DNA of 64,000 nucleotides, taken from positions 8,050 through 72,049 of the forward strand of contig CAYMPG010000001.1 of assembly GCA_964392455.1 (NCBI GenBank). Direction: 5' to 3'. Positions 1 to 64,000 of the stretch are shown here, one piece after another. Both the position numbers and the translations under genes were made by a program. The stretch comes from an uncultured Clostridium sp. (lineage in GTDB: Bacteria; Bacillota; Clostridia; Christensenellales; CAG-138). Within the stretch, counting starts at the first letter, position 1, and each line of letters starts with the position of its first letter. The notes under the pieces were generated by a model, which saw only the letters and a list, made by a program, of their open reading frames with translations, had not been told where the DNA came from and did not search any database.

Positions 1-543
1 ATGGTACGCAAGGTTCCTATGGGCACCATGTTTGTAATAGCCCTCATTGCCATATTCAATAAATGGATAATGACCACCAAGCTGGGCCAGGATTTCCGTG
101 CCTGCGGACAGAATCAGCATATCGCCGAGTCCAATGGTATAGACGTGGACCGCACCCGTATCATTGCCACCATTATTTCTACTGTATTTGCGGCCTGGGG
201 TATGATAATATATATGCAGAATATCGGTACCCTCAATACCTACACCGCACACAACCAGATAGGCTTCTTCTCCGTAGCAGCCATACTGGTAGGCGGCGCA
301 TCCGTAAGCAAGGCTACCGTATCACAGGCGATAATGGGAACGCTGCTGTTCCACTCCATGTTCATACTCAGCCCCGAGATTGGCCGCGCCGTATTTGGCC
401 AGGCCATACTGGGCGAATACTTCCGTACCTTCATGGTATACGGCGTAATCGGCCTGGCACTGGGTCTGTATGTATGGAAGGCAAATAAGAAGAGCAAGCT
501 TACCCTCGAGCCCGAGGATGCCGTAAAAATGATGAAAGACTAA
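1..543 (+). CDS. ABC transporter permease, C-terminal part (BPD_transp_2-type sugar/nucleoside/branched-chain family); probably continues upstream of the window
   Basis: Open from base 1. Hydrophobic multi-TM sequence with the loop GQNQHIAESNGIDVDRTRI typical of this permease family. Hairpin terminator follows. Confidence 0.6.
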   Translation: MVRKVPMGTMFVIALIAIFNKWIMTTKLGQDFRACGQNQHIAESNGIDVDRTRIIATIISTVFAAWGMIIYMQNIGTLNTYTAHNQIGFFSVAAILVGGASVSKATVSQAIMGTLLFHSMFILSPEIGRAVFGQAILGEYFRTFMVYGVIGLALGLYVWKANKKSKLTLEPEDAVKMMKD

Positions 544-557
544 TATGCTTTTTCAAT

Positions 558-583
558 AAAGGTTGTCCTTCGGGGCAACCTTT
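558..583 (+). terminator. Intrinsic terminator after the permease gene
   Basis: AAAGGTTGTCC-TTCG-GGGCAACCTTT hairpin followed by a T-rich tract. Confidence 0.6.
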
Positions 584-619
584 ATGTATTTTTGCAAAAA
601 AAGAAAGCGAGGAGCAAAA

Positions 620-1720
620 ATGAGAACCGAGTACATTAAAAAGCTTATTGACATGATGGATTATGATGCCATGCTTATATGCCCATCTGAGGAGCTGCTG
701 TTTTTCACGGGCTTTTCTCCCATGCAGTGCGAGCGGTTTCAGGGGCTGTTTGTAAAGAAGGATGGCAGCTTCTTCTATCTGTGCAATATCCTTTACGGCG
801 GCGAGATAACTGCGGGGCTGAAGAACGTATGCCCCATATATACCTGGCATGACAATGAGGGCATGAGCAAGGTATACAGTATTCTTAAGGAGAATGGCCT
901 CTGGGGCAGCACCATAGGGGTAAACAGCTCCGCTCAGGCCTTTAATGTGCTGGATATAGCTAAAAATTGCGACATAACCTTTGTAAACGGCAAGCCTCTG
1001 CTTGAGGAGGTACGCATACATAAGACCCATGAGGAACTGGAAAAAATGCGTAAATCTGCCCAGGTGGCAGATAGCGTTTACGATAAGGTGTGCGGCATGA
1101 TACGCCCCGGCATCACCGAGGGAGATATCAAGGACTTTATGGTGAACGAAATGGCAAAGCAGGGCGGCGGCGGAAATGACCTGTTTTGCATAGTGGCTTC
1201 AGGCCCCAATTCCAGCTACCCCCATTATGAGGGCACCAGCCGCGTGATAGAGGAAGGGGACTGCATCGTGCTGGATTGGGGGTGCGCCCTCAATGAAATG
1301 ATGTCTGATACCAGCCGCACTGTGTTCGTTGGCAGCATTACCGACGAGCAGCGCAGGATATATGACATTGTGGACAAAGCCCAGCTCAAGGGCCAGGCCA
1401 CCGTAAAGGAAGGGGTAAACATACCCGAGATAGACATCGCCGCAAGGGGCGTGATAGAGGAGGCTGGCTATGGCGAAACTCTTGTCAACAGGGTGGGCCA
1501 CGGCATAGGCTACTCGGTACACGAGGGCCCCTATATCAACCAGATAAACCACCGCCCGCTGGAAAAGGGCATGTGCTTCTCCATAGAGCCGGGCATATAT
1601 CTTGCAGGGCGCTTTGGTATGCGTATTGAAAACATAGTGTGCATAAACGAAAAGGGCGAGACTGAGGTGCTCAATAAGTCAGACCGCAGCCTAAGGGTGC
1701 TGGATTGGTGGAAGAAGTAA
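620..1720 (+). CDS. M24-family Xaa-Pro aminopeptidase/dipeptidase
   Basis: Start moved to ATG 620 (GAGGAG RBS 6 nt upstream) inside ORF 563..1720. Pita-bread motifs present: DWGC..MSD.SRT, GHGIG..VHE, FSIEPG, RIEN. Confidence 0.85.
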   Translation: MRTEYIKKLIDMMDYDAMLICPSEELLFFTGFSPMQCERFQGLFVKKDGSFFYLCNILYGGEITAGLKNVCPIYTWHDNEGMSKVYSILKENGLWGSTIGVNSSAQAFNVLDIAKNCDITFVNGKPLLEEVRIHKTHEELEKMRKSAQVADSVYDKVCGMIRPGITEGDIKDFMVNEMAKQGGGGNDLFCIVASGPNSSYPHYEGTSRVIEEGDCIVLDWGCALNEMMSDTSRTVFVGSITDEQRRIYDIVDKAQLKGQATVKEGVNIPEIDIAARGVIEEAGYGETLVNRVGHGIGYSVHEGPYINQINHRPLEKGMCFSIEPGIYLAGRFGMRIENIVCINEKGETEVLNKSDRSLRVLDWWKK

Positions 1721-2163
1721 GAAGGCTTACCACCGAAGCTGAGGTAAGGGCAGCCCTTGCGCTTAGCAGAAGGGTATTTGATGAATTTGTGGCGGTAGGC
1801 TATGAGCCCCGGGGACGGGATACGTTTTACATGGCTACCGATCCTTGCGAAAACGTCAGCCGCTGGCATGGTGGCGAATATGTATTTTACGGTGCATTTG
1901 AAGGGGCGCTGCTGAAGGGCATGGCGGCAAGCCGCATGGGCGGCAGCCACGTTATGCTGCTGTTTGTGGATAAGGCATATCACAGGCAGGGCGTGGCCAG
2001 GGGGCTCATGGCAGCGCTTATACAGGATGCGCCGGAGCGTACCCTTACTGTAAATGCTTCCCCCTATGGGGTGGGGGCATATGAGCGCATGGGCTTTAAG
2101 GTGACAGGCCCTGAGGTAACAGAGCAGGGCATGACGTTTACCCCGATGAAATACACAGAGTAA
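1705..2163 (+). CDS. GNAT-family N-acetyltransferase
   Basis: 152 aa with acetyl-CoA motif A (HRQGVARGLM). TTG start overlaps the preceding gene by 16 nt. Confidence 0.7.
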   Translation: MVEEVRRLTTEAEVRAALALSRRVFDEFVAVGYEPRGRDTFYMATDPCENVSRWHGGEYVFYGAFEGALLKGMAASRMGGSHVMLLFVDKAYHRQGVARGLMAALIQDAPERTLTVNASPYGVGAYERMGFKVTGPEVTEQGMTFTPMKYTE

Positions 2164-2315
2164 CATCAGGCACAGGGCCGCACTTCTATGGGTGCGGCTC
2201 TTTTGGTGGAGCGGACAGGGGCGAAATTATCACTTTTGCGCCATATATGTCCACTTGTGCGGCGGGTAAAGGGTGCTATAATTAATATATATCAGTATGG
2301 CAAAGGAATGGGCTT

Positions 2316-3020
2316 ATGAAGGATTTTGTAGTATTCAATGGCGTATCCAAGCAGTATCAGATGGGGCAGGTCACCATAAAAGCGGTGGATAATATCAGCT
2401 TTTCCATTGCAAAGGGTGAGTTTTGCGTTATAGTGGGCCCCTCAGGTGCAGGAAAGACCACCGTACTCAATATGCTGGGGGGCATAGATGGCTGCACGGA
2501 TGGAGAGATAACTGTGGATGGCGTTACCATAAGCGGCCTTTCGCCAAGGGAGCTTACCACATACCGCAGGCATGATGTGGGCTTTGTATTTCAGTTTTAC
2601 AACCTGGTGCAGAATCTTACTGCCCTGGAAAACGTGGAGCTGGCCGCCCAGATATGCCGTGACCCCATGGATGCCATGGAGGCGATAAGGGGAGTGGGCC
2701 TTGCGGAGCGGAGCAATAACTTCCCAAGCCAGCTTTCCGGCGGCGAGCAGCAGCGGGTATCCATAGCCCGCGCCCTGGCGAAGAACCCAAAGCTGCTCCT
2801 TTGCGATGAGCCCACCGGCGCACTGGATTACGTTACCGGCAAATCCATACTGAAGCTGTTGCAGGATACCTGCCGTAGCAAGGGAGTGACCGTAATACTC
2901 ATTACCCACAATGGAGCCATACGACCCATGGCAGATCATGTGATACATATACGCAATGGCAGGGTGGATAAGGAAGAATACAATCCCACCCCTGCCCCTG
3001 TGGAAGAAATAGAGTGGTAA
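2316..3020 (+). CDS. ABC transporter ATP-binding protein (MacB/LolD-like)
   Basis: Walker [10 protein letters not shown], signature LSGGEQQR, Walker [13 protein letters not shown]. Confidence 0.9.
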
Positions 3021-3053
3021 CCGGGCCGAGCCTGTGAAAGGAGGAAAGCTGCT

Positions 3054-6000
3054 GTGCTTTCTGCGGTAAAAAAGGATATTCTCCGGGAAATAAAAGGCAG
3101 CAAAAATCGCTTTCTTGCCATAATGGTGCTGTCCATGCTGGCGGTGGCCTTTCTCAGCGGCCTTAAGGTAACGGCTCCCGATATGAAAACCACCGGCGAC
3201 CTTTACCTTGATGACATGGGGCTGATGGATGTGCAGGTCATATCCACCCTGGGCATAACGGATGAGGACGTGGCGGCGCTGTATGGCAGCAATAGCGTGG
3301 ACTATGCTGTGGGGGCTTATGTTTTGGATGCCTGGGCTGGCGATGCAGTGGCCAAGGTGTATTCCATTACCGATCAGGTAAATAGGCTGACCGTTATGGA
3401 GGGCAGGCTGCCGGTGGTGAGCCGGGAGTGCGTGCTGGATGAGGGGCTGCTTTCAAGGCTGGGCCTTGCCATAGGGGATACGCTTACCGTGACCCTCTCT
3501 GAGGACGACGAGGACAGCCTTGTATTTTCCAGCTTTCGCATAGTGGGCACAGTACGCAGCCCCTATTACATAAGCGTGGAAAGGGGCTCTGCTTCAATAG
3601 GCTCAGGCTCGGTGCAGGGATATGTTTATCTTAAGGAAAACGCATTTAATACGGATTGCTATACCATAGCGTACCTAAAAATCAAGGGCGCCATGGAGCT
3701 TACGGCTTTCACTGAGGAATATGATGACTATATAGAGGCTGTGATAGATGAGCTGGAGCCGCTGGGCGAAAAGCGGGCGCTGCTTCGCCATGATGAGGTG
3801 ATAACCGAGGCCACGGATAAAATAGAGGAGGCCGAGCAGGAGCTGGCTGATGCGGAGCAGGAGGTGGCGGACAGAATGGCCGAGGCCGAGCAGGAGCTGG
3901 CGGATGCAAGGAAAAAGCTGGACAATGGCTGGTATGAGTACAGAAAGGGCAAAAAGGAGCTTGAGGACGCATACCCTGACCTTGTGAAGAGCGAGGCAGA
4001 GCTGTGGGATGGCTACTATGAGCTTGAGGATGGGCAAAAGGAATACGACGATGGCCTTAAGGAGTATCAGGCAAACCTTGGGGAGTACGAAAAGAACCTT
4101 GCAGAATACCAGAAAAGCAGGGCAGAGGTAACTGCCAATATCAGCGAAATAAATGCATACTATGAGGGCAAGGCCGCCCTTGAGCAGGGTATAGCCGGCT
4201 GCGACAGCGAGCTTGCAAGGCTCAATGGGCTTACCGAGGGCGACGAGGGCTATGACACAAAGGATGAGGCCATAGCGGCTGCACAGGCAAATAAAGCAGA
4301 GCTGGAGGGCCGGCTCTCAGCCCTTACCTCCGGGGTGAATGAAGCGGAGCTTGCGGCCAATAAGGCACGGCTGGAGGGAGCGATTGTACAGCTTGAGCAG
4401 GGAAAGCCACTGCTTGATGAGGGAAAGGCCAAGCTGGACGAGGCCAAGGCAAAGCTCGACCAGGCAAAGCAGCAGCTAAATAAGGGCTGGGCTGAGTATT
4501 ATCAGGGCAAAAAGGAGCTTGAGGATGGCTGGGATGAATATCTGGAGGGAATGGAGGAACTGCCCAAGGCCCGGCGAAGGCTCAATAAAAGCGAGGCAGA
4601 GTATGAGGATGGGCTGAAGGAGCTTGAGGAAGCAAAGGCAGAAGCCCAGGAGGAGATAGACGACGCAAAGGAAAAGCTGGCAGATGCCCGCAGAAAGGTC
4701 GCAGAAATCGAGGAGGGAGAGTGGTATATCCTTTCCCGAGACTATAATCCGGGCTATACCGGCTTTGGTCAGGATGCAGAGCGCATGGCAAACCTTGCCA
4801 CTGTGTTCCCCGTGATATTCTTCCTGGTGGCGGGGCTGGTGTGCCTTACTACCATGACCCGCATGGTGGAGGAACACCGTACAGAGATTGGCCTTATGAA
4901 GGCCATAGGCTATGGCCGCCTTGCAATATCTGCAAAGTATCTTTGCTATGGGCTGCTGCCCAGCCTTGCAGGCAGCCTTATTGGCCTTGTGATAGGGCAT
5001 ACGCTGTTTCCGGTGATGATATATGTATCCTATCAGATAATGTACGAAATGCCGGATATTACCCTCAGGGTATATCCGGGGCTCAGCATAATGTCCACCC
5101 TGGCGGCGGTGGCCTGCGCCACATTGTCCACATTGTGGGCCTGCCTGTCCACCCTTGAGGATTCCCCTGCAAACCTTATGCGTCCCCGGGCACCAAAGCC
5201 CGGCAAGCGGGTGCTGCTGGAGCGCATACCGGCCCTGTGGAGCCCCATGAGCTTTAACTGGAAGATAACCATACGCAACCTTTTCCGCTATAAAAAGCGC
5301 TTCTGGATGACCGTTATAGGCATAAGCGGCTGCACCGCCCTTGTGATAGCGGGAGTGGGCCTCAGGGATTCCCTTACCATGACAATGAATACCCAGTATG
5401 ATGAGCTTTTCAGCTACGATGCTCAGCTTACCTATGCAGAGGGCATACTGGATGACGAGCGCAGTGAGGTGAATGAGCAGCTTGAGGCAAATGACGATGT
5501 AAGCGCACATGCTGAGATATACGCAGCCAGCGTTACCGCTAAAACCGATGCTTATTCCACCGGTGCATACCTTGAGGTATTCAATGGGGATGAGGTGGGC
5601 CAGTTTATCACCCTCAGGGATTATGATACAAAGGAACCCTTACAGCTTCCCTCATCAGGCGTCCTGGTGGATAAAAAGCTCAGCGAGCTGCTGGAGCTGA
5701 AGGTGGGGGATAGCCTTACCATAGACAGCGACGGTATGTATCAGGCAAAGGTAATGGGCATATATGAAAACTACGTGGCCCACTTTATCTATCTTACGCC
5801 TGAGGCATATGAGGAAATATTCGGCGGTGCGCCTGAGCTGAATGGCGCCATGCTTACGTTAAAAGACCGCAGCCGTGAGGCCTGCGAGGCGGTCAGCACA
5901 GAGCTGCTGAAGCTGAATGGCGTATCCACCATCACCCGGGCGGCAGATACCAAGGACGTTTACCTTAATAGCATGGAGCGGGTGGACTTTGTGGTGGTAG

Positions 6001-6383
6001 TGGTGATACTGTGCGCCGCTGCCCTTGCAATAGTTGTGCTTTACAATCTTTCAAATATAAACATGACCGAGCGTATGCGTGAGCTTGCCACAATAAAGGT
6101 GCTGGGCTTTTACGATGGAGAGGTAAGCGCCTATGTGTACAGGGAGAATATACTCCTTACAGCAGCAGGCATAGCGCTGGGCTGCCTTATGGGCAAATAT
6201 CTTCACGGCTGGCTGATACGCTCTGTGGAGATAGATATAATGATGTTTGGCAGGCAGGTAAAGCCCATGTGCTATGTGGTCTCAGGGGGGCTTACGGCGC
6301 TGTTTTCAGTGATAGTAAATATTATTGCCCATCGGCAGATGAAGGCCATCCCCATGGTGGAATCCCTTAAGAGCGCAGAATAG
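3054..6383 (+). CDS. FtsX/MacB-type ABC permease (1109 aa) with a very long extracytoplasmic coiled-coil insertion
   Basis: N-terminal TM, then about 320 aa of heptad-like repeats (ELADAEQE, GWYEYRKGKKELEDA, GWAEYYQGKKELEDGW). Two FtsX-type TM bundles follow. Paired with the upstream ATPase. Confidence 0.85.
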   Translation: MLSAVKKDILREIKGSKNRFLAIMVLSMLAVAFLSGLKVTAPDMKTTGDLYLDDMGLMDVQVISTLGITDEDVAALYGSNSVDYAVGAYVLDAWAGDAVAKVYSITDQVNRLTVMEGRLPVVSRECVLDEGLLSRLGLAIGDTLTVTLSEDDEDSLVFSSFRIVGTVRSPYYISVERGSASIGSGSVQGYVYLKENAFNTDCYTIAYLKIKGAMELTAFTEEYDDYIEAVIDELEPLGEKRALLRHDEVITEATDKIEEAEQELADAEQEVADRMAEAEQELADARKKLDNGWYEYRKGKKELEDAYPDLVKSEAELWDGYYELEDGQKEYDDGLKEYQANLGEYEKNLAEYQKSRAEVTANISEINAYYEGKAALEQGIAGCDSELARLNGLTEGDEGYDTKDEAIAAAQANKAELEGRLSALTSGVNEAELAANKARLEGAIVQLEQGKPLLDEGKAKLDEAKAKLDQAKQQLNKGWAEYYQGKKELEDGWDEYLEGMEELPKARRRLNKSEAEYEDGLKELEEAKAEAQEEIDDAKEKLADARRKVAEIEEGEWYILSRDYNPGYTGFGQDAERMANLATVFPVIFFLVAGLVCLTTMTRMVEEHRTEIGLMKAIGYGRLAISAKYLCYGLLPSLAGSLIGLVIGHTLFPVMIYVSYQIMYEMPDITLRVYPGLSIMSTLAAVACATLSTLWACLSTLEDSPANLMRPRAPKPGKRVLLERIPALWSPMSFNWKITIRNLFRYKKRFWMTVIGISGCTALVIAGVGLRDSLTMTMNTQYDELFSYDAQLTYAEGILDDERSEVNEQLEANDDVSAHAEIYAASVTAKTDAYSTGAYLEVFNGDEVGQFITLRDYDTKEPLQLPSSGVLVDKKLSELLELKVGDSLTIDSDGMYQAKVMGIYENYVAHFIYLTPEAYEEIFGGAPELNGAMLTLKDRSREACEAVSTELLKLNGVSTITRAADTKDVYLNSMERVDFVVVVVILCAAALAIVVLYNLSNINMTERMRELATIKVLGFYDGEVSAYVYRENILLTAAGIALGCLMGKYLHGWLIRSVEIDIMMFGRQVKPMCYVVSGGLTALFSVIVNIIAHRQMKAIPMVESLKSAE
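3828..3907 (+). repeat. Intragenic direct repeat (26 nt, 1 mismatch) in the coiled-coil coding region
   Basis: GAGGCCGAGCAGGAGCTGGC(T/G)GATGC occurs at 3828-3853 and 3882-3907. Confidence 0.8.
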
Positions 6384-6395
6384 CTTATAAATAAA

Positions 6396-6429
6396 AAAAG
6401 CCCCATACATTACCGTGTATGGGGCTTTT
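6396..6429. terminator. Bidirectional intrinsic terminator between convergent genes
   Basis: AAAAGCCCCATACA-TTACCG-TGTATGGGGCTTTT with A and T tracts on both sides. Confidence 0.75.
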
Positions 6430-6452
6430 CATATATGACCGTATTGTAACCC

Positions 6453-7388
6453 TTAGCCGAGCCTTTTGCTGCACCAGCCGAATATGTCTGACATTACGTT
6501 ATTGCGGTCGGTTTCCAGGAGGATCTCATGCCGGTCGTCGGGATATAGCTTCATGGTCACATCCTTTACGCCTGCATCCCTGTACATATTGTATACCTTC
6601 TTTACTCCCTCGCCCATGCCGCCAATGGGGTCCTCAGCGCCGGATAGTATAAACAGGGGCAGCTCCTTTGGAATTGCCTGCGCGCTGGAGCGCTTGCTTA
6701 CAAAGAATATAGTTTTAAGGAAATCCCGGTAGGCCTTAAGAGTGAATTTGAAGCTGCAACGGTAGTCTGAAAGACATTCCTTTTCCACCGAGGGCTCCTT
6801 GCTGCGCCAATTCAGCTCGGGGCGGCCTCCATCGTTATCGTATTTATCAAAGGCCCCTGTAAAGAACAGCCTTTCCATAAATACGCTGCGGTAGCGCCAG
6901 CCCTTAAAGAGGGCGATGGCGTTGCACACTATAAGGCCGCCTATGGCGACTATGCCGGGGTTTGCCCCTGTGCCCATGATGAGGGCACCGCTGAGACCCT
7001 CTCCCCATGTGGCAAGATACCGCCTGAGAAAATACGAGCCCATGCTGTGGGCCAACATGAAATAGGGAAGCTGTGGGTATTTCTCCGAAGCGATGCGCCG
7101 GAGCTTATCCATATCCGCAAGGAGAGCCTTGTCGCCATCCCCGTCTGCAAAGTAGCCAAGGTTCTCAGGGGTGGCAGCGGTCTTGCCGTGGCCCAGATGG
7201 TCATGGCCTACCACATAAAAGCCCCTGCTGCTCAGGTATTCCCCAAGGCCATCGTATCTGTCTATGTGCTCAATCATGCCGTGGGTTATCTGAAACACGG
7301 CTACGGGTTCTCCATCCGGCAGCCACTCTGCCGCCCTTACGGCGGTTTTGCCATCTGCGGAGGTAAATGTGAATTCACGCTTTGTCAT
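6453..7388 (-). CDS. Alpha/beta hydrolase (lysophospholipase/monoacylglycerol-lipase-like)
   Basis: HGMIEH oxyanion region and AHSMGS nucleophile elbow. AAGGAGG RBS. Lies 10 nt downstream of glpK on the same strand. Confidence 0.8.
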   Translation of the reverse strand: MTKREFTFTSADGKTAVRAAEWLPDGEPVAVFQITHGMIEHIDRYDGLGEYLSSRGFYVVGHDHLGHGKTAATPENLGYFADGDGDKALLADMDKLRRIASEKYPQLPYFMLAHSMGSYFLRRYLATWGEGLSGALIMGTGANPGIVAIGGLIVCNAIALFKGWRYRSVFMERLFFTGAFDKYDNDGGRPELNWRSKEPSVEKECLSDYRCSFKFTLKAYRDFLKTIFFVSKRSSAQAIPKELPLFILSGAEDPIGGMGEGVKKVYNMYRDAGVKDVTMKLYPDDRHEILLETDRNNVMSDIFGWCSKRLG

Positions 7389-7398
7389 AATGTCCTCC

Positions 7399-8886
7399 TT
7401 ACTTTGCCCATCCTCTGCTGCAGCCTACGGCCCTGTGCCAGCTTTCCATAAGGGCGGCACTGTGCGCCCTGTCCATTTCAGGCTTAAAGGCCACATCCTC
7501 ACGCCACAGCTCTTTTATCTCATTCCTGTCCTTCCATACGCCTGTGCTGAGCCCTGCAAGGTATGCTGCGCCAAGTGCGGTGGTTTCCCTTATGGCAGGG
7601 CGATGGACTGTGCGCTGAAGCACATCCGCCTGAAATTGCATAAGGAAAGCATCCCGGCTGGCACCGCCATCTGCCTTTAGTCCATGCATGGGTATGCCGG
7701 TATCCTTTTCCATGGCCTCCACAAGGTCTGCCACCTGATAGGCTATGGATTCCTGCGCCGCCCTGATGATATGCTCCCGCTTGGTGCCCCGTGTAAGCCC
7801 CACTATGCTGCCCCGTGCGTACATATCCCAATAGGGTGCACCAAGCCCCGTAAAGGCGGGCACGAAGTATACGCCGCCATTGTCGCTGACCTTTTGTGCG
7901 TAATACTCTGCATCCCGGCTTTCTGCAAAGAAGCGCATTTCATCCCTGAGCCATTGTATTACCGCCCCGCCTACAAATACCGACCCTTCCAGCGCATACT
8001 CTATGCTGCTGCCAAGGCCTATGCCTATGGTGGTTATAAGGCCGTTTTTGCTTACGCAGGGAGTGCTTCCCGTATTCATCAGCAGGAAGCAGCCTGTGCC
8101 GTAGGTGTTCTTTGCTTCGCCCGGGCCAAAGCAGGCCTGACCAAACAGCGCAGCCTGCTGGTCTCCCGCTATTCCGGATATGGGCACGCTGTGGCCCAGT
8201 ATTTCGGTATAGCCGTATATATCGCTGCTGGGGCGTACCTCCGGGAGTATTTCCTGGGGTATATCCAGCGCATCCAGCAGGGTATCATCCCAGCAGAGCT
8301 TGTGTATATCGTAAAGCATGGTGCGGGAGGCGTTGGTTTGGTCTGTAATATGCACGGCACCTCCTGTGAGCCGCCACAGCAGCCAGGTATCCACCGTGCC
8401 AAAAAGCAGCTGCCCACGCTTTGCTTTATCCCTTGCGCCCTCCACATTATCCAGTATCCATTTTATCTTGCTGCCGGAAAAGTAAGCATCCGGCACAAGG
8501 CCTGTTACGGCGGTTATGTACTCACCAAGGCCCTCCTTCAGCAGAGCATCCACTATGTCTGCCGTGCGCCTGCACTGCCATACTATGGCGTTATAGATGG
8601 GCTTTCCAGTGGCCTTGTCCCATATGATGGCGGTTTCCCGCTGATTGGTTATGCCGATGCCGGCTATATCCTTTGGGGAAATGCCGGATTGGGCTATTGC
8701 CTCCATCATCACCCCGTACTGGGATGACCATATTTCCATAGGGTCATGCTCCACCCAGCCCTCCCGGGGATAAAGCTGAGTAAATTCCTTTTGGCATACT
8801 CCTATGATATTCTGTCTGTTATCGAATATTATCGCCCTGGAGCTTGTGGTGCCCTGATCCAGCGCAAGCAGATATTTTCCGGCCAT
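7399..8886 (-). CDS. glpK: Glycerol kinase
   Basis: N-terminus [22 protein letters not shown] and FGGY-family motifs throughout. Start trimmed from ORF 7399..9075 to ATG 8886 with a GGGAGGG RBS. Confidence 0.95.
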
Positions 8887-9051
8887 GAGCTGCCCTCCCG
8901 TATAGATGTAGATTATGGTCGATGCCCCGTATGGACGGGGGACATTGAAGTGCAAAAAAGTATATATAAAGTATACCCCCATATTTCTCCTGCCGCAAGG
9001 GCGCTCTTGGAGGGTATGGAAGATGCGGCGCTGGTGTGCTATACTGTGAGC

Positions 9052-9774
9052 ATGAAGGTAAGTTATATTTTTCATAGCGGCTTTTTAATAGAAACAGCCA
9101 GCAGCTATTATGTATTCGATTACTATAAGGGCAGCCTGCCGCCCCTTGATAAGAGCAAGCCTGCCGTGGTATTCGCCAGCCATCACCATGAGGATCACTA
9201 CAATCCGGAAATATTCTCCCTGCTGAAGGATAGGGGCATAGGCAGCATATATGCTGTGCTGGGACGGGATATTTCTCCCAAACGGTATCCCGATGGCGTG
9301 GAGGTGCTAAAGGCAAGAGGCAAGCAGGATTATATCCTGCCTGGCGGGGAAAAGCTGCATACTCTCATTTCCACAGATTCCGGGGTGGCGTTTCTGCTTA
9401 CTACCCCTGAGGGCGTAATATACCACGGGGGCGACCTTAATGACTGGACATGGGCCGATGAGGATGAGAGCTTTAACAGGCAGATACGGGGCTGCTACCG
9501 CCGCCGCATAGATGAGCTTAAGGGGACCCATATAGATATTGCCATGCTGCCCCTTGATTCACGGCAGGGCGAGCATTACGCTGACGGCATGGCGTATTTT
9601 ATCTCGGCGCTGGAGCCTGCCCAGGTATACCCAATGCATTACTGGCAGCAGCCTGAGGTGATAGGCCGCTTCATACGGGAATATCCCCAGTATGGCGGCA
9701 GGATAAAGAATACCGAGGAATACGCCGTAGATGCCCTCTGTAATGCCGAAGATAGGCCGGAGGACAGGGCATGA
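9052..9774 (+). CDS. MBL-fold metallo-hydrolase
   Basis: Motif ASHHHEDHY (HxHxDH). Start set at ATG 9052, which lies 6 nt after an extended -10 (TGCTATACT), so it may be leaderless. Confidence 0.7.
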
Positions 9775-9795
9775 TACTTGCCCGGGAGGATAGCT

Positions 9796-9966
9796 ATGGA
9801 ATACAGGGAATACATTCTTACCCGCATAGAATCTGACTATGCATACCTTAAGCGCACAGATGTGCCCTGCGAGGAGGAATTATTCATCGCAAGGGCGCTG
9901 CTGCCGCCTGAGGCGGATGAAGGAAGCCGCCTAAAGTATGAAATGCTGGAATACACCCTGATCTGA
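9796..9966 (+). CDS. Small DUF3006-like protein
   Basis: 56 aa with a GGAGGA RBS. The pattern ...IESDYAYLK....LLPPEADEGSRL resembles DUF3006 proteins, which are commonly paired with MBL-fold genes. Confidence 0.45.
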   Translation: MEYREYILTRIESDYAYLKRTDVPCEEELFIARALLPPEADEGSRLKYEMLEYTLI

Positions 9967-9977
9967 TAAAAACATAA

Positions 9978-10006
9978 ATGGCCCCATACAGTGCGTATGG
10001 GGCCAT
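9978..10006. terminator. Hairpin terminator (best fit for minus-strand pepT)
   Basis: ATGGCCCCATAC-AGTGC-GTATGGGGCCAT. T-rich tail is on the minus strand only. Confidence 0.6.
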
Positions 10007-10016
10007 GCTTATATGA

Positions 10017-11225
10017 TTACTTTGCGAAGCTCTCTGCAAGGGAGATAATAACATCCACCATCTTTTCAAGGCTGCTTACAGGTATCCATTCCCGTACACC
10101 GTGGAAATTGTATCCGCCGGTGGCAATATTGGGGCAGGGAAGCCCATCCCATGAAAGGCGGGCGCCATCTGTGCCGCCGCGGATGGGTATTATCCTTGGG
10201 GCAACTCCGTTTGCACGGAATGCTTCCTCAGCCCGGGAGATAAGGTGCATATGGGGCAGCAGCTTTTCTTTCATGTTGTAATAGCTGTCTCGAATTATGG
10301 CGGTGGCCGTGCCGGGTCCATAGCGGCGGTTTATTTCCTCTGCGGCGGCCTTAAGCTGCTCCTTGCGGCGCTCAAAGGCGGCCATATCATGATCGCGTAT
10401 CAGGTAGTGAAGGTCTGTTTCCACAGCGCTGCCGGATATGGTGTGCAGATGGAAGAAGCCCTCGTAGCCCTCTGTCTTTTCGCATACCTCGTCAGGGGGC
10501 AGCAGGGCGTTAAGCTCCATGGCAACGGTGATGGCATTTACCATCACGCCCTTTGCGTGGCCGGGGTGAACGCCTATGCCCTTTACTGATACCACGGCAT
10601 TGGCTGCATTAAAGTTTTCGTATTCTATTTCGCCTATGGGGCCACCATCCACAGTGTAGGCAAATTCGCAGCCCAGTTCCTCCACATTCAGCCCGTCCGT
10701 ACCGGCGCCTATTTCCTCATCGGTGGTGAATACTGCACGTATCTCGCCATGGGGTTTGTGGCTGGATGCCATTTTTTCCAGTGCGGCCATTATTTCGGCT
10801 ATGCCCGCCTTGTCGTCGGCACCGAGAAGGGTGCTGCCGTCGGTTACGATTATCTCCTTGCCCACATATTCCTCAAGGCCGGGGCAGAGGGCCTCATTAA
10901 GGGATACGGTATCTGAAAGCTTCAGCTCGCCACCCTGGTAGGTGATGATAGAGGGGTTGATACCATTGCCCGGAGCATCGGGAGAAGTATCCATGTGGGC
11001 AATGAGGCCTATCACGGGAATGGGGGCGCTTGTATTGGCCGCAAGGGTGCCTGTTACGTTGCCACAGTCATCCATATGAATGTCCTTAAGGCCGATGGCC
11101 TCCATCTCCTCCATGAGAACCTTGCCCAGCAGCTTCTGGCTCTGGGTGGAGGGGGAGGTGTCAGAATCAAATGCAGATGAGGTATCGTAGGATACGTATT
11201 TCAGGAAGCGTTGGGTGGCAGTCAT
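10017..11225 (-). CDS. pepT: Peptidase T (tripeptide aminopeptidase, M20B)
   Basis: MTATQRFLKYVSYDTSS N-terminus, with HMDT, DDKAG and EEIG motifs. ORF 10017..11390 trimmed to ATG 11225. Confidence 0.9.
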   Translation of the reverse strand: MTATQRFLKYVSYDTSSAFDSDTSPSTQSQKLLGKVLMEEMEAIGLKDIHMDDCGNVTGTLAANTSAPIPVIGLIAHMDTSPDAPGNGINPSIITYQGGELKLSDTVSLNEALCPGLEEYVGKEIIVTDGSTLLGADDKAGIAEIMAALEKMASSHKPHGEIRAVFTTDEEIGAGTDGLNVEELGCEFAYTVDGGPIGEIEYENFNAANAVVSVKGIGVHPGHAKGVMVNAITVAMELNALLPPDEVCEKTEGYEGFFHLHTISGSAVETDLHYLIRDHDMAAFERRKEQLKAAAEEINRRYGPGTATAIIRDSYYNMKEKLLPHMHLISRAEEAFRANGVAPRIIPIRGGTDGARLSWDGLPCPNIATGGYNFHGVREWIPVSSLEKMVDVIISLAESFAK

Positions 11226-11535
11226 ATTGCTCTCCTTTTTTTCTGAGGATGGACAGGCGGCATTTATGCCGCACCGCACATGCTGATGGTACAATCTTTT
11301 TGCATAAAAGTCAATCGCCGAGGGAAAGGCAAATAAGGAAGGTTTATATATAATATCTGATATTTGCAGGAACGTGCAGCCTGAGAACACTGGCTGGAAG
11401 TGAAAAGGTGACGAGCATAAATATGCACAGAATCATGCATGAATAATCACAGATAAATTTAGGAATTTTACCTGCCGTCCGCTACATAGCCCATGGGGCA
11501 GGGACAGGAGCGAAATAAAAATTTTGAGAAAAGTG

Positions 11536-11564
11536 TTGACACGGGCGGGATTTGGTAGTAAAGT
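11536..11564 (+). promoter_or_regulatory. Sigma-A-type promoter for the leader and ABC operon
   Basis: TTGACA, 17-nt spacer, TAAAGT. Confidence 0.55.
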
Positions 11565-11596
11565 ATCCCCAGCGATAAAGAAAGGAGACAGCAGCG

Positions 11597-11686
11597 ATGA
11601 TGAACACCCGCTTTGTATTTGCAGGCTACATTTACTTTTACTTTTATGCAAATAAAGTAGGGGTTTTGAGTGCTGCACAAAAATAA
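11597..11686 (+). CDS. Candidate leader peptide MMNTRFVFAGYIYFYFYANKVGVLSAAQK (4 Phe and 4 Tyr within 12 residues)
   Basis: AAAGGAG RBS 9 nt upstream of ATG-ATG. Stop codon lies 25 nt upstream of a strong terminator hairpin. Below the length cutoff of the ORF track. Confidence 0.45.
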   Translation: MMNTRFVFAGYIYFYFYANKVGVLSAAQK

Positions 11687-11711
11687 AAAAGGCCACTCCA
11701 AGGAGTTACCT

Positions 11712-11756
11712 AAGGGCTGCACGAAAGACCTCGTGCAGCCCTTTATATATTATTTT
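11712..11756 (+). terminator. Intrinsic terminator/attenuator in the 5' leader of the ABC operon
   Basis: AAGGGCTGCACGA-AAGACC-TCGTGCAGCCCTT (13 bp) followed by TATATATTATTTT. Located 24 nt upstream of the SBP start codon. Confidence 0.7.
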
Positions 11757-11779
11757 AAGTTTTTCAGGAGGAAATCACA

Positions 11780-12730
11780 ATGAAAAAGGTTATTGCAATC
11801 ATGATGATGGCAGCCATGCTGCTGGGTATGTGCGGCTGTGCCGCAGAGAGCGAAAGTTATACCGTGGGCATATGTCAGCTTGTGCAGCACACTGCGCTGG
11901 ATGCTGCCACGCAGGGCTTCAAGGATGTGCTTACAGAGCAGCTTGGGGACAGCGTGGTCATAGAGGAGGCGAATGCCTCAAATGATATTCCCACCTGCGC
12001 TACCATCTGCAACGGCTTCGTAGCATCTGATGTGGATTTGATAATGGCAAACGCCACCCCCGCCCTTCAGGCCGCCGTTGCCGCTACAAACAGCATACCG
12101 GTGCTGGGCACCTCGGTTACAGAATACGGTGTTGCCCTGGGCATAGATGATTTCACCGGCGTGGTGGGCACCAATGTATCCGGCACCTCAGACCTTGCCC
12201 CGCTGGATCAGCAGGCTGCAATGATTACAGAGCTGCTGCCCGATGCAAAGACCGTGGGCATACTGTACTGCTCCGCCGAGGCAAATTCAGTATACCAGGC
12301 GGATGTGGTAAAGGGCTGCCTTGAGGCTGAGGGCATTACGGTAAACGTATACACCTTCGCAGATTCCAATGATATTGCCGCTGTTACCACCAGCGCCTGC
12401 TCCGAGTGCGATGCCCTGTACATTCCCACTGACAACACGGCTGCATCCTGCGCCGAGTCTATAAACGCAGTGGCGCTGCCCGCAGGCGTACCCATCATTG
12501 CAGGCGAGGAGGGCATCTGCACCGGATGCGGCGTGGCAACCCTCAGCATCGATTACTATCAGCTTGGCCGTGCCACCGGCGAGATGGCCGTAAAGGTGCT
12601 TAAGGGCGAGGCTGATATATCACAGCTTGAAATCGGCTACGCACCCCAGCCCACCAAGAAGTACAATGCGGATATAGCTTCTCAGCTTGGCATAGAGATT
12701 CCCGAGGGTTACACCGCCATAGGCGAATAA
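11780..12730 (+). CDS. ABC transporter substrate-binding lipoprotein (COG2984/PF04392 ABC_sub_bind type)
   Basis: Lipobox LLGMCGC. Motifs VGICQLVQHTALD and TVGILYCSAEANS are typical of this family. Confidence 0.8.
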   Translation: MKKVIAIMMMAAMLLGMCGCAAESESYTVGICQLVQHTALDAATQGFKDVLTEQLGDSVVIEEANASNDIPTCATICNGFVASDVDLIMANATPALQAAVAATNSIPVLGTSVTEYGVALGIDDFTGVVGTNVSGTSDLAPLDQQAAMITELLPDAKTVGILYCSAEANSVYQADVVKGCLEAEGITVNVYTFADSNDIAAVTTSACSECDALYIPTDNTAASCAESINAVALPAGVPIIAGEEGICTGCGVATLSIDYYQLGRATGEMAVKVLKGEADISQLEIGYAPQPTKKYNADIASQLGIEIPEGYTAIGE

Positions 12731-12753
12731 CACACTAAGAAAAACACACAATA

Positions 12754-12784
12754 CCGCCCCGGCGTGCGGATTATTCCGGGGCGG
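12754..12784 (+). other. Intercistronic hairpin after the SBP gene
   Basis: CCGCCCCGG-13 nt-CCGGGGCGG with no U tract. Typical of stabiliser or partial-stop hairpins in ABC operons. Confidence 0.5.
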
Positions 12785-12807
12785 GGAGAGCATAGAGGAT
12801 ATTTACC

Positions 12808-13761
12808 ATGAATACGGCAATATGTCTGGCGCTGCCCAGCATAGGAAATCTTATATCACGTATGCCCGGCGGCATAGCTCAGGGCGTGCTCTGGGGAATA
12901 ATGGCCCTGGGCCTGTACATAACCTTCAGGCTGCTGGATATAGCAGACCTTACTGTGGATGGCTCCTTTGCCACAGGGGGCGCAGTGGCCGTAATGCTGA
13001 TACTGGCAGGATGGCCTGCCTGGGCGGCGGCTCTGGCCGCAATGGCGGCAGGAGCATTGGCTGGAATGTGCACAGGGCTATTGCATACCAGAATGGGCAT
13101 CCCCGCAATACTTTCAGGAATACTTACCCAGTTTGCCCTGTATTCCATAAACCTTCGCATAATGGGCATGGCGGCAAATAAATCTGCCAATCCCGATGCA
13201 TACCGGCTGCTGATAAGCATGAGGAGCATACCGGAGGCCATATTAAAGGGAATCATCATAGCGGCGGCGCTGGTGGCGGTAATGTACTGGTACTTTGGCA
13301 CTGAGCAGGGCTCCGCCATACGCTCCACAGGGTCAAATCCTGCAATGAGCAGGGCGCAGGGCATAAATACCGATAATATGAAGCTCATCGGCCTTGCCCT
13401 GTCAAATGGCATAGTGGCCTTTGCAGGGGCGCTTATGGCCCAATATCAGGGCTTTGCAGATGTAAACATGGGGCGTGGCTCCATAGTGATTGGCCTTGCC
13501 GCAATAATAATAGGCGAGGTGATATGCGATGGGCTGTTCAGCAAGGGGTGCAGCTTCTGGGTAAAGCTGAGCTTCGTGGCGCTGGGCGGCATAGTGTACT
13601 ACCTGGTAATGGTGGTGATACTCTGGCTCAAGCTGGATCCCAATGACCTTAAGCTGTTCACAGCGCTGATAGTTGCAGTATTTCTGGCGGTGCCAAATAT
13701 TCAGGCCCGGGCAAAGCATTCCTTCAGGGGTGCCGCCCGGCCGGGAGCAAAAGGAGAATGA
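12808..13761 (+). CDS. ABC transporter permease (BPD_transp_2 type, partner of the PF04392 SBP)
   Basis: 317 aa multi-TM protein in an operon with the SBP and ATPase. Confidence 0.85.
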   Translation: MNTAICLALPSIGNLISRMPGGIAQGVLWGIMALGLYITFRLLDIADLTVDGSFATGGAVAVMLILAGWPAWAAALAAMAAGALAGMCTGLLHTRMGIPAILSGILTQFALYSINLRIMGMAANKSANPDAYRLLISMRSIPEAILKGIIIAAALVAVMYWYFGTEQGSAIRSTGSNPAMSRAQGINTDNMKLIGLALSNGIVAFAGALMAQYQGFADVNMGRGSIVIGLAAIIIGEVICDGLFSKGCSFWVKLSFVALGGIVYYLVMVVILWLKLDPNDLKLFTALIVAVFLAVPNIQARAKHSFRGAARPGAKGE

Positions 13762-13765
13762 TACC

Positions 13766-14572
13766 ATGCTGATACTCAAGGATATATGTAAGACCTTCAA
13801 CCGGGGCACTATAAATGAAAAGGCTGCACTGTCATCATTGTCACTGCACCTTAAGCCGGGGGACTTTGTAACGGTAATAGGCGGAAATGGCGCAGGCAAA
13901 TCCACCATGCTGAATGCCGTTGCAGGGGTATGGCCTGTGGACAGCGGAAGCATCATAATAGATGGCGAGGATGTTACAAATCAGAGTGAGCACAGGCGGG
14001 CGGCCCATATAGGCAGGGTATTTCAGGACCCCATGATGGGCACTGCGCCAAATATGCAGATAGAGGAAAACCTTGCCCTTGCCCTCCGCAGAGGCCAGCG
14101 CCGCACCCTGCGCTGGGGCGTTACAGACAGGGAGCGGCAGGAATACAGAGAGCGACTCAGCAGCCTTGGCCTTGGCCTTGAGGACAGGATGACCGCAAAG
14201 GTGGGGCTGCTTTCAGGCGGCCAGCGTCAGGCTCTTACGCTGCTCATGGCATCGCTGCAAAAGCCAAAGCTGCTGCTGTTGGATGAGCACACCGCTGCGC
14301 TGGATCCTGCCACCGCCGCAAAGGTGCTGGCCCTGTCGGATGAGCTGATACAGCGGGATAACCTTACTGCCATGATGATAACCCATAATATGAAGGACGC
14401 CATAGAGCATGGCACCCGCCTGATAATGATGGACCAGGGCAGGATAATACTTGACGTGGAGGGCGAGGAAAAGAAACGCCTTACCAGGCAGGACCTTATG
14501 AATAAATTCGTAGAGCTTGCAGGCAGCTCCGTGGAATCAGACAGGATGCTCCTGTACAGGCACAGCGCATAG
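13766..14572 (+). CDS. ABC transporter ATP-binding protein
   Basis: Start moved to ATG 13766 (AAGGAG RBS). Walker A GGNGAGKST, signature LSGGQRQ, Walker B LLLLDEHTAALD. Confidence 0.9.
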   Translation: MLILKDICKTFNRGTINEKAALSSLSLHLKPGDFVTVIGGNGAGKSTMLNAVAGVWPVDSGSIIIDGEDVTNQSEHRRAAHIGRVFQDPMMGTAPNMQIEENLALALRRGQRRTLRWGVTDRERQEYRERLSSLGLGLEDRMTAKVGLLSGGQRQALTLLMASLQKPKLLLLDEHTAALDPATAAKVLALSDELIQRDNLTAMMITHNMKDAIEHGTRLIMMDQGRIILDVEGEEKKRLTRQDLMNKFVELAGSSVESDRMLLYRHSA

Positions 14573-14584
14573 CATTGCTAAGAT

Positions 14585-14611
14585 AAAAGCTCCCCAATAT
14601 GGGGAGCTTTT
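14585..14611. terminator. Bidirectional terminator
   Basis: AAAAGCTCCCCA-ATA-TGGGGAGCTTTT. Confidence 0.75.
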
Positions 14612-14633
14612 ATTTTATATGGTAATGGTACTG

Positions 14634-15554
14634 TTAGGAGAGCTTGCTGAATTCCACGGCGATGCGGGAAGCAACACGGGCGTTGTTATAGGCAAGCTCC
14701 AAATTGGAGGCAAAGGATACGCCGTCAGTCATGTCCTTAATGTGGGAAAGGAGGAAGGGGGTGGTGTCCTTACCACGGATGCCCTGCTCCTTGGCCAGCT
14801 TAAGGGCGTTGTTGATGACGGTTTCCATCTCGTCAAAATCCAGCTCGAACTCTTCGGGGATGGGGTTGGCAATAAGTGCGCCGCCTTCCAGGCCCAGATT
14901 CCACTTGGTCTTGAGGATGCGGGCAATCTCGTTGGCGTCCTTGGCGCTGTAGTCCACCTTGTAGCCGCTCTTACGGCAGTAGAAGGCGGGGAAATCCTCG
15001 GTATCAACGCCTATTACAGGCACGCCCATGGTCTCAAGGTATTCAAGGGTAAGGCCTATATCAAGCAGGGATTTTGCGCCTGCGCCGATAACTGCAACGG
15101 GGGTATGGGCCAGCTCCTGAAGGTCTGCGCTGATGTCCATGGTCTCGGTGGCGCCACGGTGTACGCCGCCTATGCCGCCGGTGGCGAAGATGGGGATGCC
15201 GGCCATTGCGGCTATCATCATGGTGGTGGCAACGGTGGTAGCGCCGGTCTTACCGGTGGCAAGATACACGGCCACGTCACGACGGCTTACCTTGCCTACG
15301 TTTTCCGCTTTGCACATGATATCCAGCTCATCGGAGGTAAGGCCCACCTTGAGCTTGCCGCCGATGATGGCGGTGGTGGCAGGTATGGCGCCCTCGCTGC
15401 GGACTATTTCTTCTACCTTATGGGCAAATTCCACGTTCTGAGGGAAGGGCATGCCGTGGCTGAGTATGGTGCTCTCAAGGGCAACCACAGGACGGCCCTG
15501 GTCGATGGCCTGCTGGATCTCGGGGGTAACGCTGAGATAGTCTTTCATAGTCAT
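14634..15554 (-). CDS. psuG: Pseudouridine-5'-phosphate glycosidase
   Basis: N-terminus ...VVALESTILSHGMPFPQN and a GGIGGVHRG motif. Confidence 0.9.
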   Translation of the reverse strand: MTMKDYLSVTPEIQQAIDQGRPVVALESTILSHGMPFPQNVEFAHKVEEIVRSEGAIPATTAIIGGKLKVGLTSDELDIMCKAENVGKVSRRDVAVYLATGKTGATTVATTMMIAAMAGIPIFATGGIGGVHRGATETMDISADLQELAHTPVAVIGAGAKSLLDIGLTLEYLETMGVPVIGVDTEDFPAFYCRKSGYKVDYSAKDANEIARILKTKWNLGLEGGALIANPIPEEFELDFDEMETVINNALKLAKEQGIRGKDTTPFLLSHIKDMTDGVSFASNLELAYNNARVASRIAVEFSKLS

Positions 15555-15559
15555 GGTAT

Positions 15560-16657
15560 TTATCCTCTTTCGGCAATAATTTTTTCTATTATTTCCACGC
15601 TCATGCGGGGATTAATAGTATTCTGGTCTGATATTGCTGCTATACCGGCAGCAAGGGCATAATCAAGGGTGGATGAGATATCCATATCCATAAGGTAGCC
15701 ATAGGCCACAGCTCCCATAAATGCATCTCCTGCACCGGAGGCATTTATCACATCATCCACAGGGCGCAGCCCACGGGATATTGTGCGGCCCTTTGCATCC
15801 ATATACAGGCAGCCATCCTGCCCAAGGGATACGAATATGCGCTGCACGCCTTTGTTTATAAGTATCTCGCAGGCCTTTATGGCTTCATTTTTGCTGCTTA
15901 CATCATGCTCGCTGAGAACTGCCAGCTCCATAAGATTGGGCTTGAGGGTGTGTATGCGCCCCACGTAGGGCCTTAGCCGTGCGGCGTAGGCAGAGGAGAC
16001 CGGGTCGCAAAACAGGGGGATGGAGCTGCCATATGTGAGGGTTATGCCGTCTATAACCTCCTCAGGCAGGGCAGGGTCGAATACTATCAGCTTTGCGCCC
16101 TTTATGACACCTTCACGGCGGCGGATAAACTCCATATTCATATTTTGAAGCACCGTCATATCAGACAGGGCAACGTACATTTCCCCGTGATCATCCAGCA
16201 TGGATATATATGACGAGGAGGAATGGTTTTCCACCACCATGCACTGGCTCATATCTATGCCGGCGGCAACGGAATCCTCACGTATCATGCGGCCGTATAC
16301 ATCGTTGCCAAGGGCTGAGATAAGGCGAACGCTGCCTCCCAGGCGGGCAAGGTTTTCGCAGATATTGCGGGTAACGCCGCCTGAGGATATGTTCATTTTG
16401 CCCGGGTTGCTGTCGTGCATTATTATGGGCTTCTTGCTGCGCCCGCAAATATCCACATTGGCAGCCCCTATGCCCACTGCATACGGGGAATCGTTTACAA
16501 GGTAAATGCGTCCGCCAATGTAGCCCTTCTTTTGCAGGTTTGATATATGCACTGCCACAGAGGGCCGGGCGATATTCAGCCGAGCGGCGATCGCGCTCTG
16601 CTCTATATCAGGCTGCTGCTTTATTATTTCCAGTATTTCCCGCTCACGATTGGTCAT
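15560..16657 (-). CDS. psuK: PfkB-family (pseudouridine) kinase with an N-terminal winged-HTH domain (YeiI/PsuK-like)
   Basis: HTH segment REREILEIIKQQPDIEQSAIAARLNIARPSVAVHISNLQKKGYI fused to a ribokinase fold (GAGDAF motif). Lies 5 nt upstream of psuG. Confidence 0.8.
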   Translation of the reverse strand: MTNREREILEIIKQQPDIEQSAIAARLNIARPSVAVHISNLQKKGYIGGRIYLVNDSPYAVGIGAANVDICGRSKKPIIMHDSNPGKMNISSGGVTRNICENLARLGGSVRLISALGNDVYGRMIREDSVAAGIDMSQCMVVENHSSSSYISMLDDHGEMYVALSDMTVLQNMNMEFIRRREGVIKGAKLIVFDPALPEEVIDGITLTYGSSIPLFCDPVSSAYAARLRPYVGRIHTLKPNLMELAVLSEHDVSSKNEAIKACEILINKGVQRIFVSLGQDGCLYMDAKGRTISRGLRPVDDVINASGAGDAFMGAVAYGYLMDMDISSTLDYALAAGIAAISDQNTINPRMSVEIIEKIIAERG

Positions 16658-16690
16658 ATTACGGCCATCCTTTGCAACAAATATTTATGA

Positions 16691-16708
16691 ACTAAATATA
16701 TGTTTAGT
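16691..16708. promoter_or_regulatory. Inverted repeat ACTAAA-N6-TTTAGT upstream of psuK (candidate operator)
   Basis: Perfect 6-bp arms, 34-51 nt upstream of the psuK start, in the divergent intergenic region. Confidence 0.3.
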
Positions 16709-16836
16709 ATAGTGTATGATATAGCCCCTGTCAATACCAATAAGGGGCGAAAGGTGGCTTTTTTTACAAAAACCATGTGCGGCGGCGGATATGTATGATA
16801 TGATAAAAAGCGAAGACAAAAAACAGGAGGCAGGCC

Positions 16837-17547
16837 TTGCGGGTACTGGATATTGACCTTGATTTTTTCCTTGCAGATTGTTGCCCGCTGGCTGAGCCGG
16901 GCCGGCGGCCCTGCCTTGAGGGGCATGAGCCATGGTCTGAGGAGCAGGTGATAGCCTTTCTTGAGGAAAACTGCCGCCTGTCTGCAAATGAGCCTGTGCC
17001 GGGCGCAGTATTTGATACCCATGATGGGGCCCTTTTATACTGGCGGGACAGGCTGAAGGATGGCACGCTTACTGCCCCCTTTCACGTTACCCATGTGGAT
17101 GCCCATAGCGACCTTGCCATAGGCAGACCCGGCCCCGGCTTTGTGCTGAACGGCGTGCTGCCAAGGCTGCTGGATAAAAGGGCGGATATAGAAGGATACT
17201 ATGAGCAGGGCCAGCTTGATGAGGCCAACTATCTGCTCTTTGCGCTGGCATTCAGATGGATAGCGGCGCTGGATAATGTACGCAATCCCAAATCCCGCCC
17301 TGATATACCAAGGGATATACTTGCCCCCGGCCGGGAGAACTGCATACAGCTTACCTCCTTTGCTGCAAGGCTGTTAGAGGAAGTGAATGGCAGGGAGCCG
17401 GAGGTGCCCTTTAACGTATATAATGACTACAGAAGCTTTTTGGCGGATATGCCCTATGATTATGTTACTCTGGCCATATCGCCAAGATATGCTCCTGCCG
17501 AGGCGGACAGGCTGGTGCCTGTAATAAGCCGCTACATAAAAATATGA
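16837..17547 (+). CDS. UPF0489-like conserved hypothetical protein
   Basis: TTG start. N-terminus RVLDIDLDFF and motif HVTHVDAHSDL resemble the UPF0489 (C5orf22-like) family. Confidence 0.5.
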   Translation: MRVLDIDLDFFLADCCPLAEPGRRPCLEGHEPWSEEQVIAFLEENCRLSANEPVPGAVFDTHDGALLYWRDRLKDGTLTAPFHVTHVDAHSDLAIGRPGPGFVLNGVLPRLLDKRADIEGYYEQGQLDEANYLLFALAFRWIAALDNVRNPKSRPDIPRDILAPGRENCIQLTSFAARLLEEVNGREPEVPFNVYNDYRSFLADMPYDYVTLAISPRYAPAEADRLVPVISRYIKI

Positions 17548-17622
17548 TAAACCGGCGGGCAATATCAAAAGGCCCGTATGCAAAGCTGAAGGTATTATTC
17601 CCACTATCTACCCGGAGGAAAT

Positions 17623-18204
17623 ATGGATATACAAGGTGTTTTGACCAGCATAAAGCAGCAGGATAAGGCTGCCTTTCGTGAGCTTGTAAAGGAATATGGC
17701 AAGGGGCTGTACATAAAGCTGTATGCAGCATCCGGCGATGCTGAGGCTGCCCGGCAGGCCACCAAGGCCGCATTTGCCGAGCTGTATATGGCGCTCAATT
17801 CCCAGCAGGGGCCGGATGTGCTGGAAAGCCTGCTGTATAGCCTTGGAGAGAAAAAGCAGAGGGAGCTTCTTCAGCGGCAGGCTGCAAGGCTCAGCTCAGA
17901 GTGCTTTGAGGAGACTGTAAAGCTCCCTGCATCGGAAAAGCCTGCCACGCTTAAGGCGGAGCCCGCCATGGAGGAGTATACGGAATACACACTCCCTCAG
18001 GCCAATGGGGATATACCTGTGGCCGTGCAGCAGGAGCCTGCTCATAGGGGCATGGACTTCTGGCAGTGGGTGTTGCTGCTGCTGGTGGCGGCAGGGCTGT
18101 GGTATGGAATAGGGATGCTCATGGGTGCAGGGCACCTTCCAAAGTATGATTTAGGCTATAGCTGGTTCAATCTGAATATTGCCCGGTGGTTTACCTGGCT
18201 GTGA
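17623..18204 (+). CDS. Hypothetical membrane-anchored protein
   Basis: GGAGG RBS. The N-terminal approx. 60 aa resemble the start of sigma-70 region 2. One C-terminal TM (FWQWVLLLLVAAGLWYGIGMLMG). Confidence 0.5.
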   Translation: MDIQGVLTSIKQQDKAAFRELVKEYGKGLYIKLYAASGDAEAARQATKAAFAELYMALNSQQGPDVLESLLYSLGEKKQRELLQRQAARLSSECFEETVKLPASEKPATLKAEPAMEEYTEYTLPQANGDIPVAVQQEPAHRGMDFWQWVLLLLVAAGLWYGIGMLMGAGHLPKYDLGYSWFNLNIARWFTWL

Positions 18205-18207
18205 TGA

Positions 18208-18246
18208 GGCATAAAAAAGAGCCGATATTCGGCTCTTTTTTATGCC
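18208..18246. terminator. Bidirectional terminator
   Basis: GGCATAAAAAAGAGCCGA-TAT-TCGGCTCTTTTTTATGCC. Confidence 0.75.
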
Positions 18247-18641
18247 TGTATGCTGTTGAATACTATTTCGTCGTAGCCCGTTTCATCATCCTGCTCTACG
18301 CCGTATTCCATGCCCTCAAGCAGGCCTATCACAAGCTCGCAGGTGGTGTTTATTATGCAGCCCTCCACCAGATGCCCGCCTATGGTGGTAAGGTCTTCTG
18401 CGGAGAAGGCAGCGTGAAGATGGCAGCGAGCGGCGCTTACTGTGCCATTCAGTGAGACTATCTCCAGGTGGCGGTCTATGTCCTGTATATTCACGCCGGA
18501 AGCATCCCTCAGCCTTGCATGGGATACGCAGCCCACGGCGGAAAGCACTACCCCGGCTGAGATGCTCTGCTCTACGCAGAGGTGCTTTATTTCCACAAGC
18601 AGATCCTGCCCACGGTGCAGCCGCTTACATATCGTTTTCAT
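18240..18641 (-). CDS. PPC/DUF296 domain protein
   Basis: 133 aa. The pattern ...EIVSLNGT....HLHAAFS...GGHL is typical of PPC-domain proteins. Overlaps the LysR gene by 17 nt. Confidence 0.65.
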   Translation of the reverse strand: MKTICKRLHRGQDLLVEIKHLCVEQSISAGVVLSAVGCVSHARLRDASGVNIQDIDRHLEIVSLNGTVSAARCHLHAAFSAEDLTTIGGHLVEGCIINTTCELVIGLLEGMEYGVEQDDETGYDEIVFNSIQA

Positions 18642-19548
18642 TATCCAGGCTCCTTTGTGCAGGGTATTCTTCCATGGGTATGCCCATTATTACAGTGCGG
18701 GCGTATTTTATGAATGTACGGGCCGCAAGGGGGGCGTTTGCAAGGGAGCGCACGGCTATGCCCAGAGGCCGGTACTGACAGGGGGCGAATTCCTTTATTA
18801 CCACATCGGTATTTATATCCGCCAGTATCATTTCAGGCACCATGCTTATGCCCAGCCCGTGCTGCACCATGGCCACTATGGCCCTGAAATCCATTGAGGA
18901 GAATACCACCCTTGGGCCGGATTCAAGGCCATCTATAATGTGCTTGATATCCGAATCAAATCCGGCGGAGGGCATGATAAAGGGCTGATTGGCTATATCT
19001 GAAAGCACCAGCGCATCCTTCTGTGCAAGGGGATGCCCCTTTGGCAGCAGCACGACTATTCTGTCATTTGCAAGGGGTATCCATTCGTTAACGCCGCTGG
19101 GGTTGCTCATGAAGGCGAAGTCTATGGTGCCATCGCTGAGCTGCTTTTCGATGAGGGGGTCGTTATCCAGCTCCGCGAGCTCTATGCGTATGCCGGGATA
19201 ATCCTGGCTGAAGCGCTGTATTATCCGGGGCATCCAGAATATGGATACGCTGGTGTAGGTGCCTATGCGTATGCGGCCTGAGCTCATGCCCCGTATGTTT
19301 GAGGCGTATTGGGAGAGGCGCTCTGTGGCGTTTACTATTTCCCTTATGGTGGGCAGCAGCTCCTCCCCGTCAGGGGTAAGGCGCACGCCGCCCTTGCCGC
19401 GGATGAGAAGCTGAAAGCCCAGCTCGTTTTCTATGCTTTTTATAAGATGGCTCACGCCGGACTGGGTGAAGCCCATCTCATCCCCGGCGGCGGTAAGGTT
19501 GCCTGCCTCAATGGCCTTGAGCAGCACCTCGAGCTTTTTTGTATCCAT
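18625..19548 (-). CDS. LysR-family transcriptional regulator
   Basis: Start trimmed to ATG 19548. HTH segment LTAAGDEMGFTQSGVSHLIKSIENELG followed by a LysR substrate-binding domain. Confidence 0.9.
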   Translation of the reverse strand: MDTKKLEVLLKAIEAGNLTAAGDEMGFTQSGVSHLIKSIENELGFQLLIRGKGGVRLTPDGEELLPTIREIVNATERLSQYASNIRGMSSGRIRIGTYTSVSIFWMPRIIQRFSQDYPGIRIELAELDNDPLIEKQLSDGTIDFAFMSNPSGVNEWIPLANDRIVVLLPKGHPLAQKDALVLSDIANQPFIMPSAGFDSDIKHIIDGLESGPRVVFSSMDFRAIVAMVQHGLGISMVPEMILADINTDVVIKEFAPCQYRPLGIAVRSLANAPLAARTFIKYARTVIMGIPMEEYPAQRSLDNENDM

Positions 19549-19720
19549 TGGGTCATCCTTTCTCAAATGTAAATGAAAGAAATAAAATCTGGAATAAATA
19601 TGAGAATAACTCATCGTGTACTTTAAATTGTATAATGCATTTTGCCCGAATACAAGGGTAAAGATAAAAAACTGTCAAAATTTACGCAAAGCATATAAAA
19701 CCCAATAGCACTTTTTACTT

Positions 19721-19749
19721 TTTACAAATATATGCCATGGTGATATAAT
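19721..19749 (+). promoter_or_regulatory. Sigma-A promoter upstream of selD
   Basis: TTTACA, 17-nt spacer, TATAAT with an upstream TG (extended -10). Confidence 0.6.
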
Positions 19750-19786
19750 GAAAATGATAATATGCATAAGAAAGGTTTTTTGCGCT

Positions 19787-20830
19787 ATGGATGAAGTACG
19801 CCTTACCAGTATGACCAGCTGCGGAGGGTGAGCGGCCAAGATAGGTCCGGGGACCCTGGACGAGATGCTTGCAGCCCTGCCCCGCAGCGAAACGCCTGAC
19901 CCTAATCTGCTGGTGGGCTTTGATACGGCGGATGATGCCGCAGTATACCGGGTAAGCCCGGATATTGCCATAATACAGACGGTGGACTTTTTCCCGCCCA
20001 TGGTGGATGATCCCTATGCATTCGGCCAGGTGGCGGCGGCAAATGCCCTCAGCGATATATACGCCATGGGTGGCACGCCGAAGCTGGCGCTGAATCTGTT
20101 TTGCTTCCCGTCAAATAAGCTTTCTCGGGAGGCCATACAGGGCATACTTGCAGGGGGAGCTGATAAGGTGCTGGAGGCAGGGGCCACCCTCTGCGGCGGC
20201 CATACCATAGAGGACCCTGAGCCAAAGTACGGCCTTGCGGTCACAGGCTTTGTACATCCCGACAGGGTGCTGCCCAATTCCTCTGCAAGGGAGGGAGACC
20301 TGCTCATACTTACCAAGCCCATAGGCAGCGGCGTGCTTACCACGGCGGCCAAGGCGGGGCTGCTGGATGATGAGGCGTACAGCCTGCTGATAAGGGTGAT
20401 GACCACGCTGAATTCCGGCGCACAGAAGGCCATGCTCAATTACAGCGTAAATTCCTGCACCGATATAACGGGCTTTGGCCTGCTGGGCCATCTCAGGGAG
20501 ATGGCGGAGGGCAGCGGGCTCACCGCCGAGATAATTGCCGAGAATGTGCCGCTGATGGAGGCGGCTGTGCCCTTTGCAAATATGGGCATAATCCCCGGCG
20601 GTGCATACCGCAACAGGGAGTTTGCAGGGGACAGGGTGCTGATAGGGGAGAGCGTAAAGCGCTCCACGTCAGACCTGCTCTTTGACCCACAGACCTCCGG
20701 CGGCCTGCTCATTAGCCTGCCTGAGGCTCAGGCGGTAAGGCTCCTTGAGGATATTCGCTCCTTTGCGCCGGAGGCAGCCATAATAGGCCGCATGAAGGCC
20801 AGGGCAGAGCGGGCGATAGAGGTAAAATAG
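19787..20830 (+). CDS. selD: Selenide, water dikinase (selenophosphate synthetase) with in-frame UGA = selenocysteine
   Basis: Extending ORF 19865..20830 upstream in frame gives MDEVRLTSMTSCGG-TGA-AAKIGPGTLDEML. The TGA (19829-19831) lies 3 residues before the conserved Lys, which is the position of the catalytic Cys/Sec. The rest aligns to SelD (DDAAVY, DFF.P.VDDP, GGH, DPQTSGGLL). Confidence 0.85.
19829..19855 (+). other. Sec codon plus candidate SECIS hairpin
   Basis: TGA followed 12 nt later by GGTCC-GG-GGACC (or GGTC-CGGG-GACC). Confidence 0.45.
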
Positions 20831-20862
20831 ATATAATCAGGCTAAGGAGGAAAAAACACATT

Positions 20863-21660
20863 ATGAAGCTGGCGATAACTGCACCAAATGGCAAGATGGG
20901 AAGGCTGGTGATAAGGGAAGCGCTTAAGCGCCCGGATGACTTTGAGATAGTGGGCGCAATCGCTCCTGCCGGCCGTGACTATATCGGCAAGGATATAGGC
21001 GACGTGGCAAGGACAGGCCACGCAAACGCATTGGCCTATGATGATGCCGAAAAGGTAGTGGCCATGTGTGACGGCGTGGTGGATTTTTCCACGGTGGAGT
21101 CCTCCATGGCGGTGCTGAGGGCCTGTGTAAAGTATAAAAAGCCCCTTATGCTGGGCACCACCGGCTTCAGCAAGGAGCAGGAGGCGGAAATAGAGGAGGC
21201 CGCAAAGGTTATTCCCATACTTGTGGCCCACAATACCTCCAAGGCGGTAAACCTCATATATGAGCTGGCCCGCATAATGACAAGGACGCTGGGCGCAGAG
21301 TCTGATATTGAAATAATAGAAATGCACGACAACAAAAAGCTGGACGCTCCCAGCGGCACCTCCAAGGAGCTGGGCAGCGCCATAGCTGAGGAGCTGGGCG
21401 TAAACCTTATGGACGTTGCAGACTTTGGCCGCAAGGGCAGGGGCGTGCGGGAAAAGGGCCATATAGGCTATCACTCCGTGCGTGCAGGGGATATTTCCAG
21501 CACACATACCCTCATGTTCGGCATGGAGGGCGAGCGCATTGAGATAACCCACCGCTCCTACGATTTCGGCACCTTTGCCAAGGGCTCACTGGATGGCATA
21601 CTTTTCCTGCTGGATAAGGAGCCGCGCATATATGCCTACAAAGAGGTGCTGGGCTTCTGA
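20863..21660 (+). CDS. dapB: 4-hydroxy-tetrahydrodipicolinate reductase (DapB family)
   Basis: Motif EMHDNKKLDAPSGTS (compare E(A)HHxxKxDAPSGTA) and an N-terminal NGKMGR nucleotide-binding loop. Confidence 0.8.
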   Translation: MKLAITAPNGKMGRLVIREALKRPDDFEIVGAIAPAGRDYIGKDIGDVARTGHANALAYDDAEKVVAMCDGVVDFSTVESSMAVLRACVKYKKPLMLGTTGFSKEQEAEIEEAAKVIPILVAHNTSKAVNLIYELARIMTRTLGAESDIEIIEMHDNKKLDAPSGTSKELGSAIAEELGVNLMDVADFGRKGRGVREKGHIGYHSVRAGDISSTHTLMFGMEGERIEITHRSYDFGTFAKGSLDGILFLLDKEPRIYAYKEVLGF

Positions 21661-21669
21661 TAAGACAGG

Positions 21670-21702
21670 ATTTCCGGGGAAATATCTCCCCGGAAATTTT
21701 TT
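21670..21702 (+). terminator. Intrinsic terminator after dapB
   Basis: ATTTCCGGGGA-AATATC-TCCCCGGAAAT followed by TTTTT. Confidence 0.8.
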
Positions 21703-21713
21703 ATTCCAGGGTA

Positions 21714-21744
21714 TTGACCCTCACCCTGCGTAATGGAGTAAGCT
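21714..21744 (+). promoter_or_regulatory. MerR-type promoter with a 19-nt spacer
   Basis: TTGACC, 19-nt spacer, TAAGCT. The -10 abuts the first ATG of the MerR gene. Confidence 0.45.
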
Positions 21745-21750
21745 ATGCCC

Positions 21751-22479
21751 ATGATGACAGTAAAGGAAGTAAGCGAAAAAGCCGGCGTGAGCGTACGCAC
21801 GCTGCATTATTATGACCAGATAGGCCTGCTGAGGCCAGATGGCGTTACCGAGGCAGGATACAGGCTGTATAGCCATGAAAGCCTGCTGAGGCTGCAAAGC
21901 ATACTGCTGCTGAGGGAGCTGGAATTTCCTCTTAAGGCCATAATGAGGATACTGGATGCCTCTCAGGTGGATAAGGCTGCCGCCATGGAGCAGCAGATAC
22001 GCCTGCTGACAATGAAGCGCAACAGGCTATCAGGGCTTATTTCCCTTGCCGAAAGAATAAGAAAGGGAGAAAACATAGTGGATCTTAAGGCATTTGATAA
22101 AAGCAGCATAGATAAATATGCAAAGGAGGCAAAGGAACGCTGGGGAAATACCCCTGAGTACAGGGAGAGTGAAAAACGCATGGAGCAGCAGGGGGCAGCC
22201 GGATGGAAAAACGCAGCTCAGGCCATAATGGATTGCTTTGTGGGCCTTGGCGGGCTTAAGGATATGGAGCCGGCGGCTGAGCAGGTGCAGCTTCAGGTAA
22301 AGGAGCTGCAGGATACCATCACTGCCACGTTTTTTAGCTGTACAAAGGAAACACTTGCACAGCTTGGCAAAATGTATGTGGGGGATGAGCGCTTCCGCAG
22401 CAACATAGACCAGGCGGGCGGCGAGGGTACGGCGGAATTTGCCGCCCGGGCCATAGAGGAATACTGCAAACAGCGCTAA
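21751..22479 (+). CDS. MerR-family regulator with a TipAS-like C-terminal domain
   Basis: MMTVKEVSEKAGVSVRTLHYYDQIGLL HTH. C-terminal TipAS-like region. Start is ambiguous (21745, 21751 or 21754) and may be leaderless. Confidence 0.85.
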   Translation: MMTVKEVSEKAGVSVRTLHYYDQIGLLRPDGVTEAGYRLYSHESLLRLQSILLLRELEFPLKAIMRILDASQVDKAAAMEQQIRLLTMKRNRLSGLISLAERIRKGENIVDLKAFDKSSIDKYAKEAKERWGNTPEYRESEKRMEQQGAAGWKNAAQAIMDCFVGLGGLKDMEPAAEQVQLQVKELQDTITATFFSCTKETLAQLGKMYVGDERFRSNIDQAGGEGTAEFAARAIEEYCKQR

Positions 22480-22482
22480 ATT

Positions 22483-22509
22483 AAAAATGCCCCTGGTAGG
22501 GGCATTTTT
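22483..22509. terminator. Terminator after the MerR gene
   Basis: AAAAATGCCCCT-GGT-AGGGGCATTTTT. Confidence 0.8.
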
Positions 22510-22670
22510 AGTGTTTCTATTTTTCGGGGGAAAACAAATCATCAGGGATGCATGGTGCTGCCGATGTCGTGCTTTGATATATCGATCAACCTTACCCCCG
22601 CCTTTGTGCGTCTCTGACTTTCATGTCTTATCTCCTGTCGATAGAGCATTGAGAAAAAGGAGAAAATTAT

Positions 22671-22699
22671 ACCGCCCGGGCAGCTTCAGCCCGGGCGGT
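22671..22699 (-). terminator. Terminator of the minus-strand ABC operon
   Basis: ACCGCCCGGGC-AGCTTCA-GCCCGGGCGGT with a T-rich minus-strand tail. Confidence 0.7.
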
Positions 22700-22712
22700 T
22701 GCAAATCAGCTT

Positions 22713-23102
22713 TTATCTGCCCGGCAGCCTTTTGCCGCAGCCGGGACAATAATCATAGTCCGCCGCAACGCTGCGCCCGCAGTAGGGGCAGAAGCCTGCG
22801 GCATCTGAGGGCTCGCTCCGGTAGGTCTGCTGGCTGCCAAAGCGTGTATTCAGGGGGTCGGGCTCCTCGGTGCTGTCCGTAATATCGTAGGCAGAGTAGC
22901 GGTTTTCCCCGGTGGCATTTTTATAGTGATATACGGCATTGACTACGCCAATTATTATGAACAGCACGCCAAACAGGATAAACATTGGCGGTGCGCCTGC
23001 TGAAATCACCATTATAGTCCAGATAATGCCGAATATTACTCCCACTACAGAGCCCATGGCATTCATGCCGGAAGGGCCTCGGCCGGGCTTTATGCTTTTC
23101 AT
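22713..23102 (-). CDS. Membrane protein with a C-terminal zinc-ribbon
   Basis: Two TM segments followed by CPYCG...CPGCG. AGGAG RBS. Last gene of the operon. Confidence 0.6.
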   Translation of the reverse strand: MKSIKPGRGPSGMNAMGSVVGVIFGIIWTIMVISAGAPPMFILFGVLFIIIGVVNAVYHYKNATGENRYSAYDITDSTEEPDPLNTRFGSQQTYRSEPSDAAGFCPYCGRSVAADYDYCPGCGKRLPGR

Positions 23103-23114
23103 GATGTAGTTCTC

Positions 23115-24410
23115 CTATTCGTTTCGTATGGCGGTAAGAGGGCTGAGGCGCATTGCACGTATGGCAGGATAAAGGCCGGAAACAAGAGCCACGCCTATGG
23201 AGAATACCAGCGCGCCGGCTGCCAGCCACAGGGGTATGAGGGCTCTGAAGCCGCTGGAGCCTATGAAGTGATTTATCAGGGCTGCAAGGCCGTAGCTTAT
23301 ACCAAGGCCCAGCGCTCCGCCAAGGAGGCCGATAAAGGCTGCCTCAGCAAGAAACAGCTCTGCAATATTATCCATCCGGCAGCCCAGCACCTTTATTATG
23401 CCTATCTCACGGGTGCGCTCGTATATGCTCATCATCATGGTGTTCATTATGCCGATGGCCGCCACCAGCAGGGATACGCCGCCAATGGCTCCCAGCAGGT
23501 ACTGTATCTGCTGCATCTGCTTTTCGGCCTGCTCGAGGGAATCCTGCAGGCTGTTGGTGCCGTAGCCCATGGCGTCTATTGCGTCCTTTACCGTGGCTAC
23601 GGAATCAGTGCTGTCGCATTTTACCAGCACGCTGTCGTAGTTTGAGGTATTGAGGGACATGAATTGCTCGTTTTCCTTGGCGAGCTTTTGCAGGGCATCG
23701 ATGTCCATAAGGCAGTACCAGCTAAATTCGTTATTATCTGGCGATACCATGCCCACAGGCTCTATGCGGTAGGTCTTGCCGGGCACATAATTGGGGTCTG
23801 AATCCGGTGTGCCGTATATGGTATTGTAATCAAAGGTGAGCTGAAAGCGGGATTCCATGGTGATTTTCGGATTGCCATCCTTGTCAAGGGCCTGCTTTCC
23901 GCTATCCGGATTGTAAAACCAATTGAGCACATCCTCGCTCATAACTATTTCGTAGGTGGAGCCGCCCCGCCTGTATTCAGGGTAACGCCCCTCAGAAAGC
24001 TCTATACCAAACTGCCCGGCAACCTCGCCATCCACAGCCAGTATGCTTACATCCGATACATACTTGCCGCTTTTGAGCATGCCATAGGCGGTTATCCGGG
24101 GCATAACGGCGGTTACGCCGGGTATCTGGCGGATGGTTTCCACAGCCTTTTTATCCAGCTTCGTTTCGGTGCTGGAGCCGCCGTTGCCATCGGGGTTTTC
24201 CACCCACCGCCAGGAGCTTACTGTTATATTGGTAAGGCTGCCCATGCTTTCGTAGCTCTCCAGCGTGGCCTGCCGTATACCTACGCCCAGCGACATCATT
24301 ACTACTATGGAGGATACGCCTATCACCATGCCAAGCACTGTAAGCACGGCTCTCAGCTTTCTCCTCCACAGGTTCATGAAGGCCATTCTTAGAAGGTCTG
24401 AAAAAATCAT
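23115..24410 (-). CDS. FtsX/MacB-type ABC transporter permease
   Basis: N-terminal TM (LRAVLTVLGMVIGVSSIVVMMSLG), a large periplasmic domain and a C-terminal FtsX 3-TM bundle. Confidence 0.85.
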   Translation of the reverse strand: MIFSDLLRMAFMNLWRRKLRAVLTVLGMVIGVSSIVVMMSLGVGIRQATLESYESMGSLTNITVSSWRWVENPDGNGGSSTETKLDKKAVETIRQIPGVTAVMPRITAYGMLKSGKYVSDVSILAVDGEVAGQFGIELSEGRYPEYRRGGSTYEIVMSEDVLNWFYNPDSGKQALDKDGNPKITMESRFQLTFDYNTIYGTPDSDPNYVPGKTYRIEPVGMVSPDNNEFSWYCLMDIDALQKLAKENEQFMSLNTSNYDSVLVKCDSTDSVATVKDAIDAMGYGTNSLQDSLEQAEKQMQQIQYLLGAIGGVSLLVAAIGIMNTMMMSIYERTREIGIIKVLGCRMDNIAELFLAEAAFIGLLGGALGLGISYGLAALINHFIGSSGFRALIPLWLAAGALVFSIGVALVSGLYPAIRAMRLSPLTAIRNE

Positions 24411-24412
24411 TC

Positions 24413-26158
24413 CTAAATATCTTCCTCCAGCATGCGCTCGCGGCGCTTACGCAGCGCCTTTACGCCCACAGTGCCGCCGCCACCGGCAGCGCCTGCACAG
24501 AGTACCCAGCCCCACCAGGGGAAGCCCTTGCTTTCGGCCTCAGGCTCCTGCATCATTTCCTCCTCCATGGGGTCAGGCATCATGGCGGCAGGGTCTTCAA
24601 CGTAGAGGGTGAAGGGGAGCCGCTCCTCGCCGGGCTCGCCGTATACATCCTCGTAGGATATGACTATTTCGCCTGCTATATCTCCCGCCTCTGAGGGGAT
24701 GATGGCAAAGTCGGCAGAGAGGGTAGCGCCGGGGGCAAGGGTGCCGCCAAAGTAGCTTTCCTCCATCTTGAGCCCCTGGCCTTCAACATCCACCATGCAG
24801 TTATACACGCTGGAGCGGCCCATATTGTACATTCGTACATACATGGAGCAGCTGGAATCCACCCAGCCCATCTCATCGTATATCACAGGGTCATCGCACT
24901 TGAGGCGGATTTTTTGCAATATGGGTATGGAGATGGTTTCAGTGGTGGTATGGGATGCATTGGTGGAGGCGGATTCATAGGTGAATTCAAGGCTCAAGGT
25001 GTATGCCTTCGCCTCGGCATCAGGGGCAGTTTGCAGGGAAATCTTCTGAGAGGAGCTGCCCTCACGGGATATTTTGGAAACGTAAAGGGAGTTGCTGCCG
25101 CCGCTTGCAGGTACTACTGTGGCGGAGGTGGCATCTGCATCCTTTACCCTTATCTGCACATTCTGTATGGTTTCAGATGAGGAGGTATTCTTCAGGGTAA
25201 AGTCCAGCTCAAAGGTTTCGCCGGCGTATATCTTATCAGAGCTGAGGGAGTAGCTTTCGATTATCAGTCGGGGCACCGATGCTGAGGAGGCATCGCCGGT
25301 GGTGGCGGTAAGGCCCTTGCGTACATTTACAAATATGCTTACGGTGCCGCTCTTGAGCTCACCATCGCCATTGCGGTAGGTAACGGTGAAATCTACCTGC
25401 TTTACGCCCACTGTGGCTTTTTTGCTCATACGCAGGGGGTACATGAATTCTATCACCTGCCCTGCGGACATGGTGCCGGGGAAGCTGAGGGTATAATCCA
25501 CAAGGTCGATATCAAAGGGGAATTTTTCCACATCGGTGCTGAGCACGGGTGTGACCTTTACGTCGTATACATAGCCCTTTGTGCATACAAGGGGCAGGCG
25601 GATGGTAATATCCTCGCCGTAGTCACCGGAGGGGGTGGATACGGTTGCGCCGGAGGGATCCACATTGCTGGCCCTGATGCGGAATTCCGTATCAGCAGTG
25701 GGGGTCTCCTCAGGAGCCTGGGTGGCGGCAGGGGTACGGGATATGGAAAAATCCGAGCAACTCGAAGATGCCACGAGGGTCTTGCCGTCATTTTCATAGT
25801 TGAAGAGGAAAGTAAGGTCTCCCGCGGTGCTTCCGCTGCCTGCAAGTGCTGCATCCACATTTATGGCCTTTGTGCTGTTTGCAGGTATTTCAATTACGCC
25901 GGAGCTGGTGCCCGGGGTGGCATCGGATGCCGAGGCGGAAACTATTGCACCATTGCTGGGCTGCACCGCAGCGAGCTTAATGGGATAGGTATTGGTATTG
26001 GATATTTCCACAGTCATGGCGAGGTTGCCATTGTTTTCTGTAAAGGTACGATTTTTCGCAGAAACCGATATGCCGTCATCTGCCATTGCAAAGGAGCAAA
26101 GGGACAACATGGCCCCCATAACAAGTATAAGTGAGATAAAGCGCTTAGTTCTGTTCAT
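24413..26158 (-). CDS. Secreted, C-terminally membrane-anchored multi-domain protein (COG1361/CARDB-like Ig-fold repeats)
   Basis: Signal peptide MNRTKRFISLILVMGAMLSLCSFAMA. Repeated beta-rich modules. C-terminal TM followed by KALRKRRER. Confidence 0.6.
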   Translation of the reverse strand: MNRTKRFISLILVMGAMLSLCSFAMADDGISVSAKNRTFTENNGNLAMTVEISNTNTYPIKLAAVQPSNGAIVSASASDATPGTSSGVIEIPANSTKAINVDAALAGSGSTAGDLTFLFNYENDGKTLVASSSCSDFSISRTPAATQAPEETPTADTEFRIRASNVDPSGATVSTPSGDYGEDITIRLPLVCTKGYVYDVKVTPVLSTDVEKFPFDIDLVDYTLSFPGTMSAGQVIEFMYPLRMSKKATVGVKQVDFTVTYRNGDGELKSGTVSIFVNVRKGLTATTGDASSASVPRLIIESYSLSSDKIYAGETFELDFTLKNTSSSETIQNVQIRVKDADATSATVVPASGGSNSLYVSKISREGSSSQKISLQTAPDAEAKAYTLSLEFTYESASTNASHTTTETISIPILQKIRLKCDDPVIYDEMGWVDSSCSMYVRMYNMGRSSVYNCMVDVEGQGLKMEESYFGGTLAPGATLSADFAIIPSEAGDIAGEIVISYEDVYGEPGEERLPFTLYVEDPAAMMPDPMEEEMMQEPEAESKGFPWWGWVLCAGAAGGGGTVGVKALRKRRERMLEEDI

Positions 26159-26891
26159 CGTTAGCCTCCGGGCAAGTATTCTGTGCTGTAACAGGGTGTG
26201 AGTTATAGGTTATCTCGGTTATGCGGCCATCCAGTATTCTGATGACCTTGTCGGCATATTCTGCCATATTGGGATCGTGGGTGACCATTATAAAGGTCTT
26301 ATTATGGCTGCGTACCGTTTGGCTGATGCTGGACATTACCTCATCGGAGGTGGCGGAATCCAGATTTCCGGTGGGCTCATCCGCAAAGATTATATCCGGG
26401 TCAGATGCAAGGGCACGGGCTATGCCTATGCGCTGCTGCTGGCCGCCGGACATCTGCCCGGGCATATGGGCCATATGGCTCTCCAGCCCCACGTCCTTTA
26501 TGGCATCCTTTGCAATACGCATACGCTGATTGTAGGGCACGCCCTTAAAGGCGAGGGGCAGGGCAACGTTTTCCAGCGCCGTATAATAGGGCATAAGGTT
26601 GAAGGACTGGAATATGAAGCCCACGTATTTCTGGCGGAAAAGAATAAGCTCGCTCTGGTTCATGCGCTCCAGATGCTTGCCGTTTATTATTACCTGGCCT
26701 GAGGTGACCGGCTCAAGCCCCGCAAGCAGGTTAAGCAGGGTGGACTTGCCGCTGCCGCTGCGGCCGATTATGCAGCAAAATTCTCCGGGCATTATATCAA
26801 GATCCACGCCTCTCAGGGCGTGAACGTCCACAGTGCCCACCCGGTATGTTTTCTTTGCGTCACGGACGCTGATGATAGGCTTTTGCTCCAT
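26145..26891 (-). CDS. ABC transporter ATP-binding protein (MacB-like)
   Basis: Walker A GRSGSGKST, signature MSGGQQQR, Walker B IIFADEPTGNLD. Overlaps the next gene by 14 nt. Confidence 0.9.
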   Translation of the reverse strand: MEQKPIISVRDAKKTYRVGTVDVHALRGVDLDIMPGEFCCIIGRSGSGKSTLLNLLAGLEPVTSGQVIINGKHLERMNQSELILFRQKYVGFIFQSFNLMPYYTALENVALPLAFKGVPYNQRMRIAKDAIKDVGLESHMAHMPGQMSGGQQQRIGIARALASDPDIIFADEPTGNLDSATSDEVMSSISQTVRSHNKTFIMVTHDPNMAEYADKVIRILDGRITEITYNSHPVTAQNTCPEANDEQN

Positions 26892-27130
26892 CTTTTTATC
26901 TCCTGGATGGGATTATCATATATAGAATTTTAGCTGCACCCATACTATATGGCAAGTTAACAAATCATTAATTTGGCAAATAAGTGAATAAACCGTGTCA
27001 ATCAGGAAAAAGCTGCGCTACAAGGCCCTGTTTTGGCGGGCCAGCTCGGGGTGCTAAAATCCCGTCACAGGCGGGATTTTCCCCCTGCCGGGGTCGCACC
27101 CTTCAAGTCCCCCTGGCCGCTTAATACAAC

Positions 27131-27159
27131 ACAAAAGGCATCCAATGGATGCCTTTTGT
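27131..27159. terminator. Hairpin terminator downstream of tRNA-Leu
   Basis: ACAAAAGGCATCC-AAT-GGATGCCTTTTGT. Confidence 0.7.
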
Positions 27160-27162
27160 ATT

Positions 27163-27245
27163 TGGTGCGGCCAGTGAGACTTGAACTCACACGGTCTCCC
27201 ATACGCCCCTCAAACGTACGCGTCTGCCTATTCCGCCATGGCCGC
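27163..27245 (-). tRNA. tRNA-Leu (anticodon GAG), type II with long variable arm, CCA encoded
   Basis: Manual cloverleaf. Acceptor GCGGCCA/TGGCCGC. Anticodon stem TACGT/GCGTA with loop TTGAGGG. T arm GTGAG-TTCAAGT-CTCAC. Confidence 0.9.
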
Positions 27246-27415
27246 ATATTAAGTTTTGCAACGAAAACAATTATACATAAAGCGCCTCCAAATGTCAAGG
27301 CGTAAATTGTGAAGAGGAAGCATTTTTTATAGCAAAAATATATTGCCTTTCATATTATATAGCAACCCTATGTCCCTCAGGCCAAAATGGGACGCAAGAA
27401 AGGAATTCTATCTCA

Positions 27416-28027
27416 ATGAGCGCAAGAATCAATTATGTGGACAGAAACCGAAGCCGCAGGATGCCTGCTCCCCCTGCCGCTGCAGGGGAAGCTCAGGAGC
27501 TGATAGCGGCGGGCGCGGCAGAGGGCTGCGGCTGCACCGGCGGAAGCGGGGCAGCAGAGAGCTGCGGCTGTGCAAGGAGCGTGGACTTTTGCGAGACCGT
27601 GACCCTGCATGAATCCTTTGACGCCAGCAATGTATGCACCCAGTCTGCAAAAATAGCGTATGACACATCCTTCCTCGGGTATACCGTGGAGGAGCAGACT
27701 ATGAATGCCAGCCTGCCCTGCGGCTGCTCCTGTCCGGTGATGGTGTATCGCATCAGCCTTACCGGAGCCATACCCTATATTGTAAATGTGGGTCAGGTGG
27801 AAAGCGGCTGCGGCGACCCGGTGTGCCTGGCCATTCAGGGAAGCACGATGGTAGACGAGGTGGTGGGCTATGCCTGCGGAGACAGCGAGCCCGAGCTTAC
27901 GGAAATATCCTGCTGCAGCGTTACGCCGGATATTACCGTAACGGTAAAGCCCTGCGGGTGTAGCGGCAAGACCAATGTAACGGTTTCCGGCAGCTTCAGC
28001 TTTTCAAATCTCCCCGTCCTCTGCTGA
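27416..28027 (+). CDS. Cysteine-rich hypothetical protein (17 Cys in 203 aa; four CGC motifs)
   Basis: Monocistronic, with its own terminator at 28048-28075. No signal peptide. No family recognised by eye. Confidence 0.6.
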   Translation: MSARINYVDRNRSRRMPAPPAAAGEAQELIAAGAAEGCGCTGGSGAAESCGCARSVDFCETVTLHESFDASNVCTQSAKIAYDTSFLGYTVEEQTMNASLPCGCSCPVMVYRISLTGAIPYIVNVGQVESGCGDPVCLAIQGSTMVDEVVGYACGDSEPELTEISCCSVTPDITVTVKPCGCSGKTNVTVSGSFSFSNLPVLC

Positions 28028-28047
28028 TACTGCATCCCGGCCGGAAG

Positions 28048-28075
28048 TGCGGGCGGTAACCGTCCGCATTTTTTT
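28048..28075 (+). terminator. Intrinsic terminator after the Cys-rich gene
   Basis: TGCGGGCGG-TAA-CCGTCCGCA followed by TTTTTTT. Confidence 0.8.
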
Positions 28076-28131
28076 CGGCCTGCCGGCGTAAACTAAGGAA
28101 AAAGCCCATTATGGCCTTTGGAGGAGCAAAT

Positions 28132-28596
28132 ATGCACAGTAAGGTAAAGACCTATATAGTATCCATAGCCGCTGCCCTTGCGGTGGGCGGGCTTTCTGCC
28201 CTGCTGACGGGAGACAGCATGGAAAAATACGCCGCCCTGCGTCAGCCGCCACTATCGCCGCCGGGGTGGATATTCCCTGTGGTATGGACGATGCTGTTTA
28301 TACTGATGGGTGTGGGCGCAGCCATGGTTTATCTCAGCAGCTCCTCAGGGAAAAAGCCCATTGCCATATACGGGCTGCAGCTTATAGTGAATTTCTTCTG
28401 GACAATACTGTTCTTTTTGTTGGAAGCAAGGCTGTTTGCGTTTTTCTGGCTGGTGCTGCTGCTTTGCCTTGCGGTATGGATGGCCATATCCTTTGGCCGG
28501 GCAAACAGAACGGCGGGCCTTATCCAGATACCGTATATACTGTGGCTGGTATTTGCAGGGTATCTCAATATGGGAGTATACCTGCTGAATGGGTGA
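28132..28596 (+). CDS. tspO: TspO/MBR family tryptophan-rich sensory protein
   Basis: Start at ATG 28132 (GGAGGAG RBS). Five TM segments. Motifs PPGWIFPVVWT and LIVNFFWT. Confidence 0.85.
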   Translation: MHSKVKTYIVSIAAALAVGGLSALLTGDSMEKYAALRQPPLSPPGWIFPVVWTMLFILMGVGAAMVYLSSSSGKKPIAIYGLQLIVNFFWTILFFLLEARLFAFFWLVLLLCLAVWMAISFGRANRTAGLIQIPYILWLVFAGYLNMGVYLLNG

Positions 28597-28705
28597 TACG
28601 GAGAGCACTTGTGGCGGCATATGCCGCCTTTTTTCATTGGCACTTGATAAAAGCGGGATTGTACATTAAAATAGTAAAAGCGTCTTAAAGGAGGAGGGCA
28701 TACAA

Positions 28706-28870
28706 ATGACACTTGGGGTATCTGCCGCATTGGCTCTGGTGTTTATCGGGGCGGGGCTTTACTGCCGCAAGTTTGCCCGCCTGCGTAATACCTCCCGCAG
28801 TATGCTGTTTTTCGGCGGATTGATGGCGGTATACAGCGTACTTACGCTGGTAATGGTATTGAGGGGCTGA
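28706..28870 (+). CDS. Small two-TM membrane protein (54 aa)
   Basis: AAAGGAGGAGG RBS. Sequence MTLGVSAALALVFIGAGLYCRKFARLRNTSRSMLFFGGLMAVYSVLTLVMVLRG. Below the ORF-track length cutoff. Confidence 0.35.
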   Translation: MTLGVSAALALVFIGAGLYCRKFARLRNTSRSMLFFGGLMAVYSVLTLVMVLRG

Positions 28871-28897
28871 ATCCGCAATACAATTGCATATGTATAT

Positions 28898-28986
28898 GGA
28901 GCGGTATCGAAGTGGTCATAACGGGGCTGACTCGAAATCAGTTTGCGCGAAAGCGCACGTGGGTTCGAATCCCACCCGCTCCGCCA
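28898..28986 (+). tRNA. tRNA-Ser (anticodon CGA), type II, CCA encoded
   Basis: Acceptor GGAGCGG/CCGCTCC. Anticodon loop CTCGAAA. Variable arm GCGCGAAAGCGC. T arm GTGGG-TTCGAAT-CCCAC. Confidence 0.9.
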
Positions 28987-28988
28987 CT

Positions 28989-29017
28989 AAAAAAACACCA
29001 CAAAGTGGTGTTTTTTT
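28989..29017 (+). terminator. Terminator after tRNA-Ser
   Basis: AAAAAAACACCAC-AAA-GTGGTGTTTTTTT. Confidence 0.8.
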
Positions 29018-29151
29018 AGTGGCCTGAATAATGGGGGGATTCGAAGGGCGGATAAGAAAAGGCACCAGTGGTGCCTTTTCCCGCCCCGGGAAATCGTGTC
29101 AGGCCGCTTTGCGTAGCGCAGAGCGCAAGCAAAGCGATGCCGATGACCGAT

Positions 29152-29172
29152 TTCGAATCCCACCCGCTCCGC
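29152..29172 (+). repeat. Exact 21-nt direct copy of the tRNA-Ser 3' end (TTCGAATCCCACCCGCTCCGC; original at 28964-28984)
   Basis: Direct comparison by eye. Flanking sequence has weaker similarity to the tRNA variable arm, but the 5' strand of the T stem is destroyed. Confidence 0.85.
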
Positions 29173-29435
29173 TTTCTTATCTTGAAAGGACTTAGTGGGA
29201 ATCGCTTTTGAAAGGACACATTACCCGGCTTAGAGCGAGAACATACCCCGGCTTAAAACAAACGGCAGCGGGGAGCTGGAACGGCAGGATATTTAAAATT
29301 TTTTGAGTATATGGTATTATAAACAAAATGGTTCCCCATAAAAATTCGCCTGCAAGAAAGGTGTGAGCCAAAAAACGTGCAGCCGGGCTGCCAAGGCTCA
29401 GCGCCTTTGGATGGGCATTGTAAAGGAGAGGAAGG

Positions 29436-30107
29436 ATGAAAAGAACGCCGATTAATGAGAGAATGCTTCCTGATTATACAAAGGGAGAAGAGATATTCAA
29501 TATGGTATCCCATGGAATAGGGGCGCTGTTTGGCATATATGTGCTGGTGTCCTGCGTGATAAAGGCCGCAGGCCATGATAGCGTATGGGGAGTGGTAAGC
29601 GGAGCCATATACGGCGCATCCATGATAGTGCTGTATGGAGTATCCAGCGTATATCACGGGCTGGGCAGGAATACCGGCAAAAAGGTGATGCAGATAATAG
29701 ACCACTGTGTTATTTATCTGCTGATATGTGGCACGTATACCCCAATAGCGCTGTGCGTGCTGAGGGAATACTCCCCAATGCTTGGCTGGGGACTGTATGG
29801 GGTGGTGCTGTGTGCGGCGGTGGTGGGAATAGTATTCACTGCCATCGACCTTAAGAAATACGCAGCGCTGTCCATGATATGCTATATTGGCATGGGCTGG
29901 TGCGTTGCGCTGGCCGCAAGGCCAATACTCAGCATGCTGCCTGTGGAGGCATTTGGGTGGCTTTTCTGGGGCGGAATAGCCTATACAGTAGGAGCAATGC
30001 TGTATGGATTGGGCAGCAGGCGCAGATATATGCATTCCGTGTTTCACGTATTTGTGCTGATAGGCAGCGTAATGCACTATGTTGCAATAATCAAGTATAT
30101 GCTGTAA
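29436..30107 (+). CDS. Hemolysin III / PAQR family membrane protein
   Basis: Seven TM segments. Motifs EEIFNMVSHGIG, SSVYH and HSVFHVFV. Confidence 0.85.
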   Translation: MKRTPINERMLPDYTKGEEIFNMVSHGIGALFGIYVLVSCVIKAAGHDSVWGVVSGAIYGASMIVLYGVSSVYHGLGRNTGKKVMQIIDHCVIYLLICGTYTPIALCVLREYSPMLGWGLYGVVLCAAVVGIVFTAIDLKKYAALSMICYIGMGWCVALAARPILSMLPVEAFGWLFWGGIAYTVGAMLYGLGSRRRYMHSVFHVFVLIGSVMHYVAIIKYML

Positions 30108-30135
30108 ACATACGTATTGTCATAAAAACACCGCA

Positions 30136-30173
30136 ATATGACTGTAGGCCAATAGCTTACAGTCATATTTTTT
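30136..30173. terminator. Bidirectional terminator between convergent genes
   Basis: ATATGACTGTA-11 nt-TACAGTCATAT followed by TTTTT. Confidence 0.7.
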
Positions 30174-30193
30174 GTATCCATATAAATGACAGC

Positions 30194-31606
30194 CTATCTG
30201 CCGGGGGTATTAGCGTGTATGCGGGGGAGGAGCTGCACTATGCCTATGCCTGCGGCCACGCATATGAGCTCGGCAATGGCAAGGGTGTGTATGGAGGAAA
30301 CTGCTGCTGCGCCGCCGGATGCCCCTGCGGCTATGCCGGCGGATATGCGATTGGTAAACATGGGAACGAATACCGCAACACCGAAGGGCGCCGCCAGATC
30401 CCGGAAAAGGCCATAGGTGCCTGTGCCTGCGCCGGCCTGCTGGGTGGAGACGCCGGAAAGGGCCACCTTCATGAATATGGTGCCGTTAGCTCCCAGCCCG
30501 AAGCCCAGTATGCCAAGGGACAGGGCAAGGATAAGCACAGACGCCGCCTCATTAAATAGCAGCATGAGGGCGCAGCCTGCTCCGGTGAGCAGCAGGGAAA
30601 ATGTCAGCACGAGCCGTGGCTCCCTTTTGTCTGCCAGGGGCCCCAGTAGCAATGCGCCCAGCGCCATGCCTATATACATTATGGAGATGGAGTAGCTGGA
30701 GATTATGGTATTCTCCGGCTGAGTGTACATGAGGAATACTATTATATTTGTCATATTGGCCTGCATGAGCCCCTGGGTAAGAAACAGGGCGGCAACAGAC
30801 AGCAGAAACGCTTTTCGTGCCATGAAGCTGCCGGGGAGTATGGGATTTGCAGCACGGCGCTCGGCATATATCAGCCCCACAAGGGAAAGTATGGCTGCCC
30901 CGAGCACGGAAATGAAGGGCAGGGAGCTCCAGCCAAGATTTTGCCCGAAGGAGGGTATGCATAGCACAAGGCTGAAAAACACCAGCACCAGCGCCCCGCC
31001 AAGGCTGTCAAAGTCGCCCAGGCCCTTTGGGGCGGGCGCATTGCGCTCCCGAAGCAGCAGGCAGGCCGCAGACAGCGCTACGCATATGCCTACGCATACC
31101 CATACCATTGCCCGCCAGCCAAGGGAGGCTATGAGCAGCCCTCCAAGGGTAGGGCCAAAGACCACCGAGCCGCTGGATATGAGCATATACAGGGAAAAGC
31201 CCTTTGCTATGCTGTCGGGAGGGAATTCCGTGAGAATATAGGCCATTACCACCGGGGCGATGGCTGCGGAGCCTATGCCCACCACAAAGCGGGCAATGAG
31301 CATAAACAGCAGGGAAGGGGCAATGGCCGTGAGAAAATTTCCAAGGGTAAAGGCCAGCATACCCAATAGCAGGGTCTTTCGCCGGCCAATGGCATCCCCC
31401 AGCTTGCCGAGTATGGGGGCGCAGGCGGCGGTGGACATGGCGGTGGCCAGGGCTGTCCAGGTGGTATTGTTATAGGGAAGGCCAAGGTCGCTTACAAAGG
31501 CGGGGCCCAGCACTGTGGAAAAGCCCCCAACCAGCCCCACCAGCAGAGCGGCAAGTGCGTAAGGGAGAAAGCCCTTCATGTATTCTTTATCGGCTGAAGG
31601 TTTCAT
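30194..31606 (-). CDS. MFS transporter (14-TM DHA2/EmrB-like)
   Basis: 470 aa. MFS motif GKLGDAIGRRKT. AGGAG RBS. Confidence 0.85.
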   Translation of the reverse strand: MKPSADKEYMKGFLPYALAALLVGLVGGFSTVLGPAFVSDLGLPYNNTTWTALATAMSTAACAPILGKLGDAIGRRKTLLLGMLAFTLGNFLTAIAPSLLFMLIARFVVGIGSAAIAPVVMAYILTEFPPDSIAKGFSLYMLISSGSVVFGPTLGGLLIASLGWRAMVWVCVGICVALSAACLLLRERNAPAPKGLGDFDSLGGALVLVFFSLVLCIPSFGQNLGWSSLPFISVLGAAILSLVGLIYAERRAANPILPGSFMARKAFLLSVAALFLTQGLMQANMTNIIVFLMYTQPENTIISSYSISIMYIGMALGALLLGPLADKREPRLVLTFSLLLTGAGCALMLLFNEAASVLILALSLGILGFGLGANGTIFMKVALSGVSTQQAGAGTGTYGLFRDLAAPFGVAVFVPMFTNRISAGIAAGASGGAAAVSSIHTLAIAELICVAAGIGIVQLLPRIHANTPGR

Positions 31607-31862
31607 AAAAAATGCTCCTGTAGCTGCCCGGATGGCAGATATGCCTGCCCGGGCGTATATTCTTTTTACAGTATGCCCGGATAAATGGACTTTCTCCCGT
31701 AATATTTATTGCCAGCAAACAGACGCATAAAATTCGACGTTATCTGCAAAAGTAATAACGCTGCTCTTAATATTGCATATCTGAATTTAACAGAAAAATA
31801 ATGTCATGCTATCATAAATATGTGCGTAAAAGCACCTAAAAGCAATAAAAGGAGAAGCTGAT

Positions 31863-32273
31863 ATGTCAATTTCACTGGAATACGCTCTTGCCAATAAGGA
31901 ACAGCCTGCTGTTCTGTGCTGCCGTGCCGAGGGTGGCATCACCATCACCGAGCACAACCTTGAGGACCCCGCCATATTTGATGACCTGGTGGACAGCGGC
32001 CTGCTGGATCTTACCGGCGCACTGACCATCGGCCAGGTGCTCAATGCAAAGCTCACCGGCACCTTTGATTCCCTTACTCCCCTTACTGCCGATAAGGTAG
32101 AGGGTATAAATGAGCAGACTGACGAGCCCGAGGAGGCTGCAGCCGAAGCAGCTCCCGCAGCAGAGGTAGCTGTGGGCGGCGCTGTACAGGGCGCTGAGGT
32201 AAAGGTATGCGGCGGCGTACTGGTGCTCAATATTGCCGAGGGCAAGGGCATCCATATCGAGCTGCCTATCTGA
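31863..32273 (+). CDS. Acidic hypothetical protein (136 aa)
   Basis: AAAGGAG RBS, its own promoter region and a shared terminator. No family recognised. Confidence 0.5.
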   Translation: MSISLEYALANKEQPAVLCCRAEGGITITEHNLEDPAIFDDLVDSGLLDLTGALTIGQVLNAKLTGTFDSLTPLTADKVEGINEQTDEPEEAAAEAAPAAEVAVGGAVQGAEVKVCGGVLVLNIAEGKGIHIELPI

Positions 32274-32292
32274 TAAGGGCCAAATAAAGCAA

Positions 32293-32327
32293 AAAAGCGG
32301 CGCTGTTTAAAAGACAGCGCCGCTTTT
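32293..32327. terminator. Bidirectional terminator
   Basis: AAAAGCGGCGCTGT-7 nt-ACAGCGCCGCTTTT. Confidence 0.8.
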
Positions 32328-32338
32328 ATGTTGCTCTT

Positions 32339-33085
32339 TCAATATACTCTGACCAGAACGCGCAGCCGGCCCTTTTTGGTTTCCCGGTCTATTCCCTCGT
32401 ATATAAAGCGGCCCTTGCCTCTTACGGAGATGAGTGCGCCGGGGAAAAGAGCTGCGGAGGCGTTTTGCACAAGGCGGCTGTTTATAAATACCCGCCCCTG
32501 CTGTATCAGCTCCTTACCGCCGCTGCGGGATAGCTGATAGACGGCGGATATTATGGCATCCAGCCTTTCGGAGGCGATTATGGCGGAGGTGATGGGAGGG
32601 GGCTGGAGCAGCCCATCTGGCGGCTCAGACAGCGCACAGCGCACGGCGGTGCGTCTTACCTCACAAAGGGAATCTATTATATACGGCGCTATGGTCTCTA
32701 GGCAAAAGAGATACCCCACATTATCCAGTATCAGTATATCCCCCATTACCTCACGCCTTACGCCAAGCCCCATCAGTGCCCCAAGGAAATCCCTGTGGGT
32801 GAGGGCCTCTGCAAACTTCTGGGAAGCGGGGGCTATTTTTACGCATACTATGGGGCTGGGATAGGCGCAGCCGAAAAGCTCCTCACTGCCAAAGGCTGCA
32901 AGCTTGCGCTCGCCGTCCGGATATCCTGCGTGCAGCGAATAGGGCACGGGCAGCCTGAGGGTGCTTAACGTATCCTGCTCAGACAGGGTGAGAAACTCTG
33001 TATCCGTCCAGAAGCCCTGCCTGTCGGCACGGGCCGCCAGCTCGTCAAGGCGGTTTATAAGCTGCTGTTTTTCAGCGTCTGCCAT
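32339..33085 (-). CDS. ylmH: YlmH-like RNA-binding S4-domain protein
   Basis: HRDFLGALMGLGVRREVMGDI matches the B. subtilis YlmH core. C-terminal S4 domain present (ERLDAIIS...LIQQGRVFIN). The start overlaps the upstream gene by 31 nt. Confidence 0.8.
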   Translation of the reverse strand: MADAEKQQLINRLDELAARADRQGFWTDTEFLTLSEQDTLSTLRLPVPYSLHAGYPDGERKLAAFGSEELFGCAYPSPIVCVKIAPASQKFAEALTHRDFLGALMGLGVRREVMGDILILDNVGYLFCLETIAPYIIDSLCEVRRTAVRCALSEPPDGLLQPPPITSAIIASERLDAIISAVYQLSRSGGKELIQQGRVFINSRLVQNASAALFPGALISVRGKGRFIYEGIDRETKKGRLRVLVRVY

Positions 33086-35658
33086 ATGGTATAGCCTCCG
33101 TTATTGTGGGCACGCATATCCTCCATAAGCTGGGTGAGCTGACCGCATACCGTATCCACTTCTTCCCGGAATGCCCGGGCAGGTATACGCAGGGCGCCGC
33201 GGCCCAGCACTATAAGCTGCTCAAGGCCATCGGATGTGGCCACCCGCACCATGCCGGTGTTCTTTTTGAGCTGATCTGTGACCCGCTCGATGTATATGTC
33301 GGCTATTTCCGCTTCCCGGGTGTAAACGATATATATGCCGCCGTTTTTTTCCACCCTTTCCTCGCCGCCGCTGACCTTGTATGCATCAAAGACCAGTATG
33401 AGATTGCATTTTTTGTAGCCCTGATAGTTTACCAGCAGCCTTATAAGCGTCTCCCGGGCAAGGGCTATGCTTTCCCGGGCCATTGCTCTAAGGTCTTCCC
33501 AGGCGAAGATTATGTTATACCCGTCAACGAGCAGGTAGCTTTCCTCAGGATCCATTGCCTTGAGCATGGCCTGTGTATCGGCGGGCTGCTCAGGGCGCTT
33601 TCTCAGCAGGAATGTTCTGTCCTTTACGGGGCCATAGGTGCGCTCGTATATGGCCATAAGTGCCTCGTCAGTATCCGGCGTTATCCGGGAGACCGGGGGA
33701 GCAGATTCCGCCTCCTGCTTTGCAAGGTGTGGGATAAGCTGATTCCACTTTACCACAAACCCTGCACCATGGCTGCAAAATACCGAATCCGGAGAGTTTT
33801 CTGTATCTGCCTCCGGGTCATAGCCCAGCCTTGCTATTACGTCATCCGCATTGTGGCAGGGGCGATACCCTCCATGGGAAAGGGAGAGCCTGCCCAGCCC
33901 ACGGGTATATGAGGCGACCTCCCGTGCGTAGTCTGCCATTGTTTCCACGGGGGCGCTGCCTGTCAGCAGGGCAAGCTCCCCGGCAGATTCCGGCGGGTCT
34001 GTTTCCCCGTTCATGCGGCGTATATCAGTAATGGCACGCCCGAGGTTTTCCTGGGGCAGCTCAAGGCGAAAGTCGTAATATGGCTCAAGCAGCACTGATT
34101 TGGCCTGCATAAGCCCCTGACGCACCGCCCGGTAGGTGGCCTGACGGAAATCGCCTCCCTCGGTATGCTTAAGGTGGGCCTTGCCGCTGAGCAGGGTTAT
34201 ACGCATATCCGTAATTGGGGAGCAGGTGAGTACGCCCCGGTGCTGCTTTTCCCGAAGATGGGTAAGAATAAGGCGCTGCCAGTTTCTATCCAGAATATCC
34301 TCGCTGCAAACGCTGTCGAATACCAGCCCAGACCCTGCGGGAAGAGGCTCCAGCAGAAGCTGCACATGGGCAAAGTGCTTTAGCGGCTCATAATGGCCAA
34401 TGCCCTCAACGGGGCTTTCGATGGTTTCCTTATATAAAATAGTACCCGGGCCAAACTCCGCATCCAGAGCAAACCGCTCCTTTATCAGGGAGCGAAGCAC
34501 CTCGCTCTGTACCTGCCCCATAAGGCGGGCCTGTATTTCCCTGTGCTGCTCATCCCATACAAGGTGGAGCTGAGGATCTTCCTCCTGGAGCTTTTTCAGC
34601 TTTTGGTATGCTTCGGGGAGGTTCACCCCATCGGGAAAAAGCAGCCTGCAGGAAAGCACCGGCTCCAGCGCCGGCGGCTGATCATCCAGCTCAAAGCCAA
34701 GCCCCTGCCCGGGGTATGTGCGGCTAAGGCCGCATACGGCGCATATCATGCCCGCATCCGCCTGCTGTATGGTGGTAAATTTGGAGCCTGAGTATATCCT
34801 GAGCTGGTCTGCCTTTTCTTCCCAGAGGCCCTCATCGGTGGTGGTGGCGGTGTGGTTTGTGAGCAGGCCCTTTACGGGGAGACTGCCGCCTGTTATTTTC
34901 AGCCAGGTAAGCCGGTTGCTGCCATCGTAGGTGATTTTGAATACCCTTGCGCCAAATTGGGCCGGGTAGCTGCGGCTGCGGCAATAGCGGCACAGCCCAT
35001 GGAAAAACTCATCCACGCCATCCATCTTAAGCGCAGAGCCAAAATAAACGGGGAATACCTCCCGGGCTGCTATGCCCATGGCAAGCTGCTCATCCGACAG
35101 GCTGCCCTGCTCAAGAAAGGCATCCATAAGGTGCTCCGAGCACATGGCGGCGGCTTCGTGGAGGGCGGAGACGTCTGAAAAATCTACGCAACCCTCGCTT
35201 AACTGCTTCCTCAGCTCTGCCATCAGCTCAGGCCGGGCAGGCCCCGGCAGGTCTGATTTATTTACAAATATGAATACCGGCACGCCATGGCGCTCAAGGA
35301 GCCGCCACAGGGTGCGGGTGTGGGCCTGTATGCCCCCGCTTATTACCAGTATGGCATAATCCAGCACCTGGAGGGTGCGCTCGGTTTCGGTGGAAAAATC
35401 CACATGGCCCGGGGTGTCCAGCAGCGTGATGGTGGTATCCTCCAGCTCCATTACGGCCTGCTTTGAGAATATGGTGATGCCCCGCTCCTTTTCAAGGCCG
35501 TGGGTATCCAGAAATGCATTTTGATGATCCACCCGCCCAAGGCTTCTGAGGGCGCCTGCGGTATACAGCAGCCCTTCGGACAGGGTGGTCTTGCCGGCAT
35601 CCACATGGGCCAGCATACCGATGGTTATTCGCTTGCGGGAAGAAAAAGTATTATCCAT
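33055..35658 (-). CDS. Translational GTPase (TetM/TetO/EF-G-like, approx. 650 aa) fused to a C-terminal YacP/Rae1-type NYN ribonuclease domain (approx. 33058-33540)
   Basis: G1 AHVDAGKTT, G2 RGITI, G3 DTPGH, G4 NKSD. Domain V-like LLEPYYDFRLELPQE (compare TetM LLEPYLSFKIYAPQE). The C-terminus LLVDGYN...VFDA...EIADIYIE...VATSD..EQ...GALR aligns to Rae1/YacP, including the acidic residues. Start trimmed to ATG 35658. Confidence 0.85.
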   Translation of the reverse strand: MDNTFSSRKRITIGMLAHVDAGKTTLSEGLLYTAGALRSLGRVDHQNAFLDTHGLEKERGITIFSKQAVMELEDTTITLLDTPGHVDFSTETERTLQVLDYAILVISGGIQAHTRTLWRLLERHGVPVFIFVNKSDLPGPARPELMAELRKQLSEGCVDFSDVSALHEAAAMCSEHLMDAFLEQGSLSDEQLAMGIAAREVFPVYFGSALKMDGVDEFFHGLCRYCRSRSYPAQFGARVFKITYDGSNRLTWLKITGGSLPVKGLLTNHTATTTDEGLWEEKADQLRIYSGSKFTTIQQADAGMICAVCGLSRTYPGQGLGFELDDQPPALEPVLSCRLLFPDGVNLPEAYQKLKKLQEEDPQLHLVWDEQHREIQARLMGQVQSEVLRSLIKERFALDAEFGPGTILYKETIESPVEGIGHYEPLKHFAHVQLLLEPLPAGSGLVFDSVCSEDILDRNWQRLILTHLREKQHRGVLTCSPITDMRITLLSGKAHLKHTEGGDFRQATYRAVRQGLMQAKSVLLEPYYDFRLELPQENLGRAITDIRRMNGETDPPESAGELALLTGSAPVETMADYAREVASYTRGLGRLSLSHGGYRPCHNADDVIARLGYDPEADTENSPDSVFCSHGAGFVVKWNQLIPHLAKQEAESAPPVSRITPDTDEALMAIYERTYGPVKDRTFLLRKRPEQPADTQAMLKAMDPEESYLLVDGYNIIFAWEDLRAMARESIALARETLIRLLVNYQGYKKCNLILVFDAYKVSGGEERVEKNGGIYIVYTREAEIADIYIERVTDQLKKNTGMVRVATSDGLEQLIVLGRGALRIPARAFREEVDTVCGQLTQLMEDMRAHNNGGYTIWQTLKNSSL

Positions 35659-35664
35659 ATTTGA

Positions 35665-35673
35665 ATTGTACCA
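35665..35673 (-). promoter_or_regulatory. Extended -10 (TGGTACAAT) 6 nt upstream of the GTPase-NYN ATG; candidate leaderless promoter
   Basis: Reverse complement of 35665-35673. No SD sequence lies before ATG 35658. Confidence 0.35.
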
Positions 35674-35827
35674 TTTGAGAGCGGCAGGCCACAAGCCCAT
35701 TATTGGCGGGGGAGGGCAGACAGGATTGAGAGAATAAAAACAAAAATGTTACTTTATTCACAATGAACAAATAAAAAAATATGGTTTTTTTTGAAAATAC
35801 TCTTGAAATAGACCAGACAGTGTGTTA

Positions 35828-35845
35828 TTGTATACACGGATACAA
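35828..35845. promoter_or_regulatory. Inverted repeat TTGTAT-N6-ATACAA overlapping a putative -10 of the TRAP operon
   Basis: Putative promoter is TTGAAA, 17-nt spacer, TATTGT. The palindrome starts inside the -10. Confidence 0.3.
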
Positions 35846-35891
35846 GAACATGAGTATGCAAATCAAATTAAAATATTTGGAGGAAGAAATC

Positions 35892-36845
35892 GTGAAGAAG
35901 TTCATCGCAATCCTTATGGTTCTGACCATGGCTCTGTCCTTTGCCGCATGCTCCGGCGCTGCTGGCGATGTACATCGCCTGGTAATGGTTACCGGCGGCG
36001 ACGCAGGCACCTACTATGCATTCGGCGGCGTTATCGCCAGCGTTATCACCGACAAGGCCGAAAACGTGGAAGTTACTGCTACCACCTCCGGCGCATCCGC
36101 TGCAAACGCCCGCTCACTCAACAACAATGAAGCAGACCTTGCGATCCTTCAGAACGATGTTCTCCAGTATGCCGTCACCGGCACCGAGACCATGGCTGAC
36201 GATGGCGCAATGGATAGCCTCCGTGCAATAGCTTCCCTCTATCCCGAAGCAGTTCAGCTCGTAGCCACCAAGTCCAGCGGCATCACCACAATTGCCGACC
36301 TTAAGGGCAAGAAGGTATGCGTGGGCGACCAGGGCTCCGGCTCCGAGGTAAACGCACAGCAGGTGCTTGCTGCTGCCGGCCTCAGCTATGATGACTTTGA
36401 AGTACAGTACCTCAGCTTCTCTGAGGCTTCCACCGCCATGCAGAACGGCACCGTGGATGCAGCCTTTGCTACCTCCGCCCTGCCCAACAGCGCTATCACC
36501 GAGCTTGCCAATTACACCGACATCGTGGTAGTGCCCATCGATGGCGAGATTGCCGATAACCTTATCGCCGAGTATCCCTTCTATGCAAAGACCACCATTG
36601 GTACGGATGTATATGGCGTAGAGGCTGCTGACAGCGTGGCCATGATGGCTGTACTGGCCTGCACCACTAATCTGGATGAGGACGTGGTTTACAATATCAC
36701 CAAGGCCCTCTTTGAAAACCAGGATGCCCTTATCGCCGGCCATGCCCGCGGCAACGATGTAACTCTTGACAGCGCATTCGATGGCGTTACCGTAGATTAT
36801 CATCCCGGCGCAGTGAAGTACTACACTGAAAAGGGCCTTATGTAA
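35892..36845 (+). CDS. TAXI-family TRAP transporter solute-binding lipoprotein
   Basis: GTG start after a GGAGGAAG RBS. Lipobox LSFAAC. Motifs GGDAGTYYAFGG and DYHPGAVKYY. Confidence 0.85.
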   Translation: MKKFIAILMVLTMALSFAACSGAAGDVHRLVMVTGGDAGTYYAFGGVIASVITDKAENVEVTATTSGASAANARSLNNNEADLAILQNDVLQYAVTGTETMADDGAMDSLRAIASLYPEAVQLVATKSSGITTIADLKGKKVCVGDQGSGSEVNAQQVLAAAGLSYDDFEVQYLSFSEASTAMQNGTVDAAFATSALPNSAITELANYTDIVVVPIDGEIADNLIAEYPFYAKTTIGTDVYGVEAADSVAMMAVLACTTNLDEDVVYNITKALFENQDALIAGHARGNDVTLDSAFDGVTVDYHPGAVKYYTEKGLM

Positions 36846-36861
36846 TCAGCATATCAGCTAA

Positions 36862-37407
36862 ATGACCCCGGTAAACAAAACCGAAAGAACAATGCGGGAG
36901 AGCAAGCTGCTGCTTGCTCTCCTGATAACAGTTATAGGGACGTTAATTTTCTTAACACCCACCTGCACCCGGCTGACCCTCAGGGGGTATGACAGCGGCA
37001 GGCTGATGATGGCCCTGCCAATAGAGCCGGGGGAGAGTTTTAAGCTTCGCTTTACCCATTCGGTAAACCTGTCCTACGTTACCGATGAAGTGGAATGGAC
37101 AGGGCAGCAGCTTATTACCCGTACCAGCCTTTTCACCTCCTTTGGCGCAGGCATGCCGGTAATTGCAGACGGCATAGGCACCGAAATGCACAATACCGAT
37201 GAGGGCTTTCTCATCACAGGTATAGACCAGGTGCAGGAGGAGGGCTTTATCCCCATTATGCTGCAGGCGGTGCCGGACCACCACCTGCTGTACAGAGGGC
37301 AGGAGATAAGCCTGAGAGACAGGGCCGAGGGAACGGCATTTGTAAAGCTCGGCGTGGAAAAGATAAGCATACTTTCTGCGCTTGGCCAACAATTATCCAG
37401 CAAGTAA
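36862..37407 (+). CDS. DUF1850 domain protein (TRAP-associated)
   Basis: Motif RFTHSVNLSYV. Conserved position between the TAXI SBP and the fused permease. Start uncertain (36862 or 36892). Confidence 0.65.
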   Translation: MTPVNKTERTMRESKLLLALLITVIGTLIFLTPTCTRLTLRGYDSGRLMMALPIEPGESFKLRFTHSVNLSYVTDEVEWTGQQLITRTSLFTSFGAGMPVIADGIGTEMHNTDEGFLITGIDQVQEEGFIPIMLQAVPDHHLLYRGQEISLRDRAEGTAFVKLGVEKISILSALGQQLSSK

Positions 37408-37426
37408 ATCTGACCGGAGATATATA

Positions 37427-39652
37427 ATGAGCATATTCAAGAAAAAAGAGAACCCTCCCAAGAAACACGAGATAAAGCTAAACGTGGATACCACCGGCAT
37501 GAGCGAGGAAGAAATCGCTGCGCTGGAGGCCGCCGCCGTGCTTGAGGAGTTCGACAGAGAGTCCTCCTTCCGCAACAGGCTCCCCAAGGGTATTACCATG
37601 ATGATATCCGCCATACTGATAGCCTTTGCGCTGTTTCAGCTTTATACCAGCATCTGGACGATTCCCGCCCAGATGCTCCGCTCCATACATCTTGCCTTTG
37701 CGCTGGCGCTGGTATTCCTGCTCTATCCCGCGGGCAAGCATATGCGTAAGGACAAGATAGAATGGTACGACTATGTGCTGGCCATACTTGCCGCCGCAGC
37801 CGTGCTGTATATCCCCTTCAATTATGAGTACATCATCAAGGCGGTAGGCAACTACACCACCTTCGACATAATAGTAGGCGCAGTGGGCATACTGCTGCTG
37901 ATGGAGGCCTGCCGCAGGGTAGTGGGCATGCCCATACTTATCATCGTATGCTGCTTCCTGCTGTATGCCCTTTTCGGCAACCTGATTCCCGGCTCCTTCG
38001 GCCACAGGGGTTACACCGTTCGCCAGGTGGTAAACCATATGTACTTTACCCTCAGCGGCGTCTTTGGCACCCCTCTGGGCGTATCCGCCACATTCATCTT
38101 CCTGTTTATACTCTTTGGCGCATTCCTTGAGAAGACCGGCGTAGGCAAGCTGTTTATAGACCTGGCAAACGCCATAGCCGGCAAGAGGATAGGCGGCCCT
38201 GCAAAGGTGGCTGTAATAGCCTCCGCCCTTGAGGGCACCGTATCCGGCTCCTCAGTTGCCAATACCGTGGGCTCCGGCTCATTTACCATTCCCGCAATGA
38301 AGAAGCTGGGCTACAAGGCAGAGTTTGCCGGCGCAGTTGAGGCGGCAGCCTCCACCGGCGGCCAGATAATGCCCCCCATCATGGGTGCCGCAGCTTTCCT
38401 CATGGCAGAGAGCACAGGCTTTGCCTATGCAGAGGTGGTAAAATCCGCCATAATCCCCGCCATACTTTACTTCTCCGGCATACTTATCAGCGTACACCAT
38501 GAGGCCCGCAAGACCGGCCTTAGGGGTATGTCCGATGAGGAAATACCAAAGGTTGGCGAGGTAATGAAAGAGCGTGGTCATCTGCTGCTGCCCCTTGCAT
38601 TCATGATTTACATGCTTTCCAGCCGCATCACTCCTGCCTATGCAGCACTGGGCGCCATACTTATTGCCATTATGGCCAGCAGCCTCAAGTGGCTGAGCGT
38701 GCTGCCCGTTGCAGTGATAGCTGTGGGCATGAATACCGATATGCACTTTACTACCTACTGCCTTATTGCCATAGCCGTGTGGTTGGTGCTTTGCATAGTG
38801 CGCTTCTTCGTGGTGCGGGCAAAGCTCAAGAAGGCAGGGGAAAGCAAGACCTTTTACGAGTATGTGGAGCTGTCACTGGGCATTGACCCTGCTGAGATAG
38901 TGGATGCCCTCATAAATGGCTCCAGGAGCGTGCTTACCGTGGTCATCGCCTGCGCTATGGCAGGCATGATAGTGGGTACCGTAACGCTGACCGGTCTCGG
39001 CCTCAAGTTTGCCACGGGCCTTGCAAGGATAGCCGGCAATAATATTTACCTGCTGCTGTTCTTCACCATGCTTGCCTCCATAGTGCTGGGCATGGGCGTG
39101 CCTACCACTGCAAACTACCTCATTACCTCCACCATATGCGCTCCCGCGATAATCAACGTGGTCTGCCAGATGCGTGGCGTACCGGTTACCGAGCCCACCA
39201 TGGCAATCATTATGAGCGCACACCTGTTTGTGTTCTACTTTGGCATTGTGGCGGATATTACCCCGCCTGTAGCCCTTGCGGCAATGGCCGGAGCAGCAAT
39301 AGCCAAGGGCGATCCTTTTAAAACGGGCGTAACGGCCACACGAATAGCCATTGGCGCTTTCATCGTGCCCTACATCTTTGTGCTGAATCCCGCCATGCTG
39401 ATGATCGATACCACAATCGTGGAAATCATACAAAATGTGATTACGGCTCTGCTGGGAATGTATGCACTGTCCGGTGGCCTTACGGGCTTTGTGCAGGATC
39501 ATTGCAAGTGGTATGAGCGGCTGCTGCTCATTGGCGGCGGCATGGGCATGATAATCCCCGGCACAGTATCCGATATTATCGGCTTCGTAATCGTAGCCGC
39601 CATCTTCGTGGTACAGAAGCGCAGGTACAATGCAGCCAATGCAATAGCCTGA
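37427..39652 (+). CDS. TRAP transporter fused permease (4TM/12TM)
   Basis: Start at ATG 37427 (GGAGA RBS). 741 aa, highly hydrophobic, typical of TAXI-TRAP fused DctQM-like proteins. Confidence 0.9.
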   Translation: MSIFKKKENPPKKHEIKLNVDTTGMSEEEIAALEAAAVLEEFDRESSFRNRLPKGITMMISAILIAFALFQLYTSIWTIPAQMLRSIHLAFALALVFLLYPAGKHMRKDKIEWYDYVLAILAAAAVLYIPFNYEYIIKAVGNYTTFDIIVGAVGILLLMEACRRVVGMPILIIVCCFLLYALFGNLIPGSFGHRGYTVRQVVNHMYFTLSGVFGTPLGVSATFIFLFILFGAFLEKTGVGKLFIDLANAIAGKRIGGPAKVAVIASALEGTVSGSSVANTVGSGSFTIPAMKKLGYKAEFAGAVEAAASTGGQIMPPIMGAAAFLMAESTGFAYAEVVKSAIIPAILYFSGILISVHHEARKTGLRGMSDEEIPKVGEVMKERGHLLLPLAFMIYMLSSRITPAYAALGAILIAIMASSLKWLSVLPVAVIAVGMNTDMHFTTYCLIAIAVWLVLCIVRFFVVRAKLKKAGESKTFYEYVELSLGIDPAEIVDALINGSRSVLTVVIACAMAGMIVGTVTLTGLGLKFATGLARIAGNNIYLLLFFTMLASIVLGMGVPTTANYLITSTICAPAIINVVCQMRGVPVTEPTMAIIMSAHLFVFYFGIVADITPPVALAAMAGAAIAKGDPFKTGVTATRIAIGAFIVPYIFVLNPAMLMIDTTIVEIIQNVITALLGMYALSGGLTGFVQDHCKWYERLLLIGGGMGMIIPGTVSDIIGFVIVAAIFVVQKRRYNAANAIA

Positions 39653-39677
39653 TAGAGCAAAAACTCATAAAAACCAT

Positions 39678-39715
39678 ATCCTCCGAAATTTTCCGAAATT
39701 TCGGAGGATTTTTTT
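39678..39715 (+). terminator. Intrinsic terminator after the TRAP operon
   Basis: ATCCTCCGAAATT-TTCCGA-AATTTCGGAGGAT followed by TTTTTT. Confidence 0.85.
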
Positions 39716-39804
39716 AGGAATAAGCCGCATTTACGTTTGCCTTTCCATGATAGATAATGTATAATAAATTGGATTATGTTGAAATGAAAAAAAGGAGCAT
39801 GAAT

Positions 39805-41901
39805 ATGCAGGGAAAAGTTTATTCAATGGAGCTGGCAGGCAAGACCCTGACCATCGAAACCGGCAAATACTGTGAGCAGGCAGGCGGAAGCGCATTTGTG
39901 CGTATGGGCGACACCGTTGTTATGGTCAATGCGACTGTGGCAAAGGCACCCCGTGACGGCGTGGATTTCCTCCCCCTGTCCATCGAGTTCGAAGAAAAGA
40001 TGTACGCCGTGGGTAAGATACCCGGCGGCTATATAAAGCGTGAGGGCCGTCCTTCCGAGAAGGCCATACTGTCCTGCCGCCTTATCGACCGTCCCCTCCG
40101 TCCCCTCTTCCCCAAGGGCTTTTACAATGACATTCAGGTCATCGCCACCGTACTTTCCAGCGAGCCTGATGTGCAGCCTGAGATACTGGGCATGGTAGGT
40201 GCATCTGCAGCCCTGGCCATGAGCGAGGCTCCCTTTATGGGCCCCATCGGCGCAGTTGCAGTGGGCATGGTAGACGGCAAGTATATCATCAACCCCGACC
40301 AGCAGCAGCGTGCCAACAGCCGCCTGAATCTGACCGTGGCCGGCACCAAGGATGCCGTGATGATGGTTGAGGCCGGCGCAAACGAGCTGACCGAAAAGGA
40401 AATGCTGGATGCCATACTGATGGCCCACGAAGAAATCAAAAAGATAGTTGCCTTCATCGAAAACATCGCTGCCGAGTGCGGCAAGCCCAAGATGGAGGTA
40501 AACATCTACAAGCCCGATGAGGAATTCACCGAGAAGGTTCGTGAATATGCCCGTGAGAAGGTGGAATGGCAGCTCGATACCTTTGAGCGCAAGGTGCGTG
40601 AGGAGCGCAGCGAGCAGGTAAAGGAAGAAGTCATCCAGCACTTTGCCGAGGAATATCCCGAATCTGCAGCCGATATAGACATGATACTTTACAACCTGAC
40701 CAAGGAAATCGTCAGGGATAAGATAATCAACCGCAAGATTCGCCCTGATGGACGTGCTCAGGATGAAATTCGCCCCATCTGGAGCGAGGTGGGTGTGCTG
40801 CCCAGAGTACACGGCAGCGGCGTATTCACCCGCGGGCAGACCCAGGTAATGACCATCGCCACCCTTGCTCCCCTTTCTGAGGGACAGGACCTTGATGGTA
40901 TCGACGAGGTCACCTTCAAGCGGTACATGCATCAGTACAATATGCCTCCCTACAGCGTAGGCGAAGTACGCAGGGTAGGCAGCCCCGGCCGCAGAGAAAT
41001 AGGCCACGGCGCCCTTGCAGAGCGCGCCCTGCTGCCCATGCTTCCCGATGAGAGCGAGTTCCCCTACGCAATGCGTCTGGTATCCGAGGTGGTAAGCTCC
41101 AATGGCTCTACCTCCCAGGCCTCCATCTGCGCCAGCACTCTGGCCCTTATGGATGCAGGCGTGCCCATTAAGAAGCCTGTTGCAGGCGTGGCCATGGGCC
41201 TTATAAAGGACGATACCACCGGCAATATCGCCGTTCTTACCGACATACAGGGCCTTGAGGACTTCCTGGGCGACATGGACTTTAAGGTTGCCGGCACCAG
41301 GGAAGGCATCACTGCCATCCAGATGGATATAAAGATTAAGGGCATCAATGAAGAAATCCTTACCCGTGCCCTTGAGCAGGCCAGAAAGGGCCGCCTGTTC
41401 ATACTGGACAAGATGGCTGAAACGATTGCGGCTCCCCGTGAGGAAATGTCCCCCTACGCTCCCCGCATCATGCAGTTCAGCATCCATCCCGATAAGATTC
41501 GTGAGGTCATCGGCTCCGGCGGAAAGACCATCAACGGCATCATCGCCGCTACCGGCGTTAAGATCGACCTGGAGGATGATGGCCGGGTATTTATCGCTTC
41601 TCCCGATGCAGAGGCCGCTGCCGCTGCAAAGCGCATGATAGACGATATATGCCGTGACATCGAGGTGGGCGGCGTATTCCTGGGCAAGGTAGTAAACATA
41701 CTGCCCATCGGTGCTCAGGTAGAGCTTAAGCCCGGTAAGAAGGGCCTTGTACACATCAGCCGCCTTGCAAATTACAGGGTGGAAAAGGTGGAGGACGAGG
41801 TGCAGATAGGCGATGAGATACTCGTTCGCGTTATCGCCATCAAGCCTGACGGCAAGATCGACCTGACCCGCAAGGAACTGCTTCCCGACGCAAAGAAATA
41901 A
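39805..41901 (+). CDS. pnp: Polyribonucleotide nucleotidyltransferase (PNPase)
   Basis: Start at ATG 39805 (AAGGAG RBS). Two RNase PH domains, then a KH domain (GSGGKTI) and an S1 domain. Confidence 0.95.
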   Translation: MQGKVYSMELAGKTLTIETGKYCEQAGGSAFVRMGDTVVMVNATVAKAPRDGVDFLPLSIEFEEKMYAVGKIPGGYIKREGRPSEKAILSCRLIDRPLRPLFPKGFYNDIQVIATVLSSEPDVQPEILGMVGASAALAMSEAPFMGPIGAVAVGMVDGKYIINPDQQQRANSRLNLTVAGTKDAVMMVEAGANELTEKEMLDAILMAHEEIKKIVAFIENIAAECGKPKMEVNIYKPDEEFTEKVREYAREKVEWQLDTFERKVREERSEQVKEEVIQHFAEEYPESAADIDMILYNLTKEIVRDKIINRKIRPDGRAQDEIRPIWSEVGVLPRVHGSGVFTRGQTQVMTIATLAPLSEGQDLDGIDEVTFKRYMHQYNMPPYSVGEVRRVGSPGRREIGHGALAERALLPMLPDESEFPYAMRLVSEVVSSNGSTSQASICASTLALMDAGVPIKKPVAGVAMGLIKDDTTGNIAVLTDIQGLEDFLGDMDFKVAGTREGITAIQMDIKIKGINEEILTRALEQARKGRLFILDKMAETIAAPREEMSPYAPRIMQFSIHPDKIREVIGSGGKTINGIIAATGVKIDLEDDGRVFIASPDAEAAAAAKRMIDDICRDIEVGGVFLGKVVNILPIGAQVELKPGKKGLVHISRLANYRVEKVEDEVQIGDEILVRVIAIKPDGKIDLTRKELLPDAKK

Positions 41902-41920
41902 ACAACATACCCAATCAGCA

Positions 41921-41948
41921 GCGGGCGGATAGACCATTATCCGCCCGC
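41921..41948 (+). terminator. Terminator after pnp
   Basis: GCGGGCGGATA-GACCAT-TATCCGCCCGC, with a T-rich stretch shortly after. Confidence 0.65.
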
Positions 41949-42018
41949 AAGTGATTTTTGCCGTGGCATTTTTGTATACAGGCCCTCATATGCTGTAACA
42001 GTAAGGGGGTGTATACAT

Positions 42019-42711
42019 ATGAGAAAAAGAAGCTGCCTTGGGAGCATATTTACAAATATTTTCCTTGCGGCGCTGATAATTGGGCTGTATCATGCTACTC
42101 AGCCGGATACTGGCATAGTGCCGGCGGCGGCTGTTGTACACAGGGGCAGCGGAGATGGGGCCGCCCTGCAGTTTGCTGTAAGCTGGAATGCGAAGGCCCT
42201 GTCTGATATAATGGATACGCTGGAGGAGGCGCAGGTGAGCGCCACCTTTGCAGTAAGCGGCGAATGGGCACAGCAAAATCACGATATGCTTACAAGAATG
42301 GCCGATAATGGCCATGAAATAGCCACAATGGGATACTATCCTGAAATGGATGGCAGCAGGGCCTGGGTGGTGGACGACCTTGAGCGAGCGCTGGATGCCA
42401 CAGAGGCCGCCTGCGGGCAGAGGCCCACCCTTTATTATATAGGCAGCCGCAGCACGTCGGCATCCGGGGCGGCGGCAAGAAAGCTGGGGCTCACTCAGCT
42501 ATCCTGTACTATAGATTTGCTTACCGCAAGGGGAGACGGCGAGGATATACTCTCCCGCATACCTCAGCAGCCCATAGAGGGCAGCATAATTCTTTTGCAG
42601 CCCACGGCTGCATGCGCCGAGGCTTTGCCGGGAATACTTGCGGCATTAGATGAGAAAGGATTAAAGGCCACCTGCACAGGCGATGTGCTGGGCCTGAAAG
42701 AGCAGCATTGA
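42019..42711 (+). CDS. Polysaccharide deacetylase family protein (YlxY-like, sporulation-associated position)
   Basis: N-terminal TM. NodB-like segment ATFAVSGEWA...NGHEIATMGY. Same position downstream of pnp as B. subtilis ylxY. Confidence 0.7.
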   Translation: MRKRSCLGSIFTNIFLAALIIGLYHATQPDTGIVPAAAVVHRGSGDGAALQFAVSWNAKALSDIMDTLEEAQVSATFAVSGEWAQQNHDMLTRMADNGHEIATMGYYPEMDGSRAWVVDDLERALDATEAACGQRPTLYYIGSRSTSASGAAARKLGLTQLSCTIDLLTARGDGEDILSRIPQQPIEGSIILLQPTAACAEALPGILAALDEKGLKATCTGDVLGLKEQH

Positions 42712-43970
42712 TAATACGAGAAACACTTCCAAACGGAATAAGGCTGGTAGCCCAGCAGATGAGCTCCTTCCGCTCTGTATCCATGGGACTGTGGGCCGGA
42801 GCGGGCTCTGTATATGAACAGGGCAGGGAGGCAGGAATATCTCACTTTATAGAGCACATGGTGTTTAAGGGCACCGAGAGCCGTACTGCGGCGGATATTG
42901 CCGCAGAGATGGATGGCGTGGGCGGCAGCCTGAATGCGTATACCGCCAAGGAATGTACCTGCTTTTATGCAAAGGTGCTGGGCGAAAATATGGACCTTGC
43001 AGCGGGTATACTGAGCGATATGATATGCTCCCCCAGGCTGGATGATGAGGATATGAGCCGGGAAAAGGGCGTGGTATGCGAGGAGATACTCATGCTGGAG
43101 GATGATCCGGAGGATCTTGCCCACGAGCAGCTCTGCCGCACCATATACGGGGATACGCCCCTGTCAAGCCCGATACTAGGCACTCAGGATACGGTAAAGG
43201 CCTTCACCCGGGAGGACATTACCGGCTATATGGACAAGCTTTATATCCCATCAAACATGGTAGTATCCTGCGCCGGCAATTTTGATATGGACAGGCTGAG
43301 GGCCGTCCTTTCAGAAAGCTTCACCCGCACAGGCTCAGGAGAGAAGCCTGCCATGCCCCGGAGCGCCCTTATACAGGGCCGCAGCTTCTGCCCGGTGGAA
43401 AAGGATATAGAGCAGATGCACATATGCCTCGGCTTCAGAGGCTGCGGCGCAGATGACAGCGGGCGCTTTCCCATGCTGGTGCTGAATAATGCCCTGGGCG
43501 GCAGTATGAGCTCAAGGCTTTTCCAGAAGATAAGGGAAGAATACGGCATGGCATATTCGGTGTATTCCTATCCCACGAGCTATGCTGATACCGGCTACTT
43601 TACCCTGTATGCAGGCACCGGTGAAAAGCAGGCCGCAAAGGTAATGGAGCTGATGCTCAAGGAAATGGAAAGCATACGCAGCCAGGGCATTACCAAAGAG
43701 GAATTTGCCCGCAGCAAGCAGCAGCTCAAGGGCAGCTATATACTTGGCCTGGAAAGCACATCCGCCCGCAGCAGCTCAATAGGTAAGGGCGAGCTGATGC
43801 TGGGCAAGGTGGATACTGATGAGGAGCTGATCAGCCGCATTGAGGCTGTGACCATGGATGACGTTATGGAGCTTATTCCAAGGGTGACAGATACCTCATG
43901 CATGGCGTGCAGCGCAGTGGGCCGCAGCAAAAATATGAGCAGTCTGCAAAGGATATTTGAGCAGGCATAG
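42708..43970 (+). CDS. M16-family zinc peptidase (MlpA/YmxG-like)
   Basis: HFIEHMVFKGT (HxxEH) motif. TTG start overlaps the upstream stop by 4 nt. Confidence 0.85.
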   Translation: MIIRETLPNGIRLVAQQMSSFRSVSMGLWAGAGSVYEQGREAGISHFIEHMVFKGTESRTAADIAAEMDGVGGSLNAYTAKECTCFYAKVLGENMDLAAGILSDMICSPRLDDEDMSREKGVVCEEILMLEDDPEDLAHEQLCRTIYGDTPLSSPILGTQDTVKAFTREDITGYMDKLYIPSNMVVSCAGNFDMDRLRAVLSESFTRTGSGEKPAMPRSALIQGRSFCPVEKDIEQMHICLGFRGCGADDSGRFPMLVLNNALGGSMSSRLFQKIREEYGMAYSVYSYPTSYADTGYFTLYAGTGEKQAAKVMELMLKEMESIRSQGITKEEFARSKQQLKGSYILGLESTSARSSSIGKGELMLGKVDTDEELISRIEAVTMDDVMELIPRVTDTSCMACSAVGRSKNMSSLQRIFEQA

Positions 43971-43985
43971 CACAGAGGAGCGTAA

Positions 43986-45140
43986 ATGGCAAGAACCAGA
44001 CGAGTAAGGGTAAGCGGAAGATTTTACATAATGCTGCTGGGGCTGGCGATACTTATAGGCGTGGTGGCGCTGATATTGCCGGGCGGCGGAGGCGGCACCC
44101 TTAGGAGCAGAACCATGGAGGCAGTATTTGATGCTGACGTGGCTGTGATAAGGGAGGAAAGCTGCATCCCCATAGAGCAGTTTGACATGGTGGATTACCT
44201 TGTGAATGAAGGAGCTGCGGTAAATGCGGAAATGCCTGTGGCAACGGTATATAAGTGGGGCTATACAGATGAGATGGCCCAGTCCCTCGTTACCATACAG
44301 CAGAAGATATACGAAAAGCAGCTCAGCATACTGGATGGAATAGAGTCCACGGAGCTTGCCTCCATAAATGCCCAGATATCAGAGCTTCGCAGCACCATAA
44401 AGGACTGCGTAAACGGCGCTAACGATAATGACCTGCTTTCGCTCGAAAGGGATATGGAGGCGCTGCTGTCACAGCGGGCTACCATACTAAAAAACTTCGT
44501 TCAGCCGGATGTTGACCTGAATTCCCTCTATACCGAGGAAAGCACAAAGCTCACCCAGCTCGCCGAATACACCAGCACCGTCAGCGCCAAGATGACAGGC
44601 GTGGTAAGCTTTTACTTTGATGGCTTTGAGCAGATACTTACCGCAGAAAAGCTGGATATGGTAAATGCGGACGTGCTAAAAATGGTATTCAGCGGGGAGA
44701 CCGGAGCCACCGCCTCCAGCGGCAATATGCTCTACAGGCTGGTAAACCCAAACAAATGGTATGTGGCTTTTCTTACTCCTGCCGGTGAGGGGCTCAGGCT
44801 CCTTGAGGGGCAGAGCTATCACGTTACCTTTGACGGCATACATGGAAAGACCAGCGTAGGCACTGCGCTGTCACCCGTTGCGTATGATGGGGGCGTGGTG
44901 AACATATTGCAGTTTGATGAGGAGATAGGAGACCTTCTCAGTGTACGCACAGTTAAGGCGAACATTTCGGCCACTATGACCGGCTATGAGGTATCCAGGG
45001 ATGCGGTAAAGGTGAAAAACGGCATAAGCACCCTTTCAACATCAGTCGGGGATACCCAGGTGAATGTGGTGGCGGCAGAGGAGGATACTCTGCTTATCAC
45101 CGGCGCCGGGTTGCAGGATGGCATGAGATACAGCAAATAG
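43986..45140 (+). CDS. Membrane-anchored HlyD/membrane-fusion-like protein (hypothetical)
   Basis: N-terminal TM, a central coiled-coil and a beta-rich C-terminal half. Confidence 0.45.
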   Translation: MARTRRVRVSGRFYIMLLGLAILIGVVALILPGGGGGTLRSRTMEAVFDADVAVIREESCIPIEQFDMVDYLVNEGAAVNAEMPVATVYKWGYTDEMAQSLVTIQQKIYEKQLSILDGIESTELASINAQISELRSTIKDCVNGANDNDLLSLERDMEALLSQRATILKNFVQPDVDLNSLYTEESTKLTQLAEYTSTVSAKMTGVVSFYFDGFEQILTAEKLDMVNADVLKMVFSGETGATASSGNMLYRLVNPNKWYVAFLTPAGEGLRLLEGQSYHVTFDGIHGKTSVGTALSPVAYDGGVVNILQFDEEIGDLLSVRTVKANISATMTGYEVSRDAVKVKNGISTLSTSVGDTQVNVVAAEEDTLLITGAGLQDGMRYSK

Positions 45141-45176
45141 CGGTGTTTTGCAAAAAACACCGGGAAGGAGAACGGT

Positions 45177-45881
45177 ATGAGCATAGCTGATAACTATATC
45201 CGCATAAAGGAGAACATAGCTTCAGCCTGTGCATTGGCAGGGCGCAGGCCGGAGGAGGTAAGGCTTATTGCCGTTACAAAATACGTGGATATCGGGCGCA
45301 TCGGGGAGGCCGTGGCTGCCGGGGCAAGGAGCGTAGGCGAAAACCGGGTGCAGGAATACCGGGAAAAGCAGGCTTTTTTCAATGATAACGGGCTGGATGT
45401 TCATTTGATTGGACAATTGCAGACAAATAAGGTAAAATACCTGGTAGGAAATGGCGTGCTCATTCAGTCTCTGGACAGGATGGAGCTTGCCGGGGAGATA
45501 AGCCGTGTAGCATCCAACAGGGGAGTGATACAGGATACCCTTGTGGAGGTGAATATAGGCGATGAGGCCCAAAAGGGCGGCATCAGAGTAGATGAGCTTA
45601 TCCCGTTTATAGAGGTAGTTTCCGCTATGCCTGGCATACGCATAAAGGGGCTCATGTGTGTTCCTCCGGCTGTGGGAGAGGATGGAGCACGGAGCTACTT
45701 TGCGGCAATGAGACGGCTTTTTGAGGATATTCGCAGCAGGAATATACCTAATGTGGATATGCTGGAGCTGTCCATGGGCATGAGCGGGGATTATAAAGCT
45801 GCAGTGCTGGAGGGCGCAACGATGGTACGGGTGGGAACGGCCATATTCGGGGCACGTCCGGCGGCAGGAGCGGGAGCGTAG
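45177..45881 (+). CDS. yggS: YggS/YlmE-family PLP-binding protein
   Basis: Motifs LIAVTKY, GENRVQE, HLIGQLQTNK and MGMSGD. Confidence 0.9.
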   Translation: MSIADNYIRIKENIASACALAGRRPEEVRLIAVTKYVDIGRIGEAVAAGARSVGENRVQEYREKQAFFNDNGLDVHLIGQLQTNKVKYLVGNGVLIQSLDRMELAGEISRVASNRGVIQDTLVEVNIGDEAQKGGIRVDELIPFIEVVSAMPGIRIKGLMCVPPAVGEDGARSYFAAMRRLFEDIRSRNIPNVDMLELSMGMSGDYKAAVLEGATMVRVGTAIFGARPAAGAGA

Positions 45882-45969
45882 AGAGAGACAGAGCCCGCTT
45901 TAATAATAAGTTTTTCTCCAAGCGCCAATTAAAAACCAAACTTTTTAATTGAAACGGAGGAAACGAACA

Positions 45970-46428
45970 ATGGCAAGATTGCTCAATAAGCTAATGGATT
46001 TCATCGGCATAGAAGATGCTGAAATGGACGACATCTACGAGGATGAGTACTTTGCAGATGATCGCACCGTAGCCGAGGATAATGTACTTAACCTTGGCAA
46101 TCGCGGCAGGAAAAAGACTGCTGCAGCAGGCAGCAGCAACGTGGTCAGCCTTCCCACGGCGGCCCCAATGAAGATGATGGTCTATCGTCCTGTAAGCTAT
46201 GAGGATACTCAGAACATCATCGATAATCTTAAGAGCCGCAAGCCCGTAATCGTAAACATGGAGGAGCTGGAAATCGACTGCGCTCAGCGTATACTCGACT
46301 TCATGGCCGGTGCGATTTACGCTCTGGACGGCACTATCTACAAAATTTCCCGCGGTATCTTTGTCGTAGCTCCCACCAACTATGACGTTATCGGCAACGA
46401 TGGCTATACCGATGTTGACGTAATCTAG
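45970..46428 (+). CDS. sepF: Cell division protein SepF
   Basis: Start at ATG 45970 (GGAGGA RBS). C-terminal SepF domain present (VYRPVSYEDTQNIIDNLKSRKPVIVNMEEL...FVVAP). Confidence 0.85.
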   Translation: MARLLNKLMDFIGIEDAEMDDIYEDEYFADDRTVAEDNVLNLGNRGRKKTAAAGSSNVVSLPTAAPMKMMVYRPVSYEDTQNIIDNLKSRKPVIVNMEELEIDCAQRILDFMAGAIYALDGTIYKISRGIFVVAPTNYDVIGNDGYTDVDVI

Positions 46429-46502
46429 ATACATCCGCAGCGGAGCATGGTGCGGGGCATACTGCCCCGCACAAATTCAATATCAACGGAGTAGAGCATA
46501 CT

Positions 46503-46709
46503 ATGACGATAAAGGATATAGCAAGCCGCAGGTTCAGCAGGGCCATCATGGGATATGACATCCGTGAGGTGGATGAATTTCTGGACGAGATAGCCAAGGA
46601 CCTTGAGCGCAGAGAGCAGGAGGTAAAAATGCTGCAGCTACGCAATGAGCTGCTCATAGAGCGGCTGGCGGCAAGCGGCATATCCCTTTCTTCTGATAAG
46701 GCAGAATAG
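46503..46709 (+). CDS. Short DivIVA-domain protein (68 aa)
   Basis: N-terminal DivIVA motif FSRAIMGYDIREVDEFLDEI followed by a short coiled-coil. Confidence 0.7.
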   Translation: MTIKDIASRRFSRAIMGYDIREVDEFLDEIAKDLERREQEVKMLQLRNELLIERLAASGISLSSDKAE

Positions 46710-46727
46710 CATAATAAAGCCCAAAGC

Positions 46728-46754
46728 AGGGCCGGGAGGTATCCCGGCCCTTTT
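46728..46754 (+). terminator. Terminator after the DivIVA-domain gene
   Basis: AGGGCCGGGA-GGTA-TCCCGGCCCT followed by TTT. Confidence 0.65.
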
Positions 46755-46821
46755 CGTATGCTAAAATTTGCCCTTACAAGGCATACTAAAGGCATATGCA
46801 GAAAAATAAGGGAGGCAATTT

Positions 46822-49800
46822 ATGCTGCCAAACAGAACTTATAACGGCCTGACGGATAGAGCCTGCAAAGCCGCAGAGCTTAAAGAAGAGGCCATGCTTC
46901 AGGCGGAGCTTTCGGTAAGGGGGAACCGCCGCTGCCATCTTATGCTGGGGGCAGACAGGCGGCTGCTGATAGCTGCATACAAAAAAGCGGAGGCATCCGG
47001 AGCCACAGGTGCGCTGGATGCGCTCAGGCGGGATTTTCACGTGGTGGAAAGGGCCATGCTGGGCCTTGAGGAATGTGACAGGCTCAGGCTGCCGGTGCTT
47101 ATGCATGGCAGCAGGGCTGGGCTTCCCCGGGCCTATGATATTGCGGCCTGTCTTGTTGGGGGCAGGGATGGCAGGGTGGATGAAGGGGCGCTCAGCAGAT
47201 TTCTTGACGCATACCAGAGCGTTACGCCCCTTACCATGGCCGAGCTTGGGGCCCTTAAGGATATGCTGACTGCGGCGCTGATAAAGCTGCTGAGCGTGGA
47301 GTGCTCAAGGGCGCTGGATAGCCTGAAGGCGGAACAAAGCGCAGGGGAGGCTGCGGAGCAGCTAATAAAGATAGCGTCCCCCGGCAGATGCAGGGCCATA
47401 TTGGAAAGGCTTGATCCTGTAAATGACCCTGCCCTTACGGAGAGGCTGTATACCCTGCTCTCAGAAAGGGATATGGAAAGGGCCGTAGCCGAGCTCAGGG
47501 AGCGGCTGCGGCTTGAGGATCAGGATATAGAGCAGCTTTGCACAAAGGCACGAAATGAACGGGCACGCAGCCAAATCAGGGTGGAGAGCGCCATACACAG
47601 CCTGCGGGTAATAGCCGGCATGGACTGGGAGGCAGTATTTGAGCAGCACAGCCATGTGCATAGAGAGCTGTGCAGGGATACGGTATATTGCCGGATGGAT
47701 GCAAGGAGTCGTGGGTATTACCGCGCCTGCACAGAGCGGCTGGCTGCACGGCTTGGCGCTGCGGAAACGATAATAGCCCGGCAGGCGGTGCAGCTTGCAG
47801 AGGGGAAGGAGGGCAAGGAAGGTGAGGCCGGGTATTATCTGTTTTTGGATGGCAGAGAGAGGCTTTATGCCGCTCTTCGGCCGGATAAGAGGTTCAGAAA
47901 GCCTGTGGAGGGGCGCAGGCTCAGGTGGTTTGTAACGGCGGAGGTGGTGGTAATGCTGCTGCTTATATGGCTTGCTGCCACAGATGGCATAGGGCCGCTG
48001 GTGCTGTCCCTGATACCAAGCTGGAGCATAAGCAGCCTGCTGTGCGTCAGGGCCTTTATGGCGGGAACACCGGTAAGATATATTCCAAGGCTCGGGGAGG
48101 ATGAGCTGGGCCCTGAGCTTACGCTGGTGGTGATACCTGCGCTGATATGCAGCGAGGATACCCTGAGGACGGCTGTGGCGCAGCTGGAAAGGCATATGCT
48201 GGCATCCCGGCTGGAGCAGTGCAGATATGCGGTGCTTGGGGATTTTCCCGATGCTAATGAGCCGGAGCTGAAGGGAGAAAGGGAACTTATTCGCCTTGCA
48301 GGTGAGCTTGTAGATGGGCTGAATAAAAAATACCCTTCGGCACAGCCCCGCTTTTACTATCTGCATCGCTGCAGGGAGCTTAACAGGGCAGATGGCATAT
48401 ACATGGGCAGGGAACGCAAGCGTGGAGCCATATGCGACCTTGTGACGCTGATATCCCAGGGCAGGGCCGATGCATTCTGCTGCATCAGCAGCCCGCTGTC
48501 AGGGGATATAAAGTATTGCCTTACGCTGGATATTGATACTATCCTGCCTCCAGGTGGGGCAGGGGAGCTGATAGGCTGCATGGAGCATCCGCTGAACAGG
48601 CCAGAGGTATCCTCAGGCGTGGTAAGGGCAGGGTATGGCCTTATAGCTCCCCGCATGGCGGCTTCGCCACGGGGGGCTGCAAAGAGCCCCTTTGCTGGGC
48701 TGGTATCTGGCGAGCCGGGCATAGATGGGTACTTCCCCACAGGGCCGGAGTTTTATCAGGATGTATTCGGGTGCGGGCTCTTTGGAGGCAAGGGCATATT
48801 TGACCTGGCTGCATTTCGCGATACGGTAATGGAATGGATACCCGAAAACACCGTGCTGAGCCATGACCTGCTGGAGGGATGCTTCCTGCACGCAGGGTAT
48901 GCGGGAGATGTGACCCTGTTTGACAGCGAGCCCGCCAGCTTCATCTCCTGGTGGAGGCGGCAGCACAGGTGGGTGAGGGGGGACTGGCAGCTTTTGCCCT
49001 TTTTGTTTGATACTGTAAGGGATGCCCATGGGGTAAGGCGGGAAAATCCATTATCCATGCTGTCACGGCGGAAAATACTGGATAACCTCCGCCGCTCCAT
49101 GCTGCCCTGGGGCGTAATGTATACGGCGCTGCTCATACCCTATACGGGCTTTGGCTGGCACTGCCTGCTTGCGCTGCTGGCCCTGTGGGATGGGTTTGCC
49201 TTTGACCTTATCAGCCTGCCCTTTCGCATGGCTAATGCAAGGAACGCCGACCCTTCAGGCATGGTGAAGGATATGCTGCGTCCTGCACAAAGGGCGCTGT
49301 TGGATATAGTGACCCTGCCCTACGGGGCAAACAGATGCAGCTCCGCCCGCAACCGTACCCTGTACAGGGTATTTGTATCCCACAGGCATATGCTGGAATG
49401 GCAGACTGCAAATCAGTCAGCCGGGCGGCCAGGCGATATAAACGGCTATTATGGTGCGCTGTGCTTTAACCCTGCCATGGGTATAGTGATGGTGGCCGGG
49501 GCCATATTGGGCAAAACTCCGCTGTTTGCAGCGGCCCTTGGGGTGCTGTGGATAGGCATGCCTCTTATCATATGGGCGCTGGATGCCCCGTATCAAAGGG
49601 AAAGGCTGACAGATGCTGAGCGGGAGCTGCTTATGGATATTGCCCGGGGAACATGGGGGTTTTTCGACAGCTTCTGCACGGAGGAAAGCGGCTTCCTCCC
49701 TCCTGATAACTTTCAGCAGCACCCCAATAAGCGCCCTGCCATAAATACCTCGCCTACGAATATGGGCATGGGTATCATGGCAGCGCTGGCCGCATCAGAG

Positions 49801-52800
49801 CTTGGCATAATAAGCAGGAGCGCCGGTGCAGAGCGCATTGAGAGGGCCGTAAATACCATGGAACAGATGGAGAAATGGCACGGCCATCTTTACAACTGGT
49901 ATCGCACGGATACGCTGGAGGTGCTGCACCCAAGGTATATTTCCACGGTGGACAGCGGCAACCTGGCAGCATCGCTGCTTACTGCCGCCCAGGCCATGGA
50001 GGAGGCGGGGGAGAGGGGCCTTTCAAAAAGGCTGCGCGCCCTTGCCTATGGGATGGAATTTGCGCCCCTATATGACAGGGATAGAAGGCTTTTCCATATA
50101 GGCTACGATGGGGAAAGGCATGAGCTTTCTCAGGCCTGGTATGATCTGCTTGCATCGGAGGCAAGGCTTACGAGCCTTGTAGCAATAGCGCTGGGGCAGG
50201 TGGAATACAGGCACTGGTTCAGCCTGGGCAGGCTTATGGCGCCGGTGCAGGGCAGGAGCCTGGTATCCTGGAGCGGCACAATGTTTGAATACCTTATGCC
50301 CCTCATATTCACAGGGGCGGTGCCCGGCACCCTTATACGGGAAAGCTGCGACAGCGCCATCCGTGCCCAGCGCAGGTATTCCGGCGGGCAGATATGGGGC
50401 ATATCAGAGTCCGGCTACTATGCCTTTGACAGGGAAATGCGCTATCAGTATCGTGCCTTTGGTATGCGCTGCCTGAGCCTTACGGGGCTAAGGCAGGAGC
50501 GGGTAATATCCCCGTATTCCACGCTGCTTTCCCTGCCCCTTGCGCCCAAGGCTGCCCTTGCCAACCTTCAGCGGCTGAATGGGCTTGGTGCGCTGGGGCT
50601 GTATGGCATGTATGAGGCGATAGATTACGTTAAGGAGCGGCTGCCACAGGGTCAGGAGTATGAGATAGTAAAAAGCTACATGGCTCACCATCAGGGCATG
50701 GGCATTTGCTCAGTGGCAAATGTCCTGCTGAATGACGTATTGAGCGGATACTTTTGGCGTGTGCCGGAGCTGGGCGCTGTACGCATACTTAATGAGGAGC
50801 GTATTCCATCCTATGGCATAGGGGTAAAGGCCCTTCATTCCTGCGAAGGCAGAAATACCGGCACAAAGCGGCAATCAGCATACCGGCGGCGCATCATACG
50901 AGAGCCCCTTGAGGCGCCTGAGGGGCAATTGCTTACAAATGGCAGCTATACCCGCTTTATTACGGATTCCGGACAGGGCTTTTCAAAGCGGGGGGATATA
51001 ATGCTCACCCGCTGGCGGCCGGATTACCTTAGAGAGATCACAGGCGTTCATATTCTGGTAAGCTGCGGGGAAAGGGTATTTGACGCTGCGGAGGATGGGG
51101 AAACGGTATTTCTTCCCCACAAGGCGGAGTTTACCCGGCAGGAGGGCAGCATTTCCACCAAGCTGGAGGTATGCGTATCCCCAAGGCAGGATGGGGAGAT
51201 ATACAGGCTCACTGTGGCAAACCATGGCGAGGAGAAAAAAACGGTGGCCGTGGGAGGGTTCTTTGAGCCCTGCCTTTGCCCCTGGGCGGAAGAAGTGGCC
51301 CACCCCGGCTTTAACAGGCTTACAATAGATGCCATGCTGCGCCGGGATACGCTGATATTTGAAAAGCGGCCCAGAGAGGGAGCGCAGGGAAGGTATCTTT
51401 ATACCAGGCTCATATCATCGGGAGAGGTGATATATCAGGCGAATATGCTGGAGGCTGTGGGCCGGGGCAGGTCTCTTAAGCAGGCCATGGTCCAAAGGGT
51501 GCAGCAGCGGGAGGTATCAGCCCCTGTGCTGCCCTTTGCCGCCGCCCGCACTGAGCTTGACCTTGAGCCGGGGGAGGGGAAGGAGCTGTGGCTGCTTATG
51601 GGCTATGGAGACAGCCTGCAGCAGGCGCTGGAGGATTGCGAGGAGATGGCGGGAGACCTGGGAGAGTGCTTTGCCCTGGCAGATGCCCATGCCGCGGGCA
51701 TGCTTAACATGGCGGCCATAGAGCCTGGCAAGGCAGAGCTGTTTGAAAGAATAGGAGCAAGGGCGCTGCTGGGCATACCTCAAAAAGAGGGCACAGGCCG
51801 TACAGGGGGCCTTGCAGCACTGTGGAAGCACGGAATATCCGGGGACAGACCGGTACTGCTGGTGAGGATAAGCCGGGTAACAGAGCTGAGGATGCTGAAA
51901 TCTCTGGGCAAGCTGGCTGAATATATGGAGCAGCGGCTGTGCCCTGTGGATGTGGCGGCGGTGGGGATGTACCCAATGGAATACCGCAATGAGCTGAGGG
52001 AGCGCATGGAGGCTATTCCCGGCATAAGTGTGATACATGGCTATGAGCTCTGTGAAGGGGAATACGATGCGCTGCGGTCTGCTGCAATGCTGGAGATAGA
52101 CCCCTCCGTCAGCCTGAACAGGCAATTTACCCCAAAGCCCATAAGGTGGGGAGAATACCGAAGCTACTCAGGTGCGCTTCATCCGCCCCTTGATATACAA
52201 AGGCCGGAGCTGGACTTTTTCTGTGGGTATGGCGGCTTTAAGGCGGATGGGGAATACGTGATACTCCTTGAAAAGGGGCAGAGCACGCCCATGCCCTGGT
52301 GCAATGTTTTGGCCAATGAAGTATTTGGCTCCATAGTCAGCGAAGGTGGAGGAGGCCACACCTGGAGCGGAAACAGCCGGGAAAACAAGCTGACCCCATG
52401 GTACGATTCCCCCGTAAATGACCCCCAGGGCGAGTTTATGCTGATAACGGATGTAGATAGCGGGGAGACCTGTTCTCCCTGTGGAGGGCCATTGCAGCAG
52501 GGCCGTGTAATGATAGAGCATGGCTACGGCTACAGCCGGTTCACTACTGGGGAGGCGGGGTTACATACTGAGCTTACAGTATTTGTACACAGGGAAAAGC
52601 CTGTAAAGTACAGTCTGCTATCCCTGAAAAACCCCGGCACACACAGGCGAAGCATAAGCGTAATGTACGGCGTGGAATGGTGCCTTGGGGATATACCGCG
52701 GCCTGAGGCCATATTTACCCACCGGGAGGGCAGCTTTGTATTTGCGCGGAATTGCCGGCCCGGCGGTGATGGCCGGGAGGGGTACATATGGGCATCAGAG

Positions 52801-54456
52801 CCGGCAGAGGCCTGCTCTGATAGGCTTACCATATTCCAGGCAGGGTGGGATAGGTATGCCTTGGCGGATATTCATGGCCCTGGCCATGCTGCCTCTGCCC
52901 TGAGGGTGAGCATACAGCTCCAGCCGGGGGAGGAGAGGGAGATACTTTTCTGCCTTGGTGAGGATAGCCAAAAGGGGGCAGAGGAGGCTGTGGAGGTGGA
53001 TGTTCACAGGGAGCTGAGGCTTGTGCAGGAGCAGTGGCGGGAGAAGACAGGCGGCGTTTGCATACACACGCCGGATCCATCCATGGACAGGCTCATGAAC
53101 GGCAGGCTGATGTATCAGGTGTGGGCATCGAGGATACTGGGACGCTGCGGCTATTATCAGTGCGGCGGGGCCTATGGCTTCAGGGATCAGCTTCAGGATA
53201 TGCTGCCGCTGATGCATCACTTTCCCGGGCGGGCAAGGGAGCATATACTTCTTTGCGCCTCAAAGCAGTTTAAGGATGGGGATGTGCTGCACTGGTGGCA
53301 CAGTCCCAGCAGGGGAGTGCGTACCCATATAGCGGATGACAGGCTGTTTTTGCCGTATGTTGCAGCGGAGTATGTGGAGATGACAGGCGACAGGAGCATA
53401 CTGGAGCAAATGGTAACATACCTTGCCCATCGCCCGATACCTGAGGGAGCAAAGGACTTGTATAGTGATATGCAGGACAGCCGTGAGAGAGAAAGCCTGT
53501 ATCTTCACTGCGTAAGGGCGGTGGACAGCATACATACAGGCAGCCACGGCCTTCCCCTTATGGGCGGGGGCGACTGGAATGACGGCATGGACAGGGTGGG
53601 ACAGGCCGGCGGCGAGAGCGTATGGCTGGGCTGGTTTATGCTGGAGGTGCTGGAACGCATGGAGCGTATGGCAGGTATGCTCAATAAAAGGGCAGATGCA
53701 AGGCGCTTTGCGGCCCGCAGAAAGAAGCTGAAGGCGGACGTGGAAGCGGCATGGGATGGTGCCTGGTACAGGAGGGCGTATTATGGCGACGGAACGCCCC
53801 TTGGCTCCAGCGAAAACTCAATGTGCAGAATAGACTGCATATCCCAGGCCTGGGCAGCCATATGCGGCGGAGAAAGGGCGGAGACAGCCATGGATTCCCT
53901 CCTTGGTATGCTGTACGGGGAAAAGGATGGCATACTCAGGCTGCTTACGCCCCCATTTGAGCCGGAAGAAAGATCGCCCGGGTATATTCAGGCCTATATA
54001 CCGGGAGTAAGGGAAAACGGCGGCCAGTATACCCATGGGGCCATGTGGGCTGTAAAGGGTCTTTGCGCCATTAACAGGGGAGAAAGCGCACTTGCGCTGT
54101 TTGATGGGCTGAATCCTGTAAACCATGCCCTCACACGGGCCCAGGCGGCGGGATATATGGCCGAGCCCTATGCTGTGGCGGGGGACGTGTATTCAGAGCC
54201 AAATGCAGGCCGGGGCGGCTGGACGTGGTATACAGGGGCCGCGGGATGGATGTATAAGGTGTGCCTTGAGGATATGCTTGGGGTGCGGCGGCGGGGCAGC
54301 AGCCTGGAAATAGCCCCAACAGTGCCCTTTGAAGGGTATACCGTGGAATACCGCTACGGCAGCAGCAGCTATATACTGCATCTTGCCGGCAGCAGCCGGG
54401 GGAGAGTGGAGCTTGTGGATGACGGGCAGACCCATGAGGTGAATATGCTGCCCTGA
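46822..54456 (+). CDS. Cyclic beta-1,2-glucan synthase-like giant protein (2544 aa): GT84-type glycosyltransferase, central glucan-cyclisation-like region and C-terminal GH94-like phosphorylase domain
   Basis: GGGAGG RBS. GT motifs LTLDIDT, GRERKRGAICDL and QHRWVRGDWQ. Central motif PPDNFQQHPN...TSPTNMGM. C-terminal GGGDWNDGMD and GGQYTHGAMW. Several TM segments flank the GT domain. Confidence 0.8.
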   Translation: MLPNRTYNGLTDRACKAAELKEEAMLQAELSVRGNRRCHLMLGADRRLLIAAYKKAEASGATGALDALRRDFHVVERAMLGLEECDRLRLPVLMHGSRAGLPRAYDIAACLVGGRDGRVDEGALSRFLDAYQSVTPLTMAELGALKDMLTAALIKLLSVECSRALDSLKAEQSAGEAAEQLIKIASPGRCRAILERLDPVNDPALTERLYTLLSERDMERAVAELRERLRLEDQDIEQLCTKARNERARSQIRVESAIHSLRVIAGMDWEAVFEQHSHVHRELCRDTVYCRMDARSRGYYRACTERLAARLGAAETIIARQAVQLAEGKEGKEGEAGYYLFLDGRERLYAALRPDKRFRKPVEGRRLRWFVTAEVVVMLLLIWLAATDGIGPLVLSLIPSWSISSLLCVRAFMAGTPVRYIPRLGEDELGPELTLVVIPALICSEDTLRTAVAQLERHMLASRLEQCRYAVLGDFPDANEPELKGERELIRLAGELVDGLNKKYPSAQPRFYYLHRCRELNRADGIYMGRERKRGAICDLVTLISQGRADAFCCISSPLSGDIKYCLTLDIDTILPPGGAGELIGCMEHPLNRPEVSSGVVRAGYGLIAPRMAASPRGAAKSPFAGLVSGEPGIDGYFPTGPEFYQDVFGCGLFGGKGIFDLAAFRDTVMEWIPENTVLSHDLLEGCFLHAGYAGDVTLFDSEPASFISWWRRQHRWVRGDWQLLPFLFDTVRDAHGVRRENPLSMLSRRKILDNLRRSMLPWGVMYTALLIPYTGFGWHCLLALLALWDGFAFDLISLPFRMANARNADPSGMVKDMLRPAQRALLDIVTLPYGANRCSSARNRTLYRVFVSHRHMLEWQTANQSAGRPGDINGYYGALCFNPAMGIVMVAGAILGKTPLFAAALGVLWIGMPLIIWALDAPYQRERLTDAERELLMDIARGTWGFFDSFCTEESGFLPPDNFQQHPNKRPAINTSPTNMGMGIMAALAASELGIISRSAGAERIERAVNTMEQMEKWHGHLYNWYRTDTLEVLHPRYISTVDSGNLAASLLTAAQAMEEAGERGLSKRLRALAYGMEFAPLYDRDRRLFHIGYDGERHELSQAWYDLLASEARLTSLVAIALGQVEYRHWFSLGRLMAPVQGRSLVSWSGTMFEYLMPLIFTGAVPGTLIRESCDSAIRAQRRYSGGQIWGISESGYYAFDREMRYQYRAFGMRCLSLTGLRQERVISPYSTLLSLPLAPKAALANLQRLNGLGALGLYGMYEAIDYVKERLPQGQEYEIVKSYMAHHQGMGICSVANVLLNDVLSGYFWRVPELGAVRILNEERIPSYGIGVKALHSCEGRNTGTKRQSAYRRRIIREPLEAPEGQLLTNGSYTRFITDSGQGFSKRGDIMLTRWRPDYLREITGVHILVSCGERVFDAAEDGETVFLPHKAEFTRQEGSISTKLEVCVSPRQDGEIYRLTVANHGEEKKTVAVGGFFEPCLCPWAEEVAHPGFNRLTIDAMLRRDTLIFEKRPREGAQGRYLYTRLISSGEVIYQANMLEAVGRGRSLKQAMVQRVQQREVSAPVLPFAAARTELDLEPGEGKELWLLMGYGDSLQQALEDCEEMAGDLGECFALADAHAAGMLNMAAIEPGKAELFERIGARALLGIPQKEGTGRTGGLAALWKHGISGDRPVLLVRISRVTELRMLKSLGKLAEYMEQRLCPVDVAAVGMYPMEYRNELRERMEAIPGISVIHGYELCEGEYDALRSAAMLEIDPSVSLNRQFTPKPIRWGEYRSYSGALHPPLDIQRPELDFFCGYGGFKADGEYVILLEKGQSTPMPWCNVLANEVFGSIVSEGGGGHTWSGNSRENKLTPWYDSPVNDPQGEFMLITDVDSGETCSPCGGPLQQGRVMIEHGYGYSRFTTGEAGLHTELTVFVHREKPVKYSLLSLKNPGTHRRSISVMYGVEWCLGDIPRPEAIFTHREGSFVFARNCRPGGDGREGYIWASEPAEACSDRLTIFQAGWDRYALADIHGPGHAASALRVSIQLQPGEEREILFCLGEDSQKGAEEAVEVDVHRELRLVQEQWREKTGGVCIHTPDPSMDRLMNGRLMYQVWASRILGRCGYYQCGGAYGFRDQLQDMLPLMHHFPGRAREHILLCASKQFKDGDVLHWWHSPSRGVRTHIADDRLFLPYVAAEYVEMTGDRSILEQMVTYLAHRPIPEGAKDLYSDMQDSRERESLYLHCVRAVDSIHTGSHGLPLMGGGDWNDGMDRVGQAGGESVWLGWFMLEVLERMERMAGMLNKRADARRFAARRKKLKADVEAAWDGAWYRRAYYGDGTPLGSSENSMCRIDCISQAWAAICGGERAETAMDSLLGMLYGEKDGILRLLTPPFEPEERSPGYIQAYIPGVRENGGQYTHGAMWAVKGLCAINRGESALALFDGLNPVNHALTRAQAAGYMAEPYAVAGDVYSEPNAGRGGWTWYTGAAGWMYKVCLEDMLGVRRRGSSLEIAPTVPFEGYTVEYRYGSSSYILHLAGSSRGRVELVDDGQTHEVNMLP

Positions 54457-54496
54457 GGGGATTGAATTATATCCTGTCATGCTGTAAAGTTAAGGT

Positions 54497-56404
54497 ATGG
54501 ATAGCAGATATGACAGCTTTATGCCCGTATCCCGGGCGGATATGGAACGGCGGGGCATAGCCCAGCTTGACTTTGTGTACATAATCGGGGATGCCTATAT
54601 AGACCACCCCAGCTTTGGCCCGGCCATAATAAGCAGGGTGCTGCAAAGCAGGGGCTATACCGTGGGCATAATATCCCAGCCGGACTGGCACAGCGCAGAG
54701 GATTTCAGGCGGCTGGGCCGGCCCAGATTGGGCTTTCTCATAAGCTCAGGCAATATAGATTCCATGGTGAATCATTACACCGTGGCAAAAAAGCGCCGCA
54801 CCTCAGATGCATATACTCCCGGCGGAGAAATGGGCAGGCGGCCGGACAGGGCGGTGATAGTGTATGCCAACAGGGCAAGGGAGGCATACAGCGGCGTTCC
54901 TGTGCTCATAGGCGGCATTGAGGCCAGCCTCAGGCGCTTTGCCCATTATGATTACTGGGATGATAAGGTGCGCCGCAGCATACTTTGGGACAGCGGAGCA
55001 GACCTTCTCATGTATGGCATGGGCGAGCGGGTGATACTGGAGGTGGCCGAGGCGCTGGATGGGGGCCTGCCGGTGGAGCAGATAACCTACATACCCGGCA
55101 CCTGCTGCCGGGTAAAGGGGCTGGAGCAGGTATACGATTATCAGCTTATACCGGGATATGATAAGGTATCCACAGATAAGCGGGCCTATTGCGAGGCATT
55201 TATGGCCCAGTATCGTGAGCAGGACCCAATACGGGGCAGGCGGCTGGTGCAGCCCCATGGGGACGGGTACCTTGTGGCTAATCCTCCTGCAATGCCTCTT
55301 ACCCAGGAGGAGATGGATGAAGCCTATGGCCTGCCGTATACCCGAAAGCCCCATCCCTCATACAGGCAGCATATACCGGCCATGGATGAGATAGAGTTTT
55401 CTATAACCTCATGCAGAGGGTGCTTTGGCGCATGCTCATTTTGCGCCCTTACCTTCCATCAGGGCCGCATAGTGCAGACCAGAAGCCATGCCTCCATAAT
55501 AGACGAGGCAAAGCTCCTTACCGCCCAGCCAAACTTTAAGGGATACATACACGATGTGGGCGGCCCCACGGCAAACTTCCGGCAGCCTGCCTGTAAAAAG
55601 CAGCTTACCCATGGGGTATGCGCCGAAAGGCAGTGCCTTGGCTATGACCCCTGCCCGAATATGCAGGCAGATCACAGGGATTATGTAAAGCTGCTGCGGG
55701 AGCTGAGAGAGCTGCCCGGCATAAAGAAGGTGTTTGTGCGCTCAGGCATAAGGTATGACTACGCCATGTACGACAAATCCGATGCATTTTTAAGGGAGCT
55801 TGTGGAGCACCATGTGAGCGGCAGGCTGAAGGTTGCCCCGGAGCACGTGGATGACCGGGTGCTGAAGCTCATGGGCAAGCCCTCAAGGGCGCTGTATGAC
55901 AGATTTGTACAAAAATACGCCGCACTGAACTGCAGGCTGGGCAAGGATCAGTACCTTGTGCCGTACCTTATGAGCTCCCACCCGGGAAGCGATCTTAGCT
56001 GTGCAGTGGAGCTGGCGGAGTACCTGCATAAAACCGGCCAGCGGCCTGAGCAGGTGCAGGACTTTTATCCCACCCCCGGCACCCTTTCCACCTGTATGTA
56101 CTACACGGGCTATGACCCCCGCACCATGGAAAAGGTATACGTGCCAAAGGACAGGCATGAAAAGGAAATGCAGCGGGCGCTCATGCAGTATTTTCTGCCC
56201 CAGTACAGGGATAAGGCCAGGCAGGCCCTTATAAAGGCAAACCGGGAGGATCTGATAGGAACGGGCCGGGATTGCCTTGTGCCGCCCCAAAGGCCGGAAA
56301 GGCCGATGGCAAAGGAACAGGGCGGCAGGCAAAGGCAGGCGCATCCTCAAAAGGGGCAGTCACGCAAAGGCAGCGCCCCATCCGGGAAAAAACGCACACG
56401 ATAA
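54497..56404 (+). CDS. ygiQ: YgiQ-family (UPF0313) radical SAM protein
   Basis: N-terminal motif [11 protein letters not shown]. The Cys cluster [12 protein letters not shown] carries the radical-SAM CxxxCxxC triad. Basic C-terminal tail. Start may be 54497 or 54521. Confidence 0.85.
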
Positions 56405-56599
56405 AGAATGAGCCTGTGAAAAGACACTCATAAGAGGCTATCGTAAAGATTAAATCAATTTATGCTCGATACCGAGGCCGCCCGGGCGAAAACCACCCAG
56501 GCGGCCTTAGCTAAACAGCAGATTTATTCGTATTTTTCTGATATACTTTATTCAGCGAAAGAACGAAAAAAGCAGAATTTGACAAAGGAGCGGAATTGT

Positions 56600-56770
56600 A
56601 TGAAAAAGCAGTTAAGAGGAATAGCCCTGATTCTTTTTGGTATTTTGCTTGCAATAGTGAGCGTTGCAAGTGAACCATTTTCTGCGGGCGAAACCTATAT
56701 GATTTGGTGCCTGGCAGGAGGAGCGTGCGGAATAGCAGGCCTTGTTATGGCCTTTGCAAAAGAAGAATAA
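56600..56770 (+). CDS. Small two-TM membrane protein (56 aa)
   Basis: AAGGAG RBS. Only the C-terminal part of ORF 56462..56770 looks coding. Confidence 0.4.
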   Translation: MKKQLRGIALILFGILLAIVSVASEPFSAGETYMIWCLAGGACGIAGLVMAFAKEE

Positions 56771-56810
56771 AAGGCCAAATTCTGCTTACCGAACAGAATA
56801 TCAAAAAAAC

Positions 56811-56855
56811 AGACCGCCCACTGCTCGCAATTTGCGAAAAGCTGGCGGTCTTTTT
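56811..56855 (+). terminator. Intrinsic terminator
   Basis: AGACCGCC...GGCGGTCT with an inner TCGCA/TGCGA hairpin, followed by TTTTT. Confidence 0.6.
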
Positions 56856-56942
56856 GTAAGCATCTGCTGCTTTAATATTTGTTGTTCGTTTTATATTTAT
56901 GGCACATTCCGGGCAGATTAAAAGAAAAAGGGGGAAACCGAA

Positions 56943-57092
56943 ATGACCAAAAAACGAACGCTGTGGCTGGCGCTCATAATAGGCGCAGCGGCTGTGGCGG
57001 CAGCGATTATGCTGCTTTGCGGCGGCCCTGAGCAGAAGGCTCATGAAGGGGCAAGGTTTGTGTGGGCACAGGAGTGCCGTCAGCTCTCCTGA
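56943..57092 (+). CDS. Possible small lipoprotein or membrane peptide (49 aa)
   Basis: AAGGGGG RBS. Sequence MTKKRTLWLALIIGAAAVAAAIMLLCGG.... Its end overlaps the convergent P-II-like gene. Confidence 0.3.
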   Translation: MTKKRTLWLALIIGAAAVAAAIMLLCGGPEQKAHEGARFVWAQECRQLS

Positions 57093-57769
57093 TCCTCATC
57101 GGGCACCCGTATGCCGGCAACGGCATCCACCGGCAGCGAAAACAATACTGTGCGGGCGGGGGATTTGACTCCTGCCTTTTGTATTATGGAATTCATTACG
57201 TCGGTGCGCTTTTCGGTGGGAACTACGATATACAGCATATCCTTTTCATCTGCAATGGATACGCCGAAAAACTTGGCACGATCCTCGCCAAGGGTACCCT
57301 TGGCGTGTACTATGGTGCCGCCGGAAGCGCCTGCTTCACAGGCTGCGTCCATGACTATATCTGTATGACCACGCTCTACAATGGCAACGATGAGGGAATG
57401 CTTACTGTCTTTCACTTTTTTTACCTCGTCTCCCATGATAATGTCCTCGGTGCAGAGTGTACGCAAGGCAGTGGCCCCGCCGATACACTCAAGATTGATA
57501 AAAAACGCTATGCCGGTATTCGGCGTATCTATGTGCATCTCGGTTTTAAGATGCCTGAGTATCTGGCTTATGCGGCAGGAGGGCACGACGCTTATCAGCA
57601 TCTGCTTATCCTTTGGCTCCAGCCCCAGCATATCCAGCAGCTTCTTGCGGGCTGAGCCCTCGCAATGGGTGCTGTAAACTATGCCGGCGCCGTTATACCG
57701 GAAAAAGTCGGTATACTCCTCGCCAAGGTCCCGGCGGATTATGGCTACTGCCATGCTGTATCCGTTCAT
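57080..57769 (-). CDS. Tandem P-II (GlnB)-like domain protein
   Basis: 229 aa with two beta-alpha-beta halves. The second half (HSLIVAIVERGHTDIVMDAACEAGASGGTIVHAKG) is clearly P-II-like. ATGA overlap with the upstream DUF1538 gene. Confidence 0.65.
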   Translation of the reverse strand: MNGYSMAVAIIRRDLGEEYTDFFRYNGAGIVYSTHCEGSARKKLLDMLGLEPKDKQMLISVVPSCRISQILRHLKTEMHIDTPNTGIAFFINLECIGGATALRTLCTEDIIMGDEVKKVKDSKHSLIVAIVERGHTDIVMDAACEAGASGGTIVHAKGTLGEDRAKFFGVSIADEKDMLYIVVPTEKRTDVMNSIIQKAGVKSPARTVLFSLPVDAVAGIRVPDEDQES

Positions 57770-59319
57770 TCCTCTCCTCCTTCGAGCATGATGATGATTT
57801 CTTCTTCTGTGTCCACGGTGTCGATGGTGGCATCAGTATCTGCTGTCTTTGCGGCCTGCATGGTCTTATATCGATAAATGAGGCCAAGTATCTGTATGGT
57901 GATAAGGGGAGTCATGGCTACCATGGCTACCACGCCAAAGGCATCCTGGGAAACATCCCCGCCCACTGCTACGCACAGGCCCATTGCCAGGGGCAGCAGG
58001 AAGGTGGCGGTCATGGGGCCTGAAGCTACGCCGCCTGAGTCAAAGGCGATGGCGGTGAACATGGGGGGCACAAAGAAGCTCAGCAGCAGCGCTATGCTGT
58101 AGCCGGGTATGAGCAGCCACATTATGTGCATACCGGTCAGCACCCTCAGCATTGCAAGGCCAACGGATATTGCCACGCCCACCGAAAGGCTTATGCTCAT
58201 TGCCTTGGGAGGGATAGTACCCTCAGTCATATCGTGCACCTGCTTATTCAGCACATGCACCGCAGGCTCGGCGGCAACAATAAAGTAGCCCAGCAGCATG
58301 CCCACGGGTATTATTATCCATCTGTAGGGCAGGGCGCCTATCAGCTCTCCAAGGTAATTGCCGACCGGCATAAAGCCCACGTTTGCCCCGGTCAGGAACA
58401 GCACCAGCCCCAGGTAGGTGTACAGTATGCCCACGCAGGCTCGTACAAGGTCATTGCCACGCATACGGGAGCGGGGTATCTGGAATATGCCGAATATGGC
58501 GATTATGGGCAGGAAAGCCATGGCCACTTCCTTGAAGTATTCGGGAAATGCCTCGGCAAAAAGCTGCCACAGCTCCATTGAGTTGCTTATTTCAGGCACC
58601 ACAAAGGGGGAGTAGGTGCCACCCTCGGCGCTGTACAGCAGCCCGAGTATCATTACCGCTACTATGGGGCCTATGGAGCAGAGGGCTATCAGGCCAAAGC
58701 TGTCTTCCCCGGCGCGGCTGTCGCTTCGCACGGAGGAAACGCCCACGCCCAGCGCCATTATAAAGGGCACCGTCATGGGGCCTGTGGTAACGCCGCCTGA
58801 GTCAAAGGCGGTGGAAAGGTAATCCCGGGGCACAAAGAATGCCAGTATGAACAGCATTGTATAAAAGCCCACCAGCAGCCATCTGAGGGGGATATTAAAG
58901 AATATCCTCAGCATTGACAGCACCAGGAATATGCCTACACCAAGGGCTACAGACCAGATGATGATGTGATTTGGTATGTTGGATACCTGCTGGGCCAGCA
59001 CCATAAGGTCAGGCTCGGATACTGTAATGAATACGCCCACTGCAAGGCTTACTATGAGTATGATCCACAGCTTTTTGGAGCGGGACATGACGGCGCCTAT
59101 GTGCTCGCCTATCCTGGACATGGCCATATCTGCACCGAGGGAGAAAAGCCCCATGCCGACTATGAGGAAACAGGCGCCAAGTACAAATGCCAGCATAACG
59201 CTGCTGGGAACAGGCGCTACAAAGAAACACAGCAGGAATATGACTGCCGTTACAGGCAATACGGACTTTAATGATTCTGCCAGTTTTTCAGGCAGCACGG
59301 TGCGAATGATGGATCTCAA
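57766..59319 (-). CDS. DUF1538-family integral membrane protein (duplicated domain)
   Basis: 517 aa, TTG start. Each half carries an AFDSGG(V)(T/A)(T/S)GPMT motif (AFDSGGVTTGPMT and AFDSGGVASGPMT). Confidence 0.75.
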   Translation of the reverse strand: MRSIIRTVLPEKLAESLKSVLPVTAVIFLLCFFVAPVPSSVMLAFVLGACFLIVGMGLFSLGADMAMSRIGEHIGAVMSRSKKLWIILIVSLAVGVFITVSEPDLMVLAQQVSNIPNHIIIWSVALGVGIFLVLSMLRIFFNIPLRWLLVGFYTMLFILAFFVPRDYLSTAFDSGGVTTGPMTVPFIMALGVGVSSVRSDSRAGEDSFGLIALCSIGPIVAVMILGLLYSAEGGTYSPFVVPEISNSMELWQLFAEAFPEYFKEVAMAFLPIIAIFGIFQIPRSRMRGNDLVRACVGILYTYLGLVLFLTGANVGFMPVGNYLGELIGALPYRWIIIPVGMLLGYFIVAAEPAVHVLNKQVHDMTEGTIPPKAMSISLSVGVAISVGLAMLRVLTGMHIMWLLIPGYSIALLLSFFVPPMFTAIAFDSGGVASGPMTATFLLPLAMGLCVAVGGDVSQDAFGVVAMVAMTPLITIQILGLIYRYKTMQAAKTADTDATIDTVDTEEEIIIMLEGGEE

Positions 59320-59539
59320 ATGCCGGGTATACTCCTTTCCATAATGTACAGTTTTGGATAAGTCATTAAATTTATATTAACTTATTTATGCCCTCAGGAC
59401 AACACCGGGAGTAAAAAGTTCCCCTCATATTAACGAAATTTTTGCATTTACCCCCTGATACAGGGCACTGTGATGCATAAACTGCGGCCTGCTGCACAGA
59501 ATAGACCATAACTATAAATGCCGCAAAAAGGGGGCGCAA

Positions 59540-59680
59540 ATGATGAATACCGCAGGGGAAAGGGCTATCCTGCCAAAGATGGAGCTTATACCCAGAGAGG
59601 GCAGAGAGCAGCCGGAGATAAGATACAGGGAGTATTGTGAAAGACTACGCCACAGAGAGGTGAGCAGCTATGAAAAATAA
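59540..59680 (+). CDS. Possible small ORF (46 aa) overlapping the spoVAC start
   Basis: AAAGGGGG RBS 6 nt upstream of ATG-ATG. Charged sequence MMNTAGERAILPKMELIPREGREQPEIRYREYCERLRHREVSSYEK. Confidence 0.25.
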   Translation: MMNTAGERAILPKMELIPREGREQPEIRYREYCERLRHREVSSYEK

Positions 59681-60128
59681 GCAGATAACGCCGGAGCAGC
59701 AGCACTATCAGCAGCGGGTAAAGGAAAAAATGCCCCGCAGCAAAACGCTGAGCCAGTGTATAAGGGCATTTGTATCAGGAGGGGCCATATGCTGTATAGG
59801 CCAGCTTGTGATGGACCTTGGAGAAAAGTGCCTTATGCTGGATGAAAAGGGAGTGGCTGCCTTTACTGCAATAGTGATGGTGTTCCTTGGGGCAGGGCTT
59901 ACGGGCCTTGGCATATATGATAAGATAGGCGCATGGGCAGGGGCGGGGTCAATAGTGCCAATTACGGGCTTTGCCAATTCCATAGTATCTCCGGCCATGG
60001 AGTTTAAGCGGGAGGGCTTTGTAACAGGCACCGCTGCAAAAATGTTTACCATTGCTGGGCCGGTGCTGGTATATGGAATAGGCAGCTCTGTGGTGGTGGG
60101 GCTCACATATTGGCTGCTTATGGCGTAG
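59670..60128 (+). CDS. spoVAC: Stage V sporulation protein AC
   Basis: Motifs CIRAFVSGGAICCIGQ and PITGFANS. Confidence 0.9.
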   Translation: MKNKQITPEQQHYQQRVKEKMPRSKTLSQCIRAFVSGGAICCIGQLVMDLGEKCLMLDEKGVAAFTAIVMVFLGAGLTGLGIYDKIGAWAGAGSIVPITGFANSIVSPAMEFKREGFVTGTAAKMFTIAGPVLVYGIGSSVVVGLTYWLLMA

Positions 60129-60140
60129 GGGGGAAAAGGT

Positions 60141-61187
60141 ATGGAATTTAACATACAGACCGGCAAGCGGGCAGGCCGGCAGACGCTGATTTTTTCCTGC
60201 CCCGGGGCAGTGGTGAGCTCAGGCACGGTGGTGGGCCCTCTGGAGGGCAAGGGGCCGCTGGGCGGGTGCTTTGATGTGGTGCTGGATGAGGATACCTGGG
60301 GGGAGGATAGCTGGGAAAAGGCAGAGCGGAAGATGTTTGAGCAGGCAGTACGCATTGCCATGGATAAGGTGGGGCTGGTGCCGGGCGGGATGGATTGCTT
60401 GCTGGGAGGAGATTTGCTCAATCAGATAATCTCTGCAAACTTTGCCGCAAGGGAGCTGAGGCTGCCCTTCCTTGGGCTGTATGGCGCCTGCTCCACCATG
60501 GCGGAATCCCTGCTGATAGGCGGTATGCTGCTGGATGGAGGGTATGCGGGCACGGTGGCCTGTACGGCGGTGAGCCATTTTTCCACAGCCGAGCGACAGT
60601 ACAGGAATCCCCTTGAAATGGGCGGGCAGACCACGCCCACGGCCCAGCGCACCGTTACAGGGGCCGGGTGCAGCATAGCGGCAGGGCCGGGGTATTCCGG
60701 CAGGCGTATGTACGGCAATGTGTTCATTACGGCAGGCACCATAGGCAAGGTGATAGACCTGGGCATAACCGATGCAAATAACATGGGGGCGGCTATGGCT
60801 CCCGCCGCTGCGGATACCCTTGCAGCCCACCTGAGCGACACCGGGCGGGGCGTAATGGATTACGACCTGATAGTAACGGGAGACCTTGGAAAATTTGGCA
60901 GCGAAATGTTTGAGGAGCTGTGCCGGGATAAGGGCATAGACCTGAAGGACAGGCATATGGACTGCGGGAATATGATATTCTCTCCCGAGCAGAAGGTGGA
61001 TTGCGGCGGCAGCGGCTGCGGGTGCAGCGCATCTGTGCTAAATGGCCGCCTTCTTGAGCAGATAGAAAAGGGCAAGCTCAGGCGCATATTCTTCATGGCT
61101 ACAGGCGCACTGCTAAGTCCCACCAGCAGCATGCAAAGCGAGAGCATACCCGGAATAGCCCATGGGGTGGTGCTGGAAAGGAAGTAG
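60141..61187 (+). CDS. spoVAD: Stage V sporulation protein AD
   Basis: Thiolase-like fold. Motifs GLYGACSTMAESL and IPGIAHGVVLE. Confidence 0.9.
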   Translation: MEFNIQTGKRAGRQTLIFSCPGAVVSSGTVVGPLEGKGPLGGCFDVVLDEDTWGEDSWEKAERKMFEQAVRIAMDKVGLVPGGMDCLLGGDLLNQIISANFAARELRLPFLGLYGACSTMAESLLIGGMLLDGGYAGTVACTAVSHFSTAERQYRNPLEMGGQTTPTAQRTVTGAGCSIAAGPGYSGRRMYGNVFITAGTIGKVIDLGITDANNMGAAMAPAAADTLAAHLSDTGRGVMDYDLIVTGDLGKFGSEMFEELCRDKGIDLKDRHMDCGNMIFSPEQKVDCGGSGCGCSASVLNGRLLEQIEKGKLRRIFFMATGALLSPTSSMQSESIPGIAHGVVLERK

Positions 61188-61189
61188 GC

Positions 61190-61546
61190 ATGGATTATAT
61201 ATGGACGTTTGTGGTGGGGGGAGGTATATGCGTGATAGGCCAGCTTTTATTGAGCCTGACAAGACTCACCCCTGCCAGGATACTGGTTTGCTTTGTGACG
61301 GTGGGGGTAATACTGTCGGCCTTTGGGCTGTATGAGCCGGTGGTGGAGCTTGCAGGGGCGGGGGCTACTGTGCCGCTGATAGGCTTTGGAAACTCCCTTG
61401 GCAGAGGTGCCATAGAGGCAGTGGCGGAAAAGGGCATAATAGGTGCCTTTACCGGCGGCATAACCGCCACGGCGGGAGGTGTGGCGGCAGCAATAGTATT
61501 TGGCTATCTGTTTGCCCTTATATGCACCCCAAAGACAAAAATGTAA
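61190..61546 (+). CDS. spoVAE: Stage V sporulation protein AE (SpoVAEb)
   Basis: Motifs GGGICVIGQLL and VPLIGFGNSL. Confidence 0.85.
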   Translation: MDYIWTFVVGGGICVIGQLLLSLTRLTPARILVCFVTVGVILSAFGLYEPVVELAGAGATVPLIGFGNSLGRGAIEAVAEKGIIGAFTGGITATAGGVAAAIVFGYLFALICTPKTKM

Positions 61547-61883
61547 ATACGCTCATGACACGGCCAACCCGCAACTGGGAACGGCCGCTTTTTTACATAG
61601 ATCTCCATTTTGCGTGGAACTTCATTGATTTTTTACTACCTGCATATTAGAATAAAGTAAGCCCATTATGCCCTTTTTTTGCAGGACATAGGGCCGGGAG
61701 AGCTGCATACACACAATAAATGCATTTCATCCTTACAGGTTACGGCTTGGTCACAAAAAACTGTGCGTAGCGGGCAAAGATGCAGACGAATGGCCCTTGC
61801 TCCGGAAAAAGAAAGGCGTTGCTGCAGCAGGTGACATTAGCTCAAGCCGTATCATAGCCACATATCACCTCCGGAGGGACTAT

Positions 61884-64000
61884 ATGACCGCAAAGACGGC
61901 CCACGCAAGCGAAAAGAAACGAATACTCATAGCCGATGACTCTCAGCTGAACAGGGAAATGCTCTCAGAAATGCTGGGAGATTCCTATACATACGCCTTT
62001 GCAGAGGATGGTGAGCATCTGCTCAGGCTGCTTTCAGAGGGAATTCAGGCGGATATACTGCTGCTGGATATGCATATGCCCCGCATGAGCGGTATGGACG
62101 TGCTGAAGATAATGAAGGCCCATCACTGGACGGATGAGCTGCCGGTGGTCATCGTTTCCGCAGAGAGCGATCTGGGCTTTATACGCAATGCCTACAGGCT
62201 GGGCGCAATAGATTACATACGGCGGCCCTTTGATGCATTCATGGTGCAGCACCGTGTGGAAAACGTGATAAACGTATATTCCCGCAATAAGCGGCTGGTA
62301 AAGCTGGTGGAAAGCCAGGTGATGCAGCGGGAAAAGGCAAACAATATGCTCATCAATATCCTGAGCCGCGTAATGGAGGTAAATAACCAGGAATCCGGCG
62401 ACCATACCCTGCGTGTACGTCAGATAACAAGGCTGCTGCTGGATAGATTGGTAGAGATAACCGATAGATACCTCCTGAGCGAGGAGGATATTGCCCTGAT
62501 AAGCTCTGTATCCGCCCTGCACGATATAGGCAAGATAGCGGTGCCGAAGGAGGTGCTGAATAAGCGGGGGGCCCTTACAAAGGAAGAATGGGCACTTATG
62601 AAGGCCCATACCGTAAAGGGTGACGAAATGCTCTGGGAGGTATCCGTGGACCAGAGCGAAAAGCTGATGGTGCTGGCCCATGAAATATGCCGCCACCATC
62701 ATGAGCGGTATGATGGCAAGGGATACCCTGACGGGCTCAAGGGAGACGAGATACCTATTTCCGCCCAGGCAGTATCCATTGCGGATGCATACGATGCCCT
62801 TACCAGCGACCGCTGCTATAAAGGGGCAATATCCCACCAGCGCGCCGTGGAAATGATACAAAATGGCGAGTGCGGCATGTTTAACCCGCTGCTGCTGCGC
62901 TGCCTTTCAGAGGTATCCGAAAGGCTTGTGGAGGTGCTGGACAGGGGCGAGTCTGAGTACAGCTACATAAACAGTATTCAGGATTTGACCGATGAGGCGC
63001 TGGAGCAGGAGGAGCTGCCCGTGGGCGACCGTATGCTGAACCTTGCCGAGGGGGAGCGGGCCAAGAAGGAATTCTTTGCAGGGCAGTGCGGCGGTATACA
63101 GTTTGAGTACGATGCCGTTGCCCAGAAGGTCACCTCCATAACCCGCTATAATGAAGCAGGCGAGAAAATATACCTGTCAAATACCGGCACCTATCTTCTG
63201 AGCCTTGATGACTGGACGCTGCTTAAAAAGAAGCTCAGGCTCACCACCCGTGATAAGCCCATGATCACCATGAATGCCCTTGTGCCGGTGGATGGTATGC
63301 CCCGGTGGCAGCGTGTGGCAGCCCAGAGCATATGGTCTGATGACAGCGAGAGCTACGTGGGCATAGTGGGCCAGTTTACCGATATTCATGATGAAATGGT
63401 GAAAAAGGGAAACGACCTGCTCATAAAGGGAATGCATATTACCGGCGAAAACTTCCTTGCCATGCGGCGGGTATTTGACCTGGTGCGGCTGGTGGATCCT
63501 GTAAGCCATCAGGTGCTGAGCATCAGCGAGGATGGCAGCATTGAGCGCAGCGGCAAATACTGCTACGAAATCTGGAATAGGAGCGATGGCTGCAAAAACT
63601 GCACCTCCCTTAAGGCCCTCCATAATAAGGACTGGATGACAAAGCTGGAGGCTATGGACGGGCGAATCTATTCCGTGCTTTCAAGGTATGTAAAGTATGG
63701 GGATGAGGATTGCATACTTGAGGTGGCCCTGTGCATGGATGATACCGTGGAGCGGGGCAGCGGAGAGGTGGGCTTTGTGCCGGATAGCGTTATCCTCCAG
63801 AGCTTTTACAGGGATACCCTTACCGAGGCCTATTCCCGGGCGTATCTTGACAGCTTCCAGGCAAATCTTGAAAACGCAAAGGGCGTTGCCGTGGTGGACG
63901 TGGACCAGTTTAAGCAGATAAATGACACCTATGGCCATCTGGCAGGCGATGCGGCGCTGAAGCATACCGCATCAGTTATATATTCCTGCATAAGGGATAA
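61884..64000 (+). CDS. Response-regulator receiver, HD-GYP phosphodiesterase, Cys-motif sensor region and GGDEF domain protein; 3' end beyond the window
   Basis: Not in the ORF track because no stop falls in the window. My own translation from ATG 61884 (GGAGGG RBS) stays open to base 64000. REC: ILIADDS...LLLDMHMP. HD-GYP: HDIGK...HHERYDGKGYP. GGDEF start: VDVDQFKQINDTYGHLAGD. Confidence 0.85.
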   Translation, partial: MTAKTAHASEKKRILIADDSQLNREMLSEMLGDSYTYAFAEDGEHLLRLLSEGIQADILLLDMHMPRMSGMDVLKIMKAHHWTDELPVVIVSAESDLGFIRNAYRLGAIDYIRRPFDAFMVQHRVENVINVYSRNKRLVKLVESQVMQREKANNMLINILSRVMEVNNQESGDHTLRVRQITRLLLDRLVEITDRYLLSEEDIALISSVSALHDIGKIAVPKEVLNKRGALTKEEWALMKAHTVKGDEMLWEVSVDQSEKLMVLAHEICRHHHERYDGKGYPDGLKGDEIPISAQAVSIADAYDALTSDRCYKGAISHQRAVEMIQNGECGMFNPLLLRCLSEVSERLVEVLDRGESEYSYINSIQDLTDEALEQEELPVGDRMLNLAEGERAKKEFFAGQCGGIQFEYDAVAQKVTSITRYNEAGEKIYLSNTGTYLLSLDDWTLLKKKLRLTTRDKPMITMNALVPVDGMPRWQRVAAQSIWSDDSESYVGIVGQFTDIHDEMVKKGNDLLIKGMHITGENFLAMRRVFDLVRLVDPVSHQVLSISEDGSIERSGKYCYEIWNRSDGCKNCTSLKALHNKDWMTKLEAMDGRIYSVLSRYVKYGDEDCILEVALCMDDTVERGSGEVGFVPDSVILQSFYRDTLTEAYSRAYLDSFQANLENAKGVAVVDVDQFKQINDTYGHLAGDAALKHTASVIYSCIRD

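Follow-up and report, generated by a model that had tools for sequence, protein, structure and literature searches.

The transporter operon at 11780-14572 of the window (the whole 64-kb stretch of DNA analysed) is preceded by a short leader that is likely to be a ribosome-mediated transcription attenuator of a tyrosine importer, which would respond to the charging of tRNA-Tyr, and probably also of tRNA-Phe. That a translating ribosome may attenuate an aromatic amino-acid importer had been proposed in an initial annotation of this DNA, and is supported here by (i) the recurrence of the leader at orthologous loci, (ii) a covarying antiterminator, and (iii) a substrate-binding protein (SBP) of the tyrosine-binding type. 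From the sequence, we infer translation of the leader ORF, termination at the hairpin, and a response to tyrosine. The elements from which the initial annotation started, namely the promoter, the Shine-Dalgarno (SD) sequence, the 29-codon aromatic ORF, the 13-bp terminator, and the PF04392 gene, were all seen in the sequence (Table 1).

Table 1. Features of the leader and of the transporter operon, in window coordinates.
Feature	Position	Strand	Details
Sigma-70-type promoter	11536-11564	+	-35 TTGACA 11536-11541; 17-nt spacer; -10 TAAAGT 11559-11564
Shine-Dalgarno sequence	11581-11587	+	AAAGGAG; 9 nt 5' of the leader-ORF ATG
Leader ORF	11597-11686	+	29 codons + TAA; MMNTRFVFAGYIYFYFYANKVGVLSAAQK; begins ATGATG; SD-preceded
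Regulatory codon run (region 1)	11612-11647	+	F6, F8, Y11, Y13, F14, Y15, F16, Y17
Hairpin 1:2	11634-11664	+	11634-11644 (ACUUUUACUUU) x 11654-11664 (AAAGUAGGGGU); MFE fold
Region 2 (antiterminator 5' strand)	11660-11676	+	GGGGUUUUGAGUGCUGC; family block RGNNGUUUGUGCUGC
Spacer hairpin	11690-11711	+	GGC..ACUCC AAGG AGU..ACC; between leader stop and terminator
Intrinsic terminator (regions 3 + 4)	11712-11756	+	13-bp perfect stem; -24.3 kcal/mol
Terminator 5' arm	11712-11724	+	
Terminator loop	11725-11730	+	6 nt
Terminator 3' arm	11731-11743	+	
Terminator U-rich tail	11744-11756	+	TATATATTATTTT
SBP ribosome-binding site (RBS)	11766-11771	+	AGGAGG
Substrate-binding lipoprotein	11780-12730	+	PF04392 (Pfam 4.4e-54, 184 bits); predicted tyrosine-binding
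ABC permease	12808-13761	+	BPD_transp_2; gene order as in L001 and L003
ABC ATPase	13766-14572	+	ORF as listed 13673-14572; putative start at 13766, by analogy with the 268-aa gene calls of L001 and L003

Leader ORF, codon run, and importer

The promoter matches the consensus at 10 of 12 positions, is the sole promoter-like site on the + strand within 10900-12100, and would place the transcription start at ~11571. TTGAC..TAAAGT occurs again in most related loci, 33-38 nt 5' of the leader ATG, and in L001, L003, and L004 the promoter is kept while the DNA further upstream has diverged. Further, an SD-like motif lies 6-12 nt 5' of the leader ATG in 21 of 22 family representatives, and in a relative with a 90% identical SBP, conservation is much higher between the promoter and the SBP start than in the remainder of the intergenic region.

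Eight of the twelve codons from 6 to 17 of the leader ORF encode Phe or Tyr, with the densest part of the run at 11627-11647; the two remaining reading frames contain stops and lack the aromatic run. Across the family (1047 residues in 39 distinct peptides), Tyr makes up 15.8% and Phe 12.1% of residues, Trp is absent, and Tyr is the most enriched residue. Tyr codon usage is near-equal (TAC 86, TAT 79), as many as seven Tyr codons occur in a leader, and some leaders carry runs of Tyr only, such as HYYYRYYYD. The earlier proposal of Phe/Tyr sensing thus stands as regards the aromatic run, whereas the equal weight that it gave to both amino acids does not, the emphasis falling on Tyr.

Orthologous loci were drawn from diverse Clostridia, with binding proteins 58-98% identical. 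An SD-preceded ORF of 17-36 codons with a Tyr/Phe run, followed by a terminator and then by the transporter, was found at ~35 of 80 genome loci, and the same arrangement is seen on 55 metagenome contigs; the terminator occupies the equivalent site in all leader-bearing orthologous loci. The encoded peptides (for example, MSFRFKVSRYFYYYFFAESNGRLCCT, MNMFAAIKNAGIYYYYFYATSNGCLCCASKANR, MKQMKRNTVSLHYYYRYYYDSSVYCR, and MAFVNFAAAYYYYYFATR) are unconserved outside the Tyr/Phe run, with length, termini, and other residues varying freely. Non-conservation of the leader ORF in relatives had been named as the main way in which the proposal could fail, and the opposite was found: the SD, the ORF, the run, and the terminator recur across Clostridia, and comparison of the orthologous upstream regions, which the initial annotation had suggested, showed aromatic codon runs recurring upstream of orthologous transporters. 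Neither leader nor terminator was seen in most Lachnospiraceae orthologues.

Leaders at other genes were sought by a metagenome nucleotide-pattern scan with GTAATRGNNGTTTGTGCNGC, a pattern that cannot detect window-type or divergent leaders. The scan returned 120 matches, of which about half are chance matches that lie mostly on marine and other non-gut contigs, and found no wider regulon, because every true leader with intact and sufficiently long downstream sequence precedes an SBP orthologue. One candidate of leader-like appearance, L116, was rejected since it lies inside a 410-aa ORF of the opposite strand.

The SBP encoded by the first gene of the operon has as its best PDB relative 6HNI/CD0873 (phmmer, E 2.2e-49), and CD0873 of Clostridioides difficile is a tyrosine-binding lipoprotein with a link to colonisation and to the production of p-cresol (PMC6816091). 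In an alignment to 6HNI, E243 and Y259 of the window SBP correspond to Glu-263 and Tyr-279 of CD0873 (PDB 6HNI/6HNJ/6HNK), of which the former binds the Tyr hydroxyl and the latter excludes Trp. Glu and Tyr are invariant at these two positions in 83 orthologues; in relatives that bind Trp or Phe, they are replaced by Ala, or by Ala and Gln. The two proteins differ in that their identity is modest, the relationship being a phmmer match and not that of a high-identity orthologue. The initial proposal of an aromatic amino-acid importer is supported by this closest solved relative and by the retention of both specificity residues, and the transporter at 11780-14572 is likely a tyrosine importer as judged from its sequence.

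Antiterminator, terminator, and proposed mechanism

The terminator stem begins after a 25-nt gap from the leader TAA, and the SBP ATG at 11780 lies 36 nt 3' of the stem and ~24 nt 3' of the U-rich tail. As a whole, the leader (11571-11760) folds more stably than its dinucleotide shuffles (z = -4.1). The RBS of the SBP gene lies outside the hairpin and is unpaired in all folds, and sequestration of this site was accordingly rejected.

The initial annotation had drawn no convincing antiterminator, and had suggested a search for conserved alternative pairings; this search yielded a covarying antiterminator, 11660-11676 x 11716-11732. Here, region 2 pairs with a stretch that runs from the distal part of the terminator 5' arm through the entire loop to the second base of the 3' arm, by way of (i) 11660-67 x 11725-32, (ii) 11670-73 x 11719-22, and (iii) 11675-76 x 11716-17. 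In the window this duplex amounts to -21.3 kcal/mol and is mutually exclusive with the terminator. On a hand-anchored alignment, in which the four terminal helix pairs (GUGC/GCAC) are paired by construction because they served as the register anchor, pairing cells reached 88.7%; the corresponding value was 79.5 +/- 1.3 for shuffles (0/500) and fell to 30-48% when the register was slid. Compensatory change was also frequent, with 26 double-change cells against 9.4 +/- 2.5 in shuffles (0/500), although both of these shuffle controls overstate significance because the sequences are related. Six antiterminator pairs are altered on both sides, and two variable positions read AA/UU, UC/GA, UU/AA, CG/UG, and UA/UA across the family. 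Moreover, the mean region 2 x region 3 duplex energy was -17.65 kcal/mol for cognate and -13.10 kcal/mol for non-cognate combinations (0/20000 permutations).

The nucleotides of region 2 are conserved whatever the reading frame or the position of the stop: in most leaders they encode L-C-C, in the window S-A-A, and the GUGCUGC block lies 3' of the leader stop in six loci (L024, L046, L140, L177, L179, and L195). The constraint therefore acts on RNA and not on protein. Between leader stop and terminator, the spacer hairpin shortens the antiterminator loop and is seen in every window fold, and it too shows compensatory changes (ACUCC/GGAGU in the window, CUCA/UGAG in L003, and GCUC/GAGC in L004).

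These elements suggest the following mechanism. Transcription would start at ~11571, and a ribosome would load onto the leader ORF (11597-11686). With ample Tyr and Phe, the ribosome would reach the stop codon and cover region 2 (11660-11676) over its 3' half, so that regions 3 and 4 pair and RNA polymerase terminates at ~11744-11756, upstream of the transporter genes. With scarce charged tRNA-Tyr or tRNA-Phe, the ribosome would instead stall at 11612-11647, 12 nt or more before region 2 begins; the freed region 2 could then pair with 11716-11732, the terminator would therefore be unable to form, and the operon at 11780-14572 would be transcribed. Hairpin 1:2, which overlaps the first 5 nt of region 2, is a putative pause hairpin and/or anti-antiterminator, which only a translating ribosome would open.

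The positions of the ribosome were modelled on 22 family representatives. A ribosome stalled on the run covers 0% of region 2 in 22/22, whereas one at the stop codon covers a mean of 60% (53% in the window), and at least 38% in 19 of the 22 families; in the remaining three (L014, L040, and L049) the ORF ends 19-27 nt beyond region 2. In masked folding, the antiterminator appears when the A site is placed on most of the Tyr/Phe codons, and in 19 of 23 modelled leaders it disappears once the ribosome is at the end of the ORF. The window MFE folds contain it with the A site at Y11, Y15, F16, and Y17, but not at Y13, where the MFE prefers an alternative pairing. Ribosome-free equilibrium folds form the antiterminator in many leaders, including the nascent transcript of the window, and the classical trp state in which absent translation leads to termination is for this reason not clearly present.

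Transcription and translation are reportedly uncoupled in Bacillus subtilis, which, if true here, would make a leader-peptide mechanism harder. In a tentative, rather doubtful reading that goes beyond the trp paradigm, the near-invariant hairpin containing the Tyr codons (directly followed by GUUUGUG) is a polymerase pause freed only by a leading ribosome. This would turn the leader into a three-state device (paused, stalled = on, and completed = off), which in many relatives may be superimposed on a palindromic operator at the promoter. If this pause reading is true, transcription-translation coupling would be enforced at one site in a phylum in which such coupling is thought to be weak.

Alternative readings of the leader

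A structured RNA switch, be it a riboswitch or a protein site, would consist of the core CUAUUACUUU/RRGUAAURG plus the block GUUUGUGCUGC, with a ligand or protein choosing between antiterminator and terminator and the ORF incidental. Indeed, the 5' arm of hairpin 1:2 is formed by the Tyr/Phe codons themselves, and RNAalifold predicts the homologous 10-bp hairpin in 20/20 leaders, its counterpart reaching 13-14 bp in L177 and L195. This hairpin and the next block are near-invariant in nucleotides across the core family, the block is kept independently of frame, and an antiterminator that is often the default without a ribosome would suit a factor-induced "off" switch. RNA structure thus partly explains the codon run too, because UAU UAC UUU sit in the near-invariant hairpin. 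We nevertheless regard such a switch as improbable. An SD, an ATG, and an open frame are present in every family while the 5' half of the ORF diverges, and there are additional Tyr/Phe codons beyond the hairpin arm, since Tyr and Phe arithmetically retain at least 18.8% of residues even after subtraction of three codons per peptide. Tyr runs also occur in divergent leaders from which the nucleotide motif is missing (L019, L016, L053, and L060), a small hairpin plus a linear strand is too simple for known amino-acid aptamer types, and an Rfam match is absent.

A further possibility concerns the nascent peptide. The TnaC nascent peptide senses tryptophan in the exit tunnel, and a Tyr/Phe-rich peptide might similarly sense free tyrosine there, giving substrate induction for tyrosine fermentation; this is unlikely because the peptide varies freely.

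The initial annotation had noted that GCTGCAC near the leader end is an exact copy of the core of the terminator 5' arm, and this motif is present twice, at 11672-11678 and 11716-11722. The pairing that it drew from this copy, leader GCUGCAC (11672-11678) with GUGCAGC in the terminator 3' arm (11733-11739) in competition with the 5' arm, is very improbable as the antiterminator. Its exact 7-nt match gives a duplex of -15.5 kcal/mol, and cognate combinations across families average -10.25 against -9.22 for non-cognate ones (214/20000). The pairing of region 2 with 5' arm and loop is nonetheless stronger in the window (-21.3 kcal/mol) and in 21 of 22 families, and the 3'-arm pairing would have to bridge a loop of 54 nt while competing with a neighbouring, perfect 13-bp stem formed from earlier-transcribed sequence. 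In the L005/L007 group, moreover, the terminator arms are swapped and region 2 still matches 5' arm plus loop. The GCTGCAC resemblance arises because GUGC/GCAC is near-palindromic.

The ORF could also encode a hydrophobic micro-protein (for instance, an accessory membrane component for the transporter, or the precursor of a Cys-rich peptide), with the hairpin as a leaky terminator or stabiliser. Gene calling annotates the leader ORF of L001 as a gene, and the peptides are hydrophobic and 17-36 aa long, many of them ending in xLCC. There is little to be expected of this reading, given that conservation is limited to the aromatic run and that "LCC" reflects the nucleotide block GUGCUGC, which is paired and covaries with the terminator.

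Finally, that the aromatic ORF arose by chance in a T-rich spacer and is followed by a plain, non-regulatory terminator or insulator has a practically negligible probability: although TTT, TAT, and TAC codons arise easily in an AT-rich region such as this, a test requiring an SD-preceded short ORF with at least five aromatic residues in eight, including at least two Tyr, was passed by 20 of 77 loci in the 280 nt that precede the SBP gene and by none of 3117 background short ORFs (973 kb of related loci), the leader is kept in distant Clostridia, and the + strand has no gene end upstream of the leader, the upstream M20 peptidase gene being divergent. In the 64-kb window, 11597-11686 is the only such aromatic ORF upstream of a gene. 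A function of the hairpin as a bidirectional or upstream-gene terminator was likewise rejected, given the lack of a gene end upstream on the + strand and of a T tract on the - strand side.

Known attenuators and biological meaning

At gathering thresholds, Rfam 15 (4227 families) gave nothing at the leader in the window, and the T-box model RF00230 had no match there either at gathering or at E<=10. Rfam matches and T-box motifs were also absent from 20 leader-bearing loci, and in 40 related loci nothing in Rfam covers the leader; the initial annotation, which had seen neither a T-box motif nor a recognisable riboswitch core, therefore agrees with the scan that it had proposed. In a permissive Rfam search, a caiA-RNA match of 26 bits (gathering 55.5) over terminator and SD was set aside as a mere resemblance of hairpin, SD, and ATG, and the only known leader-peptide family matched was Phe_leader, at 18.1 bits (gathering 55) on the - strand, which is the wrong strand. 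Among leader-less orthologues, a regex T-box screen and Rfam identified a T-box only in L071, which carries it instead of the leader (78.6 bits, specifier read as UUC). A description of a Tyr leader was not found in the searchable literature, including Weinberg et al. 2017. Most likely, the leader works by the classical attenuation mechanism, in a Tyr version that occurs in many gut Clostridia and for which neither an Rfam family nor such a description was found.

The nearest mechanistic parallels are leaders of other organisms. Escherichia coli pheL-pheA and pheM-pheST (RF01859) resemble the window in having an SD-preceded aromatic-codon ORF, an intrinsic terminator, and an alternative antiterminator, with charged tRNA as the signal, sensed by ribosome stalling (PMC11802643). 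They differ in being proteobacterial, in using Phe only, and in targeting biosynthesis or a tRNA synthetase, whereas the window leader is Tyr-dominated, clostridial, and placed at an importer; sequence or structure similarity between them is absent. Corynebacterium glutamicum aroR, upstream of aroF, shares with the window the mixed Phe/Tyr codons (Phe-Tyr-Phe) and ribosome stalling; it has only three regulatory codons and reportedly responds to the supply of Phe but not to that of Tyr (PMC11802643). In contrast to the window family, with its up to seven Tyr codons, its Tyr-only runs, and its importer, aroR is actinobacterial and has a biosynthetic target.

Within the Firmicutes, His leader-peptide attenuators precede hisS/hisZ of the Bacillus cereus group and the his operons of Peptostreptococcaceae and Erysipelotrichales, and these attenuators, including those of Clostridia relatives, stand in for T-boxes or repressors (PMC2965389, PMC9413887). 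Unlike the window leader, they use His codons, regulate biosynthetic or synthetase genes, and are unrelated in sequence. Streptococcus suis TrpXYZ and other PF04392 importers belong to the transporter family of the window and share read-through of a leader terminator on uncharged cognate tRNA (PMC9382623). The sensor of TrpXYZ is direct tRNA-RNA contact in a T-box, whereas that proposed for the window is a translating ribosome.

If the attenuator reading is true, tyrosine would join the few amino acids known to be sensed through leader-peptide attenuation, and classical ribosome-mediated attenuation would be widespread in gut Clostridia, here at an importer and not at a biosynthetic operon, in a class for which T-boxes and repressors are considered typical. 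The leader would also offer a regulatory argument for annotating many genes now labelled "ABC transporter substrate-binding protein" as tyrosine or aromatic importers. Being small and modular, with a clearly defined antiterminator, it may serve as a tyrosine-responsive part for anaerobes, and it is also relevant to the question of how closely transcription is coupled to translation in Clostridia.

The leader locus and its recurrence in orthologues

Our reading of 11200-12000 found in place every element that the initial annotation had proposed for the leader, namely the promoter, the Shine-Dalgarno sequence (SD), the 29-codon aromatic ORF, the 13-bp hairpin, and the start of the substrate-binding protein (SBP) gene. 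Eight Phe/Tyr residues lie within leader codons 6-17. In a consensus scan, the leader promoter and terminator were the sole plus-strand sites in the region; the SBP gene precedes those of a permease (BPD_transp_2) and an ABC-type ATPase, and the M20 peptidase gene upstream of the leader is divergent, so that the leader hairpin terminates no other gene. Compared with shuffled sequences, the leader has a more stable predicted fold (z = -4.1). In agreement with the lack of a recognizable T-box or riboswitch in the initial annotation, Rfam gave no match over the leader region of the window at gathering thresholds and, in permissive mode, solely a 26-bit caiA-RNA resemblance over the hairpin and SD.

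Features of the leader region and neighboring loci in the window
Feature	Position	Strand	Basis or remark
Imperfect tandem direct repeat, 22 nt, GCATAAATATGCACAGAATCAT / GCATGAATAATCACAGATAAAT	11415-11458
Promoter, 17-nt spacer	TTGACA 11536-11541; TAAAGT 11559-11564	+	consensus scan, 10/12
SD AAAGGAG	11581-11587	+	sequence reading
Leader ORF, 29 codons, MMNTRFVFAGYIYFYFYANKVGVLSAAQK	11597-11686	+	sequence reading
Tyr-codon hairpin counterpart	11634-11644 x 11654-11664		RNAalifold motif of 20 leaders
Antiterminator pairs	11660-11667 x 11725-11732; 11670-11673 x 11719-11722; 11675-11676 x 11716-11717
Small spacer hairpin	11690-11711		between leader stop and terminator
Terminator hairpin, perfect 13 bp, 6-nt loop	11712-11724/11731-11743	+	25 nt past leader ORF; then TATATATTATTTT
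PF04392 substrate-binding protein, ATG	11780	+	sequence reading
Pseudouridine-5'-phosphate glycosidase-like gene and HTH-PfkB kinase fusion	14634-16657	-	convergent with transporter operon
tRNA	28898-28983	+	Rfam scan; unrelated to leader

Around these elements, the direct repeat occupies part of the interval separating the leader promoter from the divergent M20 peptidase gene, is partly conserved in the related locus L003, and may bind a regulator of either divergent promoter. The spacer hairpin is kept among close relatives by compensatory changes (ACUCC/GGAGU, CUCA/UGAG, and GCUC/GAGC). The glycosidase-like gene (identified as Indigoidine_A in the syntenic loci L001 and L003) and the kinase fusion look like a pseudouridine catabolism pair.

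In the close relatives compared (L001, L003, and L004, with SBP identities of 98%, 90%, and 79%), conservation within the intergenic DNA is confined to the segment running from promoter to SBP start; the leader ORF is retained, and the changes in it are conservative or synonymous (TAC/TAT, GTT/GTC, TTG/TTA, and GCA/GCG). Across 80 orthologous loci (one genome per species, from many Clostridia and a few other Bacillota), ∼35 have the leader arrangement 90-250 nt ahead of the SBP gene: an ORF of 17-36 codons that is preceded by an SD, contains a run of Tyr/Phe codons, and has a terminator after it. This is the opposite of the lack of conservation that the initial annotation had named as refuting its proposal. 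A nucleotide-pattern scan yielded 55 further leader-bearing contigs from metagenomes, with an SBP orthologue downstream of all leaders whose downstream sequence is intact and long enough. A fixed definition (ATG, SD, 12-45 codons, at least 5 aromatic in 8, and at least 2 Tyr) captured an ORF within 280 nt upstream of the SBP gene in 20 of 77 loci, and none of 3117 background short ORFs (973 kb). Among 22 family representatives, 21 have an SD, and most have a TAAAGT-like -10 box 33-38 nt before the leader ATG.

The aromatic run is the sole part common to the leader peptides (e.g., ...RYFYYYFF..., ...GIYYYYFYA..., ...LHYYYRYYYD..., ...SYYRYYYA..., and ...AAYYYYYFATR). With Tyr at 15.8%, Phe at 12.1%, and Trp at 0 in 39 distinct peptides, the proposed Phe/Tyr sensing retains its conserved aromatic run, and its emphasis moves to Tyr, for which both codons are in use (TAC 86, TAT 79).

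Pairing of the leader with the terminator 5' arm and loop

While no convincing antiterminator could be drawn in the initial annotation, cross-family comparison reveals one, formed by a leader strand (region 2) and the terminator 5' arm (region 3) plus loop. In most leaders, the run is followed by a block, AGUAAURG-NN-GUUUGUGCUGC, which reads ...SNGxLCC in most of them; its window homologue, AGUAGGGGUUUUGAGUGCUGC, reads V-G-V-L-S-A-A, and the leader ORFs of L024, L046, L140, L177, L179, and L195 end already at the UAA within AGUAAU. Conservation irrespective of frame thus marks the block as an RNA element. Through its 3' portion, the block pairs with the cognate terminator at the distal 5' arm and the loop (AGAAGUUUGUGC with GCACAGACUUCU, AGUCGUUUGUGC with GCACAGACGACU, and GGUUGUUUGUGC with GCAUGAGCAACC, for example).

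Covariation was examined in 19 distinct leaders, between two 16-nt segments, one with GUGC as its 3' end and the other opening with GCAC, with the four terminal pairs serving as anchor and excluded as evidence. Paired cells amounted to 88.7%, compared with 79.5 ± 1.3 in shuffles (0/500) and 30-48% in six slid control registers. Double-change cells numbered 26 (9.4 ± 2.5 in shuffles, 0/500), and 6 pairs were changed on both sides (4.4 ± 0.9 in shuffles, 52/500 reaching 6). An anchor-free test gave the same answer: mean duplex energies of regions 2 and 3 in the 22 representatives were -17.65 kcal/mol for cognate and -13.10 kcal/mol for non-cognate partners, a difference reached in 0/20000 permutations. 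The window pairing is bettered in L003 (U.G to C-G, and A.G to U.G).

Alternatively, as the initial annotation suggested, leader GCUGCAC could pair with the terminator 3' arm. This pairing, at -15.5 kcal/mol in the window, is weaker than that of region 2 with the 5' arm and loop (-21.3 kcal/mol), as it is in 21 of the 22 families, and is probably a side effect of the near-palindrome GUGC/GCAC.

Modelled ribosome positions and a hairpin built from Tyr codons

The region 2 antiterminator strand starts at least 10 nt past the last codon of the run in 22/22 representatives, so that a ribosome stalled on the run covers none of it; with the stop codon in the A site, a mean of 60% of the strand is covered (at least 38% in 19/22). 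We modelled the folding of nascent transcripts that stop short of the 3' arm, with a 27-nt footprint shifted codon by codon. In these masked folds, region 2 captures the terminator 5' arm and loop with the A site on most Tyr/Phe codons, and a ribosome at the ORF end frees them in 19 of 23 modelled leaders. In the window, the minimum free energy (MFE) fold contains the antiterminator when the codon of Y11, Y15, F16, Y17, or A18 is in the A site, and loses it with the ribosome at the stop codon, the full transcript then forming the terminator. Weak points are that (i) another pairing is preferred with the A site on Y13, and (ii) many leaders, including that of the window, still fold into the antiterminator without a ribosome.

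RNAalifold further identified a 10-bp hairpin of CUAUUACUUU with RRGUAAURG in 20/20 leaders, followed by GUUUGUG/GUUUUGAG. Its support is mostly conservation, with double changes at two pairs; in the window, 5 nt of the hairpin are shared with the antiterminator strand. We infer a putative role as a pause and/or anti-antiterminator. Conservation of this hairpin means that three aromatic codons are constrained as RNA too; the codon-run reading is the better one, because Tyr/Phe codons lie outside the hairpin arm, leaders that lack the motif still have Tyr runs, and SD, ATG, and frame are maintained.

Substrate, variant loci, and known attenuators

The best solved relative of the SBP is C. difficile CD0873 (6HNI, E 2.2e-49), which was crystallised with tyrosine and is stabilised specifically by it (PMC6816091). 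Its selectivity was ascribed to Glu-263 (Ala in the Phe- and Trp-binding relatives 3LKV and 3LFT) and Tyr-279 (Gln in the Trp binder) (PMC6816091). SBP residues E243 and Y259 align with these in a HMMER alignment, and both positions are invariant across 83 SBP orthologues. PF04392 Trp importers are known to be under T-box control (PMC9382623). In orthologue L071, a T-box (2663-2915; 78.6 bits, below the Rfam gathering score of 93; E 2.4e-17) replaces the leader ORF. Comparison with known T-boxes leads us to read its specifier, tentatively, as UUC (Phe) within GAA-UUC-A; the L071 SBP retains the Tyr-type Glu/Tyr residues despite this reading. Given the Tyr-type residues and the T-box precedents, a Tyr/Phe-starvation signal inducing a Tyr (or aromatic) importer is coherent.

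Some loci are arranged differently. In L179, L140, L195, L167, L177, L134, and L160, the leader promoter lies within a 10-nt inverted repeat, ACTTTAGCAC-N6-GTGCTAAAGT, absent from the window, which is located ∼30-60 nt before the leader ATG, covers both promoter boxes (-35 and -10), and is compensated in L195 (ACTTTATCAC/GTGATAAAGT). It looks like a putative operator at which a dimeric repressor would add a second control layer over the leader promoter. Another subgroup has TTAAAAG in the promoter spacer and no inverted repeat there. Loci L008, L009, L011, L013, L017, and L018 (close orthologues, SBP identity 73-77%) carry, ∼90-300 nt before the SBP gene, a longer ORF of ∼50 codons and then a terminator; Tyr/Phe in this ORF are scattered and do not form a run (e.g., ...SAYSYFSFIKVCYADRYFAALNLSDRCE...), and the arrangement may represent a variant attenuator. 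For most Lachnospiraceae orthologues (e.g., L020, L023, L033, L045, L056, and L066), the search upstream of the SBP gene turned up neither a leader ORF nor a terminator or Rfam element; their SBP ORFs have seemingly longer N-termini. Rfam scans also found unrelated RNAs, a Clostridiales-1 RNA (L056:179-336, minus strand) and a full-score downstream T-box (L049:6088-6333, plus strand).

For the leader, the proposed mechanism corresponds to the classical leader-peptide attenuation of E. coli trp, pheA, and pheST, and antibiotic-responsive genes of B. subtilis are also under ribosome-mediated attenuation. Histidine leader-peptide attenuators are documented in Firmicutes (PMC2965389, PMC9413887), and the C. 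glutamicum aroR leader, with Phe-Tyr-Phe, responds to Phe and not to Tyr (PMC11802643). We found no description of a tyrosine leader in the literature searched, and no Rfam family matching the leader in the window or in 20 leader-bearing loci.

In summary, leader conservation, the antiterminator, and the CD0873-type residues support the proposed attenuation of an aromatic importer, and the emphasis on Tyr, the antiterminator as now drawn, and the conserved codon hairpin sharpen it: the element is probably a ribosome-mediated Tyr/Phe leader-peptide attenuator of a predicted Tyr importer operon, with confidence in the mechanism limited by its computational basis and by the ambiguous fold state without a ribosome. 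While the principle itself is already known, the novelty is a Tyr-dominated leader, in Clostridia, upstream of an importer. The attenuator family is clean, widespread, unlisted so far, and directly amenable to testing, and it gives a predicted function to a common gut-bacterial transporter.

Follow-up and report, generated by a model that had tools for sequence, protein, structure and literature searches.

A clostridial fusion of an EF-G/Tet(M)-like GTPase with a Rae1/YacP-type nuclease, and the overlap of its gene with ylmH in one lineage

The 64,000-nucleotide stretch of DNA analyzed here (referred to as the window) encodes a translational GTPase that continues, within the same polypeptide, into a Rae1/YacP-type NYN nuclease. 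The protein is one more member of a widespread clostridial family that has already been catalogued, since Atkinson 2015 (PMC4342817) and Matelska 2017 (PMC5499597) describe TetM-like/NYN_YacP fusions in Clostridia with identical architecture and taxonomic range, and the protein itself is no different from them. The available text of these two papers holds no mention of the overlap with ylmH, of the invariant domain IV loop or of the extension that follows domain V. The novelty appears to be only the YlmH link, which is limited to one lineage. An earlier note on this DNA knew of no characterized example of the fusion; indeed, no experimental work on TetM-like/NYN_YacP fusions was found in the literature, but the architecture as such had been described in the above-mentioned papers. 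The best explanation, to which we give an even chance, is that the fusion may be a Rae1-like endonuclease that docks through its GTPase on stalled or collided ribosomes, cuts the mRNA there and is produced from an operon shared with YlmH.

Architecture and integrity of the fusion gene

The features of the locus are collected in Table 1. When read from the first ATG, the fusion ORF covers positions 33055..35700 of the minus strand (881 aa), although the ATG at position 35658 is the likelier start, because the closest homologues measure 867 aa. The unbroken 867-codon ORF joining a GTPase with a C-terminal nuclease domain, as read previously, was found intact, but the end coordinate then given for it (35673) agrees with neither of the two starts.

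Table 1. Features of the fusion-ylmH locus and of its genomic context (positions in the window)
Feature	Position	Strand	Remarks
Fusion gene	33055..35658	-	867 codons and stop; order of parts: translational GTPase (G, II, III, IV, V), conserved extension, linker, NYN_YacP nuclease
G domain (aa 10-225)	34984..35631	-	G1 AHVDAGKT, G3 DTPGH, G4 NKxD
Domain IV (aa 406-520)	34099..34443	-	Pfam EFG_IV
Domain IV loop H495-x-KHTEGGDFR505	34144-34176	-	invariant within the fusion family
Domain V (EFG_C, aa 522-603)	33850..34095	-	Pfam
Conserved C-terminal extension (aa 604-651)	33706..33849	-	helix, beta-hairpin DSVFCSHGAGFxVxW, helix
Variable, mostly disordered linker (aa 652-707)	33538..33705	-	one conserved helix, ELxAIFERTYGP
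Rae1/YacP-type NYN nuclease domain (aa 708-851)	33106..33537	-	Pfam NYN_YacP
Shine-Dalgarno sequence GGAGG of ylmH	33095..33099	-	within the 3'-terminal part of the fusion ORF; 9 nt upstream of the ATG
ylmH homologue (248 aa)	32339..33085	-	N-terminal domain, YlmH_RBD, S4; Pfam
Intrinsic-terminator-like hairpin	32283..32327	-	14-bp stem, 8 GC pairs, T-rich tail
ylmE	45177-45881	+	context, outside the operon
sepF	45949-46428	+	context, outside the operon
DivIVA N-terminal-domain ORF (68 aa)	46503-46709	+	context, outside the operon

The Pfam search (881-aa numbering) placed GTP_EFTU at 24-239 (2e-44), EFG_III at 347-417 (1.3e-5, slightly under the gathering score), EFG_IV at 420-534 (8e-18), EFG_C at 536-617 (2e-16) and NYN_YacP (PF05991) at 723-864 (1.3e-43; 149.3 bits versus a gathering score of 24.6). 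The GTPase half is intact, both in its motifs and in its five EF-G-type domains, which agrees with the claim of a complete translational GTPase having G1-G4 and domains through V, and the G1, G3 and G4 motifs are invariant in 77/77 members of the fusion family. The predicted structure shows an EF-G fold over residues 1 to about 600.

The comparison of the C-terminal domain with Bacillus subtilis Rae1/YacP (5MQ8/5MQ9) gave an E-value of 1.9e-24, and four of the motifs by which the earlier note had recognized the likeness (LLVDGYN, VFDA, E-x-AD, and VATSD) were all found. Four aspartates (D712, D758, D787, and D810), invariant in all 77 sequences compared, align with D7, D53, D81 and D104 of B. 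subtilis Rae1, the catalytic mutant of which is D7N D81N (PMC10351889); these two residues correspond to D712 and D787 of the fusion. Every catalytic aspartate is therefore kept, in agreement with what the earlier note had read for the acidic residues of the active site. The model of the domain (pLDDT >90) retains the Rae1 fold (rmsd of 1.7 A to 5MQ9_A over 144 columns, target-normalised TM of 0.79, 35% identity), and besides 5MQ9_A the fold search with this model gave no match with an E-value below 0.001.

The resemblance to B. subtilis Rae1/YacP thus comprises the NYN_YacP domain, its catalytic aspartates and its fold, and the fusion, like Rae1, would be expected to work with the ribosome. 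Rae1, however, is a stand-alone protein (about 170 aa) that binds the ribosome transiently, whereas the domain studied here is covalently tied to a translational GTPase of ~600 aa. Moreover, Rae1/YacP is set in cysS-mrnC-yacO-yacP, while the fusion gene lies outside that operon and has unrelated neighbours. A second, free-standing NYN gene was found neither in the window nor in 1.15 Mb of fetched loci. Of five short representatives that resemble free Rae1 relatives, at least P0231 was rejected as a fragment, because it bears the linker motif of the fusion, and P0247, P0251, P0265 and P0271 are ambiguous.

Between the GTPase and nuclease halves lie a conserved extension and a flexible tether about 55 residues long. 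The extension that follows domain V (about 45 aa) gave no fold match in the structure search, and its isolated model is of low confidence. C601, C628 and H630 are nearly invariant in the fusion family, and a Cys/Cys/His metal site around the extension is only a guess. The sequence of the linker is poorly conserved, with pLDDT <50 at residues 652-662 and 678-692 of the predicted structure.

It should be stressed that the joining of the two halves is genuine. A frameshift or an assembly error merging two separate genes, the artefact that the earlier note had named as grounds for refutation, has a vanishingly small probability: no point supporting it was found, and on the comparative sequence data it is already refuted. 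The ORF is unbroken (850-965 aa) in 80/80 species-level loci from independent genomes (the best 80 of the 333 species genomes with a match, which define the comparative set), the conserved extension and the linker motifs run across the junction, and the Pfam architecture is common to the top 120 homologues and recurs in thousands of database entries. The C-terminal part is matched, with E-values of 1e-30 or better, by about 349 representatives of clusters formed at 50% identity. The unbroken ORFs and these matches speak for selection on the fusion. Both the domain E-values and the conservation over the 80 genomes are far beyond chance.

The domain IV loop and the affiliation with tetracycline protection proteins

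The fusion is usually named by annotation pipelines a "translation factor GTPase family protein" or a TetM family protein, and the assignment to the TetM/W/O/S family, together with the placement in the Tet subfamily in Atkinson 2015 (PMC4342817), speaks for a tetracycline-type ribosomal protection protein. Its GTPase half would clear the drug from the A site and, as proposed in Atkinson 2015, the nuclease would be accessory to this or would confer resistance by a second mechanism. In line with this, tet_protect (NF012153) is the highest-scoring NCBIfam model and is matched from end to end (residues 25-611 of the 881-aa form against 1-613 of 614), and a sequence search of the PDB puts Tet(O) and Tet(M) first. 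The score against NF012153, however, is 385.3 bits versus a curated cut-off of 775, the fusion falls far under the cut-offs of the Tet(M), Tet(W), Tet(Q) and Otr(A) subfamily models of NCBIfam, and the PDB searches show no preference (214 bits for Tet(O), 213 for Tet(M), and 211 for EF-G).

Loop III of domain IV is functionally the most important element of Tet(M) (PMC4750697). This tetracycline-displacing element (L505-YYSPVS in Tet(M)) is absent from the fusion; where Tet(M) has loop III (LYYSPVSTPADFR), an unrelated loop, H495-x-KHTEGGDFR505, is present (aligned sequence AHLKHTEGGDFR), which is family-invariant and unlike that of Tet(M) or Tet(O). Within the family, the tip of domain IV is thus constant, and it is distinct both from Tet(M) and from EF-G. 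Tet(M) and Tet(O) are likewise five-domain, EF-G-like GTPases of similar length up to domain V, but they end with a short C-terminal helix, whereas the fusion has a longer conserved extension, the linker and the nuclease. With EF-G, the fusion shares the fold (Foldseek E-value of about 1e-50) and the G motifs, and H495 coincides, in a by-eye alignment, with the domain IV histidine of EF-G; the shorter G' insertion, the other domain IV tip and scores far under the EF-G family cut-offs set it apart.

The genomic setting also argues against a resistance determinant. Tet genes usually reside on conjugative transposons or plasmids, while the fusion occurs in varied chromosomal settings without transposon or plasmid context, and among the scanned neighbours, which vary and are housekeeping-like, no recurring mobile-element or resistance context was observed. 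The best 80 of the 333 matching species genomes belong to Oscillospirales- and Lachnospirales-type Clostridia, and the NJ tree shows deep, well-separated clades over many Clostridia genera, which suggests that the family is old. Taken together, a tetracycline protection protein is unlikely, and we consider the version with an accessory or additionally protective nuclease distinctly improbable.

The plasmid and phage collections yielded few relevant records. Their fusion-length matches lie on 250-520-kb plasmid records typed as non-mobilizable (the one of Monoglobus, which carries the fusion too, also bears secA and ssb) and on unannotated "Bacteriophage sp." contigs, while the other matches span only the NYN half and resemble free YacP genes. 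A mobile-element or resistance context was rejected on these grounds, and so was a defence-system reading, PADLOC having given no hit for the fusion or YlmH.

The overlapping ylmH gene and its conservation

The gene that follows the fusion, previously described as YlmH-like with an S4 domain, is a genuine ylmH homologue: its product matches PF17774 (47.2 versus 23) and PF01479 (26.7 versus 22.8) and is collinear with B. subtilis YlmH (8S1P_V; E-value of 1.2e-17, residues 28-244 against 34-252). The stop codon of the fusion (TAA, 33057-33055) lies downstream of the ylmH start codon (ATG, 33085-33083), which gives the 31-nt overlap reported before. The terminator-like hairpin starts 12 nt past the ylmH stop and closes what is a two-gene operon, and the translation of ylmH is probably coupled to that of the fusion in the window's clade. 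The Rfam scan of the window for an upstream RNA leader or attenuator returned only one distant tRNA.

The three genes that the earlier note had named as the usual neighbours of ylmH (ylmE, sepF, and divIVA) were found at 45177-46709, and there is no ylmH among them; the gene thus lies outside the ylm/dcw cluster. Nevertheless, calling the gene "relocated" was an overstatement, as in other Oscillospirales-type contigs ylmH is likewise apart from sepF, and there it has no adjoining fusion.

The conservation of the adjacency, which had been left to a survey of relatives, holds inside one clade and fails outside it. The two genes adjoin in 3/80 species-level loci and ylmH is absent from this position in 77/80 (the best 80 of 333), all ylmH-adjacent loci form a single clade, and in its sister (P0055) the two genes are not adjacent. 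Within the clade, ylmH adjoins the fusion in 7/7 members checked (the window, L001, L002, L007, and the loci of P0032, P0070 and P0363), and every one of them keeps an overlap of 19-31 nt. One may therefore ask whether the arrangement has any functional meaning, or reflects one ancestral rearrangement preserved by operon inertia in a single lineage, with the fusion working alone as in all other lineages. We hold the latter to be somewhat short of an even chance. It is consistent with the narrow distribution and the negative sister, with the further, unrelated surroundings in which ylmH is found in related contigs, and with YlmH being just two of the 70 downstream neighbours in the Pfam scan. 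On the other hand, the overlap and the gene order were kept throughout the clade despite divergence down to 56% identity for the fusion and 51% for YlmH, and both products are related to ribosome rescue by homology. No recurrent partner genes were detected by Pfam scans among 70 downstream and 63 upstream neighbours; since there is neither ylmH linkage nor a conserved neighbour outside this one clade, the neighbourhood lends no general support to a rescue role.

Proposed action on the ribosome and comparison with known rescue systems

YlmH is an RqcP-like factor of ribosome-associated quality control (RQC) that binds the 50S subunit (PMC11317155). The Rae1/tmRNA route of B. subtilis was reported to be independent of its RQC route (RqcH with RqcP/YlmH; PMC13622287), and so the proposal that YlmH handles the 50S complexes resulting from cleavage is a conjecture. 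As for the other premise of the earlier note, the authors who had proposed that Rae1 cuts mRNA in the A site have since withdrawn this view. According to the 2026 preprint (PMC13622287), no ribosome-bound Rae1 structure exists, because the binding is transient.

In the favored explanation, the GTPase half would dock on the ribosome at the site where translation factors bind, its domain IV lying in the A site, and would in this way select stalled or collided ribosomes. The tethered nuclease would then cut the mRNA near the entry side of the docked ribosome, the factor would be released upon GTP hydrolysis, and the cut message would yield non-stop ribosomes for tmRNA or RQC. The operon suggests that, in the window's clade, nuclease-triggered rescue and YlmH-assisted 50S clearing may be coordinated; it is a new, though modest, clue that coordination of mRNA cleavage with RQC can occur.

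Alternatively, the nuclease could be directed at rRNA or tRNA rather than mRNA, and serve ribosome maturation or the inactivation or recycling of damaged or idle ribosomes (e.g., during sporulation or starvation). NYN_YacP was first tied to rRNA and tRNA processing via the mrnC/yacO operon, according to Matelska 2017 and Atkinson 2015, a possible role of YlmH in ribosome biogenesis has been discussed, and a nuclease held by the decoding and GTPase centres would also be close to 16S and 23S rRNA. However, the long flexible tether suggests a target at some distance from the docking site, and no rRNA-processing genes recur among the scanned neighbours. We regard this alternative as unlikely, though less so than a role in tetracycline protection.

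A bolder form of the mRNA-cleavage explanation, which we put forward only tentatively and consider doubtful, is that the fusion may be a naturally trappable Rae1. Its GTPase would dock on the trailing collided ribosome, or on a stalled one with an accessible A site, the nuclease would be swung onto the mRNA between two collided ribosomes, and the coupling with YlmH would link the mRNA-cutting and the 50S-clearing routes. If this were true, the fusion would be a GTP-gated bacterial no-go-decay factor, and the coupling would physically join the Rae1/tmRNA and RQC routes, which are separate in B. subtilis. With a non-hydrolysable GTP analogue or a mutant of the catalytic histidine, a natural Rae1-GTPase fusion could be trapped on ribosomes, which would make the position of the nuclease and the cut sites visible. 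Members of the family abound in gut Clostridia and are as a rule annotated as tetracycline-resistance genes, and if the family proved to be a housekeeping rescue factor, resistome counts would be corrected.

The proposed role, i.e., mRNA cutting at stalled or collided ribosomes that starts rescue, is similar to that of SmrB (Escherichia coli) and Cue2 (yeast), but their nuclease fold (SMR) is unrelated to NYN, and they recognize the disome interface without a GTPase module. With Hbs1-Dom34/Pelota, the fusion would share the logic by which a translational GTPase brings an effector to the stalled ribosome and GTP hydrolysis acts as the gate; that system, however, consists of two proteins, with a GTPase of the EF-Tu type and a non-nuclease effector, whereas here an EF-G-type GTPase and a nuclease are combined in one chain.

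Organization of the fusion gene and ylmH

On the minus strand of the window, an EF-G/TetM-like GTPase and a C-terminal Rae1/YacP-type NYN nuclease are encoded by one ORF, which overlaps the adjacent ylmH homolog by 31 nt. The closest homologs of the fusion are 867 aa long and start at a position equivalent to its second ATG, and the shorter form is therefore the likelier gene; the end proposed in the earlier note (35673) was slightly off, as the two ATGs lie at 35658 and 35700. No obvious Shine-Dalgarno sequence was found at either start (35659-35700 region, minus strand). In the database, this protein (P0001) is annotated from the upstream ATG, although the homologs favor the second one.

Features of the window (domain borders in residues of the 881-aa form, other positions in nucleotides)
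Feature	Position	Strand	Remarks
tRNA gene	28898-28983	+	
Acidic ORF, 136 aa	31863-32273	+	opposite strand, just past the putative operon terminator; no Pfam match
ylmH homolog	32339-33085	-	YlmH_RBD and S4 (Pfam)
Fusion ORF	33055-35658	-	867 aa, from the second ATG
Fusion ORF, longer form	33055-35700	-	881 aa, from the first ATG
GTP_EFTU	24-239	-	Pfam, 2e-44
EFG_III	347-417	-	Pfam, weak
EFG_IV	420-534	-	Pfam, 8e-18
EFG_C	536-617	-	Pfam, 2e-16
NYN_YacP	723-864	-	Pfam, 1.3e-43
Extension after domain V	33706-33867	-	aa 598-651 of the 867-aa form
ylmE, sepF, DivIVA N-domain ORF	45177-46709	+	none is ylmH
DivIVA homolog, 68 aa	46503-46709	+	N-terminal domain; positions 2-56 of the 131-position Pfam model
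Single ORF, 2544 aa	46822-54456	+	directly 3' of the short divIVA-like gene

The C-terminal domain matched the sequence of the B. subtilis Rae1/YacP crystal structure (E 1.9e-24), and the YlmH homolog aligned over its full length with B. subtilis YlmH of the 50S complex 8S1P (E 1.2e-17). The gene pair that the earlier note had read from the sequence, with its domains, both matches and the overlap, was thus confirmed, and the note correctly describes a gene pair that is both real and interesting. A GGAGG motif lies within the 3' end of the fusion ORF, 9 nt upstream of the ylmH ATG, and a 14-bp hairpin with a T-rich tail directly follows ylmH. The two genes form an operon.

Within an alignment of 77 members of the fusion family (residues of the 867-aa form), G1, G3 (with the catalytic His85) and G4 were invariant, as were D712, D758, D787, D810 and N715 of the nuclease. 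Of these, D712 and D787 are the counterparts of D7 and D81 of Rae1, the pair mutated in its catalytic-dead variant (PMC10351889). Domain V is followed by a conserved extension containing DSVFCSHGAGFxVxW, in which the nearly invariant C601, C628 and H630 may form a metal site; no fold match was found for this extension, and model confidence was low when the region was predicted alone. Between the extension and the nuclease there is a poorly conserved stretch with one conserved helix (ELxAIFERTYGP).

In the AlphaFold model (mean pLDDT 79.5), the EF-G-like body extends to about residue 600, residues 604-651 form a helix, a hairpin and a second helix, 652-662 and 678-692 are disordered, and the NYN domain is predicted with confidence. 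In Foldseek searches the GTPase body matched EF-G structures, and the isolated C-terminal model matched Rae1 only (rmsd 1.7 A, target-normalised TM 0.79).

Distribution of the fusion and its linkage to ylmH

The fusion is real and common; complete genomes that carry it include those of Lawsonibacter faecis, Faecalicatena orotica and Agathobacter rectalis. When one genome per species was scanned, relatives were found in 333 species, and the best 80 of these loci, all from Oscillospirales- and Lachnospirales-type Clostridia, were examined; every one carried an uninterrupted ORF of 850-965 aa across both halves. The same Pfam architecture was present in all of the 120 best database proteins. Moreover, a search of 1.84 billion cluster representatives with the last 271 residues gave 349 matches at E 1e-30 or better, of which the best 150 were all fusions or fusion fragments.

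The linkage to ylmH is much narrower. The gene was located 3' of the fusion in three of the 80 species-level loci (L001, L002, and L007), and YlmH accounted for 2 of the 70 downstream neighbors scanned. Overlapping pairs were also found on the contigs encoding the fusions P0032 (65% identity to the window fusion, 28-nt overlap) and P0070 (57%, 19-nt overlap), as well as 5' of the YlmH homolog P0363 (28-nt overlap), and ylmH was absent beside the fusions P0055 and P0106. In a neighbor-joining tree, which left out the fusion next to P0363, all six included ylmH-linked cases fell into one clade with the negative P0055 as its sister. Considering the locus counts, this single positive clade and its negative sister, the linkage is a trait of one lineage, in which it is kept down to 56% identity of the fusion and 51% of YlmH, and not of the whole fusion family.

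The ylmE, sepF and divIVA group of the window indeed lacks ylmH, as had been claimed; calling it relocated goes too far, since a ylmH away from the division genes is not peculiar to the window genome. On two related contigs (L086, 5001-5744, and L087, 5001-5735), the genes for YlmH homologs with 58-60% identity are preceded by a conserved series of PHP, RpiB, ApbE, NusG_II and heptaprenyl-diphosphate-synthase-I genes and adjoin neither sepF nor a fusion, a second recurrent context for ylmH outside the division cluster.

Putative function of the fusion

The fusion is probably not a tetracycline protection protein, because its best NCBIfam model, tet_protect, gave 385 bits where the cut-off is 775, PDB searches scored Tet(O), Tet(M) and EF-G equally, its loop III differs in kind from that of Tet(M), and its neighbors, ordinary genes of the chromosome, vary between genomes. 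Loop III of domain IV is functionally the most important element of Tet(M) (PMC4750697). The fusion stretch that aligns with it without gaps, H495-x-KHTEGGDFR, does not vary within the family and does not resemble that of Tet(M)/Tet(O) (LYYSPVSTPADFR). One fusion, together with secA and ssb, is carried by a 518-kb Monoglobus pectinilyticus record labelled as a plasmid (L089, NZ_OY725736.1, 'plasmid 12'), which seems to be a chromosomal fragment or a chromid.

The analysis shows one conserved polypeptide in which a flexible tether joins an intact EF-G-type GTPase to an intact Rae1-type nuclease. EF-G-family factors occupy the factor site of the ribosome and place their domain IV in its A site. 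The mRNA entry side would be the same side as both of these sites; when ribosomes collide, that side of the trailing one would point towards the rear of the stalled one. If the factor docked on the trailing ribosome, its tethered nuclease would therefore reach the stretch cut by free Rae1, and GTP hydrolysis would time the release of the factor. Free Rae1 also generates tmRNA substrates after collisions (PMC13622287). A GTPase-docked, mRNA-cutting nuclease makes a coherent model, but the target may instead be rRNA or tRNA.

The proposal that YlmH deals with the products of the nuclease is a conjecture. The Rae1/tmRNA and ribosome-associated quality control (RQC) routes were described as independent in B. 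subtilis (PMC13622287); the operon hints no further than that they may be coordinated in the ylmH-linked clade.

In Matelska 2017 (PMC5499597), 'TetM-NYN_YacP fusion proteins' were noted in some Clostridia, and their link to tetracycline resistance was left open. A full-text literature search, with two key Rae1 papers outside its reach, found no experimental study of the family. The window fusion adds a new member to a family that is catalogued but uncharacterised; it is not a new kind of system. Within the searchable literature, the ylmH overlap confined to one clade, the invariant domain IV loop that is not of Tet type and the conserved extension after domain V appear to be new, as does the agreement with the 2025-2026 collision model for Rae1. 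Experiments on the family are merited, in part because there is no structure of Rae1 on the ribosome (PMC13622287) and the form anchored by a GTPase could be trapped there.

Other features of the window

The tRNA gene is the sole Rfam match above the gathering score across the 64-kb window. The ORF adjoining the short divIVA-like gene combines GH94 catalytic, supersandwich and glucoamylase-like domains, a combination like that of a cyclic beta-1,2-glucan synthase or phosphorylase.
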